Assembly (NCBI GenBank): GCA_040182905.1
Contig: JARQWU010000026.1
Location: forward strand, 1-64,000
Reading direction: 5' to 3'
Source of the DNA: Barthelona sp. PAP020
Lineage: Eukaryota
Length of the DNA: 64,000 nucleotides
Shown: positions 1 to 64,000 of the stretch, piece after piece
Numbering within the stretch: position 1 is the stretch's first letter
Layout: each line of letters begins with the position of its first letter
The notes under the pieces: model-generated
The model's input: the letters and a program-made list of their open reading frames with translations, nothing else
Told to the model about the DNA's origin: nothing
Databases searched by the model: none
Position numbers and translations under genes: made by a program

Positions 1-700
1 TAACATCAGCCCCATAATCCAACAGCATTTTGGCAACATCAAGGTGACCATTTTGACAACTAATTAACAATGGAGAAACACCATTATTATTGCACAAATT
101 AGCATCAGCCCCAAGATTTAAGAGCATTTCGGCAATATCAAGATAACCTTTTTGACAACTGATGAACAATGGAGAAACATTATTATTAAATAAACTAACA
201 TCAACCCCATGATCCAAGAGCATTTTGGCAACATTAAGATGACCTTCTTGACAACTGATGAACAATGGAGAAGCACCTTCACTATTGCATAAACTAACAT
301 CAGCTCCATGATCCAAGAGTATTTTGGCAACATCAAGATGACCTTTTTCACAACTTGTGTACAATGGAGAAGTACCATTCTTGTTCAACAAATTAACATT
401 GGCCCCATGATCCAAAAGCATTTTGGCAACATCAAGATCACCGTTATAACAACTGATGTGCAATAGAGAAACACCATTATTCTTACACAAATTGACATCA
501 GCCCTATGATCCAAGAGCATTTCGGTAACATCAAGATGACCATTTTGATAACTAACGAACAATGGAGAAGCACCATCATTCACACATAAATTAATATCAG
601 CTCCATGATCCAAGAGCATTTTGGCAACGTCAAGATGACCTTTAAGACAACTGATGTACAATGGAGAAAATCCATCATTCATACACAAATTAACATCAGC
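1..700 (-). repeat. Tandem ~99-bp ankyrin-coding repeat array
   Basis: The anchor caatggagaa (one copy caatagagaa) recurs at 68, 167, 263, 362, 461, 560 and 659, giving spacings of 99, 96, 99, 99, 99, 99. Confidence 0.95.
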
Positions 701-2467
701 ACCAAAATCTAACAAAAAATCAACAACTTCAATATGCCCATTAAAAGCAGCTCCCCAAAGCGATGTCCTTCCTTCCTTGCCCTGTTTGTTCACATCAACG
801 CCAGCCTTGATACACTGTTTGACAACCTCAAGATTACCATCACATGCAGCCCGATAAATCTTCTTTGGGCGACCGTTATCTTCAAATCCATCCACATCAA
901 ACCCATCTGGAACAACAACTTGATCCATCTTATACTTAACATATGGGTCAATGTCATTTTCATGTTTCACCATTGTACTCATCATTTCCAACCCGTTAAT
1001 CAACAAATCAAGGTATTCGATAATCTCTGAAAAAGTGGGTCTCTTTTCAGGGTTGGAATCAAAACACATAGATATGAACTCATATCCAACAACCAGCTCA
1101 ATATTGCTGAAAGGCTTCATTCCAGTACAGAGCTTTAAATTGACCATATGATCAGGCACCCCGTCAAAGGGAATATAACCGGTCATCACCTCAAAAAAAG
1201 TCACAGCAAACGCCCAATAATCAATTCCTGGATGTGTAGCGGCATTTTCTTGTGTAAAAATCTCTGGTGGCATGTAACGAACGGTTCCAAACTTGGACAA
1301 AACGCTGTTTCTTTTGAAAGAGCGAATCAGACCAAAATCACAAAGGGCAATTGTTCCATCATTTCTGATAAGCACATTTCTAGGTGTAACATCTCGATGA
1401 ATGAGGCCTTTGCTGTGACAAAAATTCAATGCATCTGCCAATTGCAACATACATTCCAGCTTTTGAATGACTGTCATTGACTGCATTTCTTTACTTAAAA
1501 CAGATGGACAATATTCCATTACATATCCCCATTTACCATCTCTACAGGTCAAACCATAGATACTACAAATATACTGATGAATAAACGTTGCTGCAATACA
1601 CTCACATTTCACTAACTCCTTCGTAGAGTCATATGGAAACTTAACGGCGACATCTCCTCTTTGATACTTTCCTTTGTAAATTGTCGCATATCCACCTCTG
1701 CCAATCTCTTCTAATGCGCTTATCCTGTCAAAAAGGATTTCAGGAATGTCAAAATCTGAGTTATTATGTTTGTTCTCTGTATTTTGAATCTTTTTCAAAA
1801 CATATTTCACATCATTTTCATGTGACAGAGAATCGATTTTTGACATCAACAATGACAACTTATCATTGGTTTGTCTTTGCAGCTTTTCAATCTTTTCAAA
1901 ATTCCTGCGCATCTCTTCCATCAGCTTTTCGTTTAACTGCAATAAATGATTAGCAATTTTAGTTGAAATTTCATCAGGCATCATATTTATGCTGCTAGTG
2001 GTCAACATCACATTCAAATCACCACTTAAGCTGTCAAATCTTTGATGCAATTCTTTAATCATCTCCAAATCCCGACTTCCAAAAAGGAAACTTTCAAAAA
2101 ATCCACGATTCAAACTCTTTTCCAAAATAGTTTGGGAAGATTCACAATTTTCGTAAAAAACTCTCATGAGTTGTTTGAACTTTGTATCATTTACCATAGC
2201 AGCTTGATTATACAATATTTCTTCAAAATTGGAAGATAACCAGAGAATTCGAAAAAACAGCACTTTTCCTTCTTGTTGGGCCTTTTTACTGTCTAAAAAA
2301 GCGGTACCCATCTTCAGTGCAATTGCAAAAACTGGTATATCACATTCAGAGAGAAGAGAAAAGACAGAATCAAATTCAATAGTTCCAATAACCTGTTAGA
2401 AATCATTGAAATCATTATTTACTGTTTCTAACAGCAAATTTTGAAAGTTTTTCACAACTTCTGCCAT
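1..2467 (-). CDS. Helical (MLKL-NTD-like) domain + coiled coil + protein kinase + ankyrin repeats; 3' end runs off the window
   Basis: Manual translation of the - strand shows an open frame from 2392 to base 1, absent from the ORF track because no stop falls inside the window. Kinase motifs are intact: IGRGGYATIY, VAVK, HRDVTPRN, DFG, GTVRYMPPE, DYWAFA, PEKRPTF. At least 9 ankyrin repeats follow (GxSPLxxSCxxGHLDVAKMLLDHGADVN). The ATG at 2467 needs removal of a putative 30-nt intron (2393-2422) that contains an in-frame TAA. Confidence 0.88.
2393..2422 (-). other. Putative 30-nt spliceosomal intron
   Basis: GTAAATAATGATTTCAATGATTTCTAACAG has GT..AG ends, a length divisible by 3, and removes the only stop codon in the frame. 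Confidence 0.55.
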
Positions 2468-3328
2468 GAAAAAAACGTTCCAAAAAACTGAAATGGAAGG
2501 TCAATTTCAATCTTTGTCTTTGGTCTCTTTCACAAAATTTAGCCAAAGTTCCCATGTCGAAATGAAATGAACTTATTGATAAGACTTTTGTGAAATTTTT
2601 TTTTAAATACTGAAATCGATTTTTCGTTCAGATTTCCTCTTTCGAATTTGTCCACTCAATTGTATTGGAAATTGTTTTGAGCAATACTTCATGATGTTGG
2701 AAGATGATAATTGCATGTTGTAATTTTTTTTTGTTTGAAATCGTTGCCTTTAAAGATGAGAATGTTTGCCCAACTTCTGTTCAACATCGTTTTATAATAA
2801 TGCTTTTATCCGAAATGCAACAATAAGAATGGCCAAAAGTGGCTTGAAATTGGTATGCCTGTGAAACAGACTTGTTTATGTGTGATAAAAAACTGAGAAC
2901 GATTCTTTAAGATATTTTGGTCAAAGCATAATCTTGATGAGCAAAAAGGGATATTTTTGTTAGTGATGAAATAACCATGCTTATTTATAGAGTTAAATTT
3001 GGTGAGTTTATTTAAGTTAATTGTGGCAAAAGCAAATGAGCCGCTGAAATTCAGTCCTGACGATCAAGTATGAAAGTTTGGGAAAGAATGACTTATCTCT
3101 GTTTTTGTGTCGCACAAAGTCAAAATTAATGAAGGTTTTATTTTCACTTTTGAAAAGAAGTTTCAACAGAATAATCAACCCTCCAAATGCTTTAAACAAA
3201 TAATTGGTCCAGTTGTGAAACAACTATATTTGTTTACAAAGAAAGAAAACTCACAAAACTCATTCCAACAAATTTAGGTCAAAACCCCAGGGCAAATTGA
3301 GGGACTGAAATGTAATTGGAACGATCAA

Positions 3329-4607
3329 GTGGGAGAATTTCGAGGGTTTGGAATTGTCAAGAAGTATTTGACACTGGACCCATCTAAAAGGTCAACCTTC
3401 AGCGAAATCATTGAGTATTTACAGATACTGATTGAACGTTTCGAGGAATTGGGATTTGTCAAGAAGAGGTTGGTGAAGGAGATTGCCATGTTGAAAGAGG
3501 AAAACAAAATTTATGAAGACAAAGTTCAAAGTTTGACAACAAGTGTTGACAAATTAAAAGAAGACAAAGCGAAGTTAACAAGTCAAAATCAAGAATTAAC
3601 AAATCAGGTTGATCGTTTGACAAATCAATTGAATGAACTCATAAACAACAATGATAAAAAAACAAAATGTTGACAATACGAATAACATTGTTCGTGAAGT
3701 CGAAAAGTTTGAAAAAATCCCTGTGTTTAGAGAGACATTTCCTGATAGTGTAGTTTACGCCCTTACTTACAGCCCTGATGGACTTTTTTTTGCAGTGATA
3801 GGATATACTAGCAAATTATTAAGAGTCTACAACGTTGACACACATAGTATTATGCATGAAGGACATTATGCAACAGATATTGGACTCAATTTCAGTCCAG
3901 ACTCCAAATTATTGGCTATTAGTGGTTACGGCCCAACAATTCATATTATTGAGGCTGATACTTGGAAAACAGTTGCAGTAATTAGAAACATGGCCAAGGA
4001 GGTCAAACAGGTGTGGTTCTCACCAAATGGCAAATTGCTTTCATTTGGCATGGCTAGTGGTTATATTGCCATATATACTGTTGAAGGACAACAGTTGTAT
4101 TAATCTAAAGCACATGAAGCATATGTTAACTCTGTATGTATTAGCCTTGATATGAAGTATTTTGCCTCTGTAAGCGAAGATAAATGTTCAACCTTGTTTT
4201 CATTGGAGACATATGAAAGGCTTCACACGTGTATGCGTGATGAAAATAAGGTTAGATCTGGTAAATTCTCACCCGATGGTGTTTATTGGGCTACAGGTGA
4301 TAGGAATGGTACAGTAAGGATATTTGGTGTTGAATCTCGAGAATTATTGGGAAAATATAAGCTTCATGGCAATTGGATATACTCAATAATCTTCTCCCAA
4401 GATGGTTCATTGATCTATTCTTGTTCTACTGACAATTCATTTGCTGTATTTCGAAGAGACACTGGTCAAATGCTGCAGAAAGTAAATGTATCTTTTCATA
4501 TTTATGATATGGCCCTCAATCATAATGGAACTCGTTTGTTGTGCAGTGGTAGGAAAAGCACCAAGGAAAATACCCCAATTCAAGAATTCATTGCTGTAGA
4601 TTTGTAA
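3329..4607 (+). pseudogene. Disrupted paralog of the kinase-coiled-coil-WD40 gene at 23223-25358
   Basis: Three consecutive ORF pieces align by eye with the 23 kb gene: GFGIVKKYLTLDPSKRSTFSEIIEYL vs GFGIIKRCLSIDPAERPTFSDIAEYL; VWFSPNGKLLSFGMASGYIAIYTV vs VWFSPNNELLSFGMANGYIAIYTV; DGVYWATGD. Most of the kinase is missing. There is a +1 frameshift in an A7 run (3656-3662) and an in-frame TAA at 4101-4103 where the paralog has Glu. Confidence 0.85.
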
Positions 4608-5228
4608 AACTCAACATTGCATTTTGCTTTTACACCCTCCTATTACATGTTTCGTATTGCTTTCTCAGGTTTTTCAACTTTTATATAAATTTGAAACACA
4701 TTCTTTTTATTCAGCATTCGATTCGATTCAATATTTAAATCATTTTCTTGCTGTTTATTCATAGTATGAGCCATTTTGCATCATAGGCAGGTGCATTGTA
4801 CCTTCAACAAATTTTCTCACAAATTTCATTGTTACAAGAAATTCTCAATTTTAAAAAGATTATTTGCTTTAAGCCGTTAAAACGAGTTAAATTATGTCAT
4901 GTACAAAACATCCATCAACAATTTTTACAAATTTCTTCTCTTTTACTTGTTATGATGAGATATTCTCTTTGAATTTCCACTGAAACTTGCCTTAGTGGAG
5001 TTGGTATTAGTTATCCATTCATCTTTAATATATATTACAGCAACTGATTGTTGACAATAAAAACTTCATTTTTTTTTAAAATGTTGGATGTATTTTGATT
5101 TATCATAATTTCTACTATTGTTTTCAAATGTAACAAATTGATTTTAACTCACAGAGAGTTTGTAAAAACTGTAAAATTAATTATTCAATCTTTTTTTTCA
5201 AGGATTAACATTATTTTTAATGTATTAG

Positions 5229-8200
5229 ATGAGTGATTTACCATACGAGATGAGTGAAACACCCAAATTAGTGATTAATGAAGAAAAATTAAATGTTTTA
5301 ACACCCGATATGGCCCAATTAACTCCCACTATTAATTCACCCTTTCAAAAACAACATATTTATTCACCCAAAGTTGAAGATTCAGTCAATGATAAATTTC
5401 ATAATGTTGATTCGAACACTTTTATGAAAAAATCAAGATTTGATTACCGAAGTGATAAAAAACAACGCTCTCTCAGCAAATCTGTAAGCTTTGATGCTTT
5501 ACTAACGAATTTTACTGAAATTTTACCTGATGTTGTGGATAATGAAACTGAATTCGATTTTGAAAGTGAAACGGAATCATTTTCTGGAGATTTTGATATT
5601 ACTCTTGATGAAGAATTATCCAATGAGCAATCTAAAGAAGCAACAACACCCATATTACCTGAAAAAGAAAAAGAAATAAAGCCAAGCAAAAAATTTCATC
5701 TAAATGTTGAAAAACTGGAAAATTTTCGTTTATTTTATCATCCTATTGTTCCTTTAACCCATCGATATATGCAATTTCCTCATTGTTTCATTTCTACAAA
5801 ATTTCGATTTTTGAATGATATTTATGCGACAAATGATGCTTTATTGATATATAATTACAGTATCATCGATATAAATCGACTTTTTAACATATACATAGCA
5901 GGTTCATTTTCTTTGCTAAACAAACAAATAGTCAATGATTTTGATCTTCTTTATGATTTGTTTGTGGAGAATGGTACATTATCCTCAATGAAAATTGTTG
6001 AAAAAAAAATTCCCTTTTCATTACAAGCTGAAGATATTACAAATTGGTTGAAAAATTTTCAGAATAATAATAATTTACAGAAATATTGTAAATTTTTGTT
6101 CCAATTATGTTGTTGTATTGAAATTCATGATGGTATTTTGGATTTAAGGTTAGCTAATATAGCTAAAGATCTTTTTGAACAATATTTAACAAGAGAAATG
6201 TTGGGAAAAGTATTTAAAAATTTTGAATCTTTTGTTTTAATTGTTGAACAAATAATTAAATTAACTTTGTTTTCCAATCAGAATCAGAATGAAGTGAATA
6301 CCAATATTAATGCTGAATCACCTTTTTATGTTGACCTCAATGAGTCTATAACCTATTGTCAACCAAATTCTCAACAAATCAAACTTTTTCAATTTTTTCT
6401 TAAGACATTTCTGTTGCTGTTCAAATTTAATCGTAAATTGGTTCTCTTTCAATTGTCTCTATTACCTCGTTCATTAGTTGATTTATTATTTGTATCAATT
6501 ATTAATTCTTTCTATGTATATAATAAAGATTTGACAATTGATTTAACAGATTTGGAATATTTTATTGATTTTTATTTGAACCTAAATGTGAATCATAACA
6601 CCAATAATTCAAATCCAAATAAAAATATTGTATTGTTTTTGAAAAGTTGTTTGAATTTAAAAAAAGAAAATTATTTTGTTGATTTTGTAATTTTAAAATG
6701 TTTTCAAGCATTTGACTTGGATATTACACCATTATATACAAGATATAAGCAAAAAAGTTATTTTGAAAATTTGCCTGCTTTTTTGCACAAAAATTTTTTG
6801 ATATTAATTAATCATATTGAATTGGATTTAAATGTTATTTCCCATAATATACAGTTAGTCTTTGATATTTTAAATGTTTTGAACGGTTTTGAAATCATTA
6901 AAATTTCTCATGAATTTTTATATGATATTTCATCGACTGATTTAAAATATATATCTAATTATTTATTAATAACGATTAATAAATACATTATGACACATAT
7001 TGAGGAAATTCGAGAAAGTTTTTTAATTTTTATTTTTCACAATTTTAATCATGAGATCTTTACAAATGAAGATGAACAAATATTATATTTTTTATATAAT
7101 ATAATTGAAATCTATAAACGATTGCATAGTTTAACGATTAGATCTTTTGAAATGAATTCAACGATGTTTAAAAATGAAGAAGATTATTTGTTTATCAAAT
7201 TGATTGTTTCTAAACACAATAAATCAATAAATTTTAATGAATTTAACAATTTTAGCAACATAAAAATATTAAATTTCATAAAAACTATTGTAAATTTGAG
7301 TTTATGTTATTTAAACCCTAATCCTATAAATTATTATGCTTTAGGAATATTATCTAATATTAATTCCTTAATCTATTGTTCACCTATTGTTATTTTTGAA
7401 GAAGATATCATTCTTTTGGTTAATACTTGGTTTATACAGATTAAAGCTAGATCTAGTCAATTAATGTTATTGGTTGATACTTCTGAAAAAGAAATCTTTC
7501 TCCAACGAATAATTAGTGAGTTTTTAATCATTGCAAAATTGATTATTGCCTATAAGACTTCAGAAATAATGTTAGATCTATTTGTACGTCATTTTACTCC
7601 ATTTATTGTTGATTTATTGAATTGTTTACCACCTTCTTGTGATATGTTATTTTCTAGACTTATCTTTATGTTTTTTGATACTTATTTATTTTTAAATAAC
7701 GATTATCTCAATTGGAACTTGATTGAATTATTGAATAATGATATTTTCAATTTTGATATGGATACTATAACAACAATGGATATTGATTTAGAAAATTCTC
7801 ATGTAGATAATCATCTAAAAACACCGTTGTGGATGAACGAATTGACCTTACCTTTAGAACAAACGCGAGAATTGATCAATATTTCTTTTTTTGAAGTTTT
7901 AGAACATATTAACAAGTATCACGATCTATTAGATAGCAAAACCTCTTTAGTTGATCAAGTTTTGTTATTAGAAGAGAAATTAGGTGAAGAACAATATTTT
8001 GCTGAAAATTTAGGAACGATTCTATTGACCTTTTTACCCGCTCTTTTTCTTCAATTGGTTAATCCTAATGTAGACCAAGCTTACAATAAATTTTTGACCT
8101 GTTGTTTAAATCAAATCAAACAGAATGATGATTTTATCAATTGTGGAGATTATAATCTGATATCATGTGACACACAAATATTCGCAAAAGTTATTATTTC

Positions 8201-10859
8201 TGCTTTCAATACGAAGAAAAAATTAACTTCAAATTTTAATCATCTCTTGGATTTACGAGAATCTATTCAAATCTTCTTAAGTCTTTTACGTAATCACATT
8301 CCTATAGACACCAAAAGACATCATTTCTGTCCTTGTTGTACCCTTATACCATGTAGACATTGGCCTTTGCATAATAATTTTTTCATCTCAAAATATTCAA
8401 ACGTTATTCCCAAACATTTCTCTTTATTGGAACATCATCAAATAGAAACTCTACCTTTTGATTATTTTCGAACAAATTTTATTCATTCCATACCATCCAT
8501 TGATAAAGAATCAGATCATGTTTGGAGTAATGGTTCTATTATTGGGAACAACGATCATTTGATGAAAAATAATAACGATGATATTGATAATCTATCATAT
8601 GTCATCAATAGTTCTAGAATTAAAAACAAAGATTGGAATAATTATGATATATACTTTTATTACATGAAAGATTCAACAAATAATTATGTAACTCCTAACG
8701 GAAAATTAGCTCCTTATGATTATGATAAAAAGAGTTTCAATGAAATTGAAGATACTTTAACTTATGAGGAATTAGCTTCATTAAAAACCAATCAACAATT
8801 TCAATGTATACGAGATGGATTATCTTCTCTTGATTTGTTAGCAAAAGTGCTGAATAAGCCTAAGAATTCAGTAATTACGGAATTCATTCAAACTCCATAT
8901 TTTGCTTTACCTTTAGATTTTAAAAACTATCCTATTCCTTTGTTAACACCTTCTCAAATGTTTGAAATAGATCCATTAAAGAATAATGAAAATGAAATGA
9001 TTAATCTCATCACTAAATCTCCTTTATTAGTTGAATTATGGAAACATAAAACTTTTAACGTTGAACATATGACTGAATTTTTGAAATTATATCCTGCTGC
9101 TAGTTTCTTTGAATGGGTAATCAATGAAAACTCTGGAAAATTGGATTGCAGATTTTTTTTTGATTGTGGTAGTGGGAATTTTTTTCAGAAATTATTTAAT
9201 AAATGTCAAAAGGATATATTGCTAGCAGACAGCAGTCCGATTGCTAGAAGCCTTTATGGTATCCTTTTCAAAAAACCTTGCGAATCTTTCAATTATTTTA
9301 CAAGAAATATTATTCTTTTATTGATGAATCTTATTGCTGTAATTGTTAAAGTCTCAGACAATGTTCCTTTAAACCCAACCCATTCTTCTATTTTTATTGA
9401 TTATGGTGAAGGAATTTTACCATCCTCTCATAACATTTCCATTTACGATTTATGTCAACCCTTTTTAATCAGTACTTATTTATGTTTGATTGATATTAAT
9501 GTTTGTTGGAATATCAATTGCAATAAATGTATGCAATTCTTATTAAAAAGTTTACAAACTTTTGAAAGTTTTCAAACTGTTTGGTTTGAGATTTATTACG
9601 TCATTTCTCCTTCACAAACCGAATTTCAATTGAAAAATAAAATCAGAAGTAATTTACAAAGGTCTATGGTAATTTCCTTGAGATTTCTGATATTTTCCGT
9701 TGTCAATTTGACTTTGGAATTGGGGAATAATATTCAAAAGATAGATTCCATCAATGAACCAGGTAGAGTTGTGATCAGCAAGTTAATTGAATTGATTGTC
9801 AATTCAATGGCTGTTGATGATATGTTGAAAGAGAATTTTCCCCTTTTTATCAATTTTGATGTATTATTATGGAGTTTATTACAATTATATTATGTTGATA
9901 GACACAATTACAAGAGCAAAATCATGATTTTAAATTTTTTAAACTTTTGTCAAACATTACCTTCAAATCGAAAGAAATTTATCACGGATTTCTTTTCTCA
10001 AGACTTGCCAAACTTTCATTTATTGAACACCACCTGTGGAAAACTATTTAAAAATACATTTTTACAATCAGATATAACACAAATCAAACATCATTTCAAA
10101 TCTGATTCCAACAAGATGTTGAATTATGGCAAGGTTTTTGTATTTTTCAAAGACCATTGGTTCATCTCTTACATTCAATTTAGCTTTCAAGAGATTTGTC
10201 TAGAATTTGTCTTTGAAAAACAGAACATTTCAATCGTTATTCCCATTGCAAAACCTACCATCATAAATACGAAATTACATCCTGTTAGTCTTCATGTGCA
10301 GACAGATAAATTTAATTTGGTTATATGTGGAATAAGTCAACTATTTCAACAATTTTACGAAAAGAGGATCAATATTTTAACGCATTTCGGTCATTCTTTT
10401 GGTTGTAACTTGATTCAAATGCATTCTCAACAATTTGATGCCTTCCATTTAGTTTTCATTTTGGATATTCCCACAAATGTCTTTGATAATATCGTTCAAG
10501 GAAAAGATATTGACAAACTTGTTTGTGCTGTGGGAGGAAATTTAGAAAAGCATACGTCAAATTCAGAAAGTCTTCATGGTTCACAGATATTCATTGAAAC
10601 TGTAAATTTTGCTGTATTAGCATTATCTAATAGCTCTATGAATATCTTTGAAACTGATCAACTTATCCTGAAAGATGATTACCAATTGATTAATGTAATT
10701 GAGTTTTCTCTCATTAAAAATGTTCATACTTTTAAAATTGGGGAATTATATGTTATTTCCTTCAACCACGGTCTTTTAGGATTGATTGGCAAACGTTCGA
10801 CATTTGGTTTCATTAATGAACAAGAGTTTAATAGTTTTTTGTGTTTGTTAAGTGGTTGA
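5229..10859 (+). CDS. Large hypothetical protein (1876 aa): disordered acidic N-terminus, probably helical-repeat body
   Basis: 5.6-kb uninterrupted ORF with an ATG start; no family recognised. Confidence 0.85.
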   Translation: MSDLPYEMSETPKLVINEEKLNVLTPDMAQLTPTINSPFQKQHIYSPKVEDSVNDKFHNVDSNTFMKKSRFDYRSDKKQRSLSKSVSFDALLTNFTEILPDVVDNETEFDFESETESFSGDFDITLDEELSNEQSKEATTPILPEKEKEIKPSKKFHLNVEKLENFRLFYHPIVPLTHRYMQFPHCFISTKFRFLNDIYATNDALLIYNYSIIDINRLFNIYIAGSFSLLNKQIVNDFDLLYDLFVENGTLSSMKIVEKKIPFSLQAEDITNWLKNFQNNNNLQKYCKFLFQLCCCIEIHDGILDLRLANIAKDLFEQYLTREMLGKVFKNFESFVLIVEQIIKLTLFSNQNQNEVNTNINAESPFYVDLNESITYCQPNSQQIKLFQFFLKTFLLLFKFNRKLVLFQLSLLPRSLVDLLFVSIINSFYVYNKDLTIDLTDLEYFIDFYLNLNVNHNTNNSNPNKNIVLFLKSCLNLKKENYFVDFVILKCFQAFDLDITPLYTRYKQKSYFENLPAFLHKNFLILINHIELDLNVISHNIQLVFDILNVLNGFEIIKISHEFLYDISSTDLKYISNYLLITINKYIMTHIEEIRESFLIFIFHNFNHEIFTNEDEQILYFLYNIIEIYKRLHSLTIRSFEMNSTMFKNEEDYLFIKLIVSKHNKSINFNEFNNFSNIKILNFIKTIVNLSLCYLNPNPINYYALGILSNINSLIYCSPIVIFEEDIILLVNTWFIQIKARSSQLMLLVDTSEKEIFLQRIISEFLIIAKLIIAYKTSEIMLDLFVRHFTPFIVDLLNCLPPSCDMLFSRLIFMFFDTYLFLNNDYLNWNLIELLNNDIFNFDMDTITTMDIDLENSHVDNHLKTPLWMNELTLPLEQTRELINISFFEVLEHINKYHDLLDSKTSLVDQVLLLEEKLGEEQYFAENLGTILLTFLPALFLQLVNPNVDQAYNKFLTCCLNQIKQNDDFINCGDYNLISCDTQIFAKVIISAFNTKKKLTSNFNHLLDLRESIQIFLSLLRNHIPIDTKRHHFCPCCTLIPCRHWPLHNNFFISKYSNVIPKHFSLLEHHQIETLPFDYFRTNFIHSIPSIDKESDHVWSNGSIIGNNDHLMKNNNDDIDNLSYVINSSRIKNKDWNNYDIYFYYMKDSTNNYVTPNGKLAPYDYDKKSFNEIEDTLTYEELASLKTNQQFQCIRDGLSSLDLLAKVLNKPKNSVITEFIQTPYFALPLDFKNYPIPLLTPSQMFEIDPLKNNENEMINLITKSPLLVELWKHKTFNVEHMTEFLKLYPAASFFEWVINENSGKLDCRFFFDCGSGNFFQKLFNKCQKDILLADSSPIARSLYGILFKKPCESFNYFTRNIILLLMNLIAVIVKVSDNVPLNPTHSSIFIDYGEGILPSSHNISIYDLCQPFLISTYLCLIDINVCWNINCNKCMQFLLKSLQTFESFQTVWFEIYYVISPSQTEFQLKNKIRSNLQRSMVISLRFLIFSVVNLTLELGNNIQKIDSINEPGRVVISKLIELIVNSMAVDDMLKENFPLFINFDVLLWSLLQLYYVDRHNYKSKIMILNFLNFCQTLPSNRKKFITDFFSQDLPNFHLLNTTCGKLFKNTFLQSDITQIKHHFKSDSNKMLNYGKVFVFFKDHWFISYIQFSFQEICLEFVFEKQNISIVIPIAKPTIINTKLHPVSLHVQTDKFNLVICGISQLFQQFYEKRINILTHFGHSFGCNLIQMHSQQFDAFHLVFILDIPTNVFDNIVQGKDIDKLVCAVGGNLEKHTSNSESLHGSQIFIETVNFAVLALSNSSMNIFETDQLILKDDYQLINVIEFSLIKNVHTFKIGELYVISFNHGLLGLIGKRSTFGFINEQEFNSFLCLLSG

Positions 10860-11626
10860 GCATTTTCCCTATCATATAAAGTGACATAACCAATTTTTGT
10901 TTGCTTTTGACATTCAAGCTCATATTAAAAGGATTACAAGATACGCCTTTTAGTTATGTACAGACATTTTCTTTATAAGGGATCTAAAACCAGTTTGATT
11001 TCTATTTAGTGAATGACAATATCATACGGAGGAATTTGTTGATCAACATTCTTTTGACATCATTATTTATGGGTCTTTTACTGCAAACCATTTTTCAGGC
11101 TATTGTGTTTGGACATGTTCATTTTCTTGTTGTTTTGTTTATCTTTTCAAAGTAAACATTCTATTTCAATTTTCCAATATCTGTCCCAATTTTACAAAAA
11201 TAAAGTTTGGATTTGACAAGCTTAGATCTTCTTCTTTTTTTTTTTTTAATTATCTGTTTACACCCTGATCTCTGGAAACAATGAAAAAACAAGGATAAAT
11301 GAAGTGAAACAAATTTTTGTCAGAAGAATATATTGAATGTGAGCGATCACCAATTCAACCCAGTTGGTACAACATGAAATAAAATTACAACCACAAGTTC
11401 TTGTTTTTACTTTTTGAATGCCAAACAAATGCCCCCTATTCTTCTTCAAGAAAATTATATGCATGACCTTGAAAATGATTCAACCCATTTCAACACATCA
11501 ACATGAGTACTCTTTCTTTACTTGCTTAAACTGTTTCTCAGAGTGGAAATTAAAAAAATGAGGGTTGTTCACTGGCCTATTATTTTTGGCGAATCGAAAT
11601 TTTCCGATTCTTCCTTTTTCCCTCGA

Positions 11627-20452: not shown

Positions 20453-21811
20453 ATGAATAATTCTGATATTCCATCTGAAAATATTGAAAATGACATGGAA
20501 AATGATCTTATTCAATTAAAATATGAACGATTAAAAGAAAAACATTGGTATTTCAACAAAGATGTTCCCGAAAATAATAATGGCATATCTGATCCATATA
20601 AATTGGAATGGCGATTACATAAGAAACATTTTATATTGTTAACATCCAGTGGAAGTTCATTAATCAGTAGTTGGGGTGATTCATATGAATTGAGTCCGTT
20701 GTTTGGTGTTATTAATTCTTTTGTTCATATAAATAAACCAATAGAAATAGTTACGTCAACAAAAAGGATAAAATTTTATTTAGATGAAAATTTTCTGTAT
20801 GTTTTTGTGAACGACAATTTAAATGATGAGAATGATATTGATTTGTTAGCTTTGAGAGCTTATGTAATGAGTAATTTATCAGAACCTATTTATTTCAATC
20901 CTCCTCATGGAAGTATTCTTGTTGATTTCTTTTTTAACACTTCAATTATTTTTAAGTATATTCAGAATAGTTTACGTTGTTGGGATTTGTTTATTAAAAG
21001 TAGTTGTTTGTTGAAAAAAGATACAACTCTGTTAAAAAATTGGTTAGTTAAATTTAACTCAACCAATATTATCAACATGTTTATTTTTGATTTTAACACA
21101 GTTGAATTAGATTACATATTGATGAAATCTTCAATATATATCAATCCTATTGATATTTCCATCTGTATTAATTTCATTGTAACTCATTTAGATGATGATT
21201 TCTATTATCAACAGTTTGACTTATGTTTGCCCTTTACTTTTCCTAGTGGAAAATTATTCTGTCATGCTGCAAAAGTTTGTGATTCAAAGATTATTTGTAT
21301 GTTAAGTTTAAATGTTGAACATTCTGGAAATATTGCAAACACAATATTTGGTGAACTTTTACCTTCAGTTCCAACCGACAAAATTCAAAAATTTAAAAGA
21401 TTCAATGTTTTAAAAGAAATTGAAAAATTTTTAGATGGCATATTCTTCATGGATCTGATGATCATCAATAGAAAAACTTCACAAGTAATTCAATCAGATA
21501 TGCCTAGAATTAATTGCAAATCAATCTTTAAAAAAATATATCAACAGATGTTCAACAATTTAGGGTTTATTCCAGAAGAACCTACTTTAAAATTTGATTT
21601 TAACAATATTAAACCAACTTTTGATAAAGTTAATCTTACAGATAAGAATGGTTTATCTTTTGGTTGTTGTATTGAGCATTTTGTCTTCTTTTTTACTTTA
21701 CCTTTAACTTTTGGTGAATTGGAATTGGAAACCATCGCTCATGATATTTTTGTCGTTGTTAATCAAAGGAAAGATGAATTATTCATTTCTTTTGATCCTG
21801 TTTGGAAGTAA
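20453..21811 (+). CDS. MON1: Mon1/SAND-family longin protein (Rab7 GEF subunit), divergent
   Basis: EWRLHKKHFILLTSSGSSLISSWGD..LFGVINSFV matches the Mon1 longin-1 start. Also INPIDI, LCLP..SGKLFCH and C-terminal DELFI. Confidence 0.75.
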   Translation: MNNSDIPSENIENDMENDLIQLKYERLKEKHWYFNKDVPENNNGISDPYKLEWRLHKKHFILLTSSGSSLISSWGDSYELSPLFGVINSFVHINKPIEIVTSTKRIKFYLDENFLYVFVNDNLNDENDIDLLALRAYVMSNLSEPIYFNPPHGSILVDFFFNTSIIFKYIQNSLRCWDLFIKSSCLLKKDTTLLKNWLVKFNSTNIINMFIFDFNTVELDYILMKSSIYINPIDISICINFIVTHLDDDFYYQQFDLCLPFTFPSGKLFCHAAKVCDSKIICMLSLNVEHSGNIANTIFGELLPSVPTDKIQKFKRFNVLKEIEKFLDGIFFMDLMIINRKTSQVIQSDMPRINCKSIFKKIYQQMFNNLGFIPEEPTLKFDFNNIKPTFDKVNLTDKNGLSFGCCIEHFVFFFTLPLTFGELELETIAHDIFVVVNQRKDELFISFDPVWK

Positions 21812-22295
21812 ATATATTATGTAAATATAAACTGTACAAACATACAAATATTCAAAAACAATCTTGTAAACTGTGTTTTTCATTTGGTTTTTTTTTGTTG
21901 TTTTTTTATTTGTTCAATAAATTCAAGTTTGTTCATTGTTCTTTTATGATTCACATTGACTACAGGTTTCTTTTCATAATGAAACACCTACATTTATTGT
22001 TTTGAGAAGGAAAAAAAGAAAAAAAGAAAAAACTAAAATTTGAGTGAATTGAAAAAGTAAAATCTTGTTTTGGGGATTTACATTACTCAAATTTGAATTT
22101 TAAACAGTATTGGACAGTTCGTTTGGATCTTTTGAACCCTTTTTCTCCAGTAAATTTTTGACTGATTCAACTGACCAAACATCTTGTTTTAAGTTTTGTT
22201 CTTGGTGAAAAAAACACAACAGAAAAGGAAGTTGTGTGTGATTTGGAGGATTAGATCTTTTTTTTTGCATTCATTCTTTGAAACATTAACATATA

Positions 22296-22688
22296 ATGAA
22301 TGACATAACGAGAATGAACGAAAATGAACTGTCTTTGAACATCAGTGGAAGAGCAGGGAGTTGGCATGATGACTACAAAAATAATCCCCATATTTTTATT
22401 GGAAATATTGCTCCAGACGTTTCACAGGAGGAATTATTGATTATTTTCTCTCAATATGGCGAAATTGATGATATTAATATCATAAAAGACAGAAATACCA
22501 ATACTCGGAAACCCTTTTGTTTCCTCACTTATTTTGATTATCGTTCGGCTATATTAGCCATTGATAATCTAAACATGTTGGAATTGAAGGGTAAAAATTT
22601 AAGAGTGGACCATGCAAGCAATGAATCATATAATCCTAGTAAATATGGGAGAAAAATTCCTGATTTATTCAAAGATTGTTCTTCTTGA
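22296..22688 (+). CDS. RBMX2: RRM protein, Ist3/Snu17/RBMX2 (RES splicing complex)
   Basis: NENEL..SWHDDYKNNPHIFIGN..FSQYGEI..FCFLTYFDYRSAILAIDNLN..LRVDH is the Ist3/RBMX2 signature. Confidence 0.92.
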   Translation: MNDITRMNENELSLNISGRAGSWHDDYKNNPHIFIGNIAPDVSQEELLIIFSQYGEIDDINIIKDRNTNTRKPFCFLTYFDYRSAILAIDNLNMLELKGKNLRVDHASNESYNPSKYGRKIPDLFKDCSS

Positions 22689-23222
22689 TTTAATATTTTA
22701 CTTGTATTTAATTTTTTATAATCCTCTTTAATTTCTATTTGAGTCGATTTTCAGACTAAAATTTGCATTTGGTTGCGTAAATGGGTGTTTTTTTTTTTGG
22801 ATGAACTTCGGATATTTTGAAACTTTGTTTGAATGGATCAAAAAAAAAAAAAAAAAAATATAGCAATGTGGAAACGAACAAACGATTTTATGTTTCATTG
22901 GGTCAGGCATTCACAAAGGGCCTTATGATAATCAATATTTGCAAATCTAACTTATTGAATTTGAATGCGCAAATTCCAAAGACAACAGTGGCACATCTGT
23001 AATTAAGCAGAAATTCGTCTTTTGTTATAATATTTGAGGATAATTCACTTTGATTATGGGAGAAGAATTACATAAGATCTGTGCCATTCAAAAGTGAACG
23101 GCTACGAAATGACAAGAAAAAAGGTTAATTTTTGCAAAAGTGTCGAAAATACTCAATATCCAGCTTGAAAAACTGGAAATATTGCATTTAACCATAAAAC
23201 AAAATGAAAAGTCTTTGAAACT

Positions 23223-25358
23223 CTATGATTCCAAAGCAATAAACAGTTGAATTGGTACTGATCTGCCATCTTTATTACATACACAAAACAACCGAGTTCT
23301 ATCATAATTCAATACCATTCCATAAATTCTAAAAGGAACATTAACTCGTTGCAACACTTCACCTGTTTCTCTTCGGATTAAAGCAAATGTTTTATCCCAA
23401 GAACCAGAATAAATTATCGAACTATCTTGAGAAAAGGCAACAGAGCATATTGTGCCATTATGAATCATAAACTTTCCCAACAGCTCTCTAGATTCAACAT
23501 CAAATACCCTGACTGTTCCACCTTGATCACCTGTAGCCCAATAGACACCATCATGTGAGAAGTTGCCTGATATAACATCATTTCCATCATGATTCCACAT
23601 GTGAAGCTCTTCACACGTATCTAATGAAAATAACTTTGAACATGCATCACTACTAACAGAAGCAAAGTACCTCATATTGGGACTGATTCTAACATGCCAA
23701 ACATATTTTTTATGTGGTCTAAATTCATGTATTTTCTGTCCTTTAACAGTATATATGGCAATGTAACCATTAGCCATACCAAAGGAAAGCAACTCATTGT
23801 TTGGAGAAAACCAAACACTTTTCACAGTTTTGGGCATATCGACAATCTTTGAAATAATTTTCCAAGATCCAACCTCAATAATGTGTATTGATGGACCATC
23901 TCCACCAATGGCCAAAAGTTTGGAGTTTGGACTGAAATTCATACACCAGGTTATCTCATAACACGCTTCATGCACAATTTCAAATGTATTAGCATCATAC
24001 ACTCTCAGTAACTTGGAATTCAAACATCCTGCAACAGCAAAAAAAAGTCCATTAGAGCTGTAATCAAGAGCAAATGACATTGAATCAGGAAAATCTTGAC
24101 AAAACACAGGAATTTCAGAGAATCTATCGATATTATGAATGATTTGGCTTTCATTTTCAACAAGTGGTTTTCCATCTTTGCTTTCAATGAACTGGTTTGG
24201 TTCAATGTTCAATTTTTGTTTCTGAGAAATGATAGAGCTGTTCTTATTTCGTAAACTACTTATTTTATGGGTCAGTTCTTGTTTTTCAATCGTCCATTTT
24301 CTTTTATTTGCGGTTAAATTGCAAATTTCACTCAATAATTTTTGTTTTTCATCAGTCCATTTGTCTTTTTTCTCCTTCAGCACAACATTTTCTTCCTCAA
24401 AAGCTGAAACACGCCTTTGTAATCTTTTTTGATCAAATCCCAAACCCTCAAACCGCCCAATCAGCATTTTTAAATACTCGGCAATATCGCTGAACGTAGG
24501 TCTTTCAGCTGGATCAATGCTCAAACACCTCTTGATAATTCCAAATCCAGGTATTGTATCCAGTAATTCATTGGCATACGGAAGTTGTCCACTGCCCAAT
24601 TTGACAGCAATTCGAAAATCAGTTAACCCTTCAAAAGGAACAAACCCAGAAATAACCTGGGCCAACATAACACCAAAAGACCAGGCATTAATAGCTGTCC
24701 CTACAATATTTTCCTCTTCATTGGCAAACTCAGGAGCAGCATATTTTGCTGTGCCCATTATCGAATCGGCTGTACTTCTATTAACATTATGAACAAGCTC
24801 AAAATCCGAAATTGCTGGTGTATACAACCCATCAACACTATGTCTTAACAAAATATTTTTCGGCTTTAAATCGCAGGCCATGACACCTTTGTTGTGACAA
24901 AACTCAAGCGCAGACGAAACTTGCATCATAATAACCAACTTTTCCTTCAAAGACAATTCTGGAATCAATTCCTCCAGATTAACATCACAATATTCCATTA
25001 CAATACCTTTCTTTCCATCAATCTCAGTCACTCCAAAAACTTGTTGAACGAATGGGTGATCCAAAACCATTGGAAAACATTCATGTGCAAGACAATCATC
25101 AGTAATTTCTTCATTAAAAACTTTAATAATAACAAGTTTTTCATGTCTGTTTGCAAGATGCTGGAAGCCAAACCTTTCCATTTTTAAATTATAATTAACT
25201 ATTTTAAACTCTTTTTCAGGCACATAAACGTCATTTGATTCAATTAAATTTTGTAATTTTTCAAAAGCGTCATCGTCCTGTTTCTTGATGTTCTTTTTGT
25301 AGTTCTTCGAATTTCGGTCATAATCTTTCAGGCCTTGAATTTCTTCAAAGGTAAACAT
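23223..25358 (-). CDS. Degenerate protein kinase + coiled coil + WD40 beta-propeller
   Basis: Kinase subdomains IIK, VMEYC, ACDLKPKN, DFE, GTAKYAAPE, ERPTF. Heptad region follows, then about 7 WD40 repeats (FSPNSKLLAIGG, SGSWDKT). ATG at 25358. Confidence 0.9.
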   Translation of the reverse strand: MFTFEEIQGLKDYDRNSKNYKKNIKKQDDDAFEKLQNLIESNDVYVPEKEFKIVNYNLKMERFGFQHLANRHEKLVIIKVFNEEITDDCLAHECFPMVLDHPFVQQVFGVTEIDGKKGIVMEYCDVNLEELIPELSLKEKLVIMMQVSSALEFCHNKGVMACDLKPKNILLRHSVDGLYTPAISDFELVHNVNRSTADSIMGTAKYAAPEFANEEENIVGTAINAWSFGVMLAQVISGFVPFEGLTDFRIAVKLGSGQLPYANELLDTIPGFGIIKRCLSIDPAERPTFSDIAEYLKMLIGRFEGLGFDQKRLQRRVSAFEEENVVLKEKKDKWTDEKQKLLSEICNLTANKRKWTIEKQELTHKISSLRNKNSSIISQKQKLNIEPNQFIESKDGKPLVENESQIIHNIDRFSEIPVFCQDFPDSMSFALDYSSNGLFFAVAGCLNSKLLRVYDANTFEIVHEACYEITWCMNFSPNSKLLAIGGDGPSIHIIEVGSWKIISKIVDMPKTVKSVWFSPNNELLSFGMANGYIAIYTVKGQKIHEFRPHKKYVWHVRISPNMRYFASVSSDACSKLFSLDTCEELHMWNHDGNDVISGNFSHDGVYWATGDQGGTVRVFDVESRELLGKFMIHNGTICSVAFSQDSSIIYSGSWDKTFALIRRETGEVLQRVNVPFRIYGMVLNYDRTRLFCVCNKDGRSVPIQLFIALES

Positions 25359-25972
25359 CGGCAAAAAAAAAAAAAGCCAGTTGTTTACGAATAATCACAC
25401 TTCAATCTTTATGTCTGTGAAGAACAGTTTGAAACATTGTACAATCTACACAAATCAGTCAATTGATACGAATCGGGGCATTTTGAACTGTCATTAATGC
25501 AAATATGACACCTATGACACACATAAATAATATATATTCCCCTTGATCACAATTAATTGTCTCAAAACAGCATTGGAAATCATTTTATCAACAAAAATAT
25601 CAAAAAAATTTTTGTTATTGATTAATAAAAAACAACAATGGTATAGCTGCTAAATTTTAATGATAAAAAGTTTCATGCAGGAGAAAATAGAAAAAAAAAA
25701 CCACTTTGTTACCATCACCATTTTCCTCTCCCAAATCAAACCTTTAATCCCCAAATTGTGTAACATTCATTCCAAAAGCACAAAAAAATTCATTTGTATG
25801 CACTTTTTCTTTGATCAACCCATAAGACACATTTATTTACCCCAGGTCAAAAACACAGCAATCACAAAAGTGCAAATGTTTTATTTACCTTTTTTTTTTC
25901 AAACGTTCAAACAAACATCCGCAAAAAGTTGCCATATTAATCAAAAAGAAAATAAGAATTGAATTTAAAATT

Positions 25973-27034
25973 TCAAGTGGTCAATTTGGTTTTGGTTTTG
26001 GGAAACTGTTTATTCAACAACATTCTGTTCACTCTATCAATAACATAAACTGAAAGTTCTTTAAATTGTTTTGTTTCCAGTTCCAAATCGACAATTTTTT
26101 TTTCTTTGATCGCTAATTCATCTTGTAACTCTAAAATTATTACCCTTTCCTTTTCTGAAGTCTTCTCTTTGGTATCAGCTTCAAAATATTGCATTATATT
26201 TTCTGTTTCATTTGAGTCTCCCAGAGATTGCAAATTATTATCAACAGGATTGAAAGATATATTGGTTAACGATATTTGAGTCTTTAATTCCTCTATTTCC
26301 GCATTTTTTGCATTATTTAAATTGTTTAATTCTTTAATTCTTTCGTTTAGGAATGAATTTTGAGTTTGCAATTTTGAAATCTCATGACCAGCCGCAGATT
26401 TCCTATTATTGTATTCATTTAAATCTTCTTTTAGATTATTAATTAAAGACTTGTTATTTTCCAATTCTTTTTGTTGTTTTTGAAAATCACCTTGTAAATT
26501 AACAAAAGATTGATTTTTTTTCTCGATTTCTTCCTTCAATTCAGCATTTTTTTGCTCAATTTCTTTCATTTGATCCATTAAATCAATATTTGCATTTGAT
26601 AAGGCATTTTTCTCTTCAGTTAACTTCTCAATTAACGTATTCAAATTTTCAAACAATGTTATTGATTTAGAATCAATTAAAACTTTATTATTTTCTTTAT
26701 TACTATAATTTCTAACGCTTACATTCGACATTTCATCAGATCCAATATCTGACAAACCTATATTCCAAAATTTGTCCGAAAAATTATTATTATTATCATT
26801 AGAAATCTTAACATTGAAGCCTCTTTTGTTATTAAAATTGGAAAGATCATTTTCATTGTAACTGTTGTTATTTTGATGTGAGGATTGACTAATCAAATCT
26901 AATTTGGAGTCATTTGCAAATTCATCACTTAAAAAACCATTCAAATTGCTTTCTTGTGATGCACCAAAAGAAACAATACTATCATCAATTTCTCCATCAA
27001 CATCTGACATATCAAGATCTAAAAGAATTGCCAT
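25973..27034 (-). CDS. Hypothetical coiled-coil protein with acidic, N-rich N-terminus
   Basis: About 350-aa ORF with long heptad stretches. Start uncertain (ATG 27034 or 27010). Confidence 0.8.
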   Translation of the reverse strand: MAILLDLDMSDVDGEIDDSIVSFGASQESNLNGFLSDEFANDSKLDLISQSSHQNNNSYNENDLSNFNNKRGFNVKISNDNNNNFSDKFWNIGLSDIGSDEMSNVSVRNYSNKENNKVLIDSKSITLFENLNTLIEKLTEEKNALSNANIDLMDQMKEIEQKNAELKEEIEKKNQSFVNLQGDFQKQQKELENNKSLINNLKEDLNEYNNRKSAAGHEISKLQTQNSFLNERIKELNNLNNAKNAEIEELKTQISLTNISFNPVDNNLQSLGDSNETENIMQYFEADTKEKTSEKERVIILELQDELAIKEKKIVDLELETKQFKELSVYVIDRVNRMLLNKQFPKTKTKLTT

Positions 27035-27345
27035 ATTAATAAAATCATTCAAATATTAACCTTTGGAATTAAAAAAACAAATACATCTTCTTTAATGATA
27101 ACATCTAATTTTTATATTTGAGTTAAGAGTTTCATAATCACTAAAGTTCATTTCAACATTTGAAAATCAAATTTAAAAACAAGCAATTATTTTCTTGAGA
27201 AAAATATTCAAATTGAATGAAAAATTTTATAAATTTTAAAGCTATTTTGTTTAAAATGTGATTAATTTATAATAAATAATGTGTTTTTCAGAAAAAACAG
27301 AAATGAATTGAATAGAATTAACTTTTCCATTATTTCCATTAATTA

Positions 27346-30300
27346 ATGATCAAAAAAGACAAATTTCTTGCAAATGGTTTGGAATTTAATAATGATAGGA
27401 TAATAATTAACGAATTCCTTTCAAAGCATAACATTTTTGACATAGATTCAATTGATTCCAAACAATTTTTGAATAATAATTTTCTTCGAGAATTAATGAA
27501 TTATTGTAACAATAAATCTAATTATTCTTTTGGAGTGAGAACAATTTGTTTAAATATTTTAATTAAAATTATTAAAGAATCACCAAAGAATGTATATTTT
27601 GTATTAAAAAGTTTTGATACGTTAATGTTTACTGAAAGAGACTTTCATAATGAAGGTTCAATAGAATATATCAGTAAAATAATTCAATTGATGAGTTATG
27701 TTTTATATAACATACCTATTGACATTTTAATTGATGATTTAGAAGGATATTTACCCTTAATTAGTTTTATTATGAAGTATTTTGCGAATCCATCATCATA
27801 TTTAACCATTACTGATTTTTTCAAACGTGTTCAATTGTTTAAATCATGTAGTTTATTTATATTTATTGTTTTGATGCGATATGATTTGACTATGAGTGTA
27901 TTTAAACCAATATATTCAATGTTTATGATGAATAAAGAAAATAGACGATATTTTTTCATACTTTTGAATGATTTTGCTAAAGAATTGTTCAATCGAGTTG
28001 TAAAAATTAATGAAACAGAAGAAGATTCAAAAGAAGTTGAAATTATTGATGAAGAAATTAACCAAGATTTGATTGAATGTGTTTATTTAGGTTTTAGAAT
28101 AATTGAAATTGTTTTAGTCATTCCAAAAGGTTATGAAAATGAGAATTTAAAAATTCAGACAAAAGAATTGATTATTGTCAATAGTAGTTTATTTGATATT
28201 GCTAAATTTGATATAGATATTGGTTTATTATGTTTTAAATTGTGTATTTTACCTCGAATTAATTTTATCAGTGAATTAGTTTATTTTAATGAGATTTGTG
28301 AGATTGATAGTGTTTGTGGGAGAGTCTTCAATGAATTATTGATACAAGGTTTAGATATTGAAAGAATTTTATTGTTTTTAATCAATGAAAAAGAAATAAA
28401 TCATACAAAAGATTTATTGATAGTTTTTAGATGTATGTATGATTTTTATAACATATTTGAGACATCTATACATAGTGGGGAGAATGTATTTAGTGAGAAT
28501 TTTAAGATCAGTAATATTTTGAATAATGCTAATGATCATTTAAAAAGTCAATTAGAATTTTATGAACAAATAAAACAAAGCAATGGTAAAAATAATTTTT
28601 TTGCTGGAAAGAATTTTTCACGAAAATTTTCCAATAAAAATTATCTATTTAATTTGAATGATTTTGGTTATTTAAACTTGTTAAACAGTTTAATTTTGAT
28701 TTTAAGACAAAATCACTCAAGCAAAAATAATAATAGTACTAGCAATCTTAATAATAATAATATTAATTTTGTTTTGTTATTATTAGGATTTGAAATCAAA
28801 TTTCCTTTAAATATTGATTGGACAAATAATAATCATAACAATAATAAAATGATTGAAGATTTATTCATTGTTGAAAATTTTTCTTTATTAGAATTCTTCA
28901 TTTCTACTATAGCAACATTAAATATTAACAATATTAATACTATTCATATATTAATTTTAAGTTTATTAAATGAATTGTTAAGTTTAGCAAATCATAATTT
29001 TAATAAAAATTTTGCTAGAAAAATTTTTGATTTAAGAAAAGATTTCATTTTAAATTTAAAACATTTATTAATTGATATTGTTGAATATTTTCAAATTGAT
29101 GATACATATGGTCATTCACCTTTAGATGTCATTAATATTATGAAATATCAATGTTTATATAATATTACTCAAATTTTAAGTCAATTAATGTTTTGTATAC
29201 TTGATGATAATGATAAAGAGGATGAAAATATTGAATTATTAAATTTTGATGGAAATAATATTAATATTTTGATTCAATTGTTTGATTTAATATTAGAACC
29301 TTTAACTCTGGTTAAAGAATTCAAAATTCCTACACTTTTAGAAGATCAATTAAAATTCAAAGATTTTTTATGTCAAAATGAATTATTTTCAGCAAATATC
29401 ATTAATGTAACTGAATTATTGAATTATTCTTTAAATATTATTCCTCCTTTAATACATACAACAACAAATACTAATACATTAAATAATGATGATAATCTTT
29501 TAGAAATAGTTGAATCTTTGTGTGATTTAACCAATCAATTGATATTTTATAATGAAAAACAAACACATTTATGTTTAAGAGAAAATCTTATTGAAAGTGT
29601 TGTCGCAAATTATTTTTTAATTCTACAAATTGTTTTGGATGAAAAACAACGTATGGATGTTCTATATTCAACTTTGTTGAATCTTTTAAATAAATTATCT
29701 TCTCAAGATATCAAACTATTATCTAGCATACAACTCAAAGTTACTCAATTCATATTGGAATTGATTACTATCCTTGTTGATTCTATCTTTGATGATAATC
29801 ATATTTTAACCGATTTTGAATTATCAAATCTGATTGATATTATTGTTGATATTGCTTTAAATAAGTCTATCAATGATCAAACAAAAACAATTTTAGTTCA
29901 ATGTTTAGTTTTATTATTTAATGTTATAATTCAATCTAATAATGAAATAAAAGAATTCCAAATATCACAAATGAATTTAAATTTGGTTTTTGAAGAAACT
30001 TTAAAAATTTTGAAATTTTCATCAAAAAAGATATCTCCAATACAAGAAAGTTTTTGTTATAATTTTATAGCTGTTATCTTTCATCCTAAATTCAATCAAT
30101 TGGTTGATATTAATTTGATAATTGATGATATTTACAGTTTAGAAGTTTTTACCAATTTTGTTGATGTGTCCAAGGATTCACATGACTCTTTATTAATTAA
30201 TCAATCAAAATTAACAGCTTTAATCAGTCTTACAAAATATTTTTCTTTTGTTCATTCTTTGATTGTTCAGAATCTAATCAAATCCATTTTTAAGTGTGAA

Positions 30301-31038
30301 AATTTTAATAATATTGGTAATTTTGATTTTAACATTAAACAAATGATAACCGATAGATTGAATAAAAAAGGTGTATCTGATTTGCACACATATGTCTTTG
30401 AACATTTCATTTTTGCCAATCAATTAATGGCTACTGACCCTCATAATTCTTTTCTCTTTACTGAAACATTTGATTTGTTGTTTATTTTTCCAACATTTTT
30501 GATTTCTTCTTTGGAAAATAACTTAGTTGTCATTTTTGAATTCAATTCTTCAGGTCAAAAAAATTCAACCCCTTTTATAAATTCAATCCTTTTTGATCAC
30601 CTTAAAATTCAAAAGAATATGATTTCATTCCTTTTGTCTTTTATGTATGATTCCAATGGGTTTACTAAAAAATCAACACAATTGTCTCTCTATTATCACA
30701 AGATATTTGAACTTTATGTTTATTATATTAAAGAAGAATATCTTTTAAACAGTATAGATGGAATTCAAGATGCTCAAAGATTTGGAATCATTCAGAACTT
30801 TTTGGAAATTTTCCGGAACATTTTATTGATTGCTAATCATATTTTACATAAGTATAAAAGCAGTGTTATGTTTAAACAATTGGATTGTTTCTTTGATAAT
30901 GATATTACTTCTAATTTGAAAAATCAGTTGGAAGTTGTCGTTAATCATTTAGATCAAACACAAAACAAAAAATTAATAGTTCAACATTATCAAATAATTA
31001 CCCAAATTGGAGAAATGATCAAGTCATTAAATATATGA
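27346..31038 (+). CDS. Large alpha-solenoid protein (1230 aa), possibly a divergent Nup205/Nup188-type scaffold nucleoporin
   Basis: Uninterrupted ORF made of amphipathic helices throughout. The resemblance to Nup205 (e.g. NFVLLLLGFE) is only impressionistic. Confidence 0.7.
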   Translation: MIKKDKFLANGLEFNNDRIIINEFLSKHNIFDIDSIDSKQFLNNNFLRELMNYCNNKSNYSFGVRTICLNILIKIIKESPKNVYFVLKSFDTLMFTERDFHNEGSIEYISKIIQLMSYVLYNIPIDILIDDLEGYLPLISFIMKYFANPSSYLTITDFFKRVQLFKSCSLFIFIVLMRYDLTMSVFKPIYSMFMMNKENRRYFFILLNDFAKELFNRVVKINETEEDSKEVEIIDEEINQDLIECVYLGFRIIEIVLVIPKGYENENLKIQTKELIIVNSSLFDIAKFDIDIGLLCFKLCILPRINFISELVYFNEICEIDSVCGRVFNELLIQGLDIERILLFLINEKEINHTKDLLIVFRCMYDFYNIFETSIHSGENVFSENFKISNILNNANDHLKSQLEFYEQIKQSNGKNNFFAGKNFSRKFSNKNYLFNLNDFGYLNLLNSLILILRQNHSSKNNNSTSNLNNNNINFVLLLLGFEIKFPLNIDWTNNNHNNNKMIEDLFIVENFSLLEFFISTIATLNINNINTIHILILSLLNELLSLANHNFNKNFARKIFDLRKDFILNLKHLLIDIVEYFQIDDTYGHSPLDVINIMKYQCLYNITQILSQLMFCILDDNDKEDENIELLNFDGNNINILIQLFDLILEPLTLVKEFKIPTLLEDQLKFKDFLCQNELFSANIINVTELLNYSLNIIPPLIHTTTNTNTLNNDDNLLEIVESLCDLTNQLIFYNEKQTHLCLRENLIESVVANYFLILQIVLDEKQRMDVLYSTLLNLLNKLSSQDIKLLSSIQLKVTQFILELITILVDSIFDDNHILTDFELSNLIDIIVDIALNKSINDQTKTILVQCLVLLFNVIIQSNNEIKEFQISQMNLNLVFEETLKILKFSSKKISPIQESFCYNFIAVIFHPKFNQLVDINLIIDDIYSLEVFTNFVDVSKDSHDSLLINQSKLTALISLTKYFSFVHSLIVQNLIKSIFKCENFNNIGNFDFNIKQMITDRLNKKGVSDLHTYVFEHFIFANQLMATDPHNSFLFTETFDLLFIFPTFLISSLENNLVVIFEFNSSGQKNSTPFINSILFDHLKIQKNMISFLLSFMYDSNGFTKKSTQLSLYYHKIFELYVYYIKEEYLLNSIDGIQDAQRFGIIQNFLEIFRNILLIANHILHKYKSSVMFKQLDCFFDNDITSNLKNQLEVVVNHLDQTQNKKLIVQHYQIITQIGEMIKSLNI

Positions 31039-31303
31039 AGTCTTTTTTTTGTTTTTTGGAGATATTATAATTAATTAATATAAATACAATTGTCAGTCGT
31101 TTAATTTATTACATATTTCGCTGATTTGATTTCTTTTTTCTCAGTTGTTCCACTAGGAATTGTTAAAAAGTGCCATTTTCAAAAAATAAACACTCGTATC
31201 TTTCTTTATGAAGATTTTTTAAATCTTTTGATAGACTAAATTAAAAAAAGAAGTGAAATAAAAAAAAACTTCAAAAAAAAATCAATTATCTTTGAATGTA
31301 ACA

Positions 31304-46200: not shown

Positions 46201-49200
46201 CTTCAACAGTATGGATCGATAACCTTGATGAGAATGAACAGTACATTGATAGTGTATTAATTGGAAGCGAATTGAAATTCTCCTTTGATAATTTTGAAGG
46301 ACAATTAATTGGCATCGTAAATGGCAGTTATCTCAGTACTTTGACCATCAGTAATCCAAAATCTTCAATAATCATTATTGATATTGATGTTTTGAATGTA
46401 TTCAATTCCTATGTTCATGCTTTGGTTGATTGTGGTGCAATTATCACTTCAAGCAGTTCATTTGGCTATATTATTGGTTATTCAGATGTAGTACTGACAA
46501 AAATTGGTACATTTGATTTGAAAATCACTCTCATTGTTGCTAATTCCCTTGAAAGTGGTGATATTATTGTTAATCAATCAATTATTGATAACACTGCAAT
46601 CGTTGAATCTCTTAACATTTGTAATATGATTGTTTCGAATTTACAGGTTAAAACACTTCATAACAAAAATTTGTTAAGTGTTGAAACAATCGTTTATAAG
46701 TATATTTTCAGCAATGTCTTTGGACAAACCGTTTCAATATATGGTAGTTTTGAAAATGGGACGATTTTTTCCAACAATGTATATGTCAATAGTATTTTTA
46801 ATGGAACGTTTGTGCACAATAATTCTGTTGTTGCTTTTGATTATTGTGAGGCGTATTCATATTTTGAAAATGCTTTTTTTTTTGAAAATGCCAATGTTAC
46901 ACTGTTTTTATCGAGTGTTGATGCTTTACATGATTTAGATATGACCAATTCTTCTTTGCATATCAATGTAACGTTTAAAAATGATGATGCTTATCATATG
47001 GATTATTTGGAGCTGATTGAAGGGACAACTATCGGAAATATTACCAATTCGACAATTGATGGCAATTTTTTGTGTTTAAGTGAAATAAATGTTTTCAATT
47101 CAACTATAGATGCACGTTTAGATGCAGAGCGATTGATTGCAAACAACAGTGTATTTAATGTGGTCTTTATTTTTCAAGATATTGTTTCAAATGACAGTTG
47201 GATTGAAATGTTAGTTTTTGATGGTAAAATTGTTAAATCAACAACTGCCACAATAAACATGTTAGTGTTAAATGGAGATTGTTCAATTGAAGGTTTGTTT
47301 CTGAATATTATACTTGTTTCTCATTTAACAATGGAAGATGTTACGTTAGAAGGTAATTTGTATGCTTATCAAGGGGTAACTTTTGAAGACACACAATATT
47401 TTTATAAAAGTGCGGAAAAGGTTGTTTTATGTGAAAACAATTTGGACAGCAATATTGAAAATGTTGTTTTAAATGAAAACACACATGTTTGGTTAGTAGG
47501 AGAAGGTGAGTTTAATATCGATGTGTCAAATTTGTTAATTCTTGTTGATAAACAGGATGTGACGTTGAAATGTGGTGTTGGTATTGAGAATATTACTGTA
47601 TGGTGTTTACTGGATTGTTGTAATTTGGATTTTGAAGGTTCAGGTTTCTTATTCATTGGTAATTTTTCGTTTAAAGATTCTTTCAACTCTAACATTGTTA
47701 TTGGGTGGATACAAGACAGTTTATTCCTTTTAAACACACTAAATAGTGAGGGTGAAAATGAGTATCATGTGATATTTGATAAAAGTACAGACACCTTGGA
47801 GATATTTGATAATGTCAATAACATGATGATGTTCATTAGTGAAAACGGGACATATTCAGGTTCAATTTTTCTTGATTTTTTGCTTTGTTTAAACAATTGT
47901 GAGATTATTGAAACTGATGTTATCACAACAGAATCAAGGCTTTATTTGGTTAACAATTTTACCTCTCCTTCAATATCTTTTCAAAACGGTCTTTTATTGG
48001 ATAATGTGCTGGTTAATTTTGGTTGGCTTCAAGGATTCGATGAAAGAGAGATTTCATTGTTAGTTGCAATGAATGATACACAAACAATGAAAGTTATACC
48101 CAAAACTTTGGTGCTATTGAATGGCAGTCACATTTTTTCTGAATTAACTGTTGATGCTTCAACTTTAGATTTGATATATATAGGGCCTGGCAGTTCACTT
48201 GTTGTGTCACAATTCGCCTCGTTAGACACATTTGTATCTTATGGTGAATTTGAATACACTGGGGAAAAAGCAAACATCCAAAATGCATTTGCTTTGAATG
48301 GCACGACATCATTCAAGATTCAGGATAAAATTTCCGCAAATCACAATTATATGGCACTAAAGAATGTTGTTATTCATGATGCTGAATACTATCACACGTA
48401 TTTTGAATATTTGAGAGAGATTCCAGCCATTTTTTCTTGTGCTTTTGAGGATGGTGGATCTGTTGTTCAATCATCATCATACATCTGTATCGGTAAAAAT
48501 TTCTTTTATCCCATGATAGTAAATGTTGAATACGAATTTATGAAATCCAAGAGGGTATACACATTGACTGAAAGTGAAAGTAATTCAGAAAATTCTTTTT
48601 CTTTTATCCTTCCTTCTGGAATTGGTACATTTGTTGTTTCCTGCACGAATGACTATGAGATGAGTAGCTATGTCAATTTCAATGGTAATTACCCGATTCC
48701 TGTTATTATTAGTGTTGAAACAACTGAAATGAACACCACTAATGGAAAAATCAGGATTCATGGTGAAAACTATAGTACAAATGATAACTATGGTGATGTT
48801 GATGTTGTATTTAATGATTTAAGCATTATTTCGGATTGCGTCATTTCAAATGACCTTATTTCTTGCAAAAATCTACCTGATGGGTATGGAAATGTCATAT
48901 TATATGTTATTGTTGGAAATCAAACAAGTAATAGGGTTGAAATTTCCTATCTCCCACCCGTTATCACAACCATTGATTGTGGAGAATTGAGCATCTATAA
49001 CATTGCAACACATTGCTTCGTTACTGGATATAACTTTGGTCCGGAAGGAATTCTTTCTTTTTCCTTTTTAAGTGACCACGCTGAAACTAAATTCACTTTG
49101 ATCTCTCTTTGCAATACACATTATGAAATAGAATCTACGTTTGACCTCATTCATTTTGGAGGTATTTTTGTAATTGAAGTTGGTGGTGTTTCAACATACA

Positions 49201-52200
49201 AGACAGTTCTTCCCAAGCAACCCCAAGTTTTAAGTCAAACAGTAACAAACACAAAAACTCAGTCTTCTGTGATTGTGAGTTTTATCGATTTATTTTTGGT
49301 TGCTGATGATGTCGTGATAGTTATAGATGGTAATTGCTGTGGAAATATGGTCATCACAAAAAGCAAATATGTTACACAAAGTGTCAAATTTGATGATATT
49401 GACTGTTTAAGTGATGTTTTTGTTACATTTAAAACTGATTTCTCATCAACGATTCAAATTACTTTCAAACTTGAAATTCTATGGGAAGATACAACTATCA
49501 AATATATTGGAAATACTGTGACAAATATTCCACTATTTACATTTGCTTTTTGCTTTATTGAATCAAGTTATTTGTCAATTGGAAGCTCAAAAACAGTTAT
49601 TCAAACTTGGAACGAATTTGGATGTGTTGTTAACATGCCTGTTTTGAGTGGAGAACATCCTTTAGCTTTTTATTTTGATGAAAAACTTCTGAGCACTTCT
49701 CCATACACAATTGAATATTATCCACCAAATATTCAAACTTTAGACCCTGATTTTGTTGGTTGTTTGATTGAATCTAATGTTTCTTTTATCGGTGTTTATT
49801 TCGGTCCTTCTGGTCAAGTTGCAGAGCTGTTGTTGTTTGATACAGATACGTCTACACTTGTAACCACGTATACAGGTGTTGTTATTCGATATGATATTGT
49901 AAGAATTGAAATGAAGGGTCTTGAAATTGACTGGTGCAGTAATAATTTAGTTTTTGACTCATTTTTAAAGATAAATAATGTTCAATCAGAGTATTCTACC
50001 AAAATTTCTTTCATTAATGGAGTTGTTTATTCTCCAAATTCTGTGAAAGAGAACCAACAGTTTGATTTAACTGTATATTTGGATGAAAGCGTAAGCAGCT
50101 TTGATTTTAACATATTTAATGATACTTATCACTTAACTATTGTTTGTTATTCTCAAAATGTTGGAACAATGTATTTGTGTGAAAATGTGAAGACATTGAG
50201 CAGTGGAGAGTATTCTACTTCAATAATTGTTGATGAGATCAAATTTAGTTCTCGAAATTTCTTTGTTTATAATGTTAAACCTTGTAAAACTTTCATTGCA
50301 GTTGGAAATAGTATTTCTGATGTTCACGTTGATTGTTATTTTGGAAATGAACTGATCACTTCAAAAAGTGAAGAGAATGTTGTTATAACAATGATAGGAG
50401 AATCATACGTTTATGTAAATGTGATTAAACCGCTAGTAATATCCCAAAGAAGTTACTGTTTTTTGATTGGTTCTGATTATGAATTTTGTAATTTTGAAGT
50501 TGTCAGTTTTGACTCTCTTTTGATACAAAAATGGACCATCAAAGATAATATTACAAATATTGTTGTTCAAGTGTCTTTTAACCTCTTAGAAATAGATATG
50601 TCTCGAGGATACTTTGAGCTATCATATGTTAATACTGCAAATGATGCAAGTGAAGAGTCTTTGTGTGTTGTATCCGGTCAAAATGACTTGTCATGTGAAT
50701 TTAGTCCCAAAGAAAATGGTACGGCCAAACTCACCATCAATTCTTATTTTGAAATTCCCGAGGTGACAGTTATTCCCTCTTTTTATGTTGGTAATATATA
50801 TGTTGTCTCATTTGAGTATATTTTGATTGATTTACCAGTAGTTGGGGAGGAAATAATGTTTAGTATTTTGGTTAATGGTGCAAACGATGCATATTCAGTG
50901 ATTCCATCTCAAATTAGTGTTGATATTATTGACATTGCAGATATAGCTGTTTCAATTGATTGTCCTTTGCTTGTTGATCGTTATGCATGTGTTTTTATTC
51001 CAGGAAATAATGAAACTGTAACCATTGAATATGATGAAATTCTTTTAGGTGAATTAACTCCTTTCTATGCACCTGAAATACATGATTGTGATCCCTCATC
51101 ATTTAGTAATTTATATTCTCCCATTATTACATGTAAATGTGTCAGTTGTAATCATATTGTTGCGTTAGACACTGAAATTGAAGATATTCAGTTTAAAATT
51201 GAAGAAATATTTGATTATTCAATAAAATTTGTCATTACACTAGATAAGAATGATGCTGTTGCAAATATTACAAGTATTACAGTCAGATTGACTTATGATG
51301 AGGGAAGAGTTGTGGAATCAAAAACAACATTTACAAACAAATATTCATTCGTCAGTTTTTCAACACCTTCTGTTGTATTGGATAGTTCCACAGAATCAAT
51401 AACATTGCATGGTGAATATTATTTTGAGAATGTTAAATCTGTCAAATGTTTGTATTTAGGGCAATTTATTTCAAATTCTTTGGCTTACAGCAATTCTAAG
51501 GTCATTTGTGCGCCTTTTGGGTATATTTTTTCCGGTAATTTATTGATATCGCTCGTTGTTAATGATGAACTGTCTTATGTTGATTTTGATGTTTTTTCAT
51601 CAGCAGATGCTCAAATATGCAACACTGATGAGTTTTCTAACAATATTCTAAGCTTCATGCAAAATGAAATTGACCCACACTTTTATCCTCATCTTACATT
51701 TACATCCAGTTATTCTGCTTTAGAATCTGTGGAAGATCGTTGTAATATTCAGTGTTTGGATTCTAGTTGTCGAGTTGACATTGAACCCTATTCCACTGTT
51801 TCTATTGATTTTACTCTTGAAAATAAGTATGCCATTTTAGTTACCATGTCGTTGCTGAATCCTTGTTGCAATTTGCCTTCCAAGATAAGAATCGTTTCTT
51901 CCTATCAACGTCAAGAGTCCACTGTTCATGAACATTTGATTATCAATGATTTTACATCTTTGACCCCTATTGACATGTTTATGTCTGATGAAAAAGATAT
52001 TGGCATATATGCCTTTTTACTTGATGTTGAAACAGAGCCTTTTGATCAATTTTTCTTTGAAATTGAGTCCAATATTAACTTCGTTAATTTGACATCGGTT
52101 GTTTTCCATGGTTTAAGTGAAAATGATGCCTTTTATTTCAAGTATTCCAAACCTTTGAACAGCATTATGACTGCAACGTCAGTTGTCGAAATCAATTTGG

Positions 52201-54383
52201 GAAATGTAGAAGTTTTCAATTACGTTGGAAGATTGATCAGTTTTGAAGGTTATTTGTCACTTGTTATCAATGATATTTTTTCTTTTCAAACTTATTCTTT
52301 GAATGATGTTGTCTTTGAAGTTGAAGTTGTGGACAATTTTGGTTCTTTGACTCTACATACCGAAAATGATGTATCGATCGGTCTAAATGATGAAAATGGT
52401 TCCATCACTTCTTCTTTTATCAGTTCAAGCTTTAAGTTAATGAATGGTCCTGCATATACTGTGACAATAGACAATGATGTTGAAAATATTATTGTATTTT
52501 CTGACAACACTGCACAATTTAAAACGAACATTACCAAATTTAACTGTTTAGGTGATGAAACTCACATTATATCTGATGTTACTATTTTAGTTGATGTTGT
52601 TCCAACCTACATTTCCTCTTTTTTCACTGAATTAGTGGTCAATTTGGCAAATGTGAGCAGTTTGGATGTTTCGCCATTGATATCGATTGACAATGCTATT
52701 TTATTGGTGCCAATCAATGTTCAATGTCAAATACCCTCAAAATTAAGTGTGTCATTTGATTCTCAGATGAATTTTCAGAGTGTTTTGGATTTGGAGGTGT
52801 TGTTGTTGAATGATAATAACGAGGATGTGTTTGGTACGCATGAAGTATTGCCAAAGATCGAAATTTTTGAAACAACAGGGTATTTCACTTTAAATGAAAG
52901 AAGCTTGGTTTTTGGGCGCAATGTTCTCAAAAGTATCGAATTCAATTTGCCTCCAGATTGTTTACTCACATTTGTTGTGAATATTTATCATCCTTTATTT
53001 ACACTGCAAAAGGAATATGTTGTGAGTACAAATCCATGTAGTTTTCCAACAGTATATTCAAATTTAGAAAATAAGTGTGTTTGCACGCAAGGATATAGAA
53101 CTGATTCTTTATCTGGAGAATGTGTCTCTTGTGGGTTGGGATATTATTCATCTAAAATTAACTCTGACTATTGTCTCACTTGTCCAAATGATATGACCAC
53201 TTTAAAGTATAATGCCACATCAATTGATGCTTGTTTATGCAAGAATAATTTTATATTTTCCAATGATTCAGGACTTTGTGAAAAATGTGATGCTGCTATT
53301 GTATGCAAAAATGGCTCAATTATCGGTCCAATTGATGGCTATTGGATGGATATGAGTGTGTTTAAAACAACTTCAATGCAAAAAACAGATTTACTTCTTT
53401 CAAATGCAGGAACAAGCAATACAATTTCCATTTTTAAATGTTTGACTAACGGATGTGCAACAAATGGTTGTGTTGAAGGTTACACTGGGGTTTTGTGTCA
53501 TCAATGCTCTGAAGGATACATTCAAATGTTAGATTTCTCTTGTAAAGCAAGAAAATTTGAAATATCTGATTGTGCTATTTATGCGTTGTCTTTACTTGTG
53601 TTTATTGTTATCAATCTACGATTTGGTGAAGAATACAAAGAAAAATATGTATCTTACAACAAGTCACTGATTGTACACAATAATTTTTTTCCTGCATGTT
53701 ATTTTGTTGTGCTGATGACTATAGCAACAACTAATTTTATTGATTATCCTTTGAAGATGCGTTATTTTGCTCTGAATCTTCCTGAGTTTTTCATTCATTT
53801 GAATGAGACATTCTCTATTCTTTTGGGTAGTTTTATAATTTTCGTAGTTTATTTATTCTTTTTTGTTTTCAAAAGAGGAAACAGTCAATTTGTTTATCTT
53901 ACTTCATCTACACTCATACTCAATCATATCTTCCAAATTGGAGTTTTCAATTATGTTTCTAATTCGGAAATTGTCTATTTGTATTTTCCAAACAGACAGT
54001 TCAATACCCCTTTAATTCTTTCCATTCTGGTAGTATTTTTTGTTTTTATTCTTCTTTCTCAAATTCAAAATTTTACTAATGTTAAAATTGCCTTGATTCT
54101 TGGTTTGACCTGTATTATATCGAATTTTTCTGTTTTTTTCAAAAATTATCTGTTTGTTGCCGTTGTTTCACAAATTTTTGTTACCACTTGTTCTTACATG
54201 TTTACTGGAAGACAAAGATGGGTCATAAGTTCGATAATCACAATCTCAACTGCTTGTGGGTTTGGTTTGACCTTATTTTTCATGTATCCTCAAATAATTA
54301 AAATGTTTATATTTTTGCCATTCTGTACAATGTTATATTCATTGTTTACCTTTTTTATGGCTCCTTCAAAATTAAGAGCCTGA
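34227..54383 (+). CDS. Giant (6718 aa) cell-surface protein: signal peptide, long beta-rich ectodomain, IPT/TIG-like repeats, Cys-rich region, multi-TM C-terminus
   Basis: 20,157-bp ORF with signal peptide MKFVLILTFTLILFSLCQC. IPT-like motifs (PVIISV..IRIHGENY, YLPPVIT..VTGYNFG, YYPPNIQ..GVYFG). Cys-rich CVSCGLGYYS..CLTCP and CVEGYTGVLCHQCSEGY. About 7-9 hydrophobic segments at the end. Confidence 0.9.
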   Translation: MKFVLILTFTLILFSLCQCLTKNYCENGITIEMSENIASYIELSTFVSSNNIYTCRLIILDDIKADDNYISITSQNSENSNIELSTKTSLNSNIDIDLEISFVNIIFANDFPNLFLVIVSNSSISRYSSTNFVNLQSVFISSEAFLTLANIEEFSLILSDFCGKPTSYIIGFNIIVSNEAILASSFNCSINSNSVVLDNNYVKLQNTSLVYNKISSPFVVSSLNNVTFSSNIEEEDILNVIVLDSIGKITDTFELVCSNKTNIQFSFSIIDLMTFTVLDVNKIIFSSIYVDNITVFGFIESGKIIADSINVKRLIVHEYLSFQSLTVQTFVSLNTLIIKGDILSCFKAFNNNCFVDLNFFQEIELNILNIYNGISYLNGIDKLIVNTDDNSEILVNNMFVILNTCQTKYILNNSSLQINKFTNLCELSSSIDLDILVPNYCTIQGLFYANSINFTQIYGDKLVILLEDVEFHTIYGFFSVFEIVVSHAINTKLYGIFNISELFNANIHIYGTLNSTIIKKSTLFVQGNFSCDTIFNSIIDGQFLFVKEKLILQSSTLYFPVNVYELECNLCSFGGLINILKLFEKANVLFDTNIKSLIFDTKISELFVDDVNLNVINIQSEQNSVMNVESSKVQLDSLFKGTINFNNSIGTLYAVNNISISSSFIYIGGDVESINSNQSCIRIIARVFLKTLILIDSTLETAPILIENIDFLKVVKGGEISILTGFYHIKEFEIESDIYLNGSIAIDISQEDNFMIFKNNARINSETFCFIHLMDTFEEIESVPNTSCELIFNKIDEQKYSMNSTYYQQYLENLKLFSPLNDNDNANEDNIMPIDIDLSIVSDKNKDFSKKTFKTFENFDLNEYSFKATVINISSIVIDSVIDGEITNITQINSNVIVSFNTILNNIEMVKSGSTINVGIDSTTIIKELECDSKTTINGGDNTTLIIFGHLDTNCILEINDISNLIIYQANSDDITITQSQISFINPSSILNLKKSTIQFGKISIEHCFEVVINDGVSLECRYIHDHLKTSIFSTTILHLKEDQSEAVDFNVQGYLIISLNINFNFLLTNIPNYLRLYGNHYSTSIDTVSNATIFDIFDINFINMYNSSITFENILNGNHIEQSILNCINIPCKIIVNTISNSFINVHTLEMNSVVNLHGLNILNIENNVNPLDLMIIDTTFELNITNEIELNSLKFEKFEIIESILKGFISNEFINIQGGESVYLMGKDNNFEGILKYFQIYGNFCELETIVIEEIQLIDIDTVNCTDVNILRGNVMSEYINLTNFISNDVNFKVSKRFHLNNTEINKGLTDLNKEKSILINYSPNISLKQRYLTAKTILMNSYLNNFKIINNEQNLIKVNNFTLNNSILVNHESFTGSNVSFINSIMYSSYSQFNLVNCINSSFILSGDSYFEDMLIDIDFKIEIIGSDTTHRYLNVSNHLKISGVSFVENLTNEITNKLVIEGPGVINITNIKVEELTLINCLVFIENFTEISIIHLINSSIHLNENISDLEIIHSCSISSVYLRNITESNSLLTIINSHTFINSSNLQNLNIINGSLNIQRKENFIQYDSSNILSLNLSSCLANIFESNAIIEETYFFNSTIYLDEIVIDNLYLNMSNLIIYRGNSWQNIVLINSTMNFLLEINPLNILEMTVIKLIMNETSSILIDKITSDTIEIYNCDIQFVIVCQRIYMNFSSFTQLYYVISFEIYESFGQLIEPFNFVHISDSIISNCDIIEVNNYIGLIEDSKIKSFVLHGNVEFKGINEILFFKNNYTLSSENRFILLSDSTIKGNMITSINFEGVGIFIYKYVQIETYRCSISCDFTFKDFEMFEYLNNFILMNGNMFKIFYEITEPLSIFILTLDDIDKGIVNFFSDCYYEQISLDITSSNVSISAEYGDLTKFNTINIQNSYVQFIDLIIVSNLYLKDVHLFGRYCILNTTFPDTLTLYQTFQNVSTGNFSLIDFDFLNSFSNVIHSKLIMYVINDDINTNSLSNTNNNYYFNQIDVTFIDDRVYNIWGEFRLLNDDLIEKIDICKWNSPLITFQNNNQFINFVFNCNITYGIFQYNSMIISPGIYAFFFISNIEETAFYSKSLNVTCLENSELILVVEYSYLEMFLVLNSCNITLNSNKSTNIQMKIESNGLSSLKLNSILPRIVLLSLNVSGILETFNVNFNTGRSTSIFYSFNNAQIGLFSSSIEGSIPLKFLNSVNFYGNNNGYIETLQISFDDNEELQPQKELNFDCSFITCNVEEFDTNILTNINSVGNLFNFGDINGKLTAYNSTGLVDSFKNLNAESSVIRVAQCDSDTIELFNSVLIVDDSLQVNSIFTKNSFLEGKIDVETLVKNCSFVNSMIQQQLIISDNCFINNTILLHKYPIVLQNSTIVLRNIHGFNSFDCDNTTIEELSSPQLQMLYLKPSTNHSFYNMHNVMIIADTDSNFTIMNSFDIQLICLNATVYVFEEKVTEFSLLISNNCTIVGDIMASRVISNHPIDFNTDFTSKVQYQSIFTKFAYFYEIPDIVMDIACVTTHQFSTPNFHTFVNSFVVLGKLNNYFFSGKEQIHLIDGTVLIVNGFSTYYSTIVVDCLHRECFLIVNGIWTMTETEIEGQGILNVIVMNVKQLAGNTESLAIEENEYLSVNWHIFNTLTINEMTVFNSAIFASNMEIGNSEISSSILFSSHMRVEGPSMDSVHFFVNYLSTRLLKNAIESPGIEHYNAYFVSNFASFDITISTLVAYNDKNNEELTIKSKQLMVIKDQSSFSVSANNEFNYHFLSKSSVVATFDTLFDKLELLPGIAKVINNITTIFALSKIKTSEESTGTLNSMYCELFDENSGVFLITEHLDVISAIFTGYSDGVEIKYLSCTSCSLDFQNIHPIQMNGNIKVTAIDQNWFDLNHNCGILGFFEIDASFNFDMTINTKGFIDIPHLIKGYDINLQMDIDNDQIFIEGNTLILFENELLIVEQYELFVDKLVSFSSTITVKSISLKQYPDYFSYLTIARLNIIEGCVPSIQEYVKALVLGNCTLLGKLTLHSVTNTGNQDLSLIDSNGYEIHVSQLLNVFFRGIDELFPLFFVHINCPDIQNVFASANILFLRTDDREFYLDNFGNMNKDYGITLIKLDYLTNAPELEMNNYIENNLILLVSALYFVTIEKDFIVYSVYQVTAINPTVIKGLYADKVVIKDNSKDLIINEENYKNFFTKKLKVQLVDQNLYIEKNIEIFELVTVNVNELHIKNNSRIKIDSAKEINIWNCSNIIFYLDISDDLSAVTNKNNIVINDSTIFQQFITMSTTSFTFPISSTLLFQFLNTTLINSTINSRFYTYNLTILGNNNKFNFKLFVNYSIYTDSSDYLNLKCKTSSFECHLILFGVIHFSNLEIFGFATNVRLYLNQMYIERINVDKVFLNLTDSTDGFDDIENESYNHHLIESFINTIDFWLESSEIATNDIIQQKIKIENSEINENFRTFGGKCDFLNSYVKGNLFQQNNASIFIDNTTCYLNTFMGSSSIISVVNNSKMTFERLFTCFIDSFDNTSSLSNFIIQYVFSEFEGFINGIGFIQQLSFPSLVESYEIETNININSDEWIILGGMMSNLRVNDSMNTKIGCVANNASFTNVVINGTLLANNVSLNGNISGNFNIFSFNIVFKQRKDIEEETDGLLEIYENKGGILCFKDVFTIELKNKNIFETNVHFDKIFGKTVKIMYETEEGEEPTKEVEQSINFFGNDLWLIEKIETFIENLSVNISGFATNVDLNEKNKLKTDKSVFGNYSSLTVSPNNSPIILHSHRINEIDETSIEIILENNIDITLFLDNRVTNISFIPDESIVIDDDFFINLKVLKGFIKVLIPNNNVLQFSGMVSPFTTMIFDNYQVTNLLCLGSNIFNISIDEKSIISIDTMFDNENSFESYQTTTKFIIFKNTNDIEVIERINITFIFDSKSFKVLNISNYGIFVENITNIDELYGSDIFIHNLIANNVYMENIFGFDLKMNLFNGIFILSSTVWIDNLDENEQYIDSVLIGSELKFSFDNFEGQLIGIVNGSYLSTLTISNPKSSIIIIDIDVLNVFNSYVHALVDCGAIITSSSSFGYIIGYSDVVLTKIGTFDLKITLIVANSLESGDIIVNQSIIDNTAIVESLNICNMIVSNLQVKTLHNKNLLSVETIVYKYIFSNVFGQTVSIYGSFENGTIFSNNVYVNSIFNGTFVHNNSVVAFDYCEAYSYFENAFFFENANVTLFLSSVDALHDLDMTNSSLHINVTFKNDDAYHMDYLELIEGTTIGNITNSTIDGNFLCLSEINVFNSTIDARLDAERLIANNSVFNVVFIFQDIVSNDSWIEMLVFDGKIVKSTTATINMLVLNGDCSIEGLFLNIILVSHLTMEDVTLEGNLYAYQGVTFEDTQYFYKSAEKVVLCENNLDSNIENVVLNENTHVWLVGEGEFNIDVSNLLILVDKQDVTLKCGVGIENITVWCLLDCCNLDFEGSGFLFIGNFSFKDSFNSNIVIGWIQDSLFLLNTLNSEGENEYHVIFDKSTDTLEIFDNVNNMMMFISENGTYSGSIFLDFLLCLNNCEIIETDVITTESRLYLVNNFTSPSISFQNGLLLDNVLVNFGWLQGFDEREISLLVAMNDTQTMKVIPKTLVLLNGSHIFSELTVDASTLDLIYIGPGSSLVVSQFASLDTFVSYGEFEYTGEKANIQNAFALNGTTSFKIQDKISANHNYMALKNVVIHDAEYYHTYFEYLREIPAIFSCAFEDGGSVVQSSSYICIGKNFFYPMIVNVEYEFMKSKRVYTLTESESNSENSFSFILPSGIGTFVVSCTNDYEMSSYVNFNGNYPIPVIISVETTEMNTTNGKIRIHGENYSTNDNYGDVDVVFNDLSIISDCVISNDLISCKNLPDGYGNVILYVIVGNQTSNRVEISYLPPVITTIDCGELSIYNIATHCFVTGYNFGPEGILSFSFLSDHAETKFTLISLCNTHYEIESTFDLIHFGGIFVIEVGGVSTYKTVLPKQPQVLSQTVTNTKTQSSVIVSFIDLFLVADDVVIVIDGNCCGNMVITKSKYVTQSVKFDDIDCLSDVFVTFKTDFSSTIQITFKLEILWEDTTIKYIGNTVTNIPLFTFAFCFIESSYLSIGSSKTVIQTWNEFGCVVNMPVLSGEHPLAFYFDEKLLSTSPYTIEYYPPNIQTLDPDFVGCLIESNVSFIGVYFGPSGQVAELLLFDTDTSTLVTTYTGVVIRYDIVRIEMKGLEIDWCSNNLVFDSFLKINNVQSEYSTKISFINGVVYSPNSVKENQQFDLTVYLDESVSSFDFNIFNDTYHLTIVCYSQNVGTMYLCENVKTLSSGEYSTSIIVDEIKFSSRNFFVYNVKPCKTFIAVGNSISDVHVDCYFGNELITSKSEENVVITMIGESYVYVNVIKPLVISQRSYCFLIGSDYEFCNFEVVSFDSLLIQKWTIKDNITNIVVQVSFNLLEIDMSRGYFELSYVNTANDASEESLCVVSGQNDLSCEFSPKENGTAKLTINSYFEIPEVTVIPSFYVGNIYVVSFEYILIDLPVVGEEIMFSILVNGANDAYSVIPSQISVDIIDIADIAVSIDCPLLVDRYACVFIPGNNETVTIEYDEILLGELTPFYAPEIHDCDPSSFSNLYSPIITCKCVSCNHIVALDTEIEDIQFKIEEIFDYSIKFVITLDKNDAVANITSITVRLTYDEGRVVESKTTFTNKYSFVSFSTPSVVLDSSTESITLHGEYYFENVKSVKCLYLGQFISNSLAYSNSKVICAPFGYIFSGNLLISLVVNDELSYVDFDVFSSADAQICNTDEFSNNILSFMQNEIDPHFYPHLTFTSSYSALESVEDRCNIQCLDSSCRVDIEPYSTVSIDFTLENKYAILVTMSLLNPCCNLPSKIRIVSSYQRQESTVHEHLIINDFTSLTPIDMFMSDEKDIGIYAFLLDVETEPFDQFFFEIESNINFVNLTSVVFHGLSENDAFYFKYSKPLNSIMTATSVVEINLGNVEVFNYVGRLISFEGYLSLVINDIFSFQTYSLNDVVFEVEVVDNFGSLTLHTENDVSIGLNDENGSITSSFISSSFKLMNGPAYTVTIDNDVENIIVFSDNTAQFKTNITKFNCLGDETHIISDVTILVDVVPTYISSFFTELVVNLANVSSLDVSPLISIDNAILLVPINVQCQIPSKLSVSFDSQMNFQSVLDLEVLLLNDNNEDVFGTHEVLPKIEIFETTGYFTLNERSLVFGRNVLKSIEFNLPPDCLLTFVVNIYHPLFTLQKEYVVSTNPCSFPTVYSNLENKCVCTQGYRTDSLSGECVSCGLGYYSSKINSDYCLTCPNDMTTLKYNATSIDACLCKNNFIFSNDSGLCEKCDAAIVCKNGSIIGPIDGYWMDMSVFKTTSMQKTDLLLSNAGTSNTISIFKCLTNGCATNGCVEGYTGVLCHQCSEGYIQMLDFSCKARKFEISDCAIYALSLLVFIVINLRFGEEYKEKYVSYNKSLIVHNNFFPACYFVVLMTIATTNFIDYPLKMRYFALNLPEFFIHLNETFSILLGSFIIFVVYLFFFVFKRGNSQFVYLTSSTLILNHIFQIGVFNYVSNSEIVYLYFPNRQFNTPLILSILVVFFVFILLSQIQNFTNVKIALILGLTCIISNFSVFFKNYLFVAVVSQIFVTTCSYMFTGRQRWVISSIITISTACGFGLTLFFMYPQIIKMFIFLPFCTMLYSLFTFFMAPSKLRA

Positions 54384-54540
54384 TTTTAATGAAATGTTTT
54401 TTTTTTTTGTTGATTCTTGTTCTGTTATTTCTTATTCACTCATACCAACGCCATACAGCCCTTCTTCTTCAAGAAATAACAAGTAAAAACAAACAAACAT
54501 ATCTTTATTTTTTTTTTTTTTTTTGGTTTATGATAAGACT

Positions 54541-57300
54541 TCAAATATTTTTATAATATGCATCAATCACTGAACGAAACAAAGGTCCTTTCTCAGGAGA
54601 TGCTGGTAAAAATGGTCTAACTGGTCTGTCTAAAGCACGCAATGATTTAATCCAAGTTGCTTCTGCATGTGTTTCAACTTTTTTTAGATCAATTCCATGA
54701 TCTGGTTTGGTCCAAATATTTGGTTTGACTTTTTTCGTTTTATTCAACTGATTTCTAACAGTTCTTCTCTTTTTTTTTAAAGATTTTCTTTTTGTTTTTG
54801 TTCCTTTATGAAAGCTGTCCACATGATTTTGTTCATCCACTTCATCATCATTGTCATAAACATAATCTTCATCATCATCTTCATAATATTCCACCATATT
54901 GTTTTCTTCTTCTATTTCTTCATCCATTTCATTTGGAACTATCTCATCATTTTCAACAAATACATGTTTCTGCAATCGGTAACAGGGTGGATCTTCATAA
55001 GTGTGTTCAAAATACCTGCAACTTTTACCAGCATTTGAATTGTATAATGGATCATTTTGTGGCAATAAACCGGGATGAAAAGAACATTCATTTGAGTTTG
55101 GATTGTCACAACGAGCACATGCATCGAAATGTCTATTTCTTGATGGTTTATTACTTTCTATATTTTTTACTGAAGCTTTTACACTATTTAACAAATTATC
55201 GCATTCAGAAATGATTTTTTTTGTTTCAATTTCATTGTCTTTGATATTCCAATCAGTAGCAGTAGCATAAAAACCATAATGATCATCATCACTAAAGCTA
55301 TCTGAAGCTTGATCATATTTATGCTGATTTGTAGCTGTTTTGAAAGATTCGCATTGACTCTTTTCATCTTGGCTTGTGCCATAATCAAAATTCACTGAAT
55401 TATTATACATTTGCGTTGTTTGCGTTTTGCCACCATTGCTTTGAATATCTTCCTTCTCCTGGAATGATTCATTTACATTCAACCCCTTTGTTCCATCAAG
55501 ATTAGGATCAACTTTTGTGTTGGTTTCCTTATCGGCTTCAAACAAATAAGCTATTGAAGTGCTATTTTCAATATTTGAAGAATCATTTTTGTTGGATGAA
55601 AAAATTTGCCCTTCATCAAAGAAATTGTGCTGATGTTGCTGTGTATTATCAAGACTTTCAACATTTTCAATGTGCGTTTGATCATCGAAAACTTCATGTT
55701 TCACTTCACGTTTTGATTTACCATGTAAAACATCCAAATTAACACCCATTGATTTTAAAAGACTTTCATACTGTTGAATTTTCTTGAGCATCTCAGTTTC
55801 AACACGTTGTTTGTCAAGATATAAAGAATCAATTTCTTTAGCAGCTTTAGAAGTTATCTCTTGTACAGATTGATCAAGAATATTTTGCAATTCTTTTGAA
55901 TCAACTCGAGCTTGTTGCAATTCAATATCAAATTTATTCTTAAGTTCAATTATCTCTTGATGATGTTTGTTTTCAATTTTTTCACATGTTTTGAAATGAT
56001 CATCATTTGTCAAGTCAATCTTTGAGCTTAATCTGGTGTTTTGTTCTTTTAATTTATCATTTTCTTTCTTCATTTCATGTATTATATCCTTATATTTCTC
56101 AACATCAACAGCAACAGAACCATAAGTATTTTCTCTCTCTTGTTCAATCAAAAGATTTCGATCCTTTTTGAAAGCATCAAGTGTTTCCATGTGAGCTTCC
56201 TTTATTTGTTGAATTTGAATCTCATAAAAATTGTGGATTTTTTCTTCTTGCTGTTTAGATGCTTTCAATTCATTTTGAAGTCTAGTTATTTCATTCTTAA
56301 GTTCAGTTACAATTGTATCATGAAGTTTTACAGTTTTTTCATGGTCAATTGCATTTTGTTCCTCAAAACTTTTCAAATTATTTTGTAAGATTTTTGTAAT
56401 TTTTCCTTCTAAATCTGAATATTTGGCCTGTTCTTTGGTTAATTGGAATTTTAACTCATCAATAGTACGAGCAAAATCCTGTATTTCATGTTCATTGAAT
56501 CCTTGGGTTTTTTCTGACTCAATATCATGTTTACTACTCATATTAAGGGTTTTAAATTTTGTTTTTAATTTGCTATCCTCATTTATTTTGGGGTTTTTTT
56601 CAAAAGTAGAAAATCTATAATCAGATGCATCAAAACTCACTGGTACCAAATGTTGATGACAATATGGACATGTTGTCATTGATTTTTTGCTTACTTCCTC
56701 AACATTATCAAATTGGGTGCCTTCTAACAACTCATATAACGAAGGAGATTCTTTTATTAATGGAATTTCTGGTATTTTAAATGATTCTATGTTAATATCA
56801 AGATATTCTTTGGAAGAACTTATCCTTTGATGTAAAGTTGTTAGTTTCATTGATAATTGTTTAACAGAATCAAAATATTGTTCAATTTTGGTTCCAATAT
56901 TTGCTAAATACTCATCAGAAATCTCACGTGCAAAATTATGCTCTTGTTCATAAAATTCAATCAACCTTTCATATTCTTTCTTCGCATTTAACATATTTTC
57001 AGCCAAAGAATTCCTTAAAAAAGATAGTTCAAGCAATTTTTGTTGTCTATATAAATCTTGTTTGCTTTCAACATCAACGATTTCTTGCATGTTAATATTC
57101 ATTCGATTTTTATTCACGTTTGTTATCGGTTTTAATTTAACCGATGGTTCTATAAACTTTGATTCGAGTGATTCTCTCATATCTTTATCATCATCAGAAA
57201 TTTCAATTATGTTTGGCAAATTGACTTTTTTTAACATATCCCTTCGTTTTGCCCAAAATTCATTTGAATTTGAGACTCCAATATCAGATTTCAACTTCAT
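54541..57300 (-). CDS. Long coiled-coil protein with Cys/His clusters and an acidic then basic C-terminal region
   Basis: About 920-aa ORF, first ATG at 57300. Heptad repeats, CPYC, and CARCDNPNSNECSFHPG..C..C..H. Confidence 0.85.
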   Translation of the reverse strand: MKLKSDIGVSNSNEFWAKRRDMLKKVNLPNIIEISDDDKDMRESLESKFIEPSVKLKPITNVNKNRMNINMQEIVDVESKQDLYRQQKLLELSFLRNSLAENMLNAKKEYERLIEFYEQEHNFAREISDEYLANIGTKIEQYFDSVKQLSMKLTTLHQRISSSKEYLDINIESFKIPEIPLIKESPSLYELLEGTQFDNVEEVSKKSMTTCPYCHQHLVPVSFDASDYRFSTFEKNPKINEDSKLKTKFKTLNMSSKHDIESEKTQGFNEHEIQDFARTIDELKFQLTKEQAKYSDLEGKITKILQNNLKSFEEQNAIDHEKTVKLHDTIVTELKNEITRLQNELKASKQQEEKIHNFYEIQIQQIKEAHMETLDAFKKDRNLLIEQERENTYGSVAVDVEKYKDIIHEMKKENDKLKEQNTRLSSKIDLTNDDHFKTCEKIENKHHQEIIELKNKFDIELQQARVDSKELQNILDQSVQEITSKAAKEIDSLYLDKQRVETEMLKKIQQYESLLKSMGVNLDVLHGKSKREVKHEVFDDQTHIENVESLDNTQQHQHNFFDEGQIFSSNKNDSSNIENSTSIAYLFEADKETNTKVDPNLDGTKGLNVNESFQEKEDIQSNGGKTQTTQMYNNSVNFDYGTSQDEKSQCESFKTATNQHKYDQASDSFSDDDHYGFYATATDWNIKDNEIETKKIISECDNLLNSVKASVKNIESNKPSRNRHFDACARCDNPNSNECSFHPGLLPQNDPLYNSNAGKSCRYFEHTYEDPPCYRLQKHVFVENDEIVPNEMDEEIEEENNMVEYYEDDDEDYVYDNDDEVDEQNHVDSFHKGTKTKRKSLKKKRRTVRNQLNKTKKVKPNIWTKPDHGIDLKKVETHAEATWIKSLRALDRPVRPFLPASPEKGPLFRSVIDAYYKNI

Positions 57301-57738
57301 TAAAAAAAGAAAAAAAGACCTTTTCCGCCAAATCAATTCAAGTTTCAATTCATTTGGAGTGTTAACATATTTCTCAATTGTGAAGCTTTTATTGTAAAAA
57401 AGACAACTCCTTGAATATTATCAAAGTTGACTCAATTGTTTTCACTTCTTTATCGTTCCTTGATGAAAATCTTCAAAAACAATTAGAGCTTGGGTAAAAT
57501 TCTGAAAAAAATTCAGGAACCTACTGTGATGCTTTTCCTCAGAGAGGAAGATATTTTCTTATTAGCAAGTTTCCCATAATTTCCTTTAATAATTTGAAAC
57601 ATTGCACTATATATTGATCTTAAATGAATTTACATGTATTAAATGATTTTTTCTCTCTTTTTTCAAAATTTGGCAAAAAAAGACAAAAACCTTCAAAAAA
57701 AAAAAAAACATTTATTCAATAATACAAAACCTCTGATG

Positions 57739-58653
57739 TTATTCAGACACAATTTCTTTTGAATTTAGTTCTTCAAAATTTGAGGATAAATTTGAATCTT
57801 GATTGGTTTCAAATCTCTCGGAAGATTGGGTGAGAATTCTTTTGTTAAACAAATATTTTTCTTTTCCAAGGCTGTCTGAAAAATCTAAAGCACCTTTAGG
57901 ACAAATGTGGCAACATCCATAACACTTTACACACAAATTTTGGTCATAGTCAAGTGTAATCACACCATCAACTTCTTCAACAGACTTAATAGCATTTACA
58001 GGACAATAGTTAACACAAGATTGACACAATATACAAGATTCAGGATTAATCCTCAAATTTCTTCCGGATTTTAACATCCAAGGAAATACAATTGAACCAA
58101 TAAATCCGGCAAATATGCTACTGTTAGAAACACCAACAGTTTCATGCTTTTCAATATTCTCCAAGCAATTGTTAACAAAACTTTCCAAGTGTTCAAAACT
58201 CTCCAAAGGCCATAAATGTTTTCTTTGACCAATAGGCTTACCGAATGGTGGATAATTGGGAGGTCCTTGAATATCAGTTGATCCAACACACAAACCTCCA
58301 AGTTTATTGATGAGTTTGGCGATGTTTTTATTGGTTTTTCCATAAGCACCTGCATGAGTTGAGAAAACAAAATAAAATTTATTTGCAAACGTGTTTGAAG
58401 GAAGTGAATTCAAAAAATCAAGGAAAAACTGAGGGGGAGCAAAACTCCAAGTGGGTGAACCAATACCAAAACAATCATAATCTTTCCAACTTTCAAAATC
58501 TACTGAACATTTTTCGTCGAGAATATTCTTGTTTTCAACTCTCCAATCAAACACATCTACTTGATGATTTTTTGTTTTTAATATTTCCCCAATTCTTCTT
58601 GACACTTCTTTGGTGTTTCCAGTTGTTGAGTAATAAATTAATAAGAATTTCAT
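57739..58653 (-). CDS. Flavodoxin-fold + 2x[4Fe-4S] ferredoxin fusion (EFR1-type)
   Basis: FMN loop YYSTTGNTKEV and GIGSPTW. Two CxxCxxCxxxCP motifs: CILCQSCVNYCP and CVKCYGCCHICP. Confidence 0.92.
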   Translation of the reverse strand: MKFLLIYYSTTGNTKEVSRRIGEILKTKNHQVDVFDWRVENKNILDEKCSVDFESWKDYDCFGIGSPTWSFAPPQFFLDFLNSLPSNTFANKFYFVFSTHAGAYGKTNKNIAKLINKLGGLCVGSTDIQGPPNYPPFGKPIGQRKHLWPLESFEHLESFVNNCLENIEKHETVGVSNSSIFAGFIGSIVFPWMLKSGRNLRINPESCILCQSCVNYCPVNAIKSVEEVDGVITLDYDQNLCVKCYGCCHICPKGALDFSDSLGKEKYLFNKRILTQSSERFETNQDSNLSSNFEELNSKEIVSE

Positions 58654-58815
58654 GATCAATTATTAAAAAAAGAAAAATATTGTAAAATTCTTGCATTCTA
58701 AACATCAAACTAAAAGATGTAAAAAACGGAAAATTAACAATTTTCAGCTTGAAAAGTGAATAATTCAATTAATAAATAAATAAAAAACATATTTATGAGG
58801 GAATCTTAACATTGA

Positions 58816-60192
58816 TTAATCTGGCCAATCATCAAGGTCTAATTCCATACCACCGAAATCATCATCTAAAGTGTTGTCAACAATTTCAATATCACCAAAA
58901 TCAAAATCATCTGCCAAAGTATCAAAATCAATTTTTGTTGAAATATTGTTATCATCAACAGGTGTGCCAAGATTTTGTTTAACTGTGCTCAATTGATTTG
59001 ATTTTATTGATTTTTTCAGATTTATTGTGAAAAGAATATCTTTTGACAATTGTTCTTTTTGATACAAATTTTCAAATTTATCAATTGTTTCATCAATTAT
59101 TGATTCCAACAATCGTTTTGGAAACCTATTAAATGTGTCATTTATCAAATTTATTTGATTTGAAAAATTCTCAAAAAACAAACAATTCAACCAAAAGTTT
59201 TGAAATATTTTCTGATCTTCATTATTCAACACAGAAGGATCACATACAGAAAATAATTTGAATAATAAAAATATATATGTTTTCGTTTCTATTTGTGAGC
59301 AATATTCTTTACAATAACTAAAAATTTTGTTGAAATATTCAATATTTACATTATATAATAAATAATGCAATATTCTAATATCTATAACCGAATGTTTACG
59401 TTGAAAAATCATCAAAATGACATTCTGAATGTCAAAATGAATATTTAAATCATTAATATCAACCAAATAGGTCACAGGAACCTTATTGCGATCAAACAAT
59501 AGTTCCAATTGATGTTTATTTTGAAAAGAAGGAATCATCAAATGTTTGTCATTTACAACATTTATTTTCTCATTATTTCCTTGTTTTTTTAACAATTGAT
59601 AAAGTCTCCAAGCCAAACCATACCTTAATGATCGCATATGGGAATGAATTTGTTCTAAGATGCTGTCTCCAATTGGATTGGGCGTTTTGATCAATCCACT
59701 CCACAAACACAAATTACTTCGGTATATTAAAGGATCTTCTTGATCTCTGATAAAATTTGACAAAAAAATACCAATAAAAATGGAAATACAATTTCTTAAT
59801 TCACTTAAAATATTGGTATATAAACCAGTTTGATAATCATTTTGCAAAGAATTAACATAAATTATCGATTTTTGTAATTTTTTAATCATAACATCCAACA
59901 TTTTTATACAATCATTCAAAGAAACTTTTCTTTTATCAAACACAATCAAAGATATATTTAACAAACATTCTAAATGTATTGAAATATTTAAAATGTTCTC
60001 CTCATTCTTTGAAATTGAATTTGACATTGAAAGCAATCGTTCGTTCAATTCATACCACAAATTCAAATCACAAACATTTAATTTTGTAAAATCAAGAATC
60101 TCCATTTCAATAAGAGAGACTAAAAATGACAAAACACAAACAAAATGAAAAAGTTCTTTCTGAAGAATAATTTTTTTTTGTGTTTCTGACAT
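58816..60192 (-). CDS. Hypothetical helical protein with acidic C-terminal tail (..DDDWPD)
   Basis: ORF of more than 420 codons; start is either ATG 60192 or ATG 60105. Confidence 0.75.
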   Translation of the reverse strand: MSETQKKIILQKELFHFVCVLSFLVSLIEMEILDFTKLNVCDLNLWYELNERLLSMSNSISKNEENILNISIHLECLLNISLIVFDKRKVSLNDCIKMLDVMIKKLQKSIIYVNSLQNDYQTGLYTNILSELRNCISIFIGIFLSNFIRDQEDPLIYRSNLCLWSGLIKTPNPIGDSILEQIHSHMRSLRYGLAWRLYQLLKKQGNNEKINVVNDKHLMIPSFQNKHQLELLFDRNKVPVTYLVDINDLNIHFDIQNVILMIFQRKHSVIDIRILHYLLYNVNIEYFNKIFSYCKEYCSQIETKTYIFLLFKLFSVCDPSVLNNEDQKIFQNFWLNCLFFENFSNQINLINDTFNRFPKRLLESIIDETIDKFENLYQKEQLSKDILFTINLKKSIKSNQLSTVKQNLGTPVDDNNISTKIDFDTLADDFDFGDIEIVDNTLDDDFGGMELDLDDWPD

Positions 60193-61300
60193 GTTAAATG
60201 GTAGTTTAGACAAAGATGCACATAATAGAATTCCATTACTTAAAGATGATGATTTTTTAAGCACTCTTATTTCAACGAAAGCAGCAAAACTTATTCAGCC
60301 GAATAAATTTTCTTTTGGAATTGTTGTTGCTAATTTTGACAACCATAAAGGACCAACATTACAATATCAAAAAAATTGTGATTCTTTTGGGGAATTGAAT
60401 GGGATTGAATCCATTTTAATATCTTCAATTTTTCAAAATAGCAGAGTTGGATTTACTTTAGCGACATTTGATACTGTTTTACAGGGTAGAATTTTTGTTT
60501 TAATTCGATATAATTCTTGGCCTGATTCTAACAATGAACGAAATGTTTCAATTGTGTCTGTTGGTATTATTTCAACTTTTATACCACCATTGGCATCTAT
60601 ATATCATATTCTCAAAGAACAACCGGAAAAATTTGCTTTGGATTCTTCATTATTGGACAATTTTTTTTCAATCTGCCAACAAGAAATAAATGTTGCAATA
60701 CCTAATCCTTTATTGTCAGAAGTTAATGTATTTTCACCAGGTATTACTCGAAGGATGGTTCAATCTTTATTGTTGTCACAAAGTGTAGTAATTTGTTCTT
60801 CGCAGAATCCCTTTGATTTGAGCATTTTAGTTTATCAAATCGCTGTTGTAACAAACACCAAGCCTTTGTTTATATTATCTCATTTCGATGTCCCTATCAT
60901 TTCCACCATAAAAGAGCCATTTATTGCATTTACCAATGATCGAACACTTGCAATGGAAATTTCAAACGCATGTTCTGGTGCTATTTATGTTTCATCGGAA
61001 GTCTATCAGCCAACAATTACTTTGAAAGGAGGGTTAATATCAGAACTTGAAAACAGTGTCAATGAACATTTTACAGAAAAATTACATTCCCAAAATAAAA
61101 ACAATTCACAGTCTATGATAAATTTGACCCAAATATATTTGAAACAGATTTTGGATCTTTCTCAAAGCCACACAAAAATTAAATTTAGTGATGTTAGAGA
61201 GCTTTATAATTGGGATAAAACCGATTATTTTGTTTTCAAATGTTTGTGTCGTGAACATGAATTGGAGGTTGAGTTTTTTTGCTTTGATTGTTGTTGTTGA
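60191..61300 (+). CDS. DENN-domain protein, DENND11/LCHN-like
   Basis: uDENN start GIVVANFDNHKGPTLQY. ERNVSIVSVGII resembles ERGARMKSVGIL. Cys-rich C-terminus CFDCCC. Confidence 0.6.
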   Translation: MLNGSLDKDAHNRIPLLKDDDFLSTLISTKAAKLIQPNKFSFGIVVANFDNHKGPTLQYQKNCDSFGELNGIESILISSIFQNSRVGFTLATFDTVLQGRIFVLIRYNSWPDSNNERNVSIVSVGIISTFIPPLASIYHILKEQPEKFALDSSLLDNFFSICQQEINVAIPNPLLSEVNVFSPGITRRMVQSLLLSQSVVICSSQNPFDLSILVYQIAVVTNTKPLFILSHFDVPIISTIKEPFIAFTNDRTLAMEISNACSGAIYVSSEVYQPTITLKGGLISELENSVNEHFTEKLHSQNKNNSQSMINLTQIYLKQILDLSQSHTKIKFSDVRELYNWDKTDYFVFKCLCREHELEVEFFCFDCCC

Positions 61301-61515
61301 TATTTTTTCTTATTTAAATAAATTGTTTGTTTTTTTTTTTTTTTGATTTGATAATTTATTTGTTTGAATTAACTGATTGTTTTTGTAATTTTTGAAAAAA
61401 AGAAAAAAAATCAAATCTTTTAAAAAAGAAAGGAGATTTGACATTTGCAAAAGTCCAGATACTTTTGTGTGAATCTCATATAAATCAGCAACAAAATTCT
61501 TCCTGTTTTTTATAC

Positions 61516-63516
61516 ATGGATAATAATAAGCTACCAATTACTGAACAATCGAATCCATTGACCATTAATATTGATTTGCAAGACTCACTTGGAATATTGA
61601 GAAATTTACGACAAGTTGACAACCAGATATTTGTTGGTTACGATACATATCCTTCATTATTAGAAACAAGTTCAATCGATAAAATTGAAGAATTATCCAA
61701 ATTGTTGTTGTCTGTTTTGAATTCAAATGATGGACTCATTATTTTTTCAGGTGCTGGAACATCAGGACGTTTGGGTGCTCTATGTACATCTTTGTACAAC
61801 GAAAAATTAATTAAAATGAATAGAAGACCTTGTTTCAAATTTATTTTAGCTGGAGGTCCTAAAGCTTTGGTGAAAGCTCAAGAAGGTGCTGAAGACAGTT
61901 CAGAGTTAGCTATTGGTGATATTGAACAAATCTTAACAAAATATCAACCCTCTAAATTGATGTTTATTGGTATTACTTGTGGATTTTCTGCAAATTATAT
62001 AGCTTCGCAAATGGAATATTTATTGAAGAATACTCCCCATGATGTTGTTTTGATGGGATTCAATCCCATTGAAAAGGCAAGAAATTTCAAACAAAAATGT
62101 TTGAACAATCGATCTTTTAAAGATGTTTTAGATGAATGTCTTGAATACAATAAATTTCATGTGCTAAATCCAATTGTTGGACCAGAAGCTATTACTGGTT
62201 CAACTAGAATGAAATCAGGTACAATCACGAAAATTCTTTGTGATTTAATTTTTCACAAAGCTTTATATCCTTCTATGGCCATACGTCAAGCTGTTAATCA
62301 TTATCGTCGAGCGGTTGATTGTGCTTATTCTAATTTGCCTGCATTGGCTTCTATTATTGATTCAGTATCAACAGCTATTATTCATGGAGAACGTTTATTT
62401 TATGTCGGTTCAGGTGTTGCTGGAGCATTAGGATTAATTGATGCCAGTGAATGTCCTCCTACATTTGGTGCTGATTTTAATACCGTCAGAGGATTTGTTG
62501 AAGGTGGATGGGAGATTTATAGAACTTCTGGTACTGATGATGTTTTGGGGTTGTCTTCTGAAGGGAACCTTTTTGAAATCAGTTTGAGTGGATTTTGTGA
62601 TTTAATTGAACGCTCTGGTTTAACACAAAAAGATACAGTTGTGTTTTTGGCGTTGAATGCATTAACTCCACGTCAAGTTGAATTGCAAAAACTGTTAGCT
62701 GAAATGTCAGTTTTATCCTACACCATCATTGTGACTGATCGTATGGTTGTGGAAGAAAATAGTGGCAATTCTTCAGATATTGAGGACATCTTTTATGAAA
62801 AGCCAGTTGATGAAATGGAAAAAATTCAAACAAACTGTTTTATTCCAAAGGAAAAAAATTTTTGGGTACCTGTGGATCGTTTTGTTACATATGATGATTA
62901 TGTTGCTCGTGTTACTGAAGCGAAACCATATTTGCCAAAAATGAGATCTGCAAATATTGATGAAATTCCCAGTTTGTTTGATTGGGAGATGTTAGTTGAT
63001 GATAACAATGAAAATGCGTTTGTTTCTAGTTTACCTACTTCCAATCATATCATAGAATCACATTATGATTGTCAAACATGTTCAACTCTTGTTTTGCAAT
63101 TACCTTTGGCTGGTTTTACCAATGGTTCCACTGAATTTGCTCAAATTGCGCTAAAATTGGTGTTAAATGCTATCACAACTTCATCATTTGTGTTGACTGG
63201 GAAGGTATTCAGAAATCTGATGGTAGATCTTAGAGTTTCCAATGCAAAGCTCTTTCAAAGATCCATCAATATTATTTCTGCTGTTACTCATGAATCTAAA
63301 GAAAAGTCCAAAGACTTGCTTTTGAAATCAATTTACAGAAGAAACAACTACCCAGATTTACCTGTAAATGGATATGTTGATGCTGCTGCTGATGTTACAA
63401 AGATTATTCCTGTTGCTTTATTGTTATCAACAGGAAAATTTGATGTATGGCAGGCTGTTGATGCACTACAAGGAAATCCTATTGTAAGAAGTGTTGTAAT
63501 AGCCCATTTGGAATGA
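61516..63516 (+). CDS. Double-SIS protein, glucokinase regulatory protein (GKRP)/MurQ etherase family
   Basis: LPITEQSNPLT, SGAGTSGRLG, QEGAED, GFNP, GPEAITGSTRMKSGT, DASECPPTFG, GKVFRNLMVDLRVSNAKLFQRS. Confidence 0.9.
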   Translation: MDNNKLPITEQSNPLTINIDLQDSLGILRNLRQVDNQIFVGYDTYPSLLETSSIDKIEELSKLLLSVLNSNDGLIIFSGAGTSGRLGALCTSLYNEKLIKMNRRPCFKFILAGGPKALVKAQEGAEDSSELAIGDIEQILTKYQPSKLMFIGITCGFSANYIASQMEYLLKNTPHDVVLMGFNPIEKARNFKQKCLNNRSFKDVLDECLEYNKFHVLNPIVGPEAITGSTRMKSGTITKILCDLIFHKALYPSMAIRQAVNHYRRAVDCAYSNLPALASIIDSVSTAIIHGERLFYVGSGVAGALGLIDASECPPTFGADFNTVRGFVEGGWEIYRTSGTDDVLGLSSEGNLFEISLSGFCDLIERSGLTQKDTVVFLALNALTPRQVELQKLLAEMSVLSYTIIVTDRMVVEENSGNSSDIEDIFYEKPVDEMEKIQTNCFIPKEKNFWVPVDRFVTYDDYVARVTEAKPYLPKMRSANIDEIPSLFDWEMLVDDNNENAFVSSLPTSNHIIESHYDCQTCSTLVLQLPLAGFTNGSTEFAQIALKLVLNAITTSSFVLTGKVFRNLMVDLRVSNAKLFQRSINIISAVTHESKEKSKDLLLKSIYRRNNYPDLPVNGYVDAAADVTKIIPVALLLSTGKFDVWQAVDALQGNPIVRSVVIAHLE

Positions 63517-63663
63517 AATATTATTTACCAAAAGAAAGAATGGAAAAAAAACAGATAATAAAACAATTTATAGGAAACAAAAAGCTCATACTTTTCGGTA
63601 AACAAAACTCAAATTTTTTATTTATTCAACTTTGTTCATCGTTGAAAATTTTGGACTTGAAAA

Positions 63664-64000
63664 TCAAATCACATCATTGTCAACATCATCACTCTTTGCT
63701 TTTGTCCCTTCAGGACTGGATATTGGTGACAATTTTGTTTTATTGACATCAGTGGCCATTATTAAAATGGGTTGTTCTTCTGTTTTCATATCAAATGAAT
63801 CATGTTCCTCTGTAAAATTGTCCTCTACCTTTGCTATAGTGTTTAAATTGCATGAAAAATCATTAAAAAACGAAAAACTAGAAGAAGAAGATGATGATGA
63901 TGATGAACCAGAAGACGATACAGATGAAGAAGAGGAAATGGTAGAATCTAAAAAAGAGGGTGATACACTGTTCGTTTTATTGCTATTATCTGTATTTAAC
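63664..64000 (-). CDS. 3' end of a Ser-rich protein; 5' part lies outside the window
   Basis: Open frame from the right edge (LNTDNSNKTNSVSPSFLDSTISSSSSVSSSGSSSSSSSSSS...DVDNDVI) to TGA at 63666-63664. Confidence 0.7.
   Translation of the reverse strand, partial: LNTDNSNKTNSVSPSFLDSTISSSSSVSSSGSSSSSSSSSSFSFFNDFSCNLNTIAKVEDNFTEEHDSFDMKTEEQPILIMATDVNKTKLSPISSPEGTKAKSDDVDNDVI

What the first reader, a model, noticed from the sequence alone, without database searches (positions are those of the whole stretch)
1..2467. Hidden gene: MLKL-like four-helix domain + active kinase + ankyrin array
Seen in sequence, not in the ORF track: the N-terminal ~150 aa (..DIPVFAIALKMGTAFLDSKKAQQEGKVLFFRILWLSSNFEEIL..FKQLMRVFYENCESSQTILEKSLNRGFFESFLFGSRDLEMIKELHQRFDSLSGDLNV) has the amphipathic-helix spacing I associate with the MLKL N-terminal/HeLo/RPW8-like four-helix bundle plus brace. 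A coiled coil, an intact HRD/DFG kinase and ankyrin repeats follow. Established: the 4HB of MLKL permeabilises membranes in necroptosis, and RIPK4 is kinase-ankyrin. Inference: one polypeptide combining a variable sensor, a kinase switch and a membrane-disrupting executor, i.e. a necroptosis-like module in a unicellular eukaryote.
Basis: partly seen in the sequence, partly recalled or inferred. Interest (0 to 1): 0.85.

Follow-up and report, generated by a model that had tools for sequence, protein, structure and literature searches.

The report
Protist MLKL-bundle kinase with ankyrin tail
An anaerobic single-celled eukaryote has a small gene family that joins a helical bundle related to the animal cell-death protein MLKL, a kinase and a swappable repeat tail, which likely acts as a one-piece immune sensor, although this copy carries an early stop codon and is probably a dying duplicate.

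Summary
The architecture is real. Window 2467->1 (-) encodes a ~39-residue helical cap, an MLKL-type four-helix bundle (4HB), a brace/coiled coil, a kinase with intact catalytic motifs and at least 9 ankyrin repeats that run off the window. A family profile finds MLKL at ranks 1-6 of 10 PDB hits (E 1e-5 to 8e-5), and the predicted fold ranks human and plant MLKL first, though by small margins. All 6 relatives found among 1.84 billion proteins are Barthelona sp. PAP020 transcript ORFs. They include an intact 4HB-kinase-ankyrin, a 4HB-kinase-WD40 and an MLKL-like 4HB-pseudokinase. This copy is probably a young pseudogene; its neighbour is also broken. An immune or cell-death role is inferred, not shown. 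In the only tested 4HB-plus-active-kinase I found (wheat Pm13) the kinase, not the bundle, kills. Verdict: new variant of a known kind, worth testing through the intact paralog.

The parts
2351..2467 (-). N-terminal helical cap (codons 1-39), ahead of the position matching MLKL residue 1; contains the premature stop
   Evidence: Conserved in relatives; three helices 2-16, 21-29, 32-41 in the P0002 model; MLKL residue 1 aligns to P0002 residue 40
2396..2398 (-). In-frame TAA at codon 24; relatives have a residue here (Gln in P0002)
2393..2422 (-).
2000..2350 (-). MLKL-type four-helix bundle (P0001 residues ~15-131)
   Evidence: Profile vs PDB E 1.1e-5; model helices 21-33, 40-62, 70-95, 106-130; VIA-align 6ux8 Z 10.8, rmsd 5.1, 145 aligned
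1763..1981 (-). Brace / coiled-coil helices
   Evidence: Helix 140-163; helices 164-213 and 219-233 in the P0002 model, the second at pLDDT under 50; only sub-threshold coiled-coil Pfam matches
1010..1717 (-). Protein kinase domain with GRGGYA, VAVK, HRDVTPRN, DFG and YMPPE; activity predicted, not shown
2..865 (-). Ankyrin array, at least 9 repeats, cut by the window edge; 7 internal repeats 77-87% identical in DNA, most variable at four target-contact columns
3344..4607 (+). Broken neighbour from the same kinase family: kinase C-terminal end, coiled coil, WD40; 5'-truncated, frame change near 3660, TAA at 4101-4103
23223..25358 (-). Related open gene: degenerate kinase, coiled coil, WD40, no 4HB

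Best explanation
This gene encodes an MLKL-type four-helix bundle, brace, kinase and ankyrin array, belongs to a small family whose other members come from a barthelonid flagellate and likely work as one-piece immune sensors, and is itself probably a young pseudogene because of a stop at codon 24. Shown: the domain order, the MLKL relationship of the bundle, intact kinase motifs, ankyrin or WD40 tails on kinases about 60% identical, variation concentrated on the ankyrin contact face, and the stop. Inferred for intact members such as P0004: (1) the repeat tail binds a foreign or damage-linked ligand; (2) binding clusters the protein through the brace coiled coil; (3) the clustered kinases phosphorylate each other, doing in one chain what RIPK3 does for MLKL; (4) this moves the N-terminal cap and frees the bundle, which damages a membrane and kills or arrests the infected cell. 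Separate odds: architecture and MLKL homology 0.9; this copy non-functional 0.7; sensor/defence role of the family 0.55; bundle as the membrane-active output 0.4.
For: MLKL relationship: 5 of 5 hits MLKL, E 0.34-0.51; ranks 1-6 of 10, E 1.1e-5 to 7.7e-5, next 0.0063; MLKL_N clusters at 0.93; human MLKL Z 10.8, AtMLKL3 Z 10.6 first of 48,161 chains. Family: 6 of 6 hits from one barthelonid transcriptome; P0004 has the same architecture over 796 aligned residues at 49%; P0003 has WD40 instead; P0007 is 4HB-brace-pseudokinase (HRN, NFG). Family kinases group at 97/96 against three outgroups. Fast turnover: the N-domain is 57% and the kinase 82% identical to P0002; broken copies lie at 2398, at 3344-4607 and in P0002, a complete ORF that ends at HRDVTP. 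Ankyrin contact columns have pN 0.44 against framework pN 0.11 and pS 0.20, and are the most variable of 14,950 four-column sets. Pseudogene; the next Met (window 2311) lies inside helix 1 of the bundle; a 6,724-codon open frame in the same window argues against frequent base errors. Precedent for a removable cap: sea cucumber MLKL is activated by cleavage after residue 17 (PMC11932488, passages).
Against: No function was tested. The fold scores are below the Z of about 13 that the tool asks of helical bundles and are tied with unrelated bundles: HHM 9.9 and Sla2 9.8, Sla2 first, HHM first; Foldseek E 0.41. The window's own domain does not match Pfam MLKL_N; 2 of 7 members do, best E 1.2e-4, and the window member's only hit is GAT. 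The bundle region is net acidic or neutral (-3 here; -7, 0, -4, -8, -5 in five relatives), unlike the basic lipid-binding face of human MLKL, although mouse and plant MLKL lack that face too (10.1101/2021.05.03.442385, passages). Pm13's 4HB and 4HB-brace are not toxic. P0002 and P0006 are transcribed as bundle-brace without a whole kinase, which a freely lytic bundle would not easily allow. Variable contact columns are usual in ankyrin arrays (recalled); I picked the columns from the recalled DARPin convention after seeing the repeats, and the pairwise rates are not independent. The kinase motifs of this copy show no decay, so any loss is recent; a base error at the stop cannot be excluded without reads.
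Confidence: 0.42

Rival explanations
1. Pm13-like kinase fusion protein: the bundle is an auto-inhibitory lid or decoy, the brace dimerises the kinase, and kinase signalling to other proteins (possibly the 4HB-pseudokinase P0007) is the output.
For: Pm13 has 4HB-brace-active kinase, and only brace-kinase caused cell death (PMC11297308, passages). Kinase motifs are kept in P0001, P0003 and P0004. The bundle is capped and acidic. A separate MLKL-like pseudokinase exists in the family.
Against: One tested precedent only. In animal MLKL, AtMLKL and fungal HeLo/HELL proteins the bundle acts on membranes (passages). The bundle is kept in all 6 relatives, but they were found by searching with it.
Confidence: 0.3
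2. This copy is functional after all: the nonsense change created a branch-point motif and a new 30-nt intron that removes the stop, or the stop is a sequencing error.
For: The segment starts GT, ends CTAACAG, is a multiple of three and removes only cap residues. The remaining 797 codons are open with kinase motifs intact. An earlier scan note on another protist called such breaks assembly errors (e1-7157236, unchecked).
Against: The GT and AG come from Val and Gln codons conserved in P0002. The spacing differs from the two likely true introns. The pattern is common by chance. The adjacent paralog has three lesions. The ankyrin framework shows 20 non-synonymous to 10 synonymous departures, including P>L, G>R and H>D, suggestive of relaxed selection but inconclusive.
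Confidence: 0.25
3. Ordinary lineage-specific signalling kinases (development, feeding, encystment) whose helical N-domain is a scaffold with no link to immunity or death.
For: Kinase-ankyrin proteins are widespread: all ten Atlas rows shown for P0004 are kinase-ankyrin clusters, none with MLKL_N listed. The fold scores overlap with non-death bundles. The flanking genes are mostly housekeeping.
Against: The sequence profile picks MLKL specifically. Tail swapping, broken copies and contact-face variation fit a conflict system better.
Confidence: 0.2

Closest known systems
Wheat/Aegilops Pm13 (MLKL-K kinase fusion protein)
   Same: N-terminal MLKL_NTD 4HB, brace, then a kinase with catalytic motifs (PMC11297308, passages)
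   Different: Pm13 is 476 aa with no repeat tail; here an ankyrin or WD40 tail and a ~39-residue cap are added; protist rather than grass
Animal MLKL (necroptosis executioner)
   Same: 4HB-brace-kinase-fold order; gapless ~115-position profile match, E 1e-5; an Arg invariant in the family aligns to human R34 (numbering read from the alignment offset)
   Different: MLKL is a pseudokinase switched by RIPK3, starts directly with helix 1 and has no repeats; only P0007 here matches that layout
Plant MLKLs (AtMLKL1-3)
   Same: HeLo/4HB plus brace plus kinase-like domain; 6ka4 Z 10.6, rmsd 5.0, 144 aligned
   Different: Pseudokinase with a Ser-rich tail, tetrameric auto-repression (10.1101/681015, passages); oligomer state here unknown
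Fungal BaMLKL / Goodbye-like / HELL domains
   Same: MLKL-type bundle with an extra N-terminal helix or helices; all-in-one fusion with sensor repeats in NLRs (PMC9815663); some HELL domains fused to kinases (PMC12881547); top Atlas cluster mostly Basidiomycota
   Different: Fungal sensors use a NACHT/NB-ARC switch between bundle and repeats; here a kinase takes that place
RIPK4 / ANKK1 (kinase-ankyrin)
   Same: Kinase followed by an ankyrin array; listed among Atlas look-alikes of P0004
   Different: No 4HB; no evidence of orthology; the best solved-structure match of the kinase was EGFR, E 3e-31

Membership tests
MLKL_N / HeLo-like 4HB superfamily | Sequence homology to the MLKL N-terminal domain | tested here: met
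   Family profile vs PDB E 1.1e-5, ranks 1-6 of 10; Atlas 0.93. Single sequence only E 0.34.
MLKL_N / HeLo-like 4HB superfamily | Pfam PF22215 at its curated cut-off | tested here: not met
   2 of 7 members match weakly, best E 1.2e-4; window member no match; full-length P0007 16.5 bits against cut-off 27
MLKL_N / HeLo-like 4HB superfamily | Four-helix bundle followed by a brace helix, MLKL topology | tested here: inconclusive
   Model pLDDT 78.5 with four long helices plus brace; MLKL ranks first at Z 10.8 (rmsd 5.1, 145 aligned) but within 1 Z of HHM and Sla2
MLKL (orthodox) | Catalytically dead pseudokinase domain | tested here: not met
   VAVK, HRD and DFG intact in P0001; degenerate only in P0007 and the 23 kb paralog
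MLKL (orthodox) | Activation by RIPK3 phosphorylation | not testable with these tools
   No genome held; needs biochemistry
MLKL (orthodox) | Oligomerisation through the brace | not tested
MLKL (orthodox) | Bundle permeabilises membranes | not testable with these tools
   Net charge -3, no 19-residue window above hydropathy 1.8 in any member; not decisive
MLKL-K kinase fusion proteins (Pm13 type) | MLKL_NTD-brace-kinase with catalytic motifs | tested here: met
MLKL-K kinase fusion proteins (Pm13 type) | Kinase-dependent cell death from the brace-kinase fragment | not testable with these tools
   Needs expression assays
RIPK4/ANKK1 | Kinase orthologous to RIP kinases | tested here: inconclusive
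   Nearest kinases are barthelonid (47-60%), then 24-33%; no RIPK sequence was in the tree
Intact protein-coding gene | Open frame from the conserved start | tested here: not met
   TAA at codon 24 within conserved coding sequence; standard code, as TAA ends 8 and TAG 3 of 18 long frames

The most novel reading that the evidence does not exclude
Barthelonid metamonads have a complete necroptosis-like circuit built without NLRs or RHIM amyloids: fast-evolving receptor kinases (MLKL bundle-kinase-ankyrin or -WD40) sense infection and fire their own capped bundle and a dedicated MLKL-like pseudokinase, so that MLKL-based lytic defence exists in a deep-branching unicellular lineage and the kinase replaces the NLR ATPase as the switch between sensor and executor.
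Probability: 0.25. Interest if true: 0.85.

Novelty: new variant of a known kind. Interest (0 to 1): 0.55.

Why it matters
MLKL-type bundles fused to kinase folds are described in animals, plants and fungi. My literature searches found no report of the three-part bundle-kinase-ankyrin protein or of such proteins in metamonads; the library lacks most subscription journals. A small family holding active-kinase sensors, a pseudokinase form and swappable tails is a compact system in which to test whether free-living protists have lytic innate immunity, and whether the MLKL layout is ancient or repeatedly reinvented. The experiment should use the intact paralog P0004, not this copy.

Tried and rejected
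Alternative genetic code (TAA as Gln): rejected, as TAA ends 8 of 18 long frames in the window. Ancestral intron: rejected. Word-based homolog search with residues 1-170 found none among 806 candidates; the profile search of longer proteins returned only P0002 and P0007 among 7,993 scored; both are weak evidence of absence, since known relatives were missed. Sequencing runs: no RNA holder was listed, so splicing and the stop could not be checked on reads. No whole genome is held, so the C-terminus and the family size are unknown. The metagenome scan gave 2 loci from 177 candidate stretches, both short 34-35% kinase matches, not followed. The domain alignment was too divergent for contig scans, and viral contigs were not scanned. 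Foldseek gave no match at E <= 0.001. HET-S HeLo and RPW8-type (ADR1/NRG1) chains were not among the 50 rows shown; this does not exclude them. Complex prediction of four bundle-brace copies was not available, so there is no verdict on oligomers. No second bundle copy in the window (the first attempt missed even the known copy and was redone in chunks). Four other window ORFs were not in the protein collection by exact sequence (my start positions were guesses). The MLKL mention in the Anaeramoeba symbiont preprint is a figure-legend abbreviation only. Earlier scan notes held nothing for this genome or sequence.

Full report
What is there. On the minus strand an ATG at 2467 opens a frame that meets TAA at codon 24 (2398-2396) and then stays open to the window edge. 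The 797 residues after the stop (P0001) hold a kinase (residues 226-461, Pfam E 2.5e-37) and 9 ankyrin stretches. The kinase has GRGGYA, VAVK, HRDVTPRN, DFG and YMPPE. The window uses the standard code: of 18 long frames, 8 end in TAA, 7 in TGA and 3 in TAG. No genome is held, so the C-terminus is missing.

The N-terminal domain is MLKL-related. Alone it gives only weak PDB matches, but all 5 of 5 are MLKL, over about 100 nearly gapless residues (E 0.34-0.51). The ESM Atlas puts it next to an unnamed, mostly basidiomycete cluster (0.95) and two MLKL_N-bearing clusters (0.93; 22% and 10% of members carry the family). A profile of the window domain and its six relatives finds MLKL at ranks 1-6 of 10, E 1.1e-5 to 7.7e-5; the next hit is a designed coiled coil at 0.0063. 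AlphaFold2 gives four long helices and a brace helix (pLDDT 78.5). Among 48,161 chains the best are human MLKL (Z 10.8, rmsd 5.1, 145 aligned) and AtMLKL3 (Z 10.6), with mouse MLKL fifth (9.6), but HHM (9.9) and Sla2 (9.8) are tied with them. Sla2 leads and HHM, and Foldseek's top row, MLKL, has E 0.41. Pfam MLKL_N is matched weakly by 2 of 7 members and not by the window's own domain. The fold evidence alone is therefore not decisive; the sequence profile is what makes the case. In the model of the intact relative P0002, three short helices (2-16, 21-29, 32-41) precede the bundle, and MLKL residue 1 aligns to residue 40, so the family has a ~39-residue cap that MLKL lacks.

The family. A search of 1.84 billion representative proteins gave 6 hits at E <= 0.001, all named by their source as Barthelona sp. 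PAP020 transcriptome ORFs. I infer that the window comes from a barthelonid or close relative, an anaerobic free-living metamonad (PMC11316075, passages). Architectures: P0004 bundle-kinase-ankyrin, 815 aa, 49% identical over 796 positions; P0003 bundle-kinase-WD40; P0005 bundle-kinase (HLD)-short ankyrin; P0007 bundle-brace-pseudokinase (HRN, NFG, no glycine loop), the true MLKL layout; P0002, the closest (57% N-domain, 82% kinase), listed as a complete ORF that ends at HRDVTP; and P0006, bundle and brace only. The kinase search returned P0003 (60%) and P0005 (47%), then a drop to 24-33%. The family kinases and the window's 23 kb kinase-WD40 gene group at 97/96 against only three outgroups, with inner forks open. 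So ankyrin and WD40 tails sit on closely related kinases.

The intron is not supported. The relatives are transcript-derived and carry the same ten positions as protein: P0002 is identical at 7 of 10, with Gln at the stop, and none of 20,000 random intergenic translations scores as well. The GT and AG are the conserved Val and Gln codons. Similar GT..YTAAC..AG strings occur 38 times in the window. The two likely true introns, inferred from sequence and not from reads, place the branch motif 8-10 nt from the end, against 2 here. The next Met is inside helix 1 of the bundle. The divergent neighbour (3344-4607) is a 5'-truncated kinase-coiled coil-WD40 remnant with a frame change and its own TAA. 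A 6,724-codon open frame in the same window argues against frequent base errors, though the neighbour's frame change sits at a run of seven A and could be one. I put about 0.7 on this copy being non-functional. A newly created intron or a base error remain possible, and no RNA run was listed to test them.

The ankyrin array. Seven internal repeats are 77-87% identical in DNA. The four columns that I took from the recalled DARPin contact positions have pN 0.44, against framework pN 0.11 and pS 0.20, and are the most variable of 14,950 four-column sets. I chose them after seeing the repeats, and the pairs are not independent, so this is suggestive of a diversifying binding face, no more. The framework has 20 non-synonymous and 10 synonymous departures from the majority codon, compatible with relaxed selection. 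The ninth repeat is still an internal type where P0004 already has its terminal repeat, so repeat number probably differs between copies.

How it most likely works (inferred). In intact members the repeats bind a ligand, the brace clusters the chains, the kinases phosphorylate each other, and the capped bundle is released to damage a membrane. This is the RIPK3-MLKL step folded into one chain, and parallels all-in-one fungal and plant NLRs (PMC12881547, passages). Support for the last step is by analogy only. Against it: Pm13's bundle and bundle-brace are not toxic while brace-kinase is (PMC11297308, passages). N-terminally extended fungal bundles have no settled function (PMC9815663, passages). 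The bundle here is acidic, although lipid-binding faces differ between human, mouse and plant MLKL (10.1101/2021.05.03.442385, passages). AtMLKL immunity can be separated from cell death (10.1101/681015, passages). For a removable cap, sea cucumber MLKL is switched on by cleavage after residue 17 (PMC11932488, passages).

Novelty. Bundle-brace-kinase proteins are known in animals, plants and fungi, and the Pm13 paper lists separate MLKL_NTD fusions to kinase and to WD40 in grasses. I did not read its Supplementary Data 9-10, nor any supplement, and these may hold further architectures. Searches (listings and abstract starts) and passages of PMC9950082, PMC10583209, PMC8662602 and 10.64898/2026.04.11.717937 showed no bundle-kinase-ankyrin protein and no metamonad MLKL-like family. 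The ten Atlas rows shown for P0004 are kinase-ankyrin clusters without MLKL_N listed. Two unchecked notes of this scan describe MLKL-like fusions with LRR or WD40-Roc-COR in other protists, which suggests that such fusions recur and lowers the surprise somewhat. Verdict: new variant of a known kind, interest 0.55. The family deserves an experiment; this copy is probably its broken member.

Noticed in passing
window 31262-33214 (+): 650-aa protein with a Schlafen AlbA_2 domain (E 2.6e-17) followed by an AAA_16/NB-ARC-like P-loop NTPase and no obvious repeat tail; a second candidate defence gene.
   Followed up: no
window 23223-25358 (-): Open kinase-coiled coil-WD40 gene related to the family but without the bundle; kinase motifs degenerate (no glycine loop, ACD for HRD, DFE for DFG); its WD40 part is 57% identical to the broken neighbour at 3344-4607.
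   Followed up: partly
P0007 (relative, 476 aa): Bundle-brace-pseudokinase with no tail: the exact MLKL layout in a metamonad transcriptome; weak Pfam MLKL_N match.
   Followed up: partly
P0006 (relative, 282 aa): Bundle with an apparent ~55-residue insertion resembling a duplicated fourth helix, ending just before the kinase.
   Followed up: no
window 34209-54383 (+): 6,724-codon intron-free frame with a hydrophobic N-terminus, Cys-rich stretch and several hydrophobic segments at the C-terminus: a giant predicted surface protein (read by eye, not scanned).
   Followed up: no
window 20211-20251 (-) and 18790-18825 (-): Two likely short spliceosomal introns (41 and 36 nt; GTAT start, CTAAY branch motif, TTTAG end), the first in a UCH-family deubiquitinase gene; the genome looks intron-poor.
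   Followed up: partly
window 57739-58659 (-): Flavodoxin fused to a 2x[4Fe-4S] ferredoxin domain, bacterial-looking; fits an anaerobe and could be a lateral transfer.
   Followed up: no
window 61396-63516 (+): Glucokinase-regulatory-protein-like (SIS-SIS-lid) gene.
   Followed up: no
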